Positions 1-48,574 of a stretch of 48,574 nucleotides of DNA are shown here, piece after piece. The DNA lies in sequence record SRR22947725_605. One strand, given 5' to 3'. Positions within the stretch are counted from its first letter, which is position 1, and each line of letters begins with the position of its first letter. The translations under genes were made by a program, and so were the position numbers. A model generated the notes under the pieces. That model was not told where the DNA came from and did not search any database. It saw only the letters and a program-made list of their open reading frames with translations.

Positions 1-2
1 TT

Positions 3-881
3 CAGCTGTATCAAGAGTACCATTACGATGGCGCTGAAAGAACTTATAGAGTTATAAAGATTGATAGTAACTTTATTAAAAGAAATAATAGAAGACACCA
101 AGACTTAGGAGCAGAAGATTTTGACTCTGACAAATATAGTACCTATAGATTAGGTTCTAGAGTAATGAAAAAACTGAATAACGTTACAGGTCAAAGAGTT
201 TATATAAAGACTGATTCAGATTCTGCGCATGATGGATTTAGAAGATACTTCACTTTAGAAGAGCAAGTACTAGAAGATCAAAATATAATTCTTACTAGTG
301 CTGGTCAAATAGGAGTTAAAGTACCTAATGATATAATTTCGGTTACTAGAATAGCTAAAGTAGACTCTTTTAGTCAAGCGGGAATGTATAATTACGAGTA
401 CCAATACTTTTTAAATAATTTTGATTTCTTTTATGGTGGTATGGGAGCAGGAGGATTAACTTCTTATTATATTCAAAAGACTTTTGTAGAACATATAGAG
501 TTCTTATTGAATACATCTCCTGCCATAAGATTTAATAAACATAAAAATAGATTGTATTTCGATACAGATATGAATAGATTGAAGACTGCTGCTAATGGTG
601 GTAAGAAGACTCATTATATGTTAGCTGAATGTTATGTAGTAACTGACCCAGAAATATACGGACAAGTATATCAAGACAGTTGGTTAAAAACATACGCTGT
701 TGCTTTAGCTAAAATGCAATGGGGTGCTAATCTTAAGAAATATCAAAATACTGAACTACCAGGTGGTGTTCAATTAGATGGCCAAACGTTGTATAACGAA
801 GGACGCGAAGAAGAGACATCTCTTAGAGATGAACTTAAAAACAATAACCAATTAGAGCTAGACTCTATAATGTGGGGTTAA
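3..881 (+). CDS. gp13: T4-like neck protein gp13 (5' end lies outside the window)
   Basis: The frame is open from base 3 (QLYQEYHYDG, the gp13 YHxDG motif), upstream of the ORF-track start. It contains IRFNKHKNRLY and the C-terminal WLKTYAVALAKMQWGANLKKY...LPGGVQLDG. Confidence 0.92.
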   Translation, partial: QLYQEYHYDGAERTYRVIKIDSNFIKRNNRRHQDLGAEDFDSDKYSTYRLGSRVMKKLNNVTGQRVYIKTDSDSAHDGFRRYFTLEEQVLEDQNIILTSAGQIGVKVPNDIISVTRIAKVDSFSQAGMYNYEYQYFLNNFDFFYGGMGAGGLTSYYIQKTFVEHIEFLLNTSPAIRFNKHKNRLYFDTDMNRLKTAANGGKKTHYMLAECYVVTDPEIYGQVYQDSWLKTYAVALAKMQWGANLKKYQNTELPGGVQLDGQTLYNEGREEETSLRDELKNNNQLELDSIMWG

Positions 882-887
882 TAAATA
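879..887 (+). promoter_or_regulatory. Putative gp55-type late promoter TAATAAATA
   Basis: Variant of the T4 late consensus TATAAATA. It overlaps the gp13 stop and precedes the prohead genes. Confidence 0.55.
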
Positions 888-889
888 TT

Positions 890-1063
890 ATGGAAAATAA
901 ATTTGATTTTACAACGAATATGGGAGATCAAGATACATTTGTTAAAGATGTAAAATCCCATATAGATACTAAAGTAATTGGACATCTCCAGCAAATGAAG
1001 CAGGAGTTGGCCTCTAAATTTATAGAAGATGGTAAAAATGAATCTGAAGAACCTAAAGAGTAG
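890..1063 (+). CDS. Small prohead core protein (gp67-like)
   Basis: 57-aa helical protein in the gp67 position upstream of the gp68-like gene and gp21. ATG at 890 is preferred over GTG at 872. Confidence 0.5.
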   Translation: MENKFDFTTNMGDQDTFVKDVKSHIDTKVIGHLQQMKQELASKFIEDGKNESEEPKE

Positions 1064-1769
1064 AATCTACGAAGAGAAAAAACAACTCGTCTTAGATTCG
1101 ATAAGACAAGGAGTAGAAATAGAAGAGACTATTTTTACACCTGAGCAAATTGAAGAGTTTAAAGAAGAAGTTGTTATCTTAGACTATGAAGAAATAGTAG
1201 AAGGTGACATTGACGACTTTGACGAAGCAGAAGCTGCTCTTAACTTACATGAAGAAGATGATGATGACTGTGGTTGTCATCCTCATGAAGCAGATGATGA
1301 GTGTCAATGTCCTAAAACTTATTTAGACTTCGTTCCTATGGAAGATGGGGAAGAGTATGATTTAGAATTTGCTATCGAAGATAGAACTTACTATGATGAT
1401 GCTATAGAAAATTATCTTAAAATTAAAGATGCTTTATTTGCAGAAGATTATGAAGTTCATGATGTAGAGGTAATGCAAGAAGACGGTACAGTTGTAATTG
1501 ACGAAAAAATGGCTAGAGTAATCTTTAAAAGATCTAAAGGCACAATTACTAAGAAGAAAAAGTGTATGCCAGGTATGAGATTAGCAGGTAGAAGATGCTT
1601 ACCTCAAACCGGTACTCAAAAAGCTAAAATGAAAAGATTAGGAATTAAACTTAAAAGAGCTAAAAAGGCTATGGGTGCTGCTAAGAAAAAGAAAGCAGCT
1701 CGTATTGCTAAAATAACAAAGAAAAGAATTAAAGGTCGTACAAGATCACTAGCTTCTTTATCAAACTAG
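1029..1769 (+). CDS. Prohead core protein (gp68-like)
   Basis: Acidic N-terminal half and very basic C-terminal half after IDE (RVIFKRSKG...KKKKAAR). Located before gp21. Confidence 0.55.
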   Translation: MVKMNLKNLKSRIYEEKKQLVLDSIRQGVEIEETIFTPEQIEEFKEEVVILDYEEIVEGDIDDFDEAEAALNLHEEDDDDCGCHPHEADDECQCPKTYLDFVPMEDGEEYDLEFAIEDRTYYDDAIENYLKIKDALFAEDYEVHDVEVMQEDGTVVIDEKMARVIFKRSKGTITKKKKCMPGMRLAGRRCLPQTGTQKAKMKRLGIKLKRAKKAMGAAKKKKAARIAKITKKRIKGRTRSLASLSN

Positions 1770-1778
1770 GAGATATAA

Positions 1779-2123
1779 ATGGCTAACACTATAATAGCAA
1801 AAAGAATTACAGCAAGAGATCAAAACTCTGCAAGGGTAACATTGCATATTGATTCTGCTTCAGCATTCGATTCAGATGCATTATTGTTTACATTAGAAAC
1901 TGGTGAAACTAAAAGATTCCAACCTAATAGAATCGAGACAGTTATTAATATGGGACCTAATGATGTTACATTAGACGGTAAAGTATTCGAAACTGGTAAC
2001 TGGTTACTATCTCAATTTGGAGGTTTACCTTTTACTGGATCAGCAGGAGGTGGATCTCTTACTGTAGTAGGTACTAGTCCTAATGCAATAATTGAATTAA
2101 GAGGCTTTATAGTAGCTAATTAA
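1779..2123 (+). CDS. Hypothetical protein in head module, probably structural
   Basis: GGAG RBS; 114 aa; lies between the gp68-like gene and gp21. Confidence 0.6.
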   Translation: MANTIIAKRITARDQNSARVTLHIDSASAFDSDALLFTLETGETKRFQPNRIETVINMGPNDVTLDGKVFETGNWLLSQFGGLPFTGSAGGGSLTVVGTSPNAIIELRGFIVAN

Positions 2124-2137
2124 GATAGGATAGAACA

Positions 2138-2791
2138 ATGAAACTTATAGCAGAACCAACATTATTTGAAAACGTGAAAGTAATATCTGAAGGTAAAGGT
2201 AGCAATAAAAAACTATTCATATCAGGTCCTTTTTTACAAGCTGAAAAAGAAAACAGAAATGGTAGAATATACCCTCAATCAGTAATGGACGGAGCAGTAT
2301 CAAAGTACAAAGAAGAGTACATTGATAAAAAAAGAGCGCTAGGTGAATTAAACCATCCAGCTGAACCTGTTGTGAATCCAGAGAGAGCAGCTATTCTTAC
2401 TGAGTCTTTAGAACAAGATGGAATATATTATAAAGGAAAAGCAAAGGTATTATCTACACCTATGGGTAAGATAGTAGAAAATTTATTAGATGATGGAGTG
2501 ACTGTAGGTGTTAGTTCTAGAGGTTTAGGTTCTCTTAAGCCAACTAGAATGGGACATAATGAAGTACAGAGTGATTTTGTACTAACAACTGCAGCCGATA
2601 TCGTATTTGATCCTTCAGCTCAATCTTCATTCGTTGAAGGTGTTTATGAACAAGCTGAATGGATATATGAGTCAGGGGTATTCTCTAGAGTAGATCTTGA
2701 TATAGAGCGAAAAAATTTAATGCTAGCAAAGAAATCTGAATTAAACGAAGTTAAGCTTAATATGTTTAACAAGTTCTTAAGAGATCTTTAA
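2138..2791 (+). CDS. gp21: Prohead core protease gp21
   Basis: ISGPFLQAE.ENRNGRIYP, RALGELNHP, GVSSRGLGSL, ADIVFDPSA. Confidence 0.97.
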   Translation: MKLIAEPTLFENVKVISEGKGSNKKLFISGPFLQAEKENRNGRIYPQSVMDGAVSKYKEEYIDKKRALGELNHPAEPVVNPERAAILTESLEQDGIYYKGKAKVLSTPMGKIVENLLDDGVTVGVSSRGLGSLKPTRMGHNEVQSDFVLTTAADIVFDPSAQSSFVEGVYEQAEWIYESGVFSRVDLDIERKNLMLAKKSELNEVKLNMFNKFLRDL

Positions 2792-2792
2792 T

Positions 2793-2801
2793 TAATAAAT
2801 A
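2793..2801 (+). promoter_or_regulatory. Putative late promoter TAATAAATA
   Basis: Intergenic, upstream of the AGGAG RBS of gp22. Confidence 0.6.
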
Positions 2802-2825
2802 AAAGGACAACAAGGAGTGGACCCC

Positions 2826-4844
2826 ATGTCTAAAGATTTGATAAACGTAATAGAAGATCTTCTTGAAGAGAAGGCACCTAAGAGTGGTGAGCATATGACC
2901 AAAAAGGATATGATTACCAACCCTCAGGAAAAAAAGCCTATGAAAGAAGATAACATAGCAGAAGCTGATCAAAATGCCGACAACGCTAAGAATTTAACTA
3001 GCGATGGTAAGACAGCTGATATGGCTACAATTAAACCAGGAAGCGGTAAACAGTCTCCTGAAGTAGCAGCTGACAAAGGACCCCATAACCAAGCAGGTGA
3101 AAATGCTGGTGATGAAGGTGATATGAATAAAGGGAAGATTGCTAGTGATGCATCTGCAACGGTCGAGGCTGATAAAGGTCCACATGATCAGTCTACCGAT
3201 AACGCAGGCGATACTAATTCAATAGATGGTATAAGCGCTAAACCTTCTCAAGCATCTGCAGAAGCAGAAGCTAACAAAGGACCTCATAACCAATGTGACG
3301 ATCCAGGAATGAGCGAAGAGACAGAATCAGAAGAAGAAGCTGAAACTGTTGATGAAAAAGCTAAGATGGATCCGGTTGGTCAAGAAGATGGTGACGTAGA
3401 TAACGATGGCGACGAAGATGAGTCAGATGATTATCTAAAGAAAAGAAGAAATGCTATCAATAAAGCAATGAAAAAAGAAGAAGTAACTTATGAAGATGCT
3501 ATGTATGTTCTTCATGCTGGTGAAATCACAATCGAAGAAGGTACTGCCAACTGGGATTGGAATGAGCTTAAAAACTTAGAAGAAGAAAACTGGTATGAGT
3601 TAATGAAAGAACTAACTGAAGAAGAAGAAAGTATCTTCGCTGATGAGTTAGCTCAATTAGCTGAATCAATTGAAGAATCAGAAGCTGAATATGATGCTGA
3701 AACAGAAGAAAAAGAAGCTGTAGAAGAAGAGCATCACGAAAAAGATGAAGACGGTAACGTTATCGAGCATCCTATCGAAGATGAAGCTGAAAAAGCAACT
3801 ACTGAAGAAGTAGAAGAAGTAGAAGAAGCTTTACCAGCAGGTGAACCAATGCAAAAAGTTGGTGATGCTAAAGGTCAAGATACTACTATTCAGACTGATG
3901 CTAATATGAAAAATTTACCTGATCAAGATAAAAAATCAGCTAAAGGTGAAGCAGAAACAAAAGGTGGTGATGTAGGCGCTGGTCCACATAATCAAGCAAA
4001 CGATCCTCATGACACACCAACTATTGCAAATCCTGCAGGACCTACAAAGATGGCAAAAGCTTCAGTAAAAGCAGATGCTAATAAAGGTGCTCATGATCAA
4101 GCAAGTGATCCAATTGTTAATAAAATGGCAGCAGAAGAAACTGAAACTGATTTAGAAGCAGAATTAGATGAAGATTTTAAACGTAAAGCTGCTGTAGTAT
4201 TTGAAACAGCTGTAAATGAAAAAGTAGATCTAGTAGTTGAGAAGATTCAAGCTGACTACGAAGAGAAACTTAATGAAGAGAAAGCTGCTATTAGCGATAA
4301 GATTAACGAGTATGTTGATTATGCAGTTAAAGAATGGTTAGAAGAGAATGCATTAGAAATTAAGTACTCTCTTAGAACTGAAGTAGCTGAAAACTTTATC
4401 TCAGGAATGAGAAAACTATTTGCAGAAAACTATATCGATATCCCTGAAGATGATATCTCAGTAGTTGATGAGTTAACTGAACAAATAGATTCTTTCAAAG
4501 AACAAGTAGAAGAGTCTCAGACTCTTGCAGAAAATTTACAAAAAGAAGTCCTTGATTATAAAAAGGCTTCAATTGTAGAAGAGGTATCATCAGAGCTAAC
4601 ACAGACACAGAAAATTAGATTAGAAAAATTAGCTGAGTCAGTAGATGCTAAAGATACTGAAGAGTTCCAAGCCAAGTTAAGTGACCTCAAAGAGGCTTAC
4701 TTTAATCAAAGCGAAGAAAACTCAAAGCTTCTAACCTCATTGAGTGAAGAAGTGATTGGTACTGACGAAGTAATTACAGAAGATCATAACGACTCTACAG
4801 TAAGTGCATACGCGCAGTTCTTATCAAAAACTATAAGTAAATAA
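2826..4844 (+). CDS. gp22: Prohead scaffolding protein gp22 with long N-terminal extension
   Basis: C-terminal gp22 core: LDEDFKRKAAVVFETAV, YVDYAVKEWLEEN, LRTEVAENF...LFAENYIDIPE. Lies between gp21 and gp23. AGGAG precedes ATG 2826. Confidence 0.93.
   Translation: MSKDLINVIEDLLEEKAPKSGEHMTKKDMITNPQEKKPMKEDNIAEADQNADNAKNLTSDGKTADMATIKPGSGKQSPEVAADKGPHNQAGENAGDEGDMNKGKIASDASATVEADKGPHDQSTDNAGDTNSIDGISAKPSQASAEAEANKGPHNQCDDPGMSEETESEEEAETVDEKAKMDPVGQEDGDVDNDGDEDESDDYLKKRRNAINKAMKKEEVTYEDAMYVLHAGEITIEEGTANWDWNELKNLEEENWYELMKELTEEEESIFADELAQLAESIEESEAEYDAETEEKEAVEEEHHEKDEDGNVIEHPIEDEAEKATTEEVEEVEEALPAGEPMQKVGDAKGQDTTIQTDANMKNLPDQDKKSAKGEAETKGGDVGAGPHNQANDPHDTPTIANPAGPTKMAKASVKADANKGAHDQASDPIVNKMAAEETETDLEAELDEDFKRKAAVVFETAVNEKVDLVVEKIQADYEEKLNEEKAAISDKINEYVDYAVKEWLEENALEIKYSLRTEVAENFISGMRKLFAENYIDIPEDDISVVDELTEQIDSFKEQVEESQTLAENLQKEVLDYKKASIVEEVSSELTQTQKIRLEKLAESVDAKDTEEFQAKLSDLKEAYFNQSEENSKLLTSLSEEVIGTDEVITEDHNDSTVSAYAQFLSKTISK
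3069..4100 (+). repeat. Five dispersed G(P/A)H(N/D)Q peptide repeats in the gp22 extension
   Basis: ADKGPHNQ, ADKGPHDQ, ANKGPHNQ, GAGPHNQ, ANKGAHDQ. Confidence 0.85.
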
Positions 4845-4903
4845 GAAAAATTAATAATGATTAAGAAAAATTATATCAACGTTTTTAATAGGGAGATAGA
4901 GTA

Positions 4904-6388
4904 ATGTCCTTTGATGTTCTCACTGAAAAATGGGCCCCAGTAATTAACCACGATGATTTGCCTGAAATTAAAGAAAGAGAAAAGAAAGCAGTTGTAGCTC
5001 AAGTTCTAGAGAACACAGAGAAAGCATTGCAAGAAGAGTCTCAAATTCAGGAATCAAGTGTATCTGGTGCAGCCTTTGGTGGAGCGTTTTCCGGAGCCGG
5101 AGATAACGCCACTATTAATGCAACTGGTCGTGCAGGTTACGATCCAATTATCATATCACTAGTAAGAAGAGCGATGCCTCAAATGATGGCTTTCGATCTT
5201 TGTGGTGTGCAAGCTATGTCAGCGCCAACAGGTTTAATCTTCGCACTACGTGCAAGATATAATAACAGAAATGAAGTCGATGGACTTGGTGAAGAGGGCT
5301 TAGAGGCTTTCTACAACGAAGTGTTCCCGAACTTTTCTGGTACAGCCTTCAATACTGGTGCTCCAGGCACTCATGCTGATGGTGCAAATGAGTCTACTTC
5401 AGGTAACCCATTTGATCCTTCAAGAGCTTCTAACAGTGGTTCAACATCTGCAGAGTCAGATGCGTATACTGATAACTCAGTAACACCTGTGAATAACCCA
5501 TTCGGTACTGCTACCGGAGCTAACCCAGCACTAGCTGGTGGTTCTGCTAAAATCAGTGCAGAAGGTACTTCTTCATATGGTATGACTACTAGAGAAGGTG
5601 AAGGCGATAACTTCAGAGAAATGTCATTCACAATTGAGAGAACAGCTGTCGAAGCAAAGACACGTGCTCTTAAAAGTGAATACACTATGGAGTTAGTCCA
5701 AGATCTTAGAGCTGTTCACGGTCTAGATGCTGAAGCAGAATTATCAAATATTCTGTCTACAGAAATCTTAGCTGAGATCAATAGAGAAGTAGTATACACT
5801 ATTATTTCTCAAGCTAAAAGAGGTGCTACAGGCCTAACAACAGCAGGAAGATTTGATCTTATTGCTGATGGTCAAGGTAGATGGTCAGTAGAAAGACAAA
5901 AAGGTCTTATGCTTCAGATAGAAAAAGAAAGCAATAACATTGCATTCGAAACTAGAAGAGGTAAAGGTAACTTTATGTTATGTTCTGCTAACGTAGCTTC
6001 AGGTTTGACTATGGCTGGCTTGCTAGACTATAGCTCAAATATCCAGGATAACCTAGATGTAGATGTTACATCAGGTGTATTCGCAGGTACTTTAAATGGT
6101 AGAACAAGAGTTTATATTGACCCTTATGCAACATCAGGTGACTACATCGTTGTTGGTTATAAAGGTACAAACAATATGGACGCTGGTATGTTCTATTGTC
6201 CTTATGTACCTCTACAAATGGTCAGAGCTGTTGCTCAAGAGACTTTCCAACCTAAAATCGGTTTTAAAACTAGATACGGTATGGTAAGTAATCCATTTGC
6301 TGGTGGAGCTTCTGCAATTCAATCTAAAGGATTAGTTGCACCTCACTCAAACGTCTACTACAGAAAGTTCGCAGTAGATAACGTGTAA
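4904..6388 (+). CDS. gp23: Major capsid protein gp23
   Basis: YDPIIISLVRRAMP, CGVQAMSAPTGLIFALR, TRALKSEYTMELVQDLRAVHGLDAEAEL, FQPKIGFKTRYG. Confidence 0.99.
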   Translation: MSFDVLTEKWAPVINHDDLPEIKEREKKAVVAQVLENTEKALQEESQIQESSVSGAAFGGAFSGAGDNATINATGRAGYDPIIISLVRRAMPQMMAFDLCGVQAMSAPTGLIFALRARYNNRNEVDGLGEEGLEAFYNEVFPNFSGTAFNTGAPGTHADGANESTSGNPFDPSRASNSGSTSAESDAYTDNSVTPVNNPFGTATGANPALAGGSAKISAEGTSSYGMTTREGEGDNFREMSFTIERTAVEAKTRALKSEYTMELVQDLRAVHGLDAEAELSNILSTEILAEINREVVYTIISQAKRGATGLTTAGRFDLIADGQGRWSVERQKGLMLQIEKESNNIAFETRRGKGNFMLCSANVASGLTMAGLLDYSSNIQDNLDVDVTSGVFAGTLNGRTRVYIDPYATSGDYIVVGYKGTNNMDAGMFYCPYVPLQMVRAVAQETFQPKIGFKTRYGMVSNPFAGGASAIQSKGLVAPHSNVYYRKFAVDNV

Positions 6389-6407
6389 TAGCTTATACGA
6401 AAAACGC

Positions 6408-6436
6408 AAAAGGGAGGCTTCGGTCTCCCTTTTTTT
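6408..6436 (+). terminator. Intrinsic terminator after gp23
   Basis: AGGGAGGC-TTCG-GTCTCCCT followed by a T-run; C(UUCG)G tetraloop. Confidence 0.92.
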
Positions 6437-6439
6437 GTG

Positions 6440-6447
6440 TATAAATA
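6440..6447 (+). promoter_or_regulatory. Late promoter TATAAATA
   Basis: Exact T4 late consensus just after the terminator, 7 nt before ATG 6455. Confidence 0.75.
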
Positions 6448-6454
6448 TAATGTA

Positions 6455-7258
6455 ATGATATTAGATAAGCGAACACTTTTACAGAATGTTGCTCCGGCAA
6501 AATGTCACACTAAAGTTTTTTCAGAGTATGAATTAAACACTTTGTTTGATTTAGCTTTTAAGTATGGAGGTGCTAGGTATAATCGTTATGGTAATGTCTT
6601 TATTCAAGGACAGTCTGTTAAAGAAGCTTATGAATTAATTAAAAAGAAATTAAGTATAAGTGGAGAGTTCTTAGGTGGCAACTTCTTTATAACTACTTCC
6701 CCTTATGGTATACATACAGACAGTTTTAAAGAGATAGATTTTATCGATGATAAAAATAATACCGTATATAGAAACGTAGTTATTCCTTTATGGATTGGTA
6801 AGCATAAAGATAATTATAGAAACTCAGCAGGTAAGATGGTATTATTTAATCAAAGATTAATAGATTATTCAGCTGATTTTGTTAAAGGTTACAAAGGCGA
6901 TTATAATAAAACTGGTTCACAATATAAAGGTTATACAGATTATAGTGATTTGCAATTTTATCATAACAACGGTAAAGAAATAAAAAAAGAAAAAAATTTA
7001 AAACCTTTTGATCAAAACTTTTATGATAATTATCTTTACCATTTAGATTATGAAAGACTAGAAGGTTTAACTATTGAAAACGTATTTGATTGGATACCTG
7101 GAAGTATAATAGAGTTAGATGCTATACAAGTACATTGCAGTAGTTTAAATAAAAGAAAAGAATTTAAAGACGATTACAATTATTTAAAATCGTTAACTTG
7201 GAATAATAAAATGGGTTTATTAATTAAATTTAAAACAGAGGTAATAAATGGCAACTAA
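6455..7258 (+). CDS. Putative 2OG-Fe(II) oxygenase-fold protein
   Basis: HxD motif (GIHTDS) followed by the strand NVVIPL and a distal His (DAIQVHCS). Confidence 0.5.
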   Translation: MILDKRTLLQNVAPAKCHTKVFSEYELNTLFDLAFKYGGARYNRYGNVFIQGQSVKEAYELIKKKLSISGEFLGGNFFITTSPYGIHTDSFKEIDFIDDKNNTVYRNVVIPLWIGKHKDNYRNSAGKMVLFNQRLIDYSADFVKGYKGDYNKTGSQYKGYTDYSDLQFYHNNGKEIKKEKNLKPFDQNFYDNYLYHLDYERLEGLTIENVFDWIPGSIIELDAIQVHCSSLNKRKEFKDDYNYLKSLTWNNKMGLLIKFKTEVINGN

Positions 7259-7829
7259 TTTTACAGACGTTATTACAAATAGACAAGTAGAGTTAAGCTT
7301 TACTCCACCTCAAAATTATTTTTTGACATGTGAAAGATTACCTAAGGTTGTATTTACAGTTCAGTCGTTTACAATACCAACAATAAATGGTGGTGAATCT
7401 GTATTACCTAACTCATTAAATCCTACTAGAATGTACGTACCCGGAGACGGTATAGATTATGGAAGCTTAGATGCAACAGTTGTTATTGATAAAAATTTTA
7501 CAGCTTATAGAGAATTTTTATTATGGATGAAAGCAATTAACGTTCCGGAAAGTAGTGATCAATTTACAGAGTATTCAAAAAGAATTAGAGGCTCAGGTCC
7601 AGAATTTAGTAAAACAATGACTAACATAGAGTTGTTTGGTACTGATGCAGGTAACAGACCTATTGTAGCTTGGAAGTTTAAAAATGCTTTTCCTATATCA
7701 TTAGAAGGTCCACAATATAATTCTAGTTCTATAGACGTGGAACCATTAACTTGTACAATGACATTTAGATACATGTATTTCGAACACGAAACATACACTG
7801 ATGGCAAAGCTAACAATGATTCAATATAA
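7248..7829 (+). CDS. gp3: Tail completion / sheath stabilizer gp3 (tail-tube fold)
   Basis: RLPKVVFTVQSFTIP, PGDGIDYGSL, YREFLLWM, FKNAFPISL; usual position between gp23 and uvsY. Confidence 0.85.
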   Translation: MATNFTDVITNRQVELSFTPPQNYFLTCERLPKVVFTVQSFTIPTINGGESVLPNSLNPTRMYVPGDGIDYGSLDATVVIDKNFTAYREFLLWMKAINVPESSDQFTEYSKRIRGSGPEFSKTMTNIELFGTDAGNRPIVAWKFKNAFPISLEGPQYNSSSIDVEPLTCTMTFRYMYFEHETYTDGKANNDSI

Positions 7830-7835
7830 TAAATA
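7827..7835 (+). promoter_or_regulatory. Putative late promoter TAATAAATA
   Basis: Upstream of the AGGAG RBS of ORF 7856. Confidence 0.65.
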
Positions 7836-7855
7836 ATATAATCAGGAGTATTAAA

Positions 7856-9109
7856 ATGAAAAGTTTTACAGATTATTTAGATGAAATTAGAAAACCTTCC
7901 GCTGAAGATGAACATGAAGCAGATCAAGGTCAACATATTGTAATGCAGCTTAGAAAGTCTGTTACAATGAACGGACAAAAGCATGTTAAATTTAATGACG
8001 GTAAAACACATCAAGTGTCTAGAGCTCATGCTTCTAAATTTTTATCAAAACATCAAGGTATGAAAACCTCTCATGAAAAAAGAAAATTGCAAGCTACAGC
8101 TGCAAAGTCTCATGATCATTTTCATAGTACAATAAAAGACCATTATGAAACCCCTGATGCTGTTGCTGATCGAATTAGCGAATTGTTTGGTTTTGCTAAA
8201 AAAGCAGCTCCGAAAAGAACATTTAAAGTAAAGAAACGCCCGCCAGAAGAATTAACAATTCAAGATAAAATTAAAGCTCGAAGAAAGACTGGAGACTTTT
8301 CAAATAAAAAAATGGGTGAAACAAAAGAAGCACCTGCAGGAACATATTTTACAAAAGCAGGTCAGCTAAAAAAGGGTGACCCGGCTTCAGATGGTCCAGG
8401 CGGCGCGAAGTTAGCATCTGATCCTTTAGATAAGCAAAGAAAAACTATTGTAAATTTAAAGAACCATCCAAGCAAAGAATCAGTTGGAGAAGAGCATGAT
8501 CCTAAACATGTTAAACAAGCAATTGGTATTGCTTCTGATCCTCGATATAAACAAGGTAATATGACTGGTGCTGTTAATGCTATGAATAAGTTATCAAAAG
8601 ACATTCATAAGCATCCTCAAGTTGCAGCAGTTCTTAGAAAACAAAATGAACATATGGATAATTATGTAAATAAATTATCTGAATTATCAAAAGACACTAT
8701 GGGTAAGTATGTAAAGAAAGCTGTTAAAAATGTTGACGATCGTTCATTCGCAGCAGGAATAACAGATGAGCAACCTGGCCATCGTACAGCTAAGAATCAT
8801 GCTAAGATAAGAAATAGAAGAACAGGTATTGATCGTGCTGTAGATAAAATGACTAAAGAAGATATGTCAGGTATGTCACAAAAATCAGGTGATAAAAGAA
8901 GTACAGATAGTGGAGCTGGGATGACAGCTCAAGGTGTTGCTAAGTATAATAGACGTACAGGTGGTGATTTAAAAACAGCTGTAACAACTCCTCCGAGTAA
9001 GTTAAAAGCAGGAAGTAAAGCAGCAGGAAGAAGAAAAAGTTTTTGCGCTCGTTCATCTGGTTGGACTGGTGAAAGAGGAAAGGCAGCTAGAGCTAGATGG
9101 AACTGCTAA
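7856..9109 (+). CDS. Modular Lys-rich protein, putative internal head protein; C-terminal RRKSFCAR...WNC module
   Basis: N-terminal MKSFTDYLDE resembles the T4 capsid-targeting sequence MKTYQEFIAE. Basic blocks are separated by hydrophobic-x-E sites. A late promoter lies upstream. Confidence 0.6.
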   Translation: MKSFTDYLDEIRKPSAEDEHEADQGQHIVMQLRKSVTMNGQKHVKFNDGKTHQVSRAHASKFLSKHQGMKTSHEKRKLQATAAKSHDHFHSTIKDHYETPDAVADRISELFGFAKKAAPKRTFKVKKRPPEELTIQDKIKARRKTGDFSNKKMGETKEAPAGTYFTKAGQLKKGDPASDGPGGAKLASDPLDKQRKTIVNLKNHPSKESVGEEHDPKHVKQAIGIASDPRYKQGNMTGAVNAMNKLSKDIHKHPQVAAVLRKQNEHMDNYVNKLSELSKDTMGKYVKKAVKNVDDRSFAAGITDEQPGHRTAKNHAKIRNRRTGIDRAVDKMTKEDMSGMSQKSGDKRSTDSGAGMTAQGVAKYNRRTGGDLKTAVTTPPSKLKAGSKAAGRRKSFCARSSGWTGERGKAARARWNC

Positions 9110-9306
9110 GCTTTAGTCAATTCAAAGAAAATTTTAAAGACGGAAAGAATCCTCAGGATAAAGGAGACTCTAAACGACATGGAGTACCTACTAAATCATC
9201 TGTATCTAATTTAAGAAAAGTAGCAAAGCAAGGAGGACGAAAAGGTCAACTTGCTCATTGGATGGCTAATATGAAAGCCGGAAAAAAGAAAGCTAAAAAT
9301 AAATGA
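9097..9306 (+). CDS. Small basic protein, putative internal head protein
   Basis: MELLSFSQFKE leader, then a basic module ENFKDGK...LAHWMANMKAG. Confidence 0.6.
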   Translation: MELLSFSQFKENFKDGKNPQDKGDSKRHGVPTKSSVSNLRKVAKQGGRKGQLAHWMANMKAGKKKAKNK

Positions 9307-9551
9307 AGTTAGAACAGAAGCCAACTGTAAAACAAGAGCAAACTATTAAGCCTAAACTTAATATTAATCAACTTATTAAGCAGCTAGCAGTACATGAAGC
9401 TGAATGTACACTTCGTTATCAGAGAATAGAAGAATTATTAGAAGATCACAAATCCGCAATTAAAAAATTCGATATAAAAGTATGGGGACTAGCTGTACTT
9501 ATTATAGCTCAAGCTTCAATTTTAACTATGATTGCACAAAAGGTTTTATAA
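9303..9551 (+). CDS. Coiled-coil protein with C-terminal transmembrane helix (XhlA-like architecture)
   Basis: HEAECTLRY coiled coil followed by VWGLAVLIIAQASILTMIA. Confidence 0.6.
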   Translation: MKLEQKPTVKQEQTIKPKLNINQLIKQLAVHEAECTLRYQRIEELLEDHKSAIKKFDIKVWGLAVLIIAQASILTMIAQKVL

Positions 9552-9856
9552 TGGTAAAGTTAACAGAATCAGCTCGTGAATATATGGGCTCACTAACAAA
9601 AAAGAATAATAAAAAATATGCTTACCTAGGTGTACTAGGAGGCGGTTGCTCTGGCTTTCAATACGAATGGGACATGACTGATACTAATGAAAAGGGACAA
9701 GTAATAGAAGACATACTTGTTGTAGATAAAGTAGCAGAAATGTTCGTTATAGGATGCACAGTTGATTATGTACAAGAGTTTGGAGGTTCTTATCTTAAAG
9801 TTATTAATCCAAACGCTAAAGCGCAATGTGGATGCGGAGAAAGTTTTGCAGTATAG
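9551..9856 (+). CDS. iscA: HesB/IscA-family Fe-S cluster carrier protein
   Basis: GGGCSGFQY and C-terminal NPNAKAQCGCGESF; start at ATG 9551. Confidence 0.93.
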   Translation: MVKLTESAREYMGSLTKKNNKKYAYLGVLGGGCSGFQYEWDMTDTNEKGQVIEDILVVDKVAEMFVIGCTVDYVQEFGGSYLKVINPNAKAQCGCGESFAV

Positions 9857-9858
9857 AG

Positions 9859-10629
9859 ATGTCATTTGTTGTCACTAATGGATGGAAATTCGATTTACCT
9901 AGACTAAAGTCAGAGTTAAAACGAGTTCTACTAGAACATAATATTCATAAAAATAGAGAAGGTGGTTTGCATGGTGTATCAGTTACATCATCTGATGGTA
10001 CTTCTGTAAGCGGTTTTGGTTATCATATAGAAATACAATATGATAGAAAGAATCAAAATTATAGAGAGTGGAACTACAACGGAGAAAAATTAATGCTTCC
10101 GGATGTAGTATTTGATCTTAATTGGTGTAGAGAAAATAAAGTTTATCATATGTTAGACTTTGATAAACCTACCTCAGCATGTACAGGTTACTTTAAAGAA
10201 ATTGTCGACATGCTAATTAGTAAAAATATGAACCCTCGTAGATGTAGATTATCATATCTAGGTCCAGGAGAGATGATAAAAGAACATTCAGATGGAAGAG
10301 GCTTTAAGTTACATATACCTATTCATACAGATGGAACTGACTTTGTATACAATGATAAGTCATATAAGTTAGAAGAAGGAACAGCTTATATGTGTAATGT
10401 TCACCCTCGCCATTATGTAGCTAATAATAACAATACTGATAGATGGCACTTTGTATGTGATGTATGGGATACAGATGGTAACTTTTCTATTGGTAAAATA
10501 GAACAGTCTGAATTGTTTCAAGAGACAATTAATGCTATGTATTGGAAAGGATACGTTAATGGTTTAAGAGACTACCCTGATCGTATACTTATCGGTAGTG
10601 ACCCCTACCACGTGGTCGGCGGGGCTTAA
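9859..10629 (+). CDS. Asp/Asn beta-hydroxylase-like 2OG-Fe(II) dioxygenase
   Basis: RCRLSYLGPG..IKEHSD, KLHIPIHT, NVHPRHYVAN...DRWHFV. Confidence 0.78.
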   Translation: MSFVVTNGWKFDLPRLKSELKRVLLEHNIHKNREGGLHGVSVTSSDGTSVSGFGYHIEIQYDRKNQNYREWNYNGEKLMLPDVVFDLNWCRENKVYHMLDFDKPTSACTGYFKEIVDMLISKNMNPRRCRLSYLGPGEMIKEHSDGRGFKLHIPIHTDGTDFVYNDKSYKLEEGTAYMCNVHPRHYVANNNNTDRWHFVCDVWDTDGNFSIGKIEQSELFQETINAMYWKGYVNGLRDYPDRILIGSDPYHVVGGA

Positions 10630-10657
10630 GATTACTTAACAGTTACCTTTAAGTGAT

Positions 10658-10700
10658 AGTCGAAAGGAAGGAAAAGGTTCCCTCCTCTCAACTTTTTTTT
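10658..10700. terminator. 16-bp hairpin between the convergent hydroxylase and phoH genes
   Basis: Minus strand AGTTGAGAGGAGGGAA-CCTT-TTCCTTCCTTTCGACT pairs fully, with 3 G-U. The plus-strand version has 3 mismatches but is followed by a T-run. Confidence 0.65.
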
Positions 10701-11391
10701 ATAAATTTTCCTTATAAAACATTTTGACTAGTTGTGCTACAATATCTGATCTTACAATGTCTTTTAAACCAAATTTAATTATTGGAATATCGATATTATA
10801 TTTTTGACACATCTCAACAAAATCAACTAAACCGTCACCGTTAGCTACATCAGATTGAGCAGGGTCACCTAGTAAAATTAACTTACTTCCTTCTCCTAAT
10901 CTAGTTGTTACAGCTTTAATTTCTTCTATTGTTAAATTTTGAGCTTCATCTACTAACACTAAAGAGTTTTCAAATGATCTTCCTCTTATAGTCTCAATAG
11001 GTTGTACTTCTATTTCGTTTTTAGTTTCCATAAAGTCGTAACGACCGGAACCTAAACCTTGTCTAAGCACATTAGTTAGAGGTGCTAACCATGGCGCTAG
11101 TTTATCTTTAATTGACCCAGGAAAGAAACCTAGAGAGCGTCCCGTTGGTACGTTAGCTCGTGAGAGTACTATCTTATCATAACCTCCTTTTAAGAATAGT
11201 TGACTTACTTTCATACCCGAACAATATGTCTTTCCTGTACCTGCAGGTCCAATAACAGCTGTTATAGAACTTTGTTCGATACAATCTAATAAGTATTGTT
11301 GAGTAGGATTTTTTGGTTGAATATGGAAGGATGCCGCGCTTTTAATATCAATCATAAAGGAATCCTTTTTGCGTGTCTTGGCTCTGCCCAT
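10699..11391 (-). CDS. phoH: PhoH-family ATPase
   Basis: GPAGTGKT, LGFFPG, IRGRSF, LVDEAQN, LLGDPAQSD, DIVRS. Confidence 0.97.
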   Translation of the reverse strand: MGRAKTRKKDSFMIDIKSAASFHIQPKNPTQQYLLDCIEQSSITAVIGPAGTGKTYCSGMKVSQLFLKGGYDKIVLSRANVPTGRSLGFFPGSIKDKLAPWLAPLTNVLRQGLGSGRYDFMETKNEIEVQPIETIRGRSFENSLVLVDEAQNLTIEEIKAVTTRLGEGSKLILLGDPAQSDVANGDGLVDFVEMCQKYNIDIPIIKFGLKDIVRSDIVAQLVKMFYKENL

Positions 11392-11485
11392 TCGTACTTC
11401 TCCGTCTTATAAATGAAAAAAAGCTCAGACCTGATCCCAGGTTGAGCTTATTGTTGAAATGTATGATAACTTTTTTAATATTCAT
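11348..11485 (-). CDS. Putative leaderless 45-codon leader ORF of phoH (MNIKKVIIHFNNKLNLGSGLSFFSFIRRRSTNGQSQDTQKGFLYD)
   Basis: ATG lies 7 nt after a minus-strand TATAAATA. The ORF reads through the hairpin and overlaps the phoH start out of frame. Confidence 0.35.
   Translation of the reverse strand: MNIKKVIIHFNNKLNLGSGLSFFSFIRRRSTNGQSQDTQKGFLYD
11416..11449 (-). terminator. Terminator/attenuator-like hairpin in the phoH leader
   Basis: Minus strand AAGCTCA-ACCTG-GGAT-CAGGT-C-TGAGCTT followed by TTTTT, just upstream of the GGAG RBS of phoH. Confidence 0.7.
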
Positions 11486-11493
11486 ACTATAAT
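11468..11493 (+). promoter_or_regulatory. Putative middle-type promoter: AACTTTTT box plus TATAAT
   Basis: The box begins exactly 20 nt before TATAAT, as at 37070 and 40867. The uvsY ATG is 6 nt after TATAAT. Confidence 0.6.
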
Positions 11494-11500
11494 ATTTATA
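11493..11500 (-). promoter_or_regulatory. Late promoter TATAAATA directed at phoH
   Basis: The reverse complement of TATTTATA is an exact late consensus, upstream of the only minus-strand gene. Confidence 0.6.
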
Positions 11501-11934
11501 TGATAACGCATGAACAGTTACTAGATTTATGGGAAAAAGATGCTGAGATTGATAAAAATAATCTCGACACTACTGCTGCATCTGTGCCTAAATTACATCA
11601 TAAATATCTAAAAATATATCTTGACCTAAGAGCTAAAAAGATTGCATTCAATCATAAGCTAGAAGCAATAAGAAAAGATAAAGAATTATATTATACAGGT
11701 CAAGCAACTTCAGATACTTATAAAGAGAAGCCTTTCGATCTTAAACTTAAGACTAAGTCTGGTATTGAGAAGCATGTAAATACTGACCCTGAGGTAGTAG
11801 GATTGTTAAAGAAAATAGAATATATGGATGTACTTCTAGAAGGTGTACAGCATATCTTAGATCAGATAAAGTGGCGTAATCAGTCTATACGATCTGCGAT
11901 AGATTGGATTAAGTTTACATCTGGTGAGCTATGA
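11500..11934 (+). CDS. uvsY: Recombination mediator UvsY
   Basis: WEKDAEID, PKLHHKYL, YYTGQA..YKEKPF, IRSAIDWIKF.SG. Confidence 0.95.
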   Translation: MITHEQLLDLWEKDAEIDKNNLDTTAASVPKLHHKYLKIYLDLRAKKIAFNHKLEAIRKDKELYYTGQATSDTYKEKPFDLKLKTKSGIEKHVNTDPEVVGLLKKIEYMDVLLEGVQHILDQIKWRNQSIRSAIDWIKFTSGEL

Positions 11935-13391
11935 TAGTATTTAAAAAGAAAGATGACGTTCATCTTACTTTCGATGGCGACAGACATGAACTGCAACAGC
12001 TATCAGATTACTTTACATTCAAAGTTCCAGGTGCAGAGTTCTCACCACAATATAGAAATAAGTTCTGGGATGGTAAAATACGTTTAGTTAACTTACGTAA
12101 CTTTACTTTATATGGTGGACTATGGCAAGAGATAATTAAGTTTAGTAAAGACTTAGATGTTGAAGTTGAGTTTGAAGGTACTAAGTTTGACTTTCCAGGA
12201 AGAGAGCAGCCAGTATCAGATCAGATGTTAGATGGTTACTTAGACTTTCTTAAGCCATTAAGTAAAAAGAAACCTATAACAATAAGAGACTATCAAAGAG
12301 AAGCATTTAAGATAGCTATAAGGCAACAAAGAACTTTATTATTATCTCCTACTGCTTCTGGTAAAAGTTTAATTGCATATAGTTTATGTAGGTGGTGGGA
12401 ACAAGTACACGATAGAAAGATACTTATCATAGTACCTACTATATCTTTAGTAGCTCAAATGATAGGTGACTTTAAAGATTACTCGGGAGGTAGTTATGCA
12501 CCTCACGGTATAACGGGAGGTTTAGAAAAAGAGACAGATAAGAGATGTGTAGTATCTACTTGGCAATCAATTCATAAAATGTCAACTGGGTGGTTTGCAC
12601 AATTTGGTTCTGTAATAGTAGATGAAGTTCATCATGCTCAAGCTAAATCTATACAAAAGATCATGGGTAAATTATTGATCTGTCCAGATAGAATAGGTCT
12701 AACTGGCACACTGCAGGAAGCAAAGACTCATGAGTTAGTACTCAAAGGTTTATTTGGTCCTGTACATAAAGTAATAACTACAAAGGAGTTAATAGATAGA
12801 AATCAAATATCAGATTTATCAGTTCGTATTCTAACTTTACAATACGGCGCAGAAGATCGAAAGCTTTTAAGCAAATATAAATATCAAGAAGAGATAGATT
12901 ATCTTATTGGTCATGAGAGAAGAAATAAAATTATAGCTCGTATGGCAGGAGACTTACCTGGTAATACGTTAGTAGTTTTTAGTAGAATAGCTCATGGAAA
13001 AGCCATATATGATCTTATCGAAACTGAAAAGGACTTACATTATGTTGCTGGAGAGACAGATAAAGATTCGAGAGAAGCTGTTAGATACCTTGCTGAGAAC
13101 AACGATACTATCATCGTTGCATCACTTGGTGTATTTAGCACGGGGATTAATATTCGTAACCTCCACAACCTCGTATTTGCTCATCCAAGTAAATCCAAAA
13201 TTAAAGTCCTACAATCGATCGGTCGCGTTTTAAGAAAAGCTGATAATGGTGTAAAAGCTACAGTGTTTGATATTGTAGATGATCTTAAGCATGGATCAAG
13301 AGAAAACTTTGCTTTAAGACATGCAAGTGAGCGCTTTAAATTTTATGTGGACGAATCGTTTGATTTTAAAATATCTAAAATAGAATTATGA
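11931..13391 (+). CDS. uvsW: SF2 helicase UvsW
   Basis: WDGKIRL, IRDYQ, SPTASGKS, DEVH, GLTGT, LQSIGRVLR. Confidence 0.97.
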   Translation: MIVFKKKDDVHLTFDGDRHELQQLSDYFTFKVPGAEFSPQYRNKFWDGKIRLVNLRNFTLYGGLWQEIIKFSKDLDVEVEFEGTKFDFPGREQPVSDQMLDGYLDFLKPLSKKKPITIRDYQREAFKIAIRQQRTLLLSPTASGKSLIAYSLCRWWEQVHDRKILIIVPTISLVAQMIGDFKDYSGGSYAPHGITGGLEKETDKRCVVSTWQSIHKMSTGWFAQFGSVIVDEVHHAQAKSIQKIMGKLLICPDRIGLTGTLQEAKTHELVLKGLFGPVHKVITTKELIDRNQISDLSVRILTLQYGAEDRKLLSKYKYQEEIDYLIGHERRNKIIARMAGDLPGNTLVVFSRIAHGKAIYDLIETEKDLHYVAGETDKDSREAVRYLAENNDTIIVASLGVFSTGINIRNLHNLVFAHPSKSKIKVLQSIGRVLRKADNGVKATVFDIVDDLKHGSRENFALRHASERFKFYVDESFDFKISKIEL

Positions 13392-14014
13392 CAGCTATGG
13401 AAACACCAACACCACAAAGAAGAACAAGACTAAAACCTGGTAACGAACATTACGTAAACAATAAAGAGTTTACTAAAGCGTTAGATGAGTATGCAAGAGA
13501 CTGTAAAGAGAAACTTGCTTCTGGAAAAACTAGACCTATTATGAACAAATATTTAGGAGAATGCGTTATAAAAATGGCGTCAAGACTTTCTCTTTCACCT
13601 AACTTTAGAGGCTATGCTTATAGAGAAGAGATGGTACAAGATGCTATTTTAGGAGCAGTAAATTATATGCATTTGTTTGATGGTAGTAGATTTAATAATG
13701 GATTTGCATATGTGACTCAGATATTGTTCTCACATATGATACAAACTATTAAAAAAGAAAAAAAGAAATACGAATTAAATTTAAAACTAATTCAGAAAGC
13801 TGAACTACAGCATATGAATGACCCTGAGTTTCAGTCTGCAGCTATGGAAGGTGCTAGAGCTATAGCAGATCAAAAACTAGGTGAGATAGCAGACAGTAAG
13901 AAGCATGTATCTAAAAGAGCAACTGGCTTTAGATTAAGGTCAGGTTATACAAAAGCTGATAGAGAGGCTTACAAAGGAACACCATTATCAGAATCAGAAC
14001 CAAAGGATAATTAA
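13388..14014 (+). CDS. gp55: Late sigma factor gp55
   Basis: HYVNNKEF, YLGEC..KMASRLS..PNFRGY.YREEMVQDA, FAYVTQI, IKKEKK. Confidence 0.95.
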   Translation: MTAMETPTPQRRTRLKPGNEHYVNNKEFTKALDEYARDCKEKLASGKTRPIMNKYLGECVIKMASRLSLSPNFRGYAYREEMVQDAILGAVNYMHLFDGSRFNNGFAYVTQILFSHMIQTIKKEKKKYELNLKLIQKAELQHMNDPEFQSAAMEGARAIADQKLGEIADSKKHVSKRATGFRLRSGYTKADREAYKGTPLSESEPKDN

Positions 14015-15063
14015 TGAAGATAGCGATACTTGGTGATACACATTTCGGTTCTCGTAACTCGAATAGTATCATACAACTTTGGCAAGAAAAGTTTTTTAAA
14101 GATGTATTCTGGCCGTATATAGATGAACATAATATTAAAACTGTAATACAAACTGGCGACTATTTCGATAATCGTAAGTGGATTAATATACAGACTATGG
14201 CTTTCCAGAAAAAAATATTCGTAGATCATATCCAGAAAAGAGATATGACTTGTTATGGTATAATAGGTAACCATGATATACCTTTACGATATTCTTTAGA
14301 AAATAACTCACCTGGTCAATTACTTAACCATGAAAAAGGTATGGTCTATTATGATAAGACTACAAATCTTGAGCTAGATGGAGTAACATTTACTCTTATG
14401 CCTTGGCTATGCAAGGATAATCAAGAGGAATCAGTAGATATTATACGTAATGGTGGTGAAGTATTAGTAGGTCATTATGAAATAGATGGTATGGATATGC
14501 ATCCTGGTGCTAAAGCTAGAGCAGAACTTAAACCTGCTGACTTTAAAAATTGGAAGTATGTTATATCTGGACACTACCATACTCATTCAGAAAAGGCAAA
14601 TATTAATTACGTAGGTACTCCATATCAGATGACATGGAATGATGCTAAAGGTAAGAACGGTTTTTGGATTATGGATACTACAGATCTTAGTATGGAGTAT
14701 ATAGTTAACCCTTATACTTTCTTTCATAGAATCTATTGGGAAGACGGGACCGATTATGATATATCTACTATAACTAACTCGTACGTTAAATTAATAATAA
14801 AGAAGAAATCTGACTTTGAAATATTCGAAAAGTTTATCGATAAAGTAAATCATCATGATCCTTTCGACCTAAAAATTATAGAATCGTTTGAAGAGTATAA
14901 CGAAGATAATGTAGGTGATATGATTAAGATGGTTGCTACTACTGATCTTATAGGTCAGTATATAGATGACGTTGCTACTGATAATAATAAAGAAGCGATA
15001 AAGAAACTCATGTTAGAAATATATGAAGATGCGATGAGGACGGAAGAGTTTGATACAGTTTGA
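14014..15063 (+). CDS. gp47: Recombination endonuclease gp47 (Mre11/SbcD-like)
   Basis: GDTHFG, GDYFDNR, GNHD, SGHYH, YVGTPYQMTWND. Confidence 0.96.
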   Translation: MKIAILGDTHFGSRNSNSIIQLWQEKFFKDVFWPYIDEHNIKTVIQTGDYFDNRKWINIQTMAFQKKIFVDHIQKRDMTCYGIIGNHDIPLRYSLENNSPGQLLNHEKGMVYYDKTTNLELDGVTFTLMPWLCKDNQEESVDIIRNGGEVLVGHYEIDGMDMHPGAKARAELKPADFKNWKYVISGHYHTHSEKANINYVGTPYQMTWNDAKGKNGFWIMDTTDLSMEYIVNPYTFFHRIYWEDGTDYDISTITNSYVKLIIKKKSDFEIFEKFIDKVNHHDPFDLKIIESFEEYNEDNVGDMIKMVATTDLIGQYIDDVATDNNKEAIKKLMLEIYEDAMRTEEFDTV

Positions 15064-16762
15064 TGAGATTACATATAAAAATTTCCTATCTACAGGCAAT
15101 ACAGGCCAGACATTATTTCTAAGTAGAACTCCCTCAGCACTTATAACTGGACCTAATGGTTCAGGTAAGTCTACTATGTTAGATGCTTTATGTTTTGCTG
15201 TATTCAATAAACCTTATAGAGCTATATCTAAGACTCAGTTAGTAAACTCTGTTAACGAAAAAGGTTTAGAAGTAACTCTTAAGTTAAGAGTGAAAGGTAT
15301 ACCATATAAAATAATTAGAGGTGTTAAACCTAATATATTTGAAATCTATAAAGAGGATAATCTTTTAACTCAAGATGCTTCTTTAAGAGACTATCAGCAA
15401 AAGCTAGAAGATATTATAGGTTTAAATTACAAGTCATTTACTCAGATTGTTATTTTAGGTACAGCTAGATATCAATCGTTTATGGACTTAGCTAACTGGG
15501 AACGTAGAGGTATCATAGAAGAAATATTAGACATAACTGTTTTTTCTAGAATGAATGCTATACTTAAAACGAGAGATAATAATCTAGAATTAGATATAAA
15601 AGATACTGATTACAATAAAGACTTAAACAAGACTAAAATATCTGCTCAGAATGGTTTGATTGATAATATTACTGCTCGTTCTAGAGAGTCTGTAGATAAG
15701 ATTGAAGAAGAAGAGTTAAGAGTCAATGCCGAAATAAAGTTGTTGGAAGAACAGCTTATTAAGAAAGACTCTGATATAGAAAGTTTACTCTTAGAGATTA
15801 CAGAAGAAGATAAGTTAAAGAATAAACTAAAAGAAGGTGAGTACCAGTTATTCAAAGTTAAGACTGAACTAACTAGTCATGATAAAAAATTAAGCTTCTA
15901 TCAAAATAATTCTATATGTCCTGAATGTGATCAGCCTCTTACTGAAGAGCATAAGAATAATAAAATTAGTTTACATGCTGCTAAGAAGACAAAGTATAGT
16001 AGTATTATAGGTACTGCTGAAACTGCTATAAGTAATATACAAGATAATGTAAGAGCTATAAACGCAGTTAAAGAAAAAGTTACTGATATAAGATCAGATA
16101 AATCTAAACTAGCTGCTGATATAAACTCTAATAAAGCCTATCTTAATAACCTAAACAATAATAAGAACGTAAAAGCTGATGCTAAATCTCTTAATGATGC
16201 TAAAGCACAACTAGCTGCATTAAAAGAAGAGAAAAAAGAAATACAATCCAAGTCTCTACAACAATTAGAACTTAAGCATCATCTAGAAGTGTGTAAAGTA
16301 TTACTAAAAGATACTGGTATAAAAGCTAAAATCATAAAGCAATACTTACCTGTTATGAATAAACTTATCAATAAGTACTTAGATAGAATGGGTGCTAACT
16401 ATTCGTTTAACTTAGACGAAAACTTTAACGAAAGTATAAAGAGTAGATATAGAGATCATTTTAGTTATGCTTCTTTCTCAGAAGGAGAGAAGATGAGAAT
16501 AGATCTTGCGTTAATGTTTACTTGGAGAGAGATTGCTAAGTTAAAGAACTCTGTTAATACTAATCTACTTATTATGGATGAGGTAGGTGATAGTTCTTTA
16601 GATGCTGAAGCTACAGATATACTATGGGACATTATAGGTGATATGGAAGGTACAAACGTATGGGTTATATCTCATAAGTATCAAACTGGAGATAGATTTA
16701 AGTCTCTTATCGAGTTCTATAAGCAAGGCAACTTCTCATACATTAAAGACTCAATAGTTTAA
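15050..16762 (+). CDS. gp46: Recombination ATPase gp46 (Rad50/SbcC-like)
   Basis: KNFLSTGN, GPNGSGKST, CPEC zinc hook, FSEGEKMRIDLAL, LIMDE, VISH. Confidence 0.97.
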   Translation: MIQFDEITYKNFLSTGNTGQTLFLSRTPSALITGPNGSGKSTMLDALCFAVFNKPYRAISKTQLVNSVNEKGLEVTLKLRVKGIPYKIIRGVKPNIFEIYKEDNLLTQDASLRDYQQKLEDIIGLNYKSFTQIVILGTARYQSFMDLANWERRGIIEEILDITVFSRMNAILKTRDNNLELDIKDTDYNKDLNKTKISAQNGLIDNITARSRESVDKIEEEELRVNAEIKLLEEQLIKKDSDIESLLLEITEEDKLKNKLKEGEYQLFKVKTELTSHDKKLSFYQNNSICPECDQPLTEEHKNNKISLHAAKKTKYSSIIGTAETAISNIQDNVRAINAVKEKVTDIRSDKSKLAADINSNKAYLNNLNNNKNVKADAKSLNDAKAQLAALKEEKKEIQSKSLQQLELKHHLEVCKVLLKDTGIKAKIIKQYLPVMNKLINKYLDRMGANYSFNLDENFNESIKSRYRDHFSYASFSEGEKMRIDLALMFTWREIAKLKNSVNTNLLIMDEVGDSSLDAEATDILWDIIGDMEGTNVWVISHKYQTGDRFKSLIEFYKQGNFSYIKDSIV

Positions 16763-16768
16763 TAAATA
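16760..16768 (+). promoter_or_regulatory. Putative late promoter TAATAAATA
   Basis: Overlaps the gp46 stop, 4 nt before ATG 16773. Confidence 0.55.
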
Positions 16769-16772
16769 AAAC

Positions 16773-19544
16773 ATGAGATTATTTAGAGTAGACTTTAAAG
16801 ATAAAATAAGACCACCAATTCTTATCAGAGGCAAAACTAAAGCACAAGTAGCTCTCGACATGAAAGAGAAGTATGGTGAGTACATTGTAAGAGTAGATTA
16901 CATATCACACGAAGACGCTGAGTCCCAATTCGGTCATTTTGATTTGTTTAAAGAGGGTATTAATGTCAAGACAGCTGATATGGGTGATGTTGTAGATGAT
17001 TTTTACAAATCAGATGCTCCTCAATTTAAAGGTAAATCAAAAACAAAGAGAAGACAAATGGCAATAGCAGCAAAATTATCAGCAGATGAAGATAAGAAAG
17101 TGCCTTCAATGGCTAGTTTAGAAAACAAACCTAAGTTAAAAATACAACTTAAAAAAGCTACAAATGCATACGATAAGAATAAAGATGTGCTAGCTAAACA
17201 TGGTTTCAAAAGACCTTCAATGAACGAAAATGATAAATATGATAATGAATATAATGAGGAAATTAAAATGATTAAAGATCAATTTAAAAATCACATAGAT
17301 GAAATTTCTAAAGATAAAATATATAATTATTTAGATAAATCAGGTCAAGAACCAGGTCATAAAAAAGATATGGAATCAGCATCTTCAAAAAGAGATAAAG
17401 GTTTTGATATGGCTACTAAAAAAGTTATTGGTAAAGCTAAAGTAAATGCTACTGAATCTAATATTGATGAAATTTCTAAAGATATGAAAAGTAGATATAT
17501 TAAAAAAGCTGTTAGTAATTTAAAAGATAGAAGTTTTTCTCAAGGCATGGCTTATTCTAAACCTTTTGGAGGATCATCTCCAGAAGCTCAAAGAAATGAT
17601 ATTAAAATAGATAATAGAATGCAAGGTATAAAAAAAGCAGCTAAAGAAGATATAAATCAAGTTGATGAAATTTCTAAAAATACAGCTGCAAGCTATATTA
17701 GTAAAGCTTCTAGAGACGTTTATCATAAAGGTACAAACCAGGGACGAGCTGATGCAATAGCTGGTGCTGGAGGTTCTCATCCTGATCAAAATTATGATAC
17801 AGGACCTGAAAGAAAAGCAGCTAAAAGAGTTGGTGGTATTGATAAAGCTACTAAAAGATTAATGAAGAAAGAAACTTTTGCTCCTCCATATGCAGAATTT
17901 ATTACACCAGAGTCAGACTTGAATGAAGAAATGTATTTTAAAGTTAACATTTCAGGTCTTCCAGATATGTATATGACAGCATCATCAGCAGGTATGATTA
18001 AAGCTAAGCTTAGAAAGATGTTGAAGAATATGGATATGATAGGTGATATTGTTAAGACTCCTAAAGCAGATGTCAGAAAAGCTTTTAGAATGAAAGCTAT
18101 GGAAGGTGAAGAGTCAACAAATGAAGAAGCAATTGTTGAAAAACAAAGATTAGATCCAAATTGTTGGGATGGTTATAAGAAAGCAGGTACTAAAATGAAG
18201 GGTGGAATAAGAGTCAATAATTGTGTTCCAGAAGGTAAGGCTTATGGCCCTACTGGAGTAAGCTACTTTGTTCCTAAAGGACATAAAGACGAAGTAGATC
18301 CTAAAACAAAAGAGAAGTATCCTGAGAGACAAAAAGAAGATACAGTGAAAGAAGTTACAGCACGATCATCTGGATATGGTATAAGAAATAAAGTTTCAGA
18401 TATGCCAGGTGTAGATTATAGTTGGAGAGATAAGAATAAAGGTTCAATTGCATCTAAAGACGCTGTCAAAAGAGCTAATGCACAATCAGACGCAAAGCGA
18501 GCTGAGTATAGAAAAAAAATGGGTATGAAAGAAGACATTATAGATAACGTATCTAAATTTGGTCCTCCTAAAGAAGCTGAAGTGCAAGAGTCAAAAAAAA
18601 AAGTTGATGTAATTCAGCAAGTAAACTTTACTTCAATTCTTACTGGTGATAATCCTTTCTATAGATCACTTCCAGAAGATCATGGAACATATTCAGATAA
18701 TACTTATGCGGATGGTGATCATAAATTAAATTCACATCACTTAGACTCCGCTCACGCAATGCATAAAAAATCTAATCATGCTGGTGTAAAATTCCATACA
18801 GCTATGGGTGATGATGAACCGCATGCTGTGACTGTAAATAAAGGCAGCCCTGCTTTAAAAGATAAAAAGTTTATGGGTCATGTAAAAAAACTTACTAAAA
18901 TGAATGAAGGTCATGATGAGATTCAAGACAAGAATGCTGATGGTCTAGACGACAATCAAAAGCCTGAGGGTAGTAAAACTGCTAAACAGTTCCCTGCTCC
19001 TAAAGATGCAAAGAAAAAAATGAAAAATATGAAGATGGAATTTTTTAAACAGGACGAAGTATCAGATTATATGATAGAAAAGTCTAAGTTAAAAAAAGGT
19101 GACATGAAAATGAGAGGTGGGAAGCTAGAGCCTAAGGCAATGGCAGCTCTCAAGACAATGAGTCAGGATGAAGCTAAGGTACTGGTTCAGGGTCTACCCG
19201 CTAATTTAAGAAGATCAACTATGAAAGAACTTGGAATAAAAGAAGTAGTAGATGGTCGTACAACAGCATTTAAGACAACAGTTGAAAGACTTATAACAGC
19301 TAAGAATAAACCTGAGTTAGACGAAGCTGATATGACTGATGCACAAGTGCAATCTGCTAAGAAGGATGATAGTGCAATGGTTAAATCTGCTCAAAAGAAA
19401 GCTCGAGCTGATGTTATAAATTCAATGAATAAACCTAAAGTAAATGAGTTAAAGACTGATGATGATTTACCTAACTTAAAAGGTCTCAAAGAAGTTTCTG
19501 ATCATGAAAGAAAAAAAGCATATAATTCAGCTAAAGACTTATAG
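16773..19544 (+). CDS. 923-aa modular Lys-rich protein, putative processed internal head polyprotein
   Basis: Chain of 30-70 aa basic modules bounded by hydrophobic-x-E, including three DEISK modules and a CWDGYKK...NNCVPE module. Confidence 0.65.
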   Translation: MRLFRVDFKDKIRPPILIRGKTKAQVALDMKEKYGEYIVRVDYISHEDAESQFGHFDLFKEGINVKTADMGDVVDDFYKSDAPQFKGKSKTKRRQMAIAAKLSADEDKKVPSMASLENKPKLKIQLKKATNAYDKNKDVLAKHGFKRPSMNENDKYDNEYNEEIKMIKDQFKNHIDEISKDKIYNYLDKSGQEPGHKKDMESASSKRDKGFDMATKKVIGKAKVNATESNIDEISKDMKSRYIKKAVSNLKDRSFSQGMAYSKPFGGSSPEAQRNDIKIDNRMQGIKKAAKEDINQVDEISKNTAASYISKASRDVYHKGTNQGRADAIAGAGGSHPDQNYDTGPERKAAKRVGGIDKATKRLMKKETFAPPYAEFITPESDLNEEMYFKVNISGLPDMYMTASSAGMIKAKLRKMLKNMDMIGDIVKTPKADVRKAFRMKAMEGEESTNEEAIVEKQRLDPNCWDGYKKAGTKMKGGIRVNNCVPEGKAYGPTGVSYFVPKGHKDEVDPKTKEKYPERQKEDTVKEVTARSSGYGIRNKVSDMPGVDYSWRDKNKGSIASKDAVKRANAQSDAKRAEYRKKMGMKEDIIDNVSKFGPPKEAEVQESKKKVDVIQQVNFTSILTGDNPFYRSLPEDHGTYSDNTYADGDHKLNSHHLDSAHAMHKKSNHAGVKFHTAMGDDEPHAVTVNKGSPALKDKKFMGHVKKLTKMNEGHDEIQDKNADGLDDNQKPEGSKTAKQFPAPKDAKKKMKNMKMEFFKQDEVSDYMIEKSKLKKGDMKMRGGKLEPKAMAALKTMSQDEAKVLVQGLPANLRRSTMKELGIKEVVDGRTTAFKTTVERLITAKNKPELDEADMTDAQVQSAKKDDSAMVKSAQKKARADVINSMNKPKVNELKTDDDLPNLKGLKEVSDHERKKAYNSAKDL
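17232..17270 (+). promoter_or_regulatory. Internal late promoter (GATAAATA), RBS (GAGG) and in-frame ATG inside the 923-aa ORF
   Basis: GATAAATA at 17232, GAGGA at 17256, ATG at 17268 in frame (MIKDQFKNHIDE). Confidence 0.5.
17298..17678 (+). repeat. Three exact 15-bp repeats GATGAAATTTCTAAA (DEISK) at module junctions
   Basis: Copies at 17298, 17466 and 17664. Confidence 0.9.
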
Positions 19545-19561
19545 AAAAAATAATTAAACTT

Positions 19562-19572
19562 ACTATAACTAT
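19562..19572 (+). promoter_or_regulatory. Putative -10 element ACTATAACTAT at the head of the glycan island
   Basis: The same 11-mer occurs before gp43 (44819). TATAAC is 6 nt before the ATG in both. Confidence 0.55.
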
Positions 19573-19575
19573 ATT

Positions 19576-20430
19576 ATGAAAGTATCGCTCTTCACCGATT
19601 ACGGTGCCTTAAATAGCTCTCCTATATTCAAAGCTTTCGCAGAAGGTTGCAACGAAGAAGTTGTGTACAATGATATGGATGCTGATGTAGCAGTCATATG
19701 GTCTATTTTATTTTCTGGAAGAATGAGAAAAAATAAAGACGTATGGCAACATTTTACTAAACAAAATAAACCTATAATAGTAATAGAAGTTGGGAGTATA
19801 TTTAGAGACAAGACCTGGAGAGTAGGTATTGGAGGAATAAATAGAAGTGCAGAGTTTGCAAACAAAGATAATTTAGATAGAAAAAGAAAAGATAAATTTA
19901 ACCTAGCTATAAGACCTTATATAAAAAGTGGCGAATTTATAACGATAGCTACACAGCGTCAAGATTCACATCAGTGGTTTGGAATGCCTCCTACTGATGA
20001 ATGGATCAAGCAATGTGTAAAAGAAATTAATAAGTATACTGATAAACCTATAGTTATTAGACCACACCCTAGAGATAAGGTTACTAATTGGAATAAACTT
20101 GCTGACGAGTTGACTGGCAAAATATTTTACGATATGCCAGAGAGTACTGGTGTTGGTGATGCAGTAAACTTTAGAGACATTATGAGTAGATCATGGTGTG
20201 TCGTAAACTATAGTTCAGGACCTGCATTGGAGGCAGCTTTAAATGGAGTACATGTTTATACTGGGTCTGCTAGTTTTGCTTATCCTTTATCTATACGTGA
20301 TTGGAAGGATATCGAAAGTCCACCAAGAGTTGATCGTACTGACTGGCTTGATGAGTACGTACATACAGAGTGGTGGCCACAAGAAATTTCAGAAGGGATA
20401 CCATGGAACAGACTCCGACCCTATCTCTAA
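19576..20430 (+). CDS. Capsule-synthesis (KpsC/KpsS-like) GT-B glycosyltransferase, paralog 1
   Basis: TQRQDS, PIVIRPHP, VVNYSSGPALEAALNGVHV, EWWPQEI..G.PW. Confidence 0.7.
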   Translation: MKVSLFTDYGALNSSPIFKAFAEGCNEEVVYNDMDADVAVIWSILFSGRMRKNKDVWQHFTKQNKPIIVIEVGSIFRDKTWRVGIGGINRSAEFANKDNLDRKRKDKFNLAIRPYIKSGEFITIATQRQDSHQWFGMPPTDEWIKQCVKEINKYTDKPIVIRPHPRDKVTNWNKLADELTGKIFYDMPESTGVGDAVNFRDIMSRSWCVVNYSSGPALEAALNGVHVYTGSASFAYPLSIRDWKDIESPPRVDRTDWLDEYVHTEWWPQEISEGIPWNRLRPYL

Positions 20431-21212
20431 TACAACCAAGACCGTCTCCAAAGATGGAAAGGATATACCAAGCTCTAGAAGAAGGTTATCCAGGAGCAAA
20501 GATAAACGCTCATAATACTGACATGTATGTACTATGGGGTCTCATAGCTAACAACCCACAATATATGATTAAAGATAGATTTATCTTTTGTGATATGCCT
20601 TATCATGGAAGGTATGATCCTAATAATGAAGATTGGGATAACACATATTGGAGATGGTGCTTCAATGGTCTTCATGATAACAGAAAATTAAACGTACCTT
20701 CAGATAGATTCGATAAATGGGGACATGATATTGAATTTTTTGAGTATGTAGACTACCATGATAAAATTGTAATATGTCCTTCTAGTGAAACTATGACTCA
20801 ATATATGCATGGTAAGAGTGTAGATGTATGGATTAAAGATGTTACTGAAGCACTTAGGTGTTATACTAATAGACCAATTGAAGTAAGAAAAAAACCTAGA
20901 GGTAATGGTACTAGTGGACCTGCAGCAGCAGGTATAAATCAAATAAGTTTAGATTTAGCTAATGCACATGCTGTTGTTGTGAGTGGTAGTATTGTAGCTA
21001 TAGATGCTTTAAAAATAGGAGTTCCAGTTTTCAGTACTCATAGATGTGCACCATCTGCATGGTGTACTAATAGAGATTTTTCCAAGATAAATAAACCAGA
21101 ATACTATGATAGAGAAGAATTGTTTTATAATTTAGCCTATAAACAATACTCTATTAAAGAAATGCGCGAAGGTATATGTTATGAGAATTCAAATAGCTGG
21201 TTGCTCAATTAA
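20403..21212 (+). CDS. KpsC/KpsS-like glycosyltransferase, paralog 2
   Basis: IVICPSS, PIEVRKKP, VVVSGSIVAIDALKIGVPV, QYSIKEMREG. Start is 20403 or 20454. Confidence 0.65.
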   Translation: MEQTPTLSLIQPRPSPKMERIYQALEEGYPGAKINAHNTDMYVLWGLIANNPQYMIKDRFIFCDMPYHGRYDPNNEDWDNTYWRWCFNGLHDNRKLNVPSDRFDKWGHDIEFFEYVDYHDKIVICPSSETMTQYMHGKSVDVWIKDVTEALRCYTNRPIEVRKKPRGNGTSGPAAAGINQISLDLANAHAVVVSGSIVAIDALKIGVPVFSTHRCAPSAWCTNRDFSKINKPEYYDREELFYNLAYKQYSIKEMREGICYENSNSWLLN

Positions 21213-22140
21213 AGAGCAAAAACGAGTATTCGAGAATCCAATCTTTAATACATTTGCTGAGATAGAAACCTGTCTTATTAAAATGGGTCATACAGTCGAA
21301 GCAAAACCATTTTTAGGTCTAATGGATAAAGCAGACTTTTGTATCATGTTCGGTTCAGTAACGAATAGAAAAAGAGATACAACTAGAGCTATTTTCAAAG
21401 ATAAATTATTGCTTGCTAAAATTCCTACCTTTCATTTCGATACTGGATTGTTTTCTGTCTATGTCAGAAATAAAATTAAACAGAACGAAACTTGGATGTT
21501 TAGAATGGGTCTTAATGACTGTTGTGGTACAGGTGATTTTCTAAATGAAAATATGCCAGGTCAAAGATATAAGACATTCAAAAAATTATTTAACTTTACA
21601 GAAAAAGATCCTATAACAAATAAAGACGGTAGTATACTATTTTTACTTCAATCAGAAAAAGGATGGCAGTATAATGATAGTATACCTTTCTGGCAATATG
21701 CAAGGAATAAAGTTGAAGAAATTAGAAAAATTACAGATAGGCCTATTGTACTCAGAGCGCATCCGAACCCTGATAGAGAACGTCCAAATAAAATCGCAGA
21801 AGGTTTTAAAGACGTTACGATTGAATATGCTGATAGAGCGCGTAGAGAAGTCTTGGATAGTATCCGTGGCTCTTTCGCTGTTGTTACACATAGCTCTTCT
21901 GCTGCTGTTGAATCAATCGTTGAAGGTATCCCAACCTTTGCTTTAGATGAGAGATGTATTGCTTACAAAGCTTGTGAGCAAGATTTAACTTTATTAGAAT
22001 CTATTGATAAAGTTAACTGGGATAAAAGACAGCAACAGTTGTATAACTGGGCATATACTACATGGCATCTTAACGAATGGAAAGATGCTGGTATATGGGA
22101 TTATTATATTAAGAAAGGAAAAGCTCTTGGCCACTTTTAG
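21181..22140 (+). CDS. KpsC/KpsS-like glycosyltransferase, paralog 3
   Basis: ILFLLQ, PIVLRAHP, VVTHSSSAAVESIVEGIPT, WHLNEW. Confidence 0.7.
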   Translation: MRIQIAGCSIKEQKRVFENPIFNTFAEIETCLIKMGHTVEAKPFLGLMDKADFCIMFGSVTNRKRDTTRAIFKDKLLLAKIPTFHFDTGLFSVYVRNKIKQNETWMFRMGLNDCCGTGDFLNENMPGQRYKTFKKLFNFTEKDPITNKDGSILFLLQSEKGWQYNDSIPFWQYARNKVEEIRKITDRPIVLRAHPNPDRERPNKIAEGFKDVTIEYADRARREVLDSIRGSFAVVTHSSSAAVESIVEGIPTFALDERCIAYKACEQDLTLLESIDKVNWDKRQQQLYNWAYTTWHLNEWKDAGIWDYYIKKGKALGHF

Positions 22141-22924
22141 TTTTTGTACTACGTTTCACCAAGCAGGTTATGACAGGTACGCTAGAAATCATATTCATTA
22201 TTTTGATCAAGCTCTTCCTGAGGGTGTAAATCATTATGCTTATGCGCAAGAAACTAATGTAGATTTAGAACCTAAGAAGATAAAAATTTTAGATTTCGAT
22301 AAAGAAGTTACTGGGTATAAAGAATATAAAGAAAAATATGCAGGAAGAAAACCTGTTGATAAACAATATAAAAGTTTTGAATATGAGCATGTAAGATTTA
22401 GCCACAAAGTTTATGCTGTATTGTCTCACTATGAAAATAGAAAAGATGATGCTAGATATATTGGTTGGATAGATGGTGATGTTGTTCCTGTTAAAACTAT
22501 TCCATTAGAGTTCTTTCAAACATTAGTCAAAGAAGGATGCTTTATGTCTTTATTAGAAAGAGGCTATAAGTATGCTGAATGTGGTTTTATGATTTGGGAT
22601 ACTACATTACCTGAAACTAAAGAATACTTTAAACGTATAAGAGCTATGTATGATGAAGGACTTATGTTTGAAAAATATAATGACTTAGGTTGGCATGATA
22701 GTATTATATGGGATCATGAAATGAGAGAAATGAGAGAAGCTGGTACATGTAAAGCTTATGACTTATCTCAACCTGCTAAGAATGCTAAAGTAAAAATAGA
22801 TCAAACTCAAGTAAGAAAGATGCATCCTTTTGTAAAAGGTATATTAGGCGAGTATATGGATCATGTTAAAGGAAGAAGAAAAGACGTAGGTTTTTCTAAA
22901 GAAAGAGTACAAATATGGGGATAG
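22127..22924 (+). CDS. GT-A fold glycosyltransferase
   Basis: RFSHKVYA, WIDGD (DxD), ECGFM, WHDS, DHVKG.RK. TTG start after AAGGA. Confidence 0.7.
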   Translation: MATFSFCTTFHQAGYDRYARNHIHYFDQALPEGVNHYAYAQETNVDLEPKKIKILDFDKEVTGYKEYKEKYAGRKPVDKQYKSFEYEHVRFSHKVYAVLSHYENRKDDARYIGWIDGDVVPVKTIPLEFFQTLVKEGCFMSLLERGYKYAECGFMIWDTTLPETKEYFKRIRAMYDEGLMFEKYNDLGWHDSIIWDHEMREMREAGTCKAYDLSQPAKNAKVKIDQTQVRKMHPFVKGILGEYMDHVKGRRKDVGFSKERVQIWG

Positions 22925-23703
22925 ATTATGCATATTTAGATCCTAAAACGTCTAAGCAAGTAATGCTTAATATGCTTACTCAAGATAGAACTCAATACTT
23001 AATGTGTGAAGACAGAAAAGATTGGATACCTGCTTTTCCAGATGATATGGATAATTTATTTGTTACTGGAACATTAAGAGGTTGTGGAGCAGTATGTAGA
23101 GAGTCTGTAAGACAAGATAAAAATTGGTTTTATATGGATAATGGTTATGGTCCTTATTGGAAGAGAGTTACATTTAAAGGTACTGCACCTACTAGATTAT
23201 TAGATAGACCTAATGACAGAACACCACCGGAGCTAAGTGTGTTGCAACCTTGGAGAGAGAATAGATGGTCTGGAAAGAACATTCTTATTCTTCCTCCATC
23301 GTTACCATATATGGATGCTTTTGAAGAAGTAAATTGGGTTAATCAACTCATACATACAATGAATGCATATACAGATAGAAATTTTATAGTAAGACCTAAA
23401 CCCGCTAAGGGTAAGAAAGCTCCTTCTTGGGATGACCAATTAAGAAAAGCTTATTGTGTTGTTAGTTTCGGTTCTAACTTAGCAATTGATGCTATAATAA
23501 AAGGCGTTCCCACAATAAGTTATAAGTATTGTCCTGCGTTCTTTGCATCATTTAAAATGGAAGATTTAGAAACAAATATACTTAATGAAGAGCCAGACAG
23601 ACAAAAAATTATAAACAACTGCATGTATCATTCTTTTCATAAAGATGAATTTAGAAATGGTTTTGCTTGGGAAACTAGTATGGAGAATGCATATGGATCT
23701 TAA
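22915..23703 (+). CDS. KpsC/KpsS-like glycosyltransferase, paralog 4
   Basis: YMDNGY, ILILPPS, FIVRPKP, VVSFGSNLAIDAIIKGVP, FHKDEFRNG.AW. Confidence 0.65.
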   Translation: MGIDYAYLDPKTSKQVMLNMLTQDRTQYLMCEDRKDWIPAFPDDMDNLFVTGTLRGCGAVCRESVRQDKNWFYMDNGYGPYWKRVTFKGTAPTRLLDRPNDRTPPELSVLQPWRENRWSGKNILILPPSLPYMDAFEEVNWVNQLIHTMNAYTDRNFIVRPKPAKGKKAPSWDDQLRKAYCVVSFGSNLAIDAIIKGVPTISYKYCPAFFASFKMEDLETNILNEEPDRQKIINNCMYHSFHKDEFRNGFAWETSMENAYGS

Positions 23704-24367
23704 AGTTTTTATAGGTTGGGATAGTAGAGAAGATATAGCTTATCAAGTAGCTAGATATTCTATGCTCAAATATAATTCTCATATAGATATTAAACCGTTA
23801 AAGCTTTATGAGTTAAGGGATAAAGGAAGCTATTGGAGAGCTGGAGATAAAAAAGCATCTACAGAGTTTACTATAAGTAGATTCTTAGTACCTTTTTTAT
23901 CAGGTTACGAAGGTTATAGTATGTTCTGTGATTGTGATGTATTAGCAATGGGAGACGTACAGGAAATCATGAGAGAAATTAATACTGACGATGATAGAAA
24001 ACCTGTATGGTGTGTGCAACATGACTACACACCAGGAAGTGCTATGAAAATGGATGGTCAGATGCAACATATCTACCCTAGAAAAAACTGGTCGTCAGTT
24101 ATGGTATTTGATAATGAACTTTGTGAAAACTTGACTCCTGATTTAGTTAATGAAGAGACACCTATGTTCTTACATAGAATGAATTGGGCAGGTAATGGAG
24201 AAGAAGTAGGTTCGTTAGATAGTAAATGGAATAGTTTAGCAGGTTACTATGATGCTCCTCCTTCACTTATACATTATACTGACGGTGGACCTTGGTTCGA
24301 AAAATATAGAGACTGTCCTCATGCTAGAGAATGGCAAGCTACATTGAGAGAAATGTATGGATTATGA
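23693..24367 (+). CDS. GT8-like glycosyltransferase
   Basis: VFIGWDSREDIAY, STEFTISRFLVP, FCDCD, YPRKNWSS, IHYTDGGPW. Confidence 0.85.
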   Translation: MDLKVFIGWDSREDIAYQVARYSMLKYNSHIDIKPLKLYELRDKGSYWRAGDKKASTEFTISRFLVPFLSGYEGYSMFCDCDVLAMGDVQEIMREINTDDDRKPVWCVQHDYTPGSAMKMDGQMQHIYPRKNWSSVMVFDNELCENLTPDLVNEETPMFLHRMNWAGNGEEVGSLDSKWNSLAGYYDAPPSLIHYTDGGPWFEKYRDCPHAREWQATLREMYGL

Positions 24368-24379
24368 TTGGAATAACAG

Positions 24380-25021
24380 ATGAAAACATATGTAATTTAT
24401 TTACCTGAAGTACCTCATACAGTTAAGTCTGCAGAAGAAGCTAAAGTAGGGTGTAGTATTTTCAATATAGAAGCAAGGCTATTCCATGGTTATACACCTC
24501 AAAGAGCAGATGCAAAAATGGAAAGCTTAGGTATTAAACCTTTTAGCCCAGGTCCTAAACTATTTGATATTAAAAATAGTAAACCAGGAGTAAGAGGTTG
24601 TTTTATGTCGCACTTTAGCTTATGGCAAAGTTGTTTTGACAACGACGAAGTTACTTGTATATTTGAGCATGATGGAAGATTAATTAATGATATTCCAGAT
24701 GTAGAATTTGACGATGTATTGCAATTAGATCCATATAAAAACGTTTTGCCTCCAGAAGGTCCAAACGATAAACTAAAAGTAGTTGATGAGAAGTTTATGA
24801 GAAAAAGTTTTAATACCTTAAATGGAGCTCATGCTTATATTATTAAACCTCATGCAGCTAAAAAACTTATTGATGCAACTTTTAATCAAGGTTTTACGGC
24901 AGCTGATATGCATATATCAGATCGAACAGGAATCAGAATTCAAAGTATAAAACCAAGATGTGCTACTTTAGATTCTATTAATACAATTTCACTAACTAGT
25001 GATAGGGATTTTAATTTATGA
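24380..25021 (+). CDS. GT25 (Lex2B/LgtB-like) glycosyltransferase
   Basis: YVIYL, GCFMSHFSLW, IFEHD, GAHAYIIKP.AAKKL. Confidence 0.85.
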   Translation: MKTYVIYLPEVPHTVKSAEEAKVGCSIFNIEARLFHGYTPQRADAKMESLGIKPFSPGPKLFDIKNSKPGVRGCFMSHFSLWQSCFDNDEVTCIFEHDGRLINDIPDVEFDDVLQLDPYKNVLPPEGPNDKLKVVDEKFMRKSFNTLNGAHAYIIKPHAAKKLIDATFNQGFTAADMHISDRTGIRIQSIKPRCATLDSINTISLTSDRDFNL

Positions 25022-25782
25022 AAATAGGAATTATTTCAGGTGGTTTTGACCCAATACATTCAGGTCATATTGCCTATATTAAAGCAGCGAAACAACATTG
25101 TGATTTTCTCTTAGTAGGAGTTAATTCAGATGAATGGTTAAGTAGGAAAAAGACTAGACCTTTTATGCCTTTTGTAGAGAGAGTTAAAGTATTGAAAGCT
25201 CTCCATGATGTGAACTATGCTACTTCATTTAATGATGAAGATGACAGTGCATCAGATCTTATTGTAAGAGCAGCTGCTATGTTTCCAGACGGTCAATTAA
25301 TTTTTATGAACGGCGGAGATAGAACAAAGACTAATATACCAGAAATGGACGCTTCAAGTATTTCAGATTTTGATGTTGAATTTAAGTTTGGTGTAGGAGG
25401 AAGAACTAAGTTAAATGCTAGTTCTAAAATATTAGAAGATTGGAAAAAACCAATCATTAAAAGACCTTGGGGTTGGTATAGAGTGTTAGATGAACAAAAA
25501 GGATTCGCAGTTAAAGAATTAACTATTGAACCTGGTAAAAGCTTATCTGATCAGAAGCATGCTCATCGCTCGGAGCATTGGCATATCGTAGAAGGTGAAG
25601 TCACAATGACTTTTGAATATGCTAATGGTGATAAGATGGAAGATACTTTTCATCCTAAACAATCTTTTGATATACCGAGACTTACTTGGCATAAAGGCTA
25701 TAACAAGACTAATAAGGTAGCTAAAGTTATAGAAGTTTGGTTTGGAGATCAATTAACTGAAGAAGACATAGAGAGAAGATAA
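25018..25782 (+). CDS. HxGH cytidylyl/adenylyltransferase (RfaE/TagD-like) fused to a mannose-6-phosphate-isomerase-type cupin
   Basis: SGGFDPIHSGH, VGVNSD, NGGDR; C-terminal RPWG...SLSDQKH.HRSEHW. Confidence 0.88.
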   Translation: MKIGIISGGFDPIHSGHIAYIKAAKQHCDFLLVGVNSDEWLSRKKTRPFMPFVERVKVLKALHDVNYATSFNDEDDSASDLIVRAAAMFPDGQLIFMNGGDRTKTNIPEMDASSISDFDVEFKFGVGGRTKLNASSKILEDWKKPIIKRPWGWYRVLDEQKGFAVKELTIEPGKSLSDQKHAHRSEHWHIVEGEVTMTFEYANGDKMEDTFHPKQSFDIPRLTWHKGYNKTNKVAKVIEVWFGDQLTEEDIERR

Positions 25783-26222
25783 TGTACGAATATAGATGTG
25801 AATTAGTAAGAGTAGTAGACGGTGATACAGTAGACGTAGATATTGATTTAGGTTTTGGTGTATGGTTAAGAAAAGAAAGAATAAGATTATATGGAGTTGA
25901 TACTCCTGAAAGTAGAACTAGAGACAAAACTGAAAAGAAGTTTGGTAAAATAGCTTCTGAAGTTGTTCAAGAATATTTAGATAGAACTGATACTCTTATT
26001 TTAAGAACTGATCAATATGATGCAGTAGGTAAATTCGGACGTATTGTAGGACGATTATATAATAAGAAAGATACTACATCAATAAATGATTATCTTATTC
26101 AAAATAATTATGCTGCACCTTATTATGGTCAAAGCAAAGATGAAATAGCTGGTATTCATTTAGCTAATAGAGAAAAGCTATATGAAGCTGGTTTAGTCTC
26201 AAGGGATAGTGATGCTAAATAA
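25782..26222 (+). CDS. Thermonuclease (SNase-like) protein
   Basis: RVVDGDTVD, IRLYGVDTPE, GKFGRIVG. Confidence 0.9.
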   Translation: MYEYRCELVRVVDGDTVDVDIDLGFGVWLRKERIRLYGVDTPESRTRDKTEKKFGKIASEVVQEYLDRTDTLILRTDQYDAVGKFGRIVGRLYNKKDTTSINDYLIQNNYAAPYYGQSKDEIAGIHLANREKLYEAGLVSRDSDAK

Positions 26223-27006
26223 TTTAATTATAGGTCCATGTCAACACGAATCTTTAGATCATTCGAAATTTTTACTTGAACAGATAGTTCGCGCTACTGA
26301 AGGTAAATGTAAAAGATTAATTTTTAAAGCTAGTTTTGATAAAGCTAATAGAACCTCTATTACAAGTAAAAGAGGTATTGGTATTGAAGAGACTTTAATT
26401 GATTTTTCAGCGCTTAAACTATGTTTTCCTAATGTTAGTTTTTTAACTGATGTTCATGAAGTTAGTCAAATAGATTATATTGAAAAAGAAGGGCATGAAA
26501 TAGATGTTATTCAAATTCCCGCTTTTCTTTGTAGACAAACCGATCTCATAAAAAGAGCATGTGAAACCGACAAAGTAGTAAATATTAAAAAAGGACAGTT
26601 TTTAGCTCCTTGGGATGTAGGCGGAATTCTTTCTAAGACCGAAAAAGCTAAAGATGTCTGGATTACTGAGAGAGGTACGAGTTTTGGATATAATACATTG
26701 GTTAATGATTTCACTGGTATGCAATATATTATTGATAACTACCCTAGTTTGTTCGTTTTTGATGTTACGCACAGCGTTCAAAAACCTGGAGGAAAAGGTA
26801 CATCATCTGGTGGCAACCGTGACTACGTTCCGAGATTAGCTAACGCAGCTGCAGGAATGGGAGTAGAAAATTTCTTTTTAGAAATTCACGATGATCCGGA
26901 TAATGCTCCTTCTGATGGTGCTAATGCTTTGGATGTAAAAGATCTTAAAAATGTAATTAATAAAATGAATGAAATAGGAGAAGCTGCATGGCGGACGTAT
27001 ACTTAG
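26209..27006 (+). CDS. kdsA: KDO-8-phosphate synthase
   Basis: GPCQHES, FKASFDKANRTS, QIPAFLCRQTDL, KKGQFLAP, ERG.SFGY, DVTHSVQ, APSDG. Confidence 0.96.
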   Translation: MMLNNLIIGPCQHESLDHSKFLLEQIVRATEGKCKRLIFKASFDKANRTSITSKRGIGIEETLIDFSALKLCFPNVSFLTDVHEVSQIDYIEKEGHEIDVIQIPAFLCRQTDLIKRACETDKVVNIKKGQFLAPWDVGGILSKTEKAKDVWITERGTSFGYNTLVNDFTGMQYIIDNYPSLFVFDVTHSVQKPGGKGTSSGGNRDYVPRLANAAAGMGVENFFLEIHDDPDNAPSDGANALDVKDLKNVINKMNEIGEAAWRTYT

Positions 27007-27515
27007 GTACTTGGAACCAATGCGCTCCATATATACAAAATTTTCGTAGAGGAATAGACGTAGGTTTTAGAGGTGGAGATTTTGCAAAATATATGATGCC
27101 GGCTTTTGACGATGTTATAGGTTTTGAGTTTAGGATTAAAAAAAAATTTAAAGTAGAAAATTTAATTGCTTATGCAATAGCACTAGGAGATTCAGATTAT
27201 ACAGCTTATACTAATTTTAAAGCTGGTAGGATTAAAGGAAAAGGCGATAGAGCAGTTAGAGTAAAAACTTTAGATCAATTTAACTATAACGATGTAGACT
27301 TTATAAAAATTGATGTAGAAGGGTGGGAACCTAAAGTATTAAGAGGAGCTAAGAAAACTATAGATCGATGCAATCCTGTAATATGCGTTGAAATTAATAA
27401 AGGAGATAATGAATCCCAATGGTTACTAGAAAGTTGGGGTTATGAACTTAAAGAAATTGATCACTTACAAGGTCATGATTATATTTTTGTAAGAGAAGAT
27501 TGGGAGCCAGAATAA
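26988..27515 (+). CDS. FkbM-family methyltransferase
   Basis: IDVG, TLD...VDFIKIDVEGWE..VL.GA..TI...P.I.VE. Confidence 0.85.
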   Translation: MADVYLGTWNQCAPYIQNFRRGIDVGFRGGDFAKYMMPAFDDVIGFEFRIKKKFKVENLIAYAIALGDSDYTAYTNFKAGRIKGKGDRAVRVKTLDQFNYNDVDFIKIDVEGWEPKVLRGAKKTIDRCNPVICVEINKGDNESQWLLESWGYELKEIDHLQGHDYIFVREDWEPE

Positions 27516-27865
27516 TGAAAGCAGGAAAAATATGGGGACAAACAGAACTTATACATGCAAATGGAGTTCTTGAGTTTCATAGAATAGAATTTAAAAAAGG
27601 ATTCAAATGTAGTGAACATGAACACCAGTTTAAGTGGAACGGTTTTTACGTTGAATCAGGTCAAATGATAGTTAGAGTTTGGCAAAATGGAGAACAAGAT
27701 GGTTTAGTAGATGAAACTATTCTTAATCCAGGAGATTTTACTCAGGTTAAACCTGGAAAGATCCATCAGTTTGAAGGTTTAGAAGACGGAGTAGCTTTTG
27801 AATTATATTGGGCTGAGTTTAACCATGATGATATAGTTAGACGAACAATTGGCACAAAAACTTAA
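27515..27865 (+). CDS. Cupin-fold protein (sugar isomerase-like)
   Basis: KIWG, CSEHEH..K...FYVESG, VKPGKIHQF. Confidence 0.8.
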   Translation: MKAGKIWGQTELIHANGVLEFHRIEFKKGFKCSEHEHQFKWNGFYVESGQMIVRVWQNGEQDGLVDETILNPGDFTQVKPGKIHQFEGLEDGVAFELYWAEFNHDDIVRRTIGTKT

Positions 27866-28862
27866 AGTCTTTATAACTGGAGTAGGTGGATTTTTAGGTC
27901 ATCACTTAGCAGTTAGAATGTATGAGCTAGGATACGATGTTGCCGGCAACGATACATTTGTAGGAGGAGAAGAAGATAATGTTCCAGAATTCGTCGATTT
28001 TCACCTCGTTGATTGTTGTGATTTCAAAGGTATGGAAAAAGCAATGGAAGGTTGTAGTCTTCTTTATCATTGTGCTGCTACTGCTCATGAAGGCTTATCT
28101 GTATTCTCTCCTAGTTTCATCACAAGAAACATCTTTGAAGCTTCAGTCACAAGTTTCTCAGCTGCAATCTCAGCTGGAGTCAAAAGAATTGTCTTTTGTA
28201 CGAGCATGGCAAGATATGGTAACCAAACAGCACCGTTCACAGAAGACATGCAACCCCAGCCAGTTGATCCTTATGGAATTGCAAAAGTCGCGGCTGAAGA
28301 GGTGCTTAAAGTCCTTGGAAAAGTACACCAAGTAGAATGGAATATAGCTGTTCCTCATAATATAGTTGGAGAGCATCAAAAATATGATGATCCTTTTCGT
28401 AATGTTATGTCAATAATGCTTAATAGAAACTTACAAAATAAACCAGCTATAATATATGGAGACGGTACTCAGACCAGATGTTTTAGTTATGTTGGTGATT
28501 GTATACAATGTCTAGAAAGAATAGGTACAAATGAAAACATTACTTACGAAACTATTAATATCGGTCCTGATGAGGAGTCTATTACCATCAACGATCTTGC
28601 TGCTCTTTGTTCGAATGAATCAGGTTTCAATGGAGCGCCAATATACTACACGCAAGGTAGACCTCAAGAAGTAAAACATGCTACATGCTCTTCTGATAAA
28701 GCTAGAAAATTGTTAAATTATAAAACAACAACTACAGTAAAAGAAGCAGTTAAAAAGACTGCAGATTGGATTAGAAAAAATCCTAAACCTTTTAAGTATC
28801 ATCTACCATTAGAGATTATAAACGATAAAACTCCTAAGACATGGACTGAGAAAAGAATATGA
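27849..28862 (+). CDS. NAD-dependent nucleotide-sugar epimerase/dehydratase
   Basis: ITGVGGFLG, YGIAK (YxxxK), IYGDGTQTRCFSYV. Confidence 0.93.
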   Translation: MAQKLKVFITGVGGFLGHHLAVRMYELGYDVAGNDTFVGGEEDNVPEFVDFHLVDCCDFKGMEKAMEGCSLLYHCAATAHEGLSVFSPSFITRNIFEASVTSFSAAISAGVKRIVFCTSMARYGNQTAPFTEDMQPQPVDPYGIAKVAAEEVLKVLGKVHQVEWNIAVPHNIVGEHQKYDDPFRNVMSIMLNRNLQNKPAIIYGDGTQTRCFSYVGDCIQCLERIGTNENITYETINIGPDEESITINDLAALCSNESGFNGAPIYYTQGRPQEVKHATCSSDKARKLLNYKTTTTVKEAVKKTADWIRKNPKPFKYHLPLEIINDKTPKTWTEKRI

Positions 28863-29506
28863 TAAGTATATGTGTTCCATCTAGAGGAAGACCAGAGAAG
28901 TGTGCAAGAATGGTAGAATCATTTAAAGATACTACTAAGGGTGATATAGAATTTCAAATTTATATAAATCAAAATGACCCGTGTTTAGCGGATTATCGAA
29001 AGTTAATTCCAAAAAATTATTTACATATAGGCTTAGAGTTTTATGCTAACCATGGATGGAATATCGCTTCTAGTAGAGCTAAAGGTGACATTCTTTTTAT
29101 GTCAGGTGATGCAGAGATAATGCAAACAAATAACTGGGATGATATAGTTTATGAAGAAGCAAAAAAGTATCCTATAAGTGTTATTGTACCTGATGATGGT
29201 AGAGGTAAAGGAGGAGCTCCTCACTTTATGGTAACTAGACAATGGTATGATCTATTAGGATACATGTCACATCCAATGTTTTTACATTGGTATGTAGATA
29301 CTTACGCAGTAGAGTTAGCTAAGGCAGCCAACGTTCTACGAAGGGTAAACATAGTATATAAAGCAGAAAAGATAAGTTCAGATAAAACTGCACAATTATC
29401 TAGACAAAATAAAATAACTAAAAGAGACGATATGGCTTTTGAATGGGCTAAAAAGTATCTTATACCTATGGAGAGAGAAAAAATTGAACGCGCAATACAG
29501 TCATAA
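28859..29506 (+). CDS. GT2-like glycosyltransferase
   Basis: ISICVPSRGRP, WN.....AKGDIL, HWYVD. Confidence 0.78.
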   Translation: MISICVPSRGRPEKCARMVESFKDTTKGDIEFQIYINQNDPCLADYRKLIPKNYLHIGLEFYANHGWNIASSRAKGDILFMSGDAEIMQTNNWDDIVYEEAKKYPISVIVPDDGRGKGGAPHFMVTRQWYDLLGYMSHPMFLHWYVDTYAVELAKAANVLRRVNIVYKAEKISSDKTAQLSRQNKITKRDDMAFEWAKKYLIPMEREKIERAIQS

Positions 29507-30122
29507 AGCTACAGGTATAGATAAAACTGATTACGAAAAACCAGAAATGGAAGAGATTTTTGAAGACGTCTATAAAACTAATAGATGGAGAAAAGCTCAA
29601 GGAGCTGGTTCTGGTTCTATTCCTGATAACGCAAAGGTATGGTTCAGGTATCTATTCAAAGCTTTAAGAAAACATAAACCTATTACAGTACATGATTTTG
29701 GATGTGGTCCTTATTTTTTATATAAAGACATTGAATGGCCTGATGAAATAAGATATACAGGATATGATGTAAGTGATACAGCTTTAGAAAGAGCTGAACT
29801 TAATTGTACTAATCCTAGAGCAGAATTTATTAAACTTACTGATTGGAACGATCTTCCTGGAGGTAATTTAATTATTGTAAAAGAAGTGCTACAACATTGG
29901 CCACATAGGCATAGAGAGGAATTCTTAGTTTCTCTACAGAATAAATATAAGTGGGTACTGGTACAAGGTGACTTATATGCTACTGTACCACCTGACTATA
30001 AATTTGGTTTAGTTGCTCACGAAGAGTACCCGCATGAAAAAAATAACCAACATACAGTTGGAATATGGAAGTTTAATAATGACCCAGAAGATCGTCTACC
30101 TACATCGCAAAGACCAAAATAA
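29484..30122 (+). CDS. Class I SAM-dependent methyltransferase
   Basis: FEDVY..NRW...GSGS, HDFGCG, YTGYDVS, KEVLQHW. Start codon uncertain. Confidence 0.8.
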   Translation: MNAQYSHKATGIDKTDYEKPEMEEIFEDVYKTNRWRKAQGAGSGSIPDNAKVWFRYLFKALRKHKPITVHDFGCGPYFLYKDIEWPDEIRYTGYDVSDTALERAELNCTNPRAEFIKLTDWNDLPGGNLIIVKEVLQHWPHRHREEFLVSLQNKYKWVLVQGDLYATVPPDYKFGLVAHEEYPHEKNNQHTVGIWKFNNDPEDRLPTSQRPK

Positions 30123-30825
30123 TCCAGGAGATTGGTGGTCTTCACCTCATCATTATTTCCCTAACTACAAAGGTCAAGTTATTGATATGCTTGACAATCC
30201 AGAATTTATTGAATGTGATTTATTAATTGTTGGCGGAGGTGGTTTATTTTCAACTGCTGACTGGATGAAAAAATTATGGCTTTGGGATACAAGAATAAAA
30301 GCTAAGAAAAAAATAATATGGGGAGCTGGACTCGATGAAGAATTCTTTACGCATCCTATATTCAATTCGTTCGATCACGTTGGCATTAGACAAAAAAATA
30401 CTCCATTTAAATTTGTGCCCTGTGTATCTTGTCTAAATCCTTTATTAGATAATAATAAAGATGTAAGAGGTAATGATTTAGATACTATGACAAATGAAGA
30501 TAAAATAAATTTATCTAGGTCTGGTTCATTAGGTACTTTAATAGTTGGTTCAGGTAATGGAAAAAGAGCTATTGAAGGTCAACATATGAGTAACTTTAAT
30601 AAAATGAATGTAGTTATCAATCAGTTAAAATTACATAAAAAAATTATTACATCTTCTTATCATGTATACTACTGGGGCAAGTTACTAGAAAAGAATATAA
30701 AGATCGACTATAAAAGTAAATATAGAAAGCCTTTAGGTGAAAAATTTTATAATATTCCTGAGAATATAAACCTAAAGCATTATAGAGAATTGAATATGGA
30801 TTTTGCGAAGTTAGTTTATGGTTAA
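30079..30825 (+). CDS. Polysaccharide pyruvyltransferase-like protein
   Basis: NPGD, LIVGGGGL, IIWGAG, GIR, ITSSYH. Confidence 0.72.
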   Translation: MTQKIVYLHRKDQNNPGDWWSSPHHYFPNYKGQVIDMLDNPEFIECDLLIVGGGGLFSTADWMKKLWLWDTRIKAKKKIIWGAGLDEEFFTHPIFNSFDHVGIRQKNTPFKFVPCVSCLNPLLDNNKDVRGNDLDTMTNEDKINLSRSGSLGTLIVGSGNGKRAIEGQHMSNFNKMNVVINQLKLHKKIITSSYHVYYWGKLLEKNIKIDYKSKYRKPLGEKFYNIPENINLKHYRELNMDFAKLVYG

Positions 30826-31513
30826 TGTAGTTTGTGTAAACTGGGGTACGAAATATAGTGCAGAGTATACACATAGATTGTATAATATGGTTAAAAGAAA
30901 CTCTACTAAAGAGTTCTCTTTTTATGTCTTAACAGATCAGGTTGATCTTTATCCTAATTATATTCCTTGTGAGTTAAATACTGATGAAGTAGGTTGGTGG
31001 AACAAACTTCAAATGTTTAAACCCGGAGTGTTACCAGATGGCGAATACTTATACTTTGATCTTGACGTTGTTATTGTTGATAATGTCGATTGTTTCTTTG
31101 AGCATCAATCCTTTGCTGTTATTAGAGATTTTATCAGGCCTGACAACGGTCTTCTCCCCGGAAAAGAATATAATTCCTCTGCTATAAGATTTAATACTAA
31201 AAACTCAGCAGGAATATATTCCTATTATATGAGTAATTATAAAATGTGGCATGAGTATCAAAAAAAGATAAACTTTTTTGGAGATCAAAATGTTATATCG
31301 AGTTACTGCAATTATTATCCTGAGTTTCTTAATGTTTTTCCTGATGAGTGGTTGTGGAGCTATAAAAAAGGAATCGATAGAGGTAAACACGCAGGTGATC
31401 GTTCTCAAATGTTCGGTAGAGAAATACCTAATGGAGCTAAAGTGTGTATATTTCACGGATCCCCTAATCCAACAGAAGTGAGTGAAGAATGGGTGAAGAA
31501 AAACTATTTGTAA
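30818..31513 (+). CDS. GT-A glycosyltransferase
   Basis: VCVNWGTKYS, GWWNKLQMF, YFDLDVVI, NSS, GDQ, IFHG.PNP. Confidence 0.85.
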   Translation: MVNVVCVNWGTKYSAEYTHRLYNMVKRNSTKEFSFYVLTDQVDLYPNYIPCELNTDEVGWWNKLQMFKPGVLPDGEYLYFDLDVVIVDNVDCFFEHQSFAVIRDFIRPDNGLLPGKEYNSSAIRFNTKNSAGIYSYYMSNYKMWHEYQKKINFFGDQNVISSYCNYYPEFLNVFPDEWLWSYKKGIDRGKHAGDRSQMFGREIPNGAKVCIFHGSPNPTEVSEEWVKKNYL

Positions 31514-31743
31514 GAAGAACTACAAGTACAGAAACAGATAAAGGTGTACAACAATCTAATATTCAAATATACTTTTATGAATCAATTGATCTAGCTTGGA
31601 CATATTTTAGAGAGATAATGTCAGAAGATGAATGGCAAAAGCAGATAGATAATGGTGAAGGTTTTTATATTGTAAACGGAGAGGGTTATGTCAACTTCAT
31701 TTTCCTCGAAACGAGGAAAGTATCAGTACCAGCTACAACCTAG
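31489..31743 (+). CDS. Hypothetical protein
   Basis: 84-aa ORF that tiles the operon. Confidence 0.5.
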   Translation: MGEEKLFVRRTTSTETDKGVQQSNIQIYFYESIDLAWTYFREIMSEDEWQKQIDNGEGFYIVNGEGYVNFIFLETRKVSVPATT

Positions 31744-31870
31744 TATATATGGAGATACAGGTTGGTACATCTATGAATTTAGTCCTAAGGGTGATTTTAA
31801 AATGATAGGTCCGTATTTAACTCCAGAAGAAGCAGAAGCAGATTTAAGGAATTTAGAAAATGAAGCGTGA
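31688..31870 (+). CDS. Hypothetical protein
   Basis: GAGG RBS; 60 aa with GWY...GPY.T.EEAE. Confidence 0.55.
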   Translation: MSTSFSSKRGKYQYQLQPSIYGDTGWYIYEFSPKGDFKMIGPYLTPEEAEADLRNLENEA

Positions 31871-32849
31871 CATATACATTACATCAGGTTGTAGTTATTC
31901 AGATCCAGATTTTAAACATATAGATCCAAATTATACTGTTGAGTATGATATGTGGATGGCTCACCTAAGAAAAAAATTAGGAATTAAAGAAGATAAATGG
32001 TTTGACTTAGGTAAAGGCGGTGCATGTAATAGATGGATTTTTAATTCGATCATAAGAAAATGTACCGAAGTAGGTGAAAGTAATGTTAAAGCTATCTTTG
32101 TATCATGGAGTGGTTTTGATAGATATACTATACCTTGTACAGAAATAAAAACTAATCTAACTTATGAATTGTTAAACTGGAGTGAGATTACCTCTGGTAA
32201 ACCTATTACATCTATGTTTCAAGTTTATAAATCTTACTTTGTTCAAGATGAAGATTACGATAAACAATATAAATTACTTCAAAAAATAAAAAATTTAGAT
32301 GACGTTGATAACATAGATAACTTTCTGATGTTTAAAAAAGAAGTTATGAAAAAAACTTGGGAAGACATGGGAATGAATTTTGCAGCTTCTGCTAAGAGAA
32401 TGTTTACTGACCATGGTTTAGATATTATGTTTAGTGATAACTTAGGTTATATGTATGCTCTATTTCAATATGCTAAATCTATTGGTGCTCAAATTATAGC
32501 TGCTCAAGGAGTCTTCCCTATATCAGTATGGGAACTTAATAGATTAGTACAAATGGGATTCATACAAAGACTTAGAATAAACAAAGGTTGGAATAGCGAA
32601 CTATCAAAACTTCTCCTTACAAACTTTGAAAACAAACCTAGAAAAATCAGTTATATATTAGATAAAGAAAAGAAACACTTTATAGGTTGGCCTTTTTATA
32701 GACACTTAGGAGGAGATACCTTTTGTGATTTAATAACAGAAAAAGAATTACTTATTTCAGAGTTAGATGGTCATCCTAATAAAGAAGGAAATGAGTTAAT
32801 TGGAAATATTTTTTATGAAAGGTATAAAGATGTTTATACATTGGCTTAG
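31860..32849 (+). CDS. SGNH-hydrolase-like protein
   Basis: N-terminal GCSYS, G.CN, C-terminal DGHPNKEG. Confidence 0.6.
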   Translation: MKRDIYITSGCSYSDPDFKHIDPNYTVEYDMWMAHLRKKLGIKEDKWFDLGKGGACNRWIFNSIIRKCTEVGESNVKAIFVSWSGFDRYTIPCTEIKTNLTYELLNWSEITSGKPITSMFQVYKSYFVQDEDYDKQYKLLQKIKNLDDVDNIDNFLMFKKEVMKKTWEDMGMNFAASAKRMFTDHGLDIMFSDNLGYMYALFQYAKSIGAQIIAAQGVFPISVWELNRLVQMGFIQRLRINKGWNSELSKLLLTNFENKPRKISYILDKEKKHFIGWPFYRHLGGDTFCDLITEKELLISELDGHPNKEGNELIGNIFYERYKDVYTLA

Positions 32850-32922
32850 ATTTAGAATGTGGTTTAAAGGACTCTTTAAGAAGAAAAACGATAAGAAACA
32901 AAATCCATATATCTATCATTGA
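32830..32922 (+). CDS. 30-aa basic peptide (MFIHWLRFRMWFKGLFKKKNDKKQNPYIYH), absent from the ORF track
   Basis: Fills the gap after the SGNH-like gene; AAGG upstream; amphipathic basic helix ending NPYIY. Confidence 0.5.
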   Translation: MFIHWLRFRMWFKGLFKKKNDKKQNPYIYH

Positions 32923-32947
32923 CTATAACAATATTAAGGATAATAAA

Positions 32948-33196
32948 ATGACAGAATTTACATCAGGAATTTTTGAAGTAATAAAAAGATTAATAGGCGG
33001 AAGTAGTATATCTCTAGCTATTGTCTACACACTAGGTCATATTGTAATAGCTATGACTGTTGTTAGTACAATGACAGGAGCAAGTATATGGGAAGCTGGC
33101 CTTGTTGCATTAGTAGAGCCTGCAATTAACGGTGTTTGGTTTTATATACTACATTCAATTTATAAAAAAATGACTAGTAACAGCATAGTAAAATGA
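32948..33196 (+). CDS. Small membrane protein (DUF2061-like)
   Basis: IVYTLGHIVIAM...ALVEPAINGVWFYILH; AAGGA RBS. Confidence 0.7.
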   Translation: MTEFTSGIFEVIKRLIGGSSISLAIVYTLGHIVIAMTVVSTMTGASIWEAGLVALVEPAINGVWFYILHSIYKKMTSNSIVK

Positions 33197-33453
33197 AGTG
33201 GTACATTATAGCATTATTATATCTTCAACCTAACGTTGAACCTCATGTTGTGGTTAACAGTGATTATATTTTTAAATCATATAAAACATGTCATGAGTTT
33301 ATGGTAAAGCAACAATGGAATCTCAGAGATACGTTAATACAAAGGTACCCTCAGTTAGATAGTCATGAGAAACATTATAGTATGAGATGTGTAAGTGAAG
33401 AAGGTGCTTTAGAAATATACAATAGTCTTAAAAATAAAGGTCAAGATATTTGA
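33193..33453 (+). CDS. Hypothetical exported protein
   Basis: Hydrophobic N-terminus; two Cys (FKSYKTC, MRCV). Confidence 0.6.
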   Translation: MKWYIIALLYLQPNVEPHVVVNSDYIFKSYKTCHEFMVKQQWNLRDTLIQRYPQLDSHEKHYSMRCVSEEGALEIYNSLKNKGQDI

Positions 33454-34196
33454 AAACTCTTTTAATTCAAATTGATATATTCCAAGATCAGTATACAGAT
33501 ATTGAAGATAGAACTACAGCTACAGCATCCGTATTAAAAGAAAGAAATGACGATGTTAAATCTAAGTCAGTTATTTTTAGTGGAGCAGCCGCACAGAGAT
33601 TTGGTTGGGATTATACTTTAGAAGGTAAGAGAGAAACTAAACATAGATCTCCTTGCTTTGAAATATTTAAAATTTTTAGAGATGATAAGTACCTTGAATA
33701 TGATAGAATATTGTATTTAGATACAGATGTATATTATTACCCAGACAGTCCTAATATTATTGATTATTACCCAGATGAAGGTTTTCATGCTGTAAGTAGA
33801 TTAGGTAAAATATTTGATGAAGGTAAAGAACCTGATCACTTATCAAGAATTAATAAAAGCCATTTAATAGAAAAATATAGACAAAATTATTTTAATTCTG
33901 GAGTATTACTATTAGATAGAAACACTATACTTAAGATGAAACCTTTTTTATCACATGAACAAATAGAAGAATGGTTAACAGCTAGAGGTCTCTGGTCAGA
34001 TGATCAATCAGCTATTAACATAGCTGCAGTTGAGTCAGGTGTTAACATAGTTCCGATGCATCAGTATTGGAATCAAATGGATAAAAGATATAAAGATGGT
34101 TACATAGTACATCTTAAAGGAAGTATAAAAAATAGATCAAATGTATTTGATGATAGAGCGAAGGAGTATTTAAATGCCGTTTCCAGCAGTAATTGA
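33450..34196 (+). CDS. GT8-like glycosyltransferase
   Basis: YDRILYLDTD, YFNSGVLL, DQSAIN, WN, IVH. Confidence 0.82.
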   Translation: MKTLLIQIDIFQDQYTDIEDRTTATASVLKERNDDVKSKSVIFSGAAAQRFGWDYTLEGKRETKHRSPCFEIFKIFRDDKYLEYDRILYLDTDVYYYPDSPNIIDYYPDEGFHAVSRLGKIFDEGKEPDHLSRINKSHLIEKYRQNYFNSGVLLLDRNTILKMKPFLSHEQIEEWLTARGLWSDDQSAINIAAVESGVNIVPMHQYWNQMDKRYKDGYIVHLKGSIKNRSNVFDDRAKEYLNAVSSSN

Positions 34197-34776
34197 AACA
34201 GAAAAAGATGGAAGAGAAAAAGCTTACGATGTTTATACTCGATTAGCTAAAGATAGAATTTTATTTTTAAATGGTGTAGTAGAAGAAAATATGAGTAATC
34301 ATATAGTAGCTACTTTGTTATGGTTAGAGAGTCAAAACCCTAAAGCACCTATTAATATGTATATAAATTCACCTGGAGGTAGTGTAGTAGCTGGAATGGC
34401 TATCTATGATATTATGATGTATATTCAGTCTCCAATAACTACCATTGTTACTGGTCAAGCAGCTTCGATGGGCTCTTTACTTGCTTGTGCAGGAGCTAAA
34501 AGATTAGTAACTACAAATAGCAGACATATGATTCATCAGCCTCTAGGTGGTGCTTCAGGACAGGCTACTGAAGTAGAAATAGCTTTCAAAGAACTGCAGC
34601 GATGGAAAAAAGTTTTAACTGAAATTTATGTTAGACATACAGGTCATAGTTTTGTAAAACTTGAAAAAGATATGGATAGAGATAACTTTATGACAGCAGC
34701 AGAAGCTGTAGAATATAATTTAGCTGATGAGGTAGTACATGAACGAGTTAGACATGCTGAAAAAAACAATAGCTGA
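34174..34776 (+). CDS. clpP: Clp protease proteolytic subunit
   Basis: YINSPGGSV, GQAASMGS (catalytic Ser), MIHQP (His), DRDNFM (Asp). Confidence 0.96.
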   Translation: MPFPAVIETEKDGREKAYDVYTRLAKDRILFLNGVVEENMSNHIVATLLWLESQNPKAPINMYINSPGGSVVAGMAIYDIMMYIQSPITTIVTGQAASMGSLLACAGAKRLVTTNSRHMIHQPLGGASGQATEVEIAFKELQRWKKVLTEIYVRHTGHSFVKLEKDMDRDNFMTAAEAVEYNLADEVVHERVRHAEKNNS

Positions 34777-34885
34777 TGAAACAGAATATAACCATAAGCT
34801 TCTAATTAGAATAAAAGAATTATCTGAAGAGAATGCTAAACTTAAAGAACAAATAGAAATATTAGAGAAAAAAAAGGGCTTTTGA
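34754..34885 (+). CDS. 43-aa coiled-coil peptide, absent from the ORF track
   Basis: MLKKTIADETEYNHKLLIRIKELSEENAKLKEQIEILEKKKGF; fills the gap up to the terminator. Confidence 0.55.
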   Translation: MLKKTIADETEYNHKLLIRIKELSEENAKLKEQIEILEKKKGF

Positions 34886-34895
34886 GCCCTTTTTT
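34870..34895 (+). terminator. Intrinsic (symmetric) terminator closing the island
   Basis: AAAAAAGGGCT-TTTG-AGCCCTTTTTT. Confidence 0.88.
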
Positions 34896-34935
34896 AGTTG
34901 CCTTTTGACGAGAAGTATACGATAATAAAGTATAA
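34896..34935 (+). promoter_or_regulatory. Early sigma70 promoter P1
   Basis: agTTGCCT-N17-GATAAT-AAAGTATAA. Confidence 0.8.
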
Positions 34936-34953
34936 TAAAGAAAAGGAAATAAA

Positions 34954-35178
34954 ATGACTAGACCAATTTCAGTAGCAAGATTAAAAGCAAATATTTTAAG
35001 CAGTTCTAATAAGCCAGAAATTATTAGAATTTTAGTTGATACTTTACCTTATCAGATTAATAGAGAATTAAAAGAAGAAGTAAAAAAGCAGCTTATTAAA
35101 AGATATGTTATGGTTAAAGAGTTAGAAGCTTCTTTAATAAAGTTTGGAAAAATGGAAAAAAACAGTTGCACTTTGTAG
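34954..35178 (+). CDS. Hypothetical early protein
   Basis: AAGGA RBS behind P1. Confidence 0.7.
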   Translation: MTRPISVARLKANILSSSNKPEIIRILVDTLPYQINRELKEEVKKQLIKRYVMVKELEASLIKFGKMEKNSCTL

Positions 35179-35203
35179 GAAAAGTAGTTATAATAAAGTA
35201 TAA
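35164..35203 (+). promoter_or_regulatory. Early sigma70 promoter P2
   Basis: agTTGCAC-N17-TATAAT-AAAGTATAA. Confidence 0.85.
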
Positions 35204-35226
35204 AATTAGAAAAGAAGGGAAATAAA

Positions 35227-35445
35227 ATGTCAAATACTAAAAGATATATCATGGATTTAGAAGAGAAATTCGAAGATGCTATTATTAAAATAGTTAAGGA
35301 TGCAGATTGTATCGAAGAAGCTGTAAAAAAAGCTGAAGAGCTTAGCAGTAAAGAGTATAACTGGATCGAAGCAGATGTCGTAGGAGAGATGGTCGACTTT
35401 GCTTGGTCAGAAATACAGTCAGAAGGATTCAGACCTTATGTTTAG
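35227..35445 (+). CDS. Hypothetical acidic early protein
   Basis: RBS behind P2; MSNTKRYIMDLEE. Confidence 0.72.
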   Translation: MSNTKRYIMDLEEKFEDAIIKIVKDADCIEEAVKKAEELSSKEYNWIEADVVGEMVDFAWSEIQSEGFRPYV

Positions 35446-35641
35446 TCATAAAGCTGAAGATATCAATACTAAGAATCATCCTTGGGTAGGTATAATTTGG
35501 CCTATCAAAGGATCTAAAGGTAATACTTATAGTGTTGAAATGACTAATCATGGTTTTTCTTGTGATTGTATTGCTTATGCTAAGTGTAAGCATATTAAAG
35601 AAGTTGAAAGTAAGTTTGAAGATGTGGATACGAGCACGTAA
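35438..35641 (+). CDS. SWIM-type zinc-finger protein
   Basis: GSKGNTYSV...SCDC...CKHI. Confidence 0.78.
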   Translation: MFSHKAEDINTKNHPWVGIIWPIKGSKGNTYSVEMTNHGFSCDCIAYAKCKHIKEVESKFEDVDTST

Positions 35642-35831
35642 CGAAGAAACTGGAGGTATAGAATATTTCTTACAAGATGAACCTTCAGTTAAAGTATTTA
35701 AAAGTGTAAAAGAAAATAGATGGTGCGGTTCGTATCATGAATACGGAACAGTTTATGGTCAAACTGTTAAAGGAGTTAAGGAGTTAATATTATGGATTTT
35801 AAAACAGAAAAAAGATACAAGGTCTATCTAG
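35622..35831 (+). CDS. Hypothetical protein
   Basis: Tiles the operon; start at MWIRAR. Confidence 0.5.
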   Translation: MWIRARNEETGGIEYFLQDEPSVKVFKSVKENRWCGSYHEYGTVYGQTVKGVKELILWILKQKKDTRSI

Positions 35832-36187
35832 CAAAATTAAAAAGAACTGATTCTGAACCTAGAGTAGTATATAAGGTTGGAATTACAAGTTCTAAAGATG
35901 CTATGACTAGACTTAACTATAGAGGTATTGATGAACCTAATCCTATCTCTGAGCATTTCTCTGATATTAAAGTTATGTATAGTACTAAACAAAAGTATAC
36001 AAGATTAGAAGCTGAGCATTTAGAGAAAACAGTTATGATGGGTATCTGTAAAGATAAGAATGAAGAGTTTTTTCATAATTGGTGGGAACCTAATAAGATC
36101 TCTGGTATTACTGAAATGCGTAAATGGGATTATGATGAAATACAAAAAATCTTTACTTTTTTTAAAAATAATGAAAAAAACAGTTGA
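35792..36187 (+). CDS. GIY-YIG superfamily (T5orf172-like) protein
   Basis: VYL...YKVGITS...R...A..LE...G.TE pattern. Confidence 0.55.
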   Translation: MDFKTEKRYKVYLAKLKRTDSEPRVVYKVGITSSKDAMTRLNYRGIDEPNPISEHFSDIKVMYSTKQKYTRLEAEHLEKTVMMGICKDKNEEFFHNWWEPNKISGITEMRKWDYDEIQKIFTFFKNNEKNS

Positions 36188-36221
36188 TTTATGGTTAAAA
36201 GTAGGCTATAATAAAGTATAA
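36182..36221 (+). promoter_or_regulatory. Early sigma70 promoter P3
   Basis: agTTGATT-N17-TATAAT-AAAGTATAA. Confidence 0.85.
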
Positions 36222-36240
36222 AATGAAGAGAGGGAAAGAT

Positions 36241-36486
36241 ATGCAGATTACAGATTTAGTAGAATTATTAGAAGCAATGAGTTCAGAAGAGCAAGATGAA
36301 CTTGCTACTCAACTTATTAATAAGTATCCTTCAGTAGGTGCTGCTCTAGCGACTAAGATCAATATAGCTCATCAGGATAGATTTTATACTGAGAGTGAAG
36401 CAATGAATGATTCATTAGAAGCTAGAGGTCATGTTGGTTTTGATCAAGGTAGAAAATTAGTTGCTAAAGAGTTAGGAATTAGTTAA
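36241..36486 (+). CDS. Hypothetical early protein
   Basis: GAGGG RBS behind P3. Confidence 0.7.
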   Translation: MQITDLVELLEAMSSEEQDELATQLINKYPSVGAALATKINIAHQDRFYTESEAMNDSLEARGHVGFDQGRKLVAKELGIS

Positions 36487-36492
36487 AAAAGT

Positions 36493-36532
36493 AGTTGCCT
36501 TTTGATTAAAAAGAGGTTATAATAAAGTATAA
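36493..36532 (+). promoter_or_regulatory. Early sigma70 promoter P4
   Basis: agTTGCCT-N17-TATAAT-AAAGTATAA. Confidence 0.85.
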
Positions 36533-36573
36533 AATGAAGAAAAGGAAATATAAAATGACATAGCGATAGTAAA

Positions 36574-36730
36574 GGTTGAGAGGCTGAATAAGGGAGAGCG
36601 ATAGGCTCGACAGTCTCAGAGGTTTACAAGTCTGGTAGGACTCAAGGAACCGTAACCTCATCTAAAAACTGCCCGCTTCTACCGCTGAGGGGTATACCTA
36701 GGTAGAAGTGATTGTAAGAGAGCCCCTCAT
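36574..36730 (+). ncRNA. Candidate structured RNA with two nested stem-loop domains and an H-type pseudoknot
   Basis: GC-enriched non-coding stretch. Stems: TGAGA..CTG/CAGTCTCA, GAGC/GCTC, GAGGTT.AC/GTAACCTC, AGTCT/GGACT, CGCTTCTACC/GGTAGAAGTG. The loop TGAGGGGT pairs with downstream GCCCCTCA. Confidence 0.65.
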
Positions 36731-36754
36731 AAATTTAATTAAGGAGAGATTTTT

Positions 36755-36961
36755 ATGAATAATACGTTAAAAGTAGGAAGCCCAGTTTATTCAAAGTTTG
36801 GTCATAGTAAGATTAAGAAGATAGAACTTTGCGAAAAACAAGGCGAAAAGTACGGTATTGATATAAAAGAGATTCCTTTTGATTTAGCTGATAGGTGTAT
36901 TTTTGATCTAGATAACGGTCATTGGTCTTATGGATATGATCTAGATTATATTCCTTTCTAA
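36755..36961 (+). CDS. Hypothetical early protein
   Basis: AAGGAG RBS; FDLDNGHWSYG. Confidence 0.72.
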   Translation: MNNTLKVGSPVYSKFGHSKIKKIELCEKQGEKYGIDIKEIPFDLADRCIFDLDNGHWSYGYDLDYIPF

Positions 36962-37038
36962 CTGCCCTTAGCTCAGCTGGATAGAGCAGCTGCCTTCTAA
37001 GCAGCAGGCCGGGAGTTCGAATCTCTCAGGGCAGGCCA
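36962..37038 (+). tRNA. tRNA-Arg (anticodon TCT) with encoded CCA
   Basis: Acceptor stem CTGCCCT/AGGGCAG, D-arm GCTC/GAGC, anticodon arm GCTGC-CTTCTAA-GCAGC, T-loop TTCGAAT, 3' GCCA. Confidence 0.97.
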
Positions 37039-37069
37039 AACTTTTTTAAAAAAAACTTAGTCTTAGAAA

Positions 37070-37095
37070 AACTTTTTTAAAAAAGTTAGTATAAT
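37070..37095 (+). promoter_or_regulatory. AACTTTTT-box promoter within the 18-bp palindrome AACTTTTTTAAAAAAGTT
   Basis: The box starts 20 nt before TATAAT; no TTG -35 element. Confidence 0.6.
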
Positions 37096-37138
37096 AATAG
37101 TATAAGAAATTGAGAAATAAATTGTAGGAGATTTGAAT

Positions 37139-38107
37139 ATGGCTCATGAATTAGAAATAGTAGATAATAAAGCTCAAATGGCATATGTAGGTGAAAAGCC
37201 TTGGCATGGTTTAGGTGTAGAACTCAAAGAAGGTGTTATGCCTATGGAAATGATGGAAGCTGCTGGTCTAGACTGGGAAGTTAAAAAAGTTCCTCTTAAG
37301 TATAAATCTAGTGATGGATCAATGTTAAGTGTTCCTAATAAAGATGTCTTAATTAGACAATCAGATGATCAACCTTTAGATATCGTTGGTAAGGAATGGT
37401 ATCCAGTTCAGAATAAGGAAGCTTTTCAGTTTTTTGAGAGCTTTTGTAAAGAAGGTTCTATTAAGATGCATACTGCAGGTTCGTTGTTTAACGGAAAGAA
37501 AGTATGGGCTTTAGGAAAGATCTCTTCTGACTTTGAATTATTCAATGGAGATAAAGTAGAAGGTTTTCTTTTATTCTCTAACCCTCATCAGTTTGGTCAG
37601 TCTGTAGATGTTAGATTTACTCCTATTAGAGTTGTATGTAATAATACTTTAACTTTATCTTTAGGTACTGAGTCTCAGAACTTTGCTAGAATCTCTCATA
37701 GAAAAGAGTTCGATCCAGAAATGGTTAAGAAGGTTTTAGGTCTTGCTCAAGAGAAAATGGATGAGTATAAAGATATTGCTGTGAATTTAGGTTCTAAGCA
37801 GATTTCAGATGCTAAGTTCAAAGAATTCTTAAGTAAAGTATTCGGTGAATCTAAGAAAGAAGATAAAGATACTAAAGAGAAGTTACTAACTAGAACTGCT
37901 CAGTTAGCTTATGATTCTTTCGAAACTCAGCCTGGAGCTAATTTCGCTAAAGGATCTTGGTGGCAGGCTCTTAACGCTGTTACTTATGTAACTGATCATA
38001 AGATTGGTACTTCTACTCAGACTAGATTGAATAGCATGTGGTATGGTGCTAATAGATCTAAAAAGATTAATGCAGTTAAAACAGCAATGGAGATGGCTAA
38101 TGCTTAA
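37139..38107 (+). CDS. DUF932-family phage/plasmid protein
   Basis: MAHELE...MAYVGEKPWHGLG, AAGLDWEV, PVQNKEAF, TAGSL..GKKVW, TPIRVVCNNTL. Confidence 0.88.
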   Translation: MAHELEIVDNKAQMAYVGEKPWHGLGVELKEGVMPMEMMEAAGLDWEVKKVPLKYKSSDGSMLSVPNKDVLIRQSDDQPLDIVGKEWYPVQNKEAFQFFESFCKEGSIKMHTAGSLFNGKKVWALGKISSDFELFNGDKVEGFLLFSNPHQFGQSVDVRFTPIRVVCNNTLTLSLGTESQNFARISHRKEFDPEMVKKVLGLAQEKMDEYKDIAVNLGSKQISDAKFKEFLSKVFGESKKEDKDTKEKLLTRTAQLAYDSFETQPGANFAKGSWWQALNAVTYVTDHKIGTSTQTRLNSMWYGANRSKKINAVKTAMEMANA

Positions 38108-38549
38108 ATTAATTCCCCTTGGAGTAGCTTTATGCTGCTCCATTATTTTTCCTGTTTCAGCTCAAACTTCAGTTGAAACTAAATTAAACCAAACTGTAAG
38201 AGGAACGGTTTCAGATGAATATAAAAAAATTATTCGAAGAACACCTTATACAGTAGAAGTTTGTTCTGAAAGAGAAGTATCAGGAGATAAGACAGCTGAT
38301 ACTTTATTAGGAGCTCTTATTGGAGGTGCTATAGGTAATAATGTTACTAAAAATCTTCCTGATGGAGGTACTGCAGGAGCTATTATAGGTGGTATTATTG
38401 CTAATCAAAATAGTGATGCTTCAGGTGGAACTAAACTTATTTGTAATAAAACTACAAGGTATAATGAGTCGATGGAAACAATTTATTCTCACTCTACTAT
38501 AACATTTGTGATAAATGGTATTGAACATAGGCTAAAGTTTAAAAAATAA
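38100..38549 (+). CDS. Glycine-zipper 2TM exported protein
   Basis: Signal peptide; LLGALIGGAIGN and TAGAIIGGII. Confidence 0.8.
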   Translation: MLKLIPLGVALCCSIIFPVSAQTSVETKLNQTVRGTVSDEYKKIIRRTPYTVEVCSEREVSGDKTADTLLGALIGGAIGNNVTKNLPDGGTAGAIIGGIIANQNSDASGGTKLICNKTTRYNESMETIYSHSTITFVINGIEHRLKFKK

Positions 38550-38753
38550 ATGTTTTATAATATTGAAAAATTAACTGAATTAGAAAAAGTAATTTCAGAC
38601 AATCTGAGTTCAGCAGATTGTTTGAATGATTCAGGTGATGCTAAAGTATTAAGAAAAATTTGGATTAATTATAGAACGGATATGCCTAACTGTTTACGTG
38701 TTGTAAGAGAACATAAGGAGTTATTAGAAAAACTACAAAAGGATCTAAAATGA
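38550..38753 (+). CDS. Hypothetical protein
   Basis: 67-aa ORF that tiles the operon. Confidence 0.6.
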   Translation: MFYNIEKLTELEKVISDNLSSADCLNDSGDAKVLRKIWINYRTDMPNCLRVVREHKELLEKLQKDLK

Positions 38754-39091
38754 GACAATTCATATATGATAGTTGGAATGCTGTTATGAATTTTAACTAT
38801 AACCCTTTAAAAAATATTCCTGATTTGCAAGTTAGACATATGGTAATGCAGATACTTGCATGGATGTGGTGTATAGCTTTTTCGAGTTACTTTGGTAGTA
38901 TGTGGGTTTTTGGTATAACTACTATTGCTCATATTTTTCTTATATCAGCTATTGTAGTAACTGTAGCTACATTTACATCAGCAAGAAAATTAAATTTTAC
39001 ATATCATACACCTAGTCGTTCTAGAGCAATTTATGTAAACGGAAAAAGAGTTGAACTAGATCCTAAGGATGTAGGCGGAGAACATGAATAA
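38750..39091 (+). CDS. Two-TM membrane protein
   Basis: NPLKNIPDLQVRHMVMQILAWMWCI followed by a second hydrophobic helix. Confidence 0.7.
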   Translation: MRQFIYDSWNAVMNFNYNPLKNIPDLQVRHMVMQILAWMWCIAFSSYFGSMWVFGITTIAHIFLISAIVVTVATFTSARKLNFTYHTPSRSRAIYVNGKRVELDPKDVGGEHE

Positions 39092-39587
39092 AGTTTATTA
39101 TACTTGGCAAAAAATAGATCATCTAGTGCATGGAATTGCATTAGATCTTTATCGTAAAGAATGGGTTCCTGATTATATAGTTGGTGTTGTAAGAGGTGGA
39201 GCTATTCCAGGTATTCAATTATCTCATATAATGGATAAACCTTTTTTACCTTTAGATATAAGATTAAGAGATAATGTGGTGTCAAACGCTATGGGATTCC
39301 AACATTTTTTTGATATTGCAACTCATTTCTCTGAAGATAAAAAAGTATTGTTTATTGACGATATAAATGATAGTAGTGGTACATTAGCATATATTGATGA
39401 TAGAATGTTAAGCAATAGAGATAACTTAACTTTTAAATATGAATTTGCTATGGTATTAGAAAGAGTAAGTGCTCCTTATTCAGCGTTGTTTGTAGGAGAA
39501 GAATTAACAGAAAAAGCAACAGATGGTGACCCTGATGCTTGGATAGTTTTCCCTTGGGAGAACCAATTTAACATACCCGAGGATTAA
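39084..39587 (+). CDS. Purine phosphoribosyltransferase (Gpt-like)
   Basis: IVGVVRGG, PRPP-binding loop VLFIDDINDSSGTL, WIVFPWE. Confidence 0.88.
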   Translation: MNKVYYTWQKIDHLVHGIALDLYRKEWVPDYIVGVVRGGAIPGIQLSHIMDKPFLPLDIRLRDNVVSNAMGFQHFFDIATHFSEDKKVLFIDDINDSSGTLAYIDDRMLSNRDNLTFKYEFAMVLERVSAPYSALFVGEELTEKATDGDPDAWIVFPWENQFNIPED

Positions 39588-40622
39588 ATGAGAATTGAAA
39601 CAGATATTAAATTAGATTTTAATGATGTACTTTTAAAACCTAAAAGAAGTACACTTGAATCTAGATCACAAGTAAGATTAGAGAGAAAATTTACTTTTAA
39701 AAATAGTAACCGCCAATGGGAAGGTATTCCTATTATTGCTTCTAATATGGATGCAACAGGTACTGTAGAGACATACAAAGTACTTAATCGTTATAAGATA
39801 CTTACCTTTCTTCATAAACATTATAATATTGATACTTTGTATGATCTTTTTGCTTCTGAAAAGAGAGAGAATTTAGCTTACTCAATGGGTATTACAGATT
39901 TAGATACTCAGAAATGGAAAATGCTAAAAAGTAAACTTCCAAAAGATACTATAAAGTTTGTTAATATTGATGTAGCAAATGGATATACTGAAAGGTTTAT
40001 TAATTTTATAAAAAGTTTTAGAGAAGAAAATCCTAATACTATTATAGTTGCTGGTAATGTATGTACTGCTGATCAAACGCAAGAGCTTATTTTAAGCGGA
40101 GCAGATATTATTAAAATTGGTATAGGACCAGGTTCTGTATGTACTACTAGAATACAAACAGGAGTAGGTTTTCCTCAATTATCTGCAGTTATAGAATGTA
40201 GTGATGCTGCTAATGGATTAGGTGGACATGTTATTTCAGATGGTGGTTGTACATCTCCAGGCGATGTAGCAAAAGCATTTGGTGCTGGAGCTCACTTTAC
40301 TATGCTAGGTGGTATGTTAGCAGGTCACGAAGAATCTGGTGGTGATCTTGTTAATAGAGATGGTGAAATGGTAAAGCAGTTTTATGGTATGTCATCTGAA
40401 GTAGCTCAGAATAAGTATGATGGTGGGTTAAGTAAATATAAAAGTGCTGAAGGTAAAGTTGTTACTATGCCATTTAAAGGACCTTTAGAACCTACTGTAC
40501 AAAGTATATTAGGTGGTTTAAGATCTGCTTGTACTTATGTTGGAGCAGCTAAGATAAGAGAATTAAGTAAGTGTAGTACCTTTATTTTAGTGAATAATAC
40601 TCATAACAAAGTTTACGAATAA
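39588..40622 (+). CDS. guaC: GMP reductase
   Basis: KLDFNDVLLKPKRSTLESR, IDVANGY, KIGIGPGSVCTTR, FYGMSS; 344 aa with no CBS domains. Confidence 0.95.
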   Translation: MRIETDIKLDFNDVLLKPKRSTLESRSQVRLERKFTFKNSNRQWEGIPIIASNMDATGTVETYKVLNRYKILTFLHKHYNIDTLYDLFASEKRENLAYSMGITDLDTQKWKMLKSKLPKDTIKFVNIDVANGYTERFINFIKSFREENPNTIIVAGNVCTADQTQELILSGADIIKIGIGPGSVCTTRIQTGVGFPQLSAVIECSDAANGLGGHVISDGGCTSPGDVAKAFGAGAHFTMLGGMLAGHEESGGDLVNRDGEMVKQFYGMSSEVAQNKYDGGLSKYKSAEGKVVTMPFKGPLEPTVQSILGGLRSACTYVGAAKIRELSKCSTFILVNNTHNKVYE

Positions 40623-40628
40623 TAAATA
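40620..40628 (+). promoter_or_regulatory. Putative late promoter TAATAAATA
   Basis: Overlaps the guaC stop; upstream of the 40697 small gene. Confidence 0.55.
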
Positions 40629-40637
40629 ATTCAACCA

Positions 40638-40696
40638 GGTAGCTCCTGTAGGTAAAACAGCAATTACATTTAAAAAATTAATTTATCGGAGCTATT
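40638..40696 (+). promoter_or_regulatory. RBS-sequestering leader helix
   Basis: GGTAGCTCC (40638-46) pairs with GGAGCTATT (40688-96), covering the SD up to the ATG. Confidence 0.6.
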
Positions 40697-40867
40697 ATGG
40701 ATTTTTACGAAACTATGTTTGTTACTACTCTTGTGTCCGTCGTCGGTTTTGTCGCCTGGCGTGTGTACATTATTGAGACTAATCATTTAAAGCATATAAC
40801 AACAAGTATCGCAGAAATTAAGAATGATATTAAGTGGCTCGTTTCCTTCCACAAAGACAAAGAATAA
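40697..40867 (+). CDS. 56-aa single-TM protein with short coiled coil, absent from the ORF track (possible lysis protein)
   Basis: MDFYETMFVTTLVSVVGFVAWRVYIIETNHLKHITTSIAEIKNDIKWLVSFHKDKE; GGAG RBS. Confidence 0.7.
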   Translation: MDFYETMFVTTLVSVVGFVAWRVYIIETNHLKHITTSIAEIKNDIKWLVSFHKDKE

Positions 40868-40892
40868 ACTTTTTCAAAAAATCAACTATAAT
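40867..40892 (+). promoter_or_regulatory. AACTTTTT-box promoter of the gp45 operon
   Basis: AACTTTTTC starts 20 nt before TATAAT. Confidence 0.6.
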
Positions 40893-40923
40893 AATATAGA
40901 TACCAATAATTTTGAGGTGCTAT

Positions 40924-41478
40924 ATGGCTAATCGTGTTACTAAAACTAGTAAGCAAAAGCTTATTGATGAACTTACTCCTAAAAGAACTAAGTTTCGAAA
41001 ATCTCGTAAACCTATGTCTGAAGAACAGAAAGCTAAAGCTGTTGAAAGACTAGCAAAAGCTAGAGCAGCTAAGCAAGCTAAGAACCCTACTAAGAAGTTG
41101 ACTCATCATCCTTCAGTTTATCTACCAGATGCAAGACCATTAGAAGATGTATTAGCTTGGTTAAAGAATGCTAAAGAATTATATTCTTCTGCAAAATCTA
41201 GTCTTAAACAAAAAGGTCTTACTAATAAAGAGTGGGCTCATAGAAACGCTGAGATGAATAGGTGGTATGGTTATACTCAAGACATTAACTGGTATCTAAG
41301 ACACGGAGATTGGATATGCGATTTCTGGGGCAGTGATATGCAAATGAAAACTAAATGGCAAGTCATTGCATCATCTCCTACAGCTAAATATAAACCTGGA
41401 GATGTCTATACAATTGATGATTTGAAAAAAGTCGAAGAAGTTACTATAACAAGAAAAACTAGAAGGAAAAAGAAATGA
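40924..41478 (+). CDS. Basic hypothetical protein upstream of gp45
   Basis: GAGG RBS; RKPMSEEQKAKAVERLAKARAAK, YLRHGDW. Confidence 0.75.
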   Translation: MANRVTKTSKQKLIDELTPKRTKFRKSRKPMSEEQKAKAVERLAKARAAKQAKNPTKKLTHHPSVYLPDARPLEDVLAWLKNAKELYSSAKSSLKQKGLTNKEWAHRNAEMNRWYGYTQDINWYLRHGDWICDFWGSDMQMKTKWQVIASSPTAKYKPGDVYTIDDLKKVEEVTITRKTRRKKK

Positions 41479-42125
41479 AACTGAGCAAGCAAACGTTAGC
41501 TATACTTAAGAACTTTTCTGCTATTAATCAATCTATCGTTATTAAACCTGGTAATAAGATAGAAACTATTAGTAACGTTAAAGATGTATTTGCTGATGCT
41601 ACCATTGAGGAGACCTTTGATAAACAGGTTTCTATATATGATCTAAATGAGTTATTAGGAGTTATATCTTTATTTGAAGATCCTGATATTACTTTAGAAG
41701 ACGATCATATGTTACTTATTCAAGGTAAAACTAAGCAGAAATATTTTTATGCTGATCCTACTGTTATTACTCAACCTCCTGAGAAAGGTGTTACTTTACC
41801 TTCTGAAGAGATTAAACTACAAATAGATAGAAATACTTTAGGTATGATAGTAAGAGCTGCTTCTATTAATAATGCTAGTGACTTAACTTTTACTAATGAC
41901 GGTATTGTAGTTCATGATAAAGCAGTACCTAACTCTAATCAGTTTAGTGTTGATACTCCTGATACTGATGATAAGTATAATTTATCTATCTCTGTAGATA
42001 AACTTAAGATGGTTCCAGATGATTATGACGTAGCTATTTGTACTAAAGGTTTAGCTAGATTTACTGGTAACTATATCAATTATTATGTAGCGTTACAACC
42101 TGAAGGTAGTTATGAAAAAGGGTAA
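41475..42125 (+). CDS. gp45: Sliding clamp gp45
   Basis: MKLSKQTLAILKNFSAINQS, IYDLNELL, KYFYADP, KMVPDDY, YYVAL. Confidence 0.95.
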   Translation: MKLSKQTLAILKNFSAINQSIVIKPGNKIETISNVKDVFADATIEETFDKQVSIYDLNELLGVISLFEDPDITLEDDHMLLIQGKTKQKYFYADPTVITQPPEKGVTLPSEEIKLQIDRNTLGMIVRAASINNASDLTFTNDGIVVHDKAVPNSNQFSVDTPDTDDKYNLSISVDKLKMVPDDYDVAICTKGLARFTGNYINYYVALQPEGSYEKG

Positions 42126-42405
42126 AAAACAATTAATGACTCCAGAAGAAAGAATGTCTCTAGAAGAAGCTATTATGGATGCGCATCTTGCAGCAGACAA
42201 ATATTTAGCTTCTGGTAAAGAGGTACATGTAAAATTATTAGAGTTATCTGTTGCTGATGCAATGGACTATGTTGAGTTATTATCTGATAAACTTAGAGAT
42301 GATCCTAAATCAGAAAATTATAAACTCCATATGCTTGTACCTTTACAATTAAGTATTTTAATAGAAGAAAGAAAGGAAAAAGATGCCAAGAAAGCACTCA
42401 CCTGA
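42112..42405 (+). CDS. Hypothetical protein
   Basis: Overlapping ORF between gp45 and gp44. Confidence 0.6.
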   Translation: MKKGKKQLMTPEERMSLEEAIMDAHLAADKYLASGKEVHVKLLELSVADAMDYVELLSDKLRDDPKSENYKLHMLVPLQLSILIEERKEKDAKKALT

Positions 42406-42568
42406 ACAATTAGGTATGTGGGCCAAAGAAAACGGAATGTGGAAATGGTCTGAAGCTTACCATCCTCAAGAAGTAGAAAAAAGGCGCCAAGACGCATTAA
42501 GAAGCTATAATAGAAGAAAGAACGGCGAACCGGAACCTAGATTTGAAAGGAAAAGACGTGGCAGGTGA
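42383..42568 (+). CDS. Hypothetical basic protein
   Basis: AAGGA RBS; 61 aa. Confidence 0.6.
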   Translation: MPRKHSPEQLGMWAKENGMWKWSEAYHPQEVEKRRQDALRSYNRRKNGEPEPRFERKRRGR

Positions 42569-43496
42569 ACAATTTATTTGGGCTGAGAAATATCGTCCGG
42601 ATAACATAGAAGAAACTATCTTACCAGATAATCTTAAAAAAGTATTCTATAATTTAATCAAGCAGGGTGAAGTAACTAACCTGCTTTTCTCAGGTTCAGC
42701 AGGTACAGGTAAGACTACTGCTGCTAAAGCTCTTTGTAAAGAACTTGATTGTGATTATATTGTAGTTAATGGTTCTGATGAAGGTAGGTCTATAGATATA
42801 CTTAGAGATAAAATTAAAAAGTTTGTATCGACTACTTCTATGAAAGATAAACCTAAAGTAGTTATTATTGATGAAGCTGATTACTTAGGACCTGCTGTTC
42901 AACCAGCTCTTAGAAACTTTATAGAAGAGTTCTCTAAGAATAGTAGATTCATACTTACTTGTAACTATAAGCATAAAATTATACCTCCTCTTCATAGTAG
43001 ATGTTCTGTAGTAGACTTTACTGTAGGTAAAGAAGAGAAGGCTCAGATTATGGCTTCTATTGCTAAACGTATGATATCTATATTGCAGTTTGAAAAGATA
43101 GACTTTAATCAGACTGCTGTACTAGAAATAGTTAAACGATTCTATCCTGATACTAGAAGAACTATTAATGAACTTCAGAGATATAGTCAAGTTAATGGTA
43201 AGATTGATTCTGGTATTATTGCATTAGTAGATACTTCTAAAGTAAAATCTCTTATAGGTTTTATGAAGAAAGGTGACTTTAAGTCTTGTAGGCAATGGAT
43301 TGCAGATAATCCTGAGACTGATCAGTTATTTGATGACTTGTATACTAATATAAATGAATATGTAGAACCTGCATCTTTACCTAATCTTATATTAATTATG
43401 GGTGAGTATCAACATAAAGCTGCTTTTGTAACTAATCAAGAAATTAACTTAGCTGCTTTTGTAGTTGAAGTAATGAAGAGTGTAAAATGGAAATAG
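42558..43496 (+). CDS. gp44: Clamp loader ATPase subunit gp44
   Basis: WAEKYRP, GSAGTGKT, IIDEAD, LHSRC; GTG start after AAGGA. Confidence 0.97.
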   Translation: MAGEQFIWAEKYRPDNIEETILPDNLKKVFYNLIKQGEVTNLLFSGSAGTGKTTAAKALCKELDCDYIVVNGSDEGRSIDILRDKIKKFVSTTSMKDKPKVVIIDEADYLGPAVQPALRNFIEEFSKNSRFILTCNYKHKIIPPLHSRCSVVDFTVGKEEKAQIMASIAKRMISILQFEKIDFNQTAVLEIVKRFYPDTRRTINELQRYSQVNGKIDSGIIALVDTSKVKSLIGFMKKGDFKSCRQWIADNPETDQLFDDLYTNINEYVEPASLPNLILIMGEYQHKAAFVTNQEINLAAFVVEVMKSVKWK

Positions 43497-43918
43497 ATCT
43501 ATTCGGAAATATTATTGAAAGAAAAGAAGAGTATGTAGCTGAAGAAGTAAAAGCTAATCCTTTTGAGTTACTAAAAAATATATCTAATAAAAATTATCCT
43601 GAGTCTACTTTCGGTTTCAATAAATTTTTAACTAACTTAGGTATGAGTCAACGTTCTGATACTGTGTTATTCGCTAATGAAATGAATAAATATGATAGCT
43701 TATCAGATCAAATATGTTTTGACTTCTACTATCATGGACTTCCTAAGAAAAATTATTTCGCGAAATGGGCTAAGAAATTTACTTCAGACTATACTGATAT
43801 GGTCAAAGAATATTTTTCAGTCTCACATAAAGTAGCTAAACAATACGAAAAGATTTTAGATAAAGAACAGCTAGAACAAATTAAACAATGGTATAATAAC
43901 AGAAAGGGAGGTAAATAA
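43487..43918 (+). CDS. gp62: Clamp loader small subunit gp62
   Basis: NPFELL..I, FLTNLGMS...DTVLFANEMN, YFAKWAK, VKEYF; follows gp44. Confidence 0.92.
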   Translation: MEIDLFGNIIERKEEYVAEEVKANPFELLKNISNKNYPESTFGFNKFLTNLGMSQRSDTVLFANEMNKYDSLSDQICFDFYYHGLPKKNYFAKWAKKFTSDYTDMVKEYFSVSHKVAKQYEKILDKEQLEQIKQWYNNRKGGK

Positions 43919-44121
43919 TGATATATGCATTTTTACTAATTGCTATGTTTGGAATTAATAATAAGGAGTTTATTGATACTTCAAGCAAACAATTAAAAGA
44001 AGGTTATTCTTGGACGCAAATCGAATGTAGAGAAGCTACACCAGGAATTCCAGCTTTAACAATAGATTCACCTAATGGTAAATCTTATGTGTGCAATAAA
44101 TTAACTAAAACTAATAAATAA
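43918..44121 (+). CDS. Hypothetical small exported protein
   Basis: GGAGG RBS; hydrophobic N-terminus; two Cys. Confidence 0.6.
   Translation: MIYAFLLIAMFGINNKEFIDTSSKQLKEGYSWTQIECREATPGIPALTIDSPNGKSYVCNKLTKTNK
44112..44120 (+). promoter_or_regulatory. Putative late promoter TAATAAATA
   Basis: Upstream of the GGAG RBS of ORF 44150. Confidence 0.5.
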
Positions 44122-44149
44122 TTAGTTAATTAACAAGGGAGACATTCAA

Positions 44150-44389
44150 ATGTCATTTGATATTACTAAAGCATCTTTAGATGAAATTAAAAATAAGTGC
44201 AGACTTATTAGTAAAGACGAACATGGTCATGAAATTCAGGACCAAAGAATAACTATGATGGCTAAAATCTATAACTGTATTCAAGAAGCAGATGTAGCAA
44301 AAGAGTCAGGTGATACAGCTGCTGCTGAATGGTTAACTAATAGAGCCGCAGAATTAGCAGAGAACTGGAAAGACCAACTTAACGACTAG
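44150..44389 (+). CDS. Hypothetical protein
   Basis: GGGAG RBS; 79 aa. Confidence 0.65.
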   Translation: MSFDITKASLDEIKNKCRLISKDEHGHEIQDQRITMMAKIYNCIQEADVAKESGDTAAAEWLTNRAAELAENWKDQLND

Positions 44390-44430
44390 TATCTAAATCT
44401 ATTAAATAACTTATAAATGATGATTAGGTT

Positions 44431-44811
44431 ATGATAGAAAATTTATTAGAAGTTAAATTAGGCGAACGCGATAATTTCCTTAAAATTGTCGAAACTCTGA
44501 CACGAATAGGTGTTGAAGGTTCTGATAATAAACTCGTTCAAACATGTCATTTACTCCATAAGAGAGGTAAATATTTTCTATGTCATTATAGAGAGTTGTT
44601 TATTTTAGATGGTTATGAACGAGAGTTAAAAGAAGATGATATTAAGAGACGAAATGGAATCGCAAAGCTACTCGAACAATGGAATTTATGTACTATTGTT
44701 GAAAAACCTAAATCCGAGCCAAACTCACTGGCTCGGGTTAAAATTATTCCCTTCAAAGAAAAAGCCAAATGGCAACTCAAACAAAATTATACGATCGGTA
44801 AAAAGAAATAA
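44431..44811 (+). CDS. regA: Translational repressor RegA
   Basis: FLKIVETLTRIGV, QTCHLLHKRGKYF..H..ELF.LDG, RRNGIAKLLEQW, KIIPFKEK..W.L...YTIG. Confidence 0.95.
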   Translation: MIENLLEVKLGERDNFLKIVETLTRIGVEGSDNKLVQTCHLLHKRGKYFLCHYRELFILDGYERELKEDDIKRRNGIAKLLEQWNLCTIVEKPKSEPNSLARVKIIPFKEKAKWQLKQNYTIGKKK

Positions 44812-44818
44812 CTTTACC

Positions 44819-44829
44819 ACTATAACTAT
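44819..44829 (+). promoter_or_regulatory. Putative -10 element ACTATAACTAT before gp43
   Basis: TATAAC lies 6 nt before the ATG, with no SD; identical 11-mer at 19562. Confidence 0.55.
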
Positions 44830-44832
44830 TGT

Positions 44833-47325
44833 ATGAGTAAATATTATACTAATGTTAATCGATGGGGTAATACTCTCTTTGTAAGAGGTATTTCAGATGG
44901 TAAAGAGTTTAGAGATAAACTTAATTACTCTCCTACTCTTTATATTGAATCTAAAAAAGAGACTGGTGTAACTAGTCTTTATGGTACGCCGCTTAAACCT
45001 ACTCAGTTTGATAAGATGCAAGAAGCTACTGAGTTTGCTAAAAAGCATGAAGATACTAATCTTAAACTTTACGGTTTTCCTTTATTTCATTCTAGTTATA
45101 TCAATGAGACTTTTCCTAATGCTGAAAAGACTTATAACAGAGATGAGATTAGAACTTTTAATATTGATATCGAGGTAACTTCTAACGAAGGTTTTCCTAC
45201 TGCTAAAGAAGCTGCTTATCCTGTTACTGCTATTTGTATTCACGATAATATTTCTGATAAGTATATTACTTTAGGTGATAACGACTGGGATAGTTCTAAA
45301 TCTGAATTACCTCAAGAGATTATCGATAAAGTTGTTTATATTAAATGTTCTTCTGAGCATGATCTACTAACTAAGTTTCTTAAGTTCTGGAAAGATAATT
45401 GTCCTCATGTTGTAACGGGTTGGAACGTTGCAGGTTTCGATATGCCTTATTTGTATAATAGATTGAATAATCTTGGTTTCGATGCTGGTAAGTTATCTCC
45501 TTGGGGTAGATGTGATATGAGAGAGTATCAGACTAGAAGAGGTATAGAAACTGAAGTAGCTATGAAAGGTGTATCTGTTATTGACTATATTGTACTCTAT
45601 AGAAGAAATAGAATACAAGAGTCTTATAGACTAGATTGGGTAGCTCACTTAGAGCTAGGTCAACGTAAGTTAGATCATAGTGAAGTAACTGGTTTGCATA
45701 TGCTTTACTATAGTAATTATCAAAAATTTATCGATTATAATATTCAAGATGTTAATCTAGTAGGTTTACTCGATAAAAAGATGGGTCTAATAGACGCTCA
45801 GTTAGCTATGGCTTATAAAGCATCTCTTAACTATGACGAAGTAAGTTCACCTGTGAGAGCGTGGGACTCCCTCATCAATAAAGAGCTAATTAAAGAAAAT
45901 AAACATCCTCACTTTAATATAGTTGCAGGTGATAAGACTTCTCAGATACCTGGCGGTCATGTAAAAGAACCTATTGCAGGTAAACATGGATGGGTTTTAT
46001 CTTTTGACTTAAACTCTCTATATCCTCATCTTGTTATGCAATATAATATTTCTCCTGAGACTATCATAAACGAATCTAAAGTATGGGCTGATATATCTCC
46101 TGAAGAACGTATAAGACGATTCTTAAATAGAGAACCTTTACCTGACGATTGTAAAGGTAAAATTATTGCAGGTTCTGGTTGGAAGTATCATGATAAGATC
46201 GAAGGTATAATGCCTCGTATTATGAGAACTCTTTACGAAGAGAGACTTATATTCAAAGATAGAATGATAGAAAAGCAGAAGAAAGGTGAACCTTCTACTT
46301 ACGAACAGAATAATCAGCAAGTTAGAAAGATTCTATTGAATAGTGGTTATGGTGCTATTACTAATAAGTTCTATAGATGGTACGATCAACGATTAGGTGA
46401 ATCTATTACTCTATCAGGTCAGTTTATTATTCAAGAAGCTGAAAAGAACTTAAATGCTTTTATGAATAAACTACTTAAGACTGAAAATAAAGATTATATT
46501 ATTGCTATCGATACTGACTCTAATTATCTTAACGTTCAACCTCTTGTAGATAAATTTTTCTCTGATAAGTCTAGAGAAGAAATCATTGATATTTTAGATA
46601 AGATAGCTGAAGAGCAATTAGATAGAATACTAGAAGAAGGTTATCAAGACGTATCTAAGTATATGAATACTAGAGGTCAGAAGATGGTAATGAAACGAGA
46701 GTGTATTGCTGAAACTGCTGTATGGACTGCTAAGAAACGATATGCTATGTCTGTATGGGATACTGAAGGTGTTAGACATAAAGAAGCTAAGATAAAGATT
46801 CAAGGTTTAGATGCTATTAGATCTTCTACTCCTCAAATTATGAGAGGGAAACTCCTTAACATGATTACTCTTACTTTGCAAACTGATGAAGAGACTTTAC
46901 AGAAATATATTAAAGAAGTTAAAGAAGAATATATGAAAATGGTTCCTCAGGATATTGCTTTTCCTAGAACTATGAACTCTATTACTGATTATACTATTAA
47001 AGAAGGGTTTATGAAAGGTACTCCTCCTCATGTAAGAGGTGCTATTGCTTTCAATAGATTACTAGAACAGAAAAACTTAACCAAGAAATGGGAAAAGATT
47101 AATAATGGAGAGAAGGGTAGATTTGTATATCTTAGAGAACCTAATAACGTAGGTACTCATGTTATATCTTTTATGACTTCTTTACCGGATGAAGTAGATA
47201 TCAATAAGTATATTGATTATGAAAAAATGTTTTCTAAAACTGTTACTGAACCTTTCAAACATATATTAGATCCAATTGGTTGGTCTTCTGTTAAAAGGGC
47301 TACACTAGTCGACTTCTTTTCTTAA
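44833..47325 (+). CDS. gp43: Family B DNA polymerase gp43
   Basis: ExoI DIE, GWN..GFD.PY, YNIQDV, SFDLNSLYP, KILLNSGYG, DTDS, KKRY. Confidence 0.98.
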   Translation: MSKYYTNVNRWGNTLFVRGISDGKEFRDKLNYSPTLYIESKKETGVTSLYGTPLKPTQFDKMQEATEFAKKHEDTNLKLYGFPLFHSSYINETFPNAEKTYNRDEIRTFNIDIEVTSNEGFPTAKEAAYPVTAICIHDNISDKYITLGDNDWDSSKSELPQEIIDKVVYIKCSSEHDLLTKFLKFWKDNCPHVVTGWNVAGFDMPYLYNRLNNLGFDAGKLSPWGRCDMREYQTRRGIETEVAMKGVSVIDYIVLYRRNRIQESYRLDWVAHLELGQRKLDHSEVTGLHMLYYSNYQKFIDYNIQDVNLVGLLDKKMGLIDAQLAMAYKASLNYDEVSSPVRAWDSLINKELIKENKHPHFNIVAGDKTSQIPGGHVKEPIAGKHGWVLSFDLNSLYPHLVMQYNISPETIINESKVWADISPEERIRRFLNREPLPDDCKGKIIAGSGWKYHDKIEGIMPRIMRTLYEERLIFKDRMIEKQKKGEPSTYEQNNQQVRKILLNSGYGAITNKFYRWYDQRLGESITLSGQFIIQEAEKNLNAFMNKLLKTENKDYIIAIDTDSNYLNVQPLVDKFFSDKSREEIIDILDKIAEEQLDRILEEGYQDVSKYMNTRGQKMVMKRECIAETAVWTAKKRYAMSVWDTEGVRHKEAKIKIQGLDAIRSSTPQIMRGKLLNMITLTLQTDEETLQKYIKEVKEEYMKMVPQDIAFPRTMNSITDYTIKEGFMKGTPPHVRGAIAFNRLLEQKNLTKKWEKINNGEKGRFVYLREPNNVGTHVISFMTSLPDEVDINKYIDYEKMFSKTVTEPFKHILDPIGWSSVKRATLVDFFS

Positions 47326-47331
47326 TAAATA
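47323..47331 (+). promoter_or_regulatory. Putative late promoter TAATAAATA
   Basis: Overlaps the gp43 stop. Confidence 0.55.
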
Positions 47332-47351
47332 ATTAGAAAGAGAGAAGTAAA

Positions 47352-47888
47352 ATGTCAATTGATCCAAATATACTAGCACAATTCAAAAATATGAATGAAC
47401 TCACTGAATTTCTTAGCGAAAGAATCAATTCTGGCGTTGAGATTTCTCGTGGTAAAAATGGTTTAGAAAGATCCAAAGAAGCGAAAGCTAAAATGGATAG
47501 AGAAAAGCATAGAGATTTAAGAAGAAGAGGTTATAGAGAAGAAACCGAAATAGAAGAAGCTGAAAAGAAAGCGCATGATAGAAATACTAAAACAAAAGAA
47601 ACAGAAGTAAAGAAACATGCTAATGGCGGTGAAACTCATAAGACTATTGAGAAAGAACCAATGCCTGATCAGGATATGGAACAAGAACAGCCACCTGAAG
47701 AGCAGCCACCAGCTCCTCCTCCAGTACAGCCTCAACCTGGGTCTCAAGTAAAGATTGGTCGAAAAGTATTAGACAAGAAGATAGAACCTACAGCTAAAAA
47801 AATTACAGTAAGTAAAGAAGAACAAAAGATAAATGTAAAGCCGAAGGTAATGATAGACACCAAGAAGGATATAGGCGTAAATAAGTAG
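47352..47888 (+). CDS. Charged, Pro/Gln-rich hypothetical late protein
   Basis: LTEFLSE motif and EQPPEEQPPAPPP; late promoter upstream. Confidence 0.65.
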   Translation: MSIDPNILAQFKNMNELTEFLSERINSGVEISRGKNGLERSKEAKAKMDREKHRDLRRRGYREETEIEEAEKKAHDRNTKTKETEVKKHANGGETHKTIEKEPMPDQDMEQEQPPEEQPPAPPPVQPQPGSQVKIGRKVLDKKIEPTAKKITVSKEEQKINVKPKVMIDTKKDIGVNK

Positions 47889-47891
47889 ATA

Positions 47892-48263
47892 ATGGAATTA
47901 AATGCTGATACGATAGAGTTATTTGCTGCGAAAAATTATACAAATCCGTTTTGTCATAGTAAAGAAGAATTTATTGAAGACTTAAATAGATTTAAATTAG
48001 CAAAGAAACTCGCTAAGAAAGTAAATACAGATAAGACTAAAAATATAAGGTTATTAGTAAATCACATAATATGTTTTACAAATAACTTTGAAAGAAATGC
48101 AGCAAAGAAAATATTATTTGCCTTTGCTACAGAAGAAGAAAAAGAAGTCTTTAAAACCGTACTAACTTATCTTAGTTTATTAGATAGTAAGGAATACGCA
48201 GATATAGGACATTGTTTGTATACTGCAAAATTATTGAAGGAAATGGACAATGCCAGCCGTTAA
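47892..48263 (+). CDS. Conserved T4-like phage hypothetical protein
   Basis: LFAAKNYTNP.C...EEF.EDLNRFK, RLLVNHII...NNF, KT.L.YL. Confidence 0.78.
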   Translation: MELNADTIELFAAKNYTNPFCHSKEEFIEDLNRFKLAKKLAKKVNTDKTKNIRLLVNHIICFTNNFERNAAKKILFAFATEEEKEVFKTVLTYLSLLDSKEYADIGHCLYTAKLLKEMDNASR

Positions 48264-48574
48264 CGTTGTAGATACATTAATTATTTTTAGGATACTTAAG
48301 AAGCTAGTAACTCCTTATAATAAAATGAAGGCGTTTGAATTAGGCTTAATTGATGCAGATGGTAAGTCATTAAAGAAAGCTAAATCCTCAGAAGAAAAAG
48401 GTGCTATGACTCTAGTAGACAGATTAGTACTTAATATGAAAAGATTACTTGGAAAAGTACCATTAGGTAAGACTAGACTAGCATCATATATTGCTGCTTT
48501 AGCTCTTCTTAAAGAACATGTACAAGATGAATATAATAATGAAACAGCAAATGCACTTATGGAAAAATTAGAAG
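48250..48574 (+). CDS. Conserved T4-like phage hypothetical protein (3' end outside the window)
   Basis: MPAVNVVDTLIIFRILKKLVTPYNKMKAFELGLIDADGK...RLVLNMKRLL...LASYIAAL.LLKE; open to the window end. Confidence 0.78.
   Translation, partial: MPAVNVVDTLIIFRILKKLVTPYNKMKAFELGLIDADGKSLKKAKSSEEKGAMTLVDRLVLNMKRLLGKVPLGKTRLASYIAALALLKEHVQDEYNNETANALMEKLE

What the first reader, a model, noticed from the sequence alone, without database searches (positions are those of the whole stretch)
36574..36730. Unannotated pseudoknotted RNA with its own early promoter, upstream of tRNA-Arg
Seen: one of the longest non-coding stretches in the window, markedly GC-richer than its flanks and largely pairable. Domain 1 is 36577-36618 with an inner GAGC/GCTC hairpin. 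Domain 2 is 36619-36659 with an inner AGTCT/GGACT hairpin. Domain 3 is a 10-bp stem (36674-83 with 36701-10) whose loop TGAGGGGT (36686-93) pairs with GCCCCTCA (36722-29). I could not match it by eye to tRNA, tmRNA, RNase P or a common riboswitch. Inference: an early phage ncRNA such as a protein decoy, antitoxin mimic, ribozyme or exonuclease-resistant RNA, or a cis-regulator of ORF 36755. With the minigene, this is the best candidate for an undescribed system in the window.
Basis: partly seen in the sequence, partly recalled or inferred. Interest (0 to 1): 0.82.

Follow-up and report, generated by a model that had tools for sequence, protein, structure and literature searches.

The report
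Double-pseudoknot leader RNA of marine phages
The GC-rich gap holds a real, conserved, folded RNA of a family not yet catalogued, found so far only in a group of large marine T4-like phages; what it does is not yet known.

Summary
Window 36552-36730 is the most GC-rich 150-nt stretch of the window (0.49 against 0.33) and matches no Rfam 15 family.

Pattern scans found 29 copies (13 distinct sequences, five lineages). All are in marine or aquatic phage contigs. None is in 185,579 prokaryote genomes.

The conserved block starts just before ATG-ACA-TAG and ends at the last pseudoknot arm. Flanking genes differ between lineages.

Covariation supports a plus-strand fold (99.2% of cells paired; 14 of 43 pairs change on both sides; slid controls 0-2):
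- a three-way junction (P1, P2/P2a, P3/P3a);

Each of the 12 distinct sequences tabulated (the 13th, read separately, has one too) has a sigma-70-type promoter, a Shine-Dalgarno element and a two-codon ORF upstream. A translated ORF follows 19-33 nt downstream, with no clear terminator. tRNA-Arg(UCU) follows in two of five lineages.

Function is inferred only. My best guess (about 0.4) is a 5' module that shields early transcripts from 5'-end-dependent decay. A trans-acting stable RNA (about 0.3) is the main rival.

The parts
36495..36523 (+). Sigma-70-type promoter-like site: TTGCCT, 17 nt, TATAAT. It is the fourth copy of a repeated early-promoter cassette; the other copies start at 34895, 35163 and 36181.
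   Evidence: Relatives carry their own TTTAC(A/T)-17-TATAAT or TGGTATAAT sites at the same place (read by eye). No transcription start was mapped.
36542..36548 (+). Shine-Dalgarno-like AAGGAAA, 6 nt before the ATG of the mini-ORF.
   Evidence: All 12 distinct sequences listed there have a purine-rich SD-like element (AGGA, GAGG, GAGAG or GGAAG) 7-12 nt upstream of the ATG, although the upstream sequence itself differs.
36555..36563 (+). Two-codon mini-ORF ATG-ACA-TAG. This is the start of the conserved block.
   Evidence: ATG and TAG are invariant in 13 of 13 distinct sequences. The middle codon is ACA in 10 and TTA in 3 (L077/L090, L091/L092, L096). Translation is inferred, not shown.
36564..36572 (+). 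Conserved single-stranded spacer CGAWAGUAA. It is 9 nt in every copy, between the stop codon and P1.
   Evidence: No indels in these columns in A3.
36573..36658 (+). Three-way junction:
- P1: 36573-78 with 36653-58
- P2: 36580-86 with 36611-17
- P2a: 36596-99 with 36605-08
- P3: 36621-25 with 36647-51
- P3a: 36629-32 with 36639-42
   Evidence: P1 has 2 pairs changed on both sides, P2 has 1, and P2a has 1 (three pair types). P3 and P3a never vary on both sides. RNAalifold recovers all of these helices on the MAFFT alignment.
36634..36673 (+). Pseudoknot PK2: P3a loop GGUAG (36634-38) pairs with CUGCC (36669-73), directly 5' of P4. The A-rich linker 36659-68 lies between P1 and this arm.
   Evidence: Found by a scan of all unpaired columns. 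It is the only helix of 4 or more pairs kept in all sequences. Tool count: 60 of 60 cells paired, A-U/U-A at one pair and G-C/C-G at another, slid controls 23-53% paired.
36674..36710 (+). P4 hairpin: 36674-83 with 36701-10.
   Evidence: 8 of 10 pairs change on both sides and 100% of cells are paired.
36687..36728 (+). Pseudoknot PK1: P4 loop GAGGGGU (36687-93) pairs with GCCCCUC (36722-28).
   Evidence: 2 pairs change on both sides, and U.G becomes C-G in 4 sequences. L074/L081 and L078 keep a 7-bp GGGGCGG/CCGCCCC pairing one column out of register (read by eye).
36741..36961 (+). Shine-Dalgarno AAGGAGAG and a 68-aa ORF of unknown function, co-oriented, starting 25 nt after PK1.
   Evidence: no Pfam or PHROG family. 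The ORF family follows the RNA in 4 of 13 loci.
36962..37038 (+). tRNA-Arg (anticodon TCT), with no promoter-like site or terminator-like site between it and the RNA's promoter.
   Evidence: The same tRNA follows the RNA in L080 and in the most divergent lineage, L081.

Best explanation
Shown:
- Window 36552-36730 is one member of an uncatalogued family of structured RNA elements carried by a clade of roughly 150-kb, AT-rich marine T4-like phages.
- On the plus strand it folds into a three-way junction. The third arm's loop pairs with the five bases just before a fourth hairpin (PK2). That hairpin's loop pairs with a 3' segment (PK1).
- It always sits behind a sigma-70-type promoter-like site, an SD-like element and a two-codon ORF.
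- It always sits directly in front of a co-oriented ORF, with no clear terminator.

Inferred mechanism: it is a cis-acting 5' module of early transcripts.
- A ribosome loads on the mini-ORF and stops at UAG. The junction then begins 16 nt from the first base of the P-site codon, which is about the edge of the mRNA channel. Ribosome and folded RNA can therefore coexist.
- The bound ribosome plus the compact double-pseudoknot fold obstruct enzymes that work inward from the 5' end. These are RNase E, which scans from the 5' terminus, or a 5'-to-3' exonuclease of the RNase J type if the unknown host has one.
- This would prolong the life of the downstream early mRNA or tRNA precursor. It may also leave the knot behind as a stable RNA.
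For: Reality of the element:
- GC island.
- 29 copies and 13 distinct sequences.
- The RNA block is 91-93% identical between syntenic phages, against 70-72% for the 68-aa ORF and 79-80% for the DUF932 gene.

Fold:
- 97.9% of cells paired, with 9 pairs changed on both sides, on the MAFFT alignment.
- 99.2% paired, with 14 of 43 pairs changed on both sides, on the model-fitted alignment; slid controls gave 0-2.
- PK2 is paired in 60 of 60 cells.
- RNAalifold agrees on the nested helices.

Strand: 45 G.U cells (43, 2) would be A.C mismatches on the minus strand.

Leader position:
- A promoter-like site lies upstream in every lineage read.
- An SD-like element is kept in all 12 sequences listed, on differing upstream sequence.
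- The spacer between UAG and P1 is fixed at 9 nt.
- The next ORF starts 19-33 nt after PK1, with no consistent terminator.

Precedents, read only as stated:
- RNase E scans from the 5' end and is hindered by obstacles (PMC9943677, start of abstract only).
- Flaviviral xrRNAs combine a three-way junction with an apical-loop-to-downstream pseudoknot and block bacterial RNase J1 in vitro (PMC5760640, passages).
- The T4 gene 32 leader as an mRNA stabiliser is recalled, not checked.
Against: - No transcript end, half-life or ribosome binding was measured.
- Metatranscriptome contigs cover the element only at low depth (about 5), like its flanks. One contig includes the promoter region, so they show neither a stable species nor an RNA 5' end.
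- The transcription unit in the window is short (RNA, 68-aa ORF, tRNA). The benefit of such an elaborate stabiliser is therefore unclear.
- Only one of four similar promoters in the window carries it.
- The strong conservation of unpaired bases in the junction would fit a specific binding partner at least as well.
- The SD and ATG could be inherited from promoter-cassette shuffling rather than selected.
- No Rfam xrRNA model matched.
- No pairing between the 5' end and the junction was found.
- The host is unknown, so whether it has RNase J is unknown.
Confidence: 0.4

Rival explanations
1. It is a stand-alone, trans-acting stable RNA. It would be cut from the early transcript and would bind a specific host or phage protein or RNA. 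Candidates include a decoy for a defence or RNA-processing factor, or a tRNA-related role like the unexplained T4 species 1 and 2 RNAs.
For: - It is an autonomous module with its own promoter, found in differing gene contexts.
- Unpaired bases of the junction, the P2 internal loop and the 5' tail are nearly invariant. P3 and P3a stay invariant even in a scan anchored elsewhere.
- A 3' pseudoknot would protect a processed 3' end.
- It sits in the variable early region, in one transcription unit with tRNA-Arg(UCU) in 2 of 5 lineages. In T4, rnaD and rnaC directly follow tRNA-Arg(UCU).
Against: - No terminator defines a 3' end, and a translated ORF always follows within 19-33 nt.
- No sign of an abundant discrete species in RNA-library contigs (these are contigs, so this is weak).
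- No similarity to T4 rnaC or rnaD (best model hits E 0.11, none in those genes).
- No candidate partner gene is shared by all contexts. The nearest, a small c0 protein, is near the RNA in 8 of 13 loci.
Confidence: 0.3
2. It is a ligand- or protein-responsive cis-regulator (riboswitch-like) of the gene that follows, including ORF 36755.
For: It has a highly conserved junction domain followed by a 3' domain that varies in sequence but keeps its structure. It lies in a 5' UTR position.
Against: - The downstream genes are unrelated between lineages: the 68-aa family in 4 of 13 loci, an 81-aa membrane-type ORF, small hydrophobic ORFs, and tRNAs.
- No alternative pairing that hides the downstream SD was seen.
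- P4 and PK1 covary as a fixed structure rather than as a switch.
- No Rfam riboswitch matched at E<=10.
- ORF relatives at about 50% identity lack the RNA.
Confidence: 0.1
3. It is a processive antitermination or RNA-polymerase-modifying element that acts on the polymerase transcribing it. It would resemble the put RNAs of phage HK022 (recalled, not checked).
For: It is promoter-proximal in early transcripts. Its function would not depend on which genes follow. Two stem-loops are closed in a junction.
Against: - The unit in the window is short and is followed by an AT-rich palindrome and a new promoter-like site.
- There is only one copy per locus.
- No model of put RNA was available to test.
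- The mini-ORF has no role in this scheme.
Confidence: 0.07
4. It is a self-cleaving ribozyme of a new class.
For: It has a compact double-pseudoknot fold with invariant unpaired bases. Such ribozymes are common in phage and marine sequence (general knowledge).
Against: No match to any Rfam ribozyme family at E<=10. No conserved cleavage-site signature was recognised. No joints or ends in laid contigs point to cleavage (weak).
Confidence: 0.05
5. It is not a functional RNA. It could be a decayed gene or tRNA remnant, a DNA-level site, or chance complementarity.
For: Single-sequence fold energy on the plus strand is ordinary (z -0.78). The mini-ORF looks like a truncated gene start behind a standard promoter cassette.
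Against: - Compensatory changes occur in six of eight helices.
- Indels of 1, 3 and 4 nt in the P2a loop and in P4 exclude a conserved reading frame.
- Conservation exceeds that of neighbouring genes.
- ARAGORN finds no tRNA or tmRNA there.
Confidence: 0.02

Closest known systems
Flavivirus exoribonuclease-resistant RNAs (xrRNA)
   Same: - A three-way junction.
- The apical loop of the third helix pairs with a single-stranded segment downstream of P1.
- A further hairpin follows directly.
- The element lies upstream of the RNA that would be protected.
- An xrRNA stops bacterial RNase J1 in vitro (PMC5760640, passages read).
   Different: - No Rfam xrRNA model matches.
- It is twice the size.
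- A 10-nt A-rich linker lies before the pseudoknot arm.
- It has an extra pseudoknot on P4.
- No pairing between the 5' end and the junction was detected.
- It sits at the 5' end of a DNA-phage transcript behind a translated mini-ORF.
- Nuclease resistance is untested.
T4 species 1 and species 2 RNAs (rnaC, rnaD)
   Same: They are small structured RNAs of unknown function in a T4-type phage. They lie in the same transcription unit as tRNA-Arg(UCU) (here).
   Different: - No sequence or structure match.
- The T4 RNAs lie after the tRNA and have tRNA-like 3' parts (a T-arm-like GGTTCGAATCC in rnaC and a CACCA end in rnaD, read by eye).
- The T4 RNAs have no promoter, SD and mini-ORF of their own.
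Translated minigenes in leaders (lambda bar minigenes; EHEC LEE1 leader minigene)
   Same: A two-codon ORF with its own SD in an early or leader transcript (PMC3262186 and PMC2490762, search listing and abstract starts only; lambda bar recalled).
   Different: Here the minigene is fused at a fixed 9-nt distance to a conserved 165-nt folded RNA. Its codon varies (ACA or UUA) while ATG and TAG do not.
T4 gene 32 mRNA leader pseudoknot
   Same: A pseudoknot in the 5' leader of a T4-type phage mRNA, linked to mRNA stability and translational control (recalled). Candidate gp32-leader RNAs are listed in PMC10690425 (passages read).
   Different: The element here is not upstream of gene 32, and its downstream genes vary. 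It has a three-way junction plus two pseudoknots.
PeSL promoter-terminator cassettes of T4-like phages
   Same: A repeated early-promoter cassette flanks small variable genes. One copy is preceded by a terminator-like hairpin at 34870-34895 (PMC2839356 and PMC4122927, listing and abstract starts only).
   Different: This explains how the module may move and why it starts at an ATG. It does not explain the folded RNA itself.
Candidate structured RNAs mined from IMG/VR (PMC10690425)
   Same: 8,495 unnamed covarying motifs of 29-151 nt from the same kind of contigs. This element, or part of it, may be among them.
   Different: The main-text passages I read do not describe this motif.

Membership tests
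Any Rfam 15 family | Covariance-model match at the gathering score, or any match at E<=10 | tested here: not met
   Only the tRNA was found in the window. Nothing lay within 36480-36760 at E<=10. No family other than tRNA, tmRNA and a glutamine riboswitch was found in 11 related loci.
tRNA / tmRNA | Cloverleaf or tRNA-like domain detectable by ARAGORN | tested here: not met
   the only gene found is tRNA-Arg at 36962-37038.
H-type pseudoknot | A hairpin loop pairs with a downstream single strand, supported by covariation | tested here: met
   PK1 and PK2.
Flavivirus-type xrRNA | Three-way junction with the apical loop of the third helix paired to sequence 3' of P1 | tested here: met
   P1/P2/P3 plus PK2. 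The feature definition is taken from PMC5760640 passages.
Flavivirus-type xrRNA | Pairing of the 5'-end bases with the junction, forming a ring around the 5' end | tested here: inconclusive
   The scan for conserved helices of 4 or more pairs found none. A 2-nt contact between invariant bases cannot be tested by covariation.
Flavivirus-type xrRNA | Halts 5'-to-3' exoribonucleases | not testable with these tools
   Needs an enzyme assay.
T4 rnaC / rnaD | Sequence and structure similarity to the T4 genes | tested here: not met
   Model R1 run with filters off on NC_000866 69000-75000: best E 0.11 and 0.17, both outside rnaC and rnaD.
T4 rnaC / rnaD | Location beside tRNA-Arg(UCU) | tested here: inconclusive
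   True for lineages A (window, L080) and E (L081). No tRNA was found in the loci of L033, L059, L077, L082, L086, L087, L089 and L092. The L078 locus ends too early to tell.
Riboswitch | Consistent association with functionally related downstream genes | tested here: not met
   Downstream genes fall in at least four unrelated clusters.
Known self-cleaving ribozyme classes | Match to the class model | tested here: not met
   No match at E<=10 against the full Rfam 15 library. That these classes (hammerhead, twister, twister-sister, pistol, hatchet, HDV-like) are all in it is recalled, not checked.
Processive antiterminator RNA (put-like) | Similarity to put RNA; terminator read-through in cis | not tested
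   No model was at hand. The function needs an assay.

The most novel reading that the evidence does not exclude
This would be the first phage example of a mechanical 'road-block' RNA. The knot would be built from a three-way junction and two pseudoknots, with the same loop-to-downstream topology as flaviviral xrRNAs. It would be coupled to a ribosome-loading two-codon ORF, and would stop bacterial 5'-end-dependent RNases (RNase J exonuclease or scanning RNase E). The result would be long-lived early phage transcripts or a stable decoy RNA.
Probability: 0.15. Interest if true: 0.85.

Novelty: new variant of a known kind. Interest (0 to 1): 0.66.

Why it matters
Structured RNAs of DNA phages are poorly charted. 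This one has unusually clean comparative support for a complex fold: eight helices and two pseudoknots, from only 13 distinct sequences. It also has a rare arrangement, a translated-looking two-codon ORF at a fixed distance from the fold.

- If it shields transcripts from RNase E or RNase J, it would extend the xrRNA principle from eukaryotic RNA viruses to bacteria. It would also offer a portable mRNA stabiliser.
- If it is a trans-acting RNA, it would join T4 rnaC and rnaD as tRNA-linked phage RNAs whose roles have been open for 50 years.

Either way it deserves a family model and a bench test.

Tried and rejected
- **BLAST of the region against 50,697 phage records:** no match. A 6-kb query matched only tRNA and short coding pieces.
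- **Window's own assembly:** not held. The nearest record, G001, lacks the region.
- **Relatives found through the DUF932 protein and the 68-aa ORF**: apart from identical copies, none carries the RNA.
- **Short-word scans:** the 15-mer and 17-mer scans were mostly chance hits, with 9 true new loci among 52 stretches. Three of the 17 stretches from the 18-mer scan were also chance.
- **Model R2 on 20 related virus records:** found only the known copy in G020. Six metagenome loci were not held and so were not searched.
- **Genome contigs:** 0 hits with the two-anchor pattern. The 18-mer gave one chance hit in a Latescibacteria MAG, which the model did not confirm.
- **RNA runs:** 17 runs were listed and 4 were laid. 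Contigs cover the RNA at depth of about 5, like the flanks, and the huge depth on the tRNA comes from other organisms' tRNAs. This gives no statement on expression, ends or habitat.
- **Long-range helix proposed by RNAalifold** (5' tail UAGCGA with 36712-18): rejected. It is mismatched in the window and L080, and is not formable in L074 or L078.
- **Ideas dropped after reading the alignment:**
  - bypassing, frameshift or read-through at ACA-UAG (stops follow in all frames);
  - a T-box-like tRNA sensor (the UGGU loop is used by PK2);
  - a K-turn in P2 (the bulge is 7 nt, not 3);
  - an anticodon-loop mimic in P4 (not conserved).
- **Identity of non-syntenic flanks**: inflated by free end gaps in AT-rich sequence, so not used.
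- **Format errors, corrected and repeated:**
- **Earlier-findings look-ups:** by sequence and by place they found nothing.

Full report
**What is in the window**

The window is part of a T4-like myophage:
- the major head protein is 51% identical to those of cyanomyophages;
- the family-B DNA polymerase is 41% identical;
- the window has 33% GC overall and almost all genes lie on the plus strand.

Between the ORF ending at 36486 and the 68-aa ORF starting at 36755 there is no plus-strand ORF of 30 aa or more. GC rises to 0.44-0.50 there, as high as in the tRNA next door. The 150-nt window starting at 36581 is the most GC-rich of the whole 48.5 kb: 0.493 against a mean of 0.331, sd 0.046.

ARAGORN finds only tRNA-Arg(TCT) at 36962-37038. 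Rfam 15 finds only that tRNA at gathering scores. Nothing lies inside 36480-36760 even at E<=10 with lax filters.

Single-sequence folding is unremarkable on the plus strand (z -0.78). It is somewhat better on the minus strand (z -2.37). Thermodynamics alone would therefore not have carried the finding.

**Finding relatives**

BLAST against phage records found nothing. Relatives reached through the neighbouring proteins were either identical copies or lacked the element.

Exact-word scans of viral contigs with pieces of the RNA brought in copies at 81-90% identity among many chance hits. A two-anchor pattern returned the same set in viral contigs and 15 stretches in metagenome contigs. It returned none in one genome for each of 185,579 prokaryote species. 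An 18-mer there gave one chance hit, which the model rejected.

A scan anchored only on the 5' tail and the P2 loop returned the same copies plus one new variant, L096. The invariance of the P3 region is therefore not merely a product of my search words.

In all there are 29 copies and 13 distinct sequences, which I group into five lineages:
- A: window and L080;
- B: L037, L053 and L033;
- C: L082, L028 and L088;
- D: L077/L090, L091 and L096;
- E: L074/L081 and L078.

Some viral and metagenome loci are the same contig stored twice, judging by equal contig lengths. Three contigs of 146-157 kb carry the RNA. A covariance model found no further, more distant copy in 20 related virus records.

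**Extent of the element**

In the alignment the conserved block begins at AAAATGACATAG (window 36552) and ends at the 3' arm of the pseudoknot (36728-30). Upstream and downstream sequences of different lineages do not align.

Between syntenic phages the block is 91-93% identical. The flanking 68-aa ORF is 70-72% identical and the DUF932 gene 79-80% at the nucleotide level.

Indels of 1, 3 and 4 nt in the P2a loop and in P4 exclude a conserved reading frame. This includes the 51-aa minus-strand ORF at 36506-36661.

**The fold**

On the MAFFT alignment of 10 distinct sequences, the structure I derived by eye gives:
- 97.9% of cells paired;
- 9 pairs changed on both sides;
- 0-1 such pairs when the 3' partners are slid by 1-3 columns.

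RNAalifold recovers P1, P2, P2a, P3, P3a and P4 on its own.

After alignment to a covariance model, 12 distinct sequences give 99.2% of cells paired and 14 of 43 pairs changed on both sides, against 0-2 in the slid controls. That alignment leans towards the structure. Per helix:
- P4: 8 of 10 pairs changed on both sides;
- P1: 2 of 6;
- P2: 1 of 7;
- P2a: 1 of 4, with three pair types;
- PK1: 2 of 7.

P3 and P3a never change on both sides, so for them the alignment says nothing either way. Lineage E keeps PK1 with an entirely different sequence (GGGGCGG with CCGCCCC), one column out of register; I read that by eye.

One mismatch persists: C.A in P1 of L033 and its two identical copies.

Forty-five G.U cells would be A.C mismatches on the other strand. 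The functional strand is therefore the plus strand, as RNA.

**A second pseudoknot**

I took this as a lead and scanned all unpaired columns for helices of 4 or more pairs kept in all sequences.

Exactly one came out. The P3a loop (window 36634-38, GGUAG) pairs with the five bases directly 5' of P4 (36669-73, CUGCC). The tool count gives:
- 60 of 60 cells paired;
- A-U exchanged for U-A in 5 sequences;
- G-C exchanged for C-G in 4 sequences;
- slid controls 23-53% paired.

P4 can thus stack on PK2, and the two 'domains' form one compact body. Whether that earlier RNA is the same family is untested. Its sequence shares no indexed words with mine.

**What surrounds it**

The promoter-like site TTGCCT-17-TATAAT (36495-36523) is the fourth copy of a repeated cassette. 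In the other three copies the cassette runs into the SD and start codon of an ordinary small gene. One copy follows a terminator-like hairpin. This resembles the PeSL promoter-terminator cassettes described for T4-like phages (PMC2839356, PMC4122927; listing and abstract starts only).

Other lineages have their own TATAAT boxes with TTTAC(A/T) at -35 or a TGG extension (read by eye).

All 12 distinct sequences listed keep a purine-rich SD-like element 7-12 nt before the ATG, although that sequence differs. L096 has one too. ATG and TAG are invariant. The codon between them is ACA, or TTA in lineage D. The spacer to P1 is always 9 nt.

With ACA in the P site, P1 starts at +16, about where mRNA leaves the ribosome (general knowledge). 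A terminating ribosome would therefore abut the junction without having to melt it. This is geometry, not evidence of translation.

Downstream, a co-oriented ORF with its own SD starts 19-33 nt after PK1 in every lineage that could be read. U-runs after PK1 are irregular, and no canonical terminator is present. The downstream genes differ:
- the 68-aa family in 4 of 13 loci;
- an 81-aa ORF in 5 loci, twice behind an extra 67-aa ORF;
- small hydrophobic ORFs in lineages D and E.

tRNA-Arg(TCT) follows in lineages A and E. In E it comes with tRNA-Pro and tRNA-Cys.

**Expression**

Seventeen runs hold parts of the stretch, and I laid four RNA-library runs. Their contigs cover the element at depth of about 5, no more than the flanks. 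One contig identical to the window spans the promoter region. Contig ends are not RNA ends. I draw no conclusion on expression from these data.

**Interpretation**

Shown: this is a conserved, plus-strand, doubly pseudoknotted RNA element, absent from Rfam, confined so far to a group of marine T4-like phages. It always lies between a promoter, SD and mini-ORF on one side and a translated ORF on the other.

Inferred: its role.
- The constant leader position, the lack of a terminator, the ribosome-loading site at a fixed distance and the knot-like fold fit a 5' protective module best. RNase E scans inward from the 5' end and is slowed by obstacles (PMC9943677, abstract start only). Flaviviral xrRNAs share the topology of a junction plus an apical-loop-to-downstream pseudoknot followed by a hairpin, and they stop bacterial RNase J1 (PMC5760640, passages).
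- Against this stand the short transcription unit, the presence on only one of four promoters, the failure of xrRNA models to match, and the strong conservation of unpaired bases, which suggests a specific partner.
- A processed trans-acting RNA is therefore nearly as likely. T4 itself places two unexplained stable RNAs next to tRNA-Arg(UCU), although they are not homologous.
- Riboswitch, antiterminator and ribozyme readings are less likely, for the reasons given under the rival explanations.

**Novelty**

No Rfam family matches. I found no description in the papers I searched. A 2023 survey lists 8,495 unnamed motifs from IMG/VR in supplements that I could not open (PMC10690425), so part of this element may already be listed there.

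I rate it a new family of a known kind (phage leader or non-coding RNA) with an unusual design.

**Limits**
- There are only 13 distinct sequences, and they are shallowly diverged.
- Members were found by exact words, so more distant relatives are missed.
- The host is unknown.
- No experiment was possible.

Noticed in passing
window 34870-34935, 35163-35203, 36181-36221, 36492-36532: There are four copies of one early-promoter cassette (AGTTGCC..17 nt..TATAATAAAGTATAA). Each runs into an SD and a start codon. The first copy directly follows a terminator-like hairpin (34870-34895). This resembles the PeSL promoter-terminator cassettes of T4-like phages.
   Followed up: partly
L087 3950-3998 (-): A glutamine riboswitch (Rfam RF01739, 56.6 bits) sits about 550 nt upstream of the RNA, on the same strand, in a lineage-C relative. 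It lies between a 210-aa ORF and the small c0 ORF.
   Followed up: no
L011 5902-6274 (+): A permuted, betaproteobacterial-type tmRNA gene (tag ANDSEYALAA) lies in a 155-kb phage contig that also has a DUF932 homologue (50% identity). That phage lacks the RNA family.
   Followed up: no
L081 4129-4363 (-): In the most divergent lineage the RNA is followed by a short hydrophobic ORF that runs into a cluster of tRNA-Arg(tct), tRNA-Pro(tgg) and tRNA-Cys(gca).
   Followed up: partly
window 37039-37087: Right after the tRNA (which has an encoded CCA) comes a perfect 15-nt AT-only inverted repeat, AACTTTTTTAAAAAA / TTTTTTAAAAAAGTT. The next promoter-like TATAAT follows at 37090. It may act as a terminator or as a recombination spot.
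   Followed up: no
window 36755-36961; L014-L021 around 3001-3186: The 68-aa ORF has relatives at 44-50% identity in other phage contigs, with a conserved C-terminal motif (CIFDLDNGHW.YG). It matches no Pfam or PHROG family.
   Followed up: no
window 36241-36486: A small ORF (81 aa from the second ATG; cluster c0) lies near the RNA in 8 of 13 loci. It is upstream in lineages A and C, and about 0.8-1 kb downstream in lineage B. It matches no family. It is the only gene that recurs near the RNA across contexts.
   Followed up: partly
window 34174-34776, 39084-40622: Accessory genes near the RNA: a ClpP-family protease, a phosphoribosyltransferase-domain protein, and an IMPDH/GMP-reductase-family protein.
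   Followed up: no
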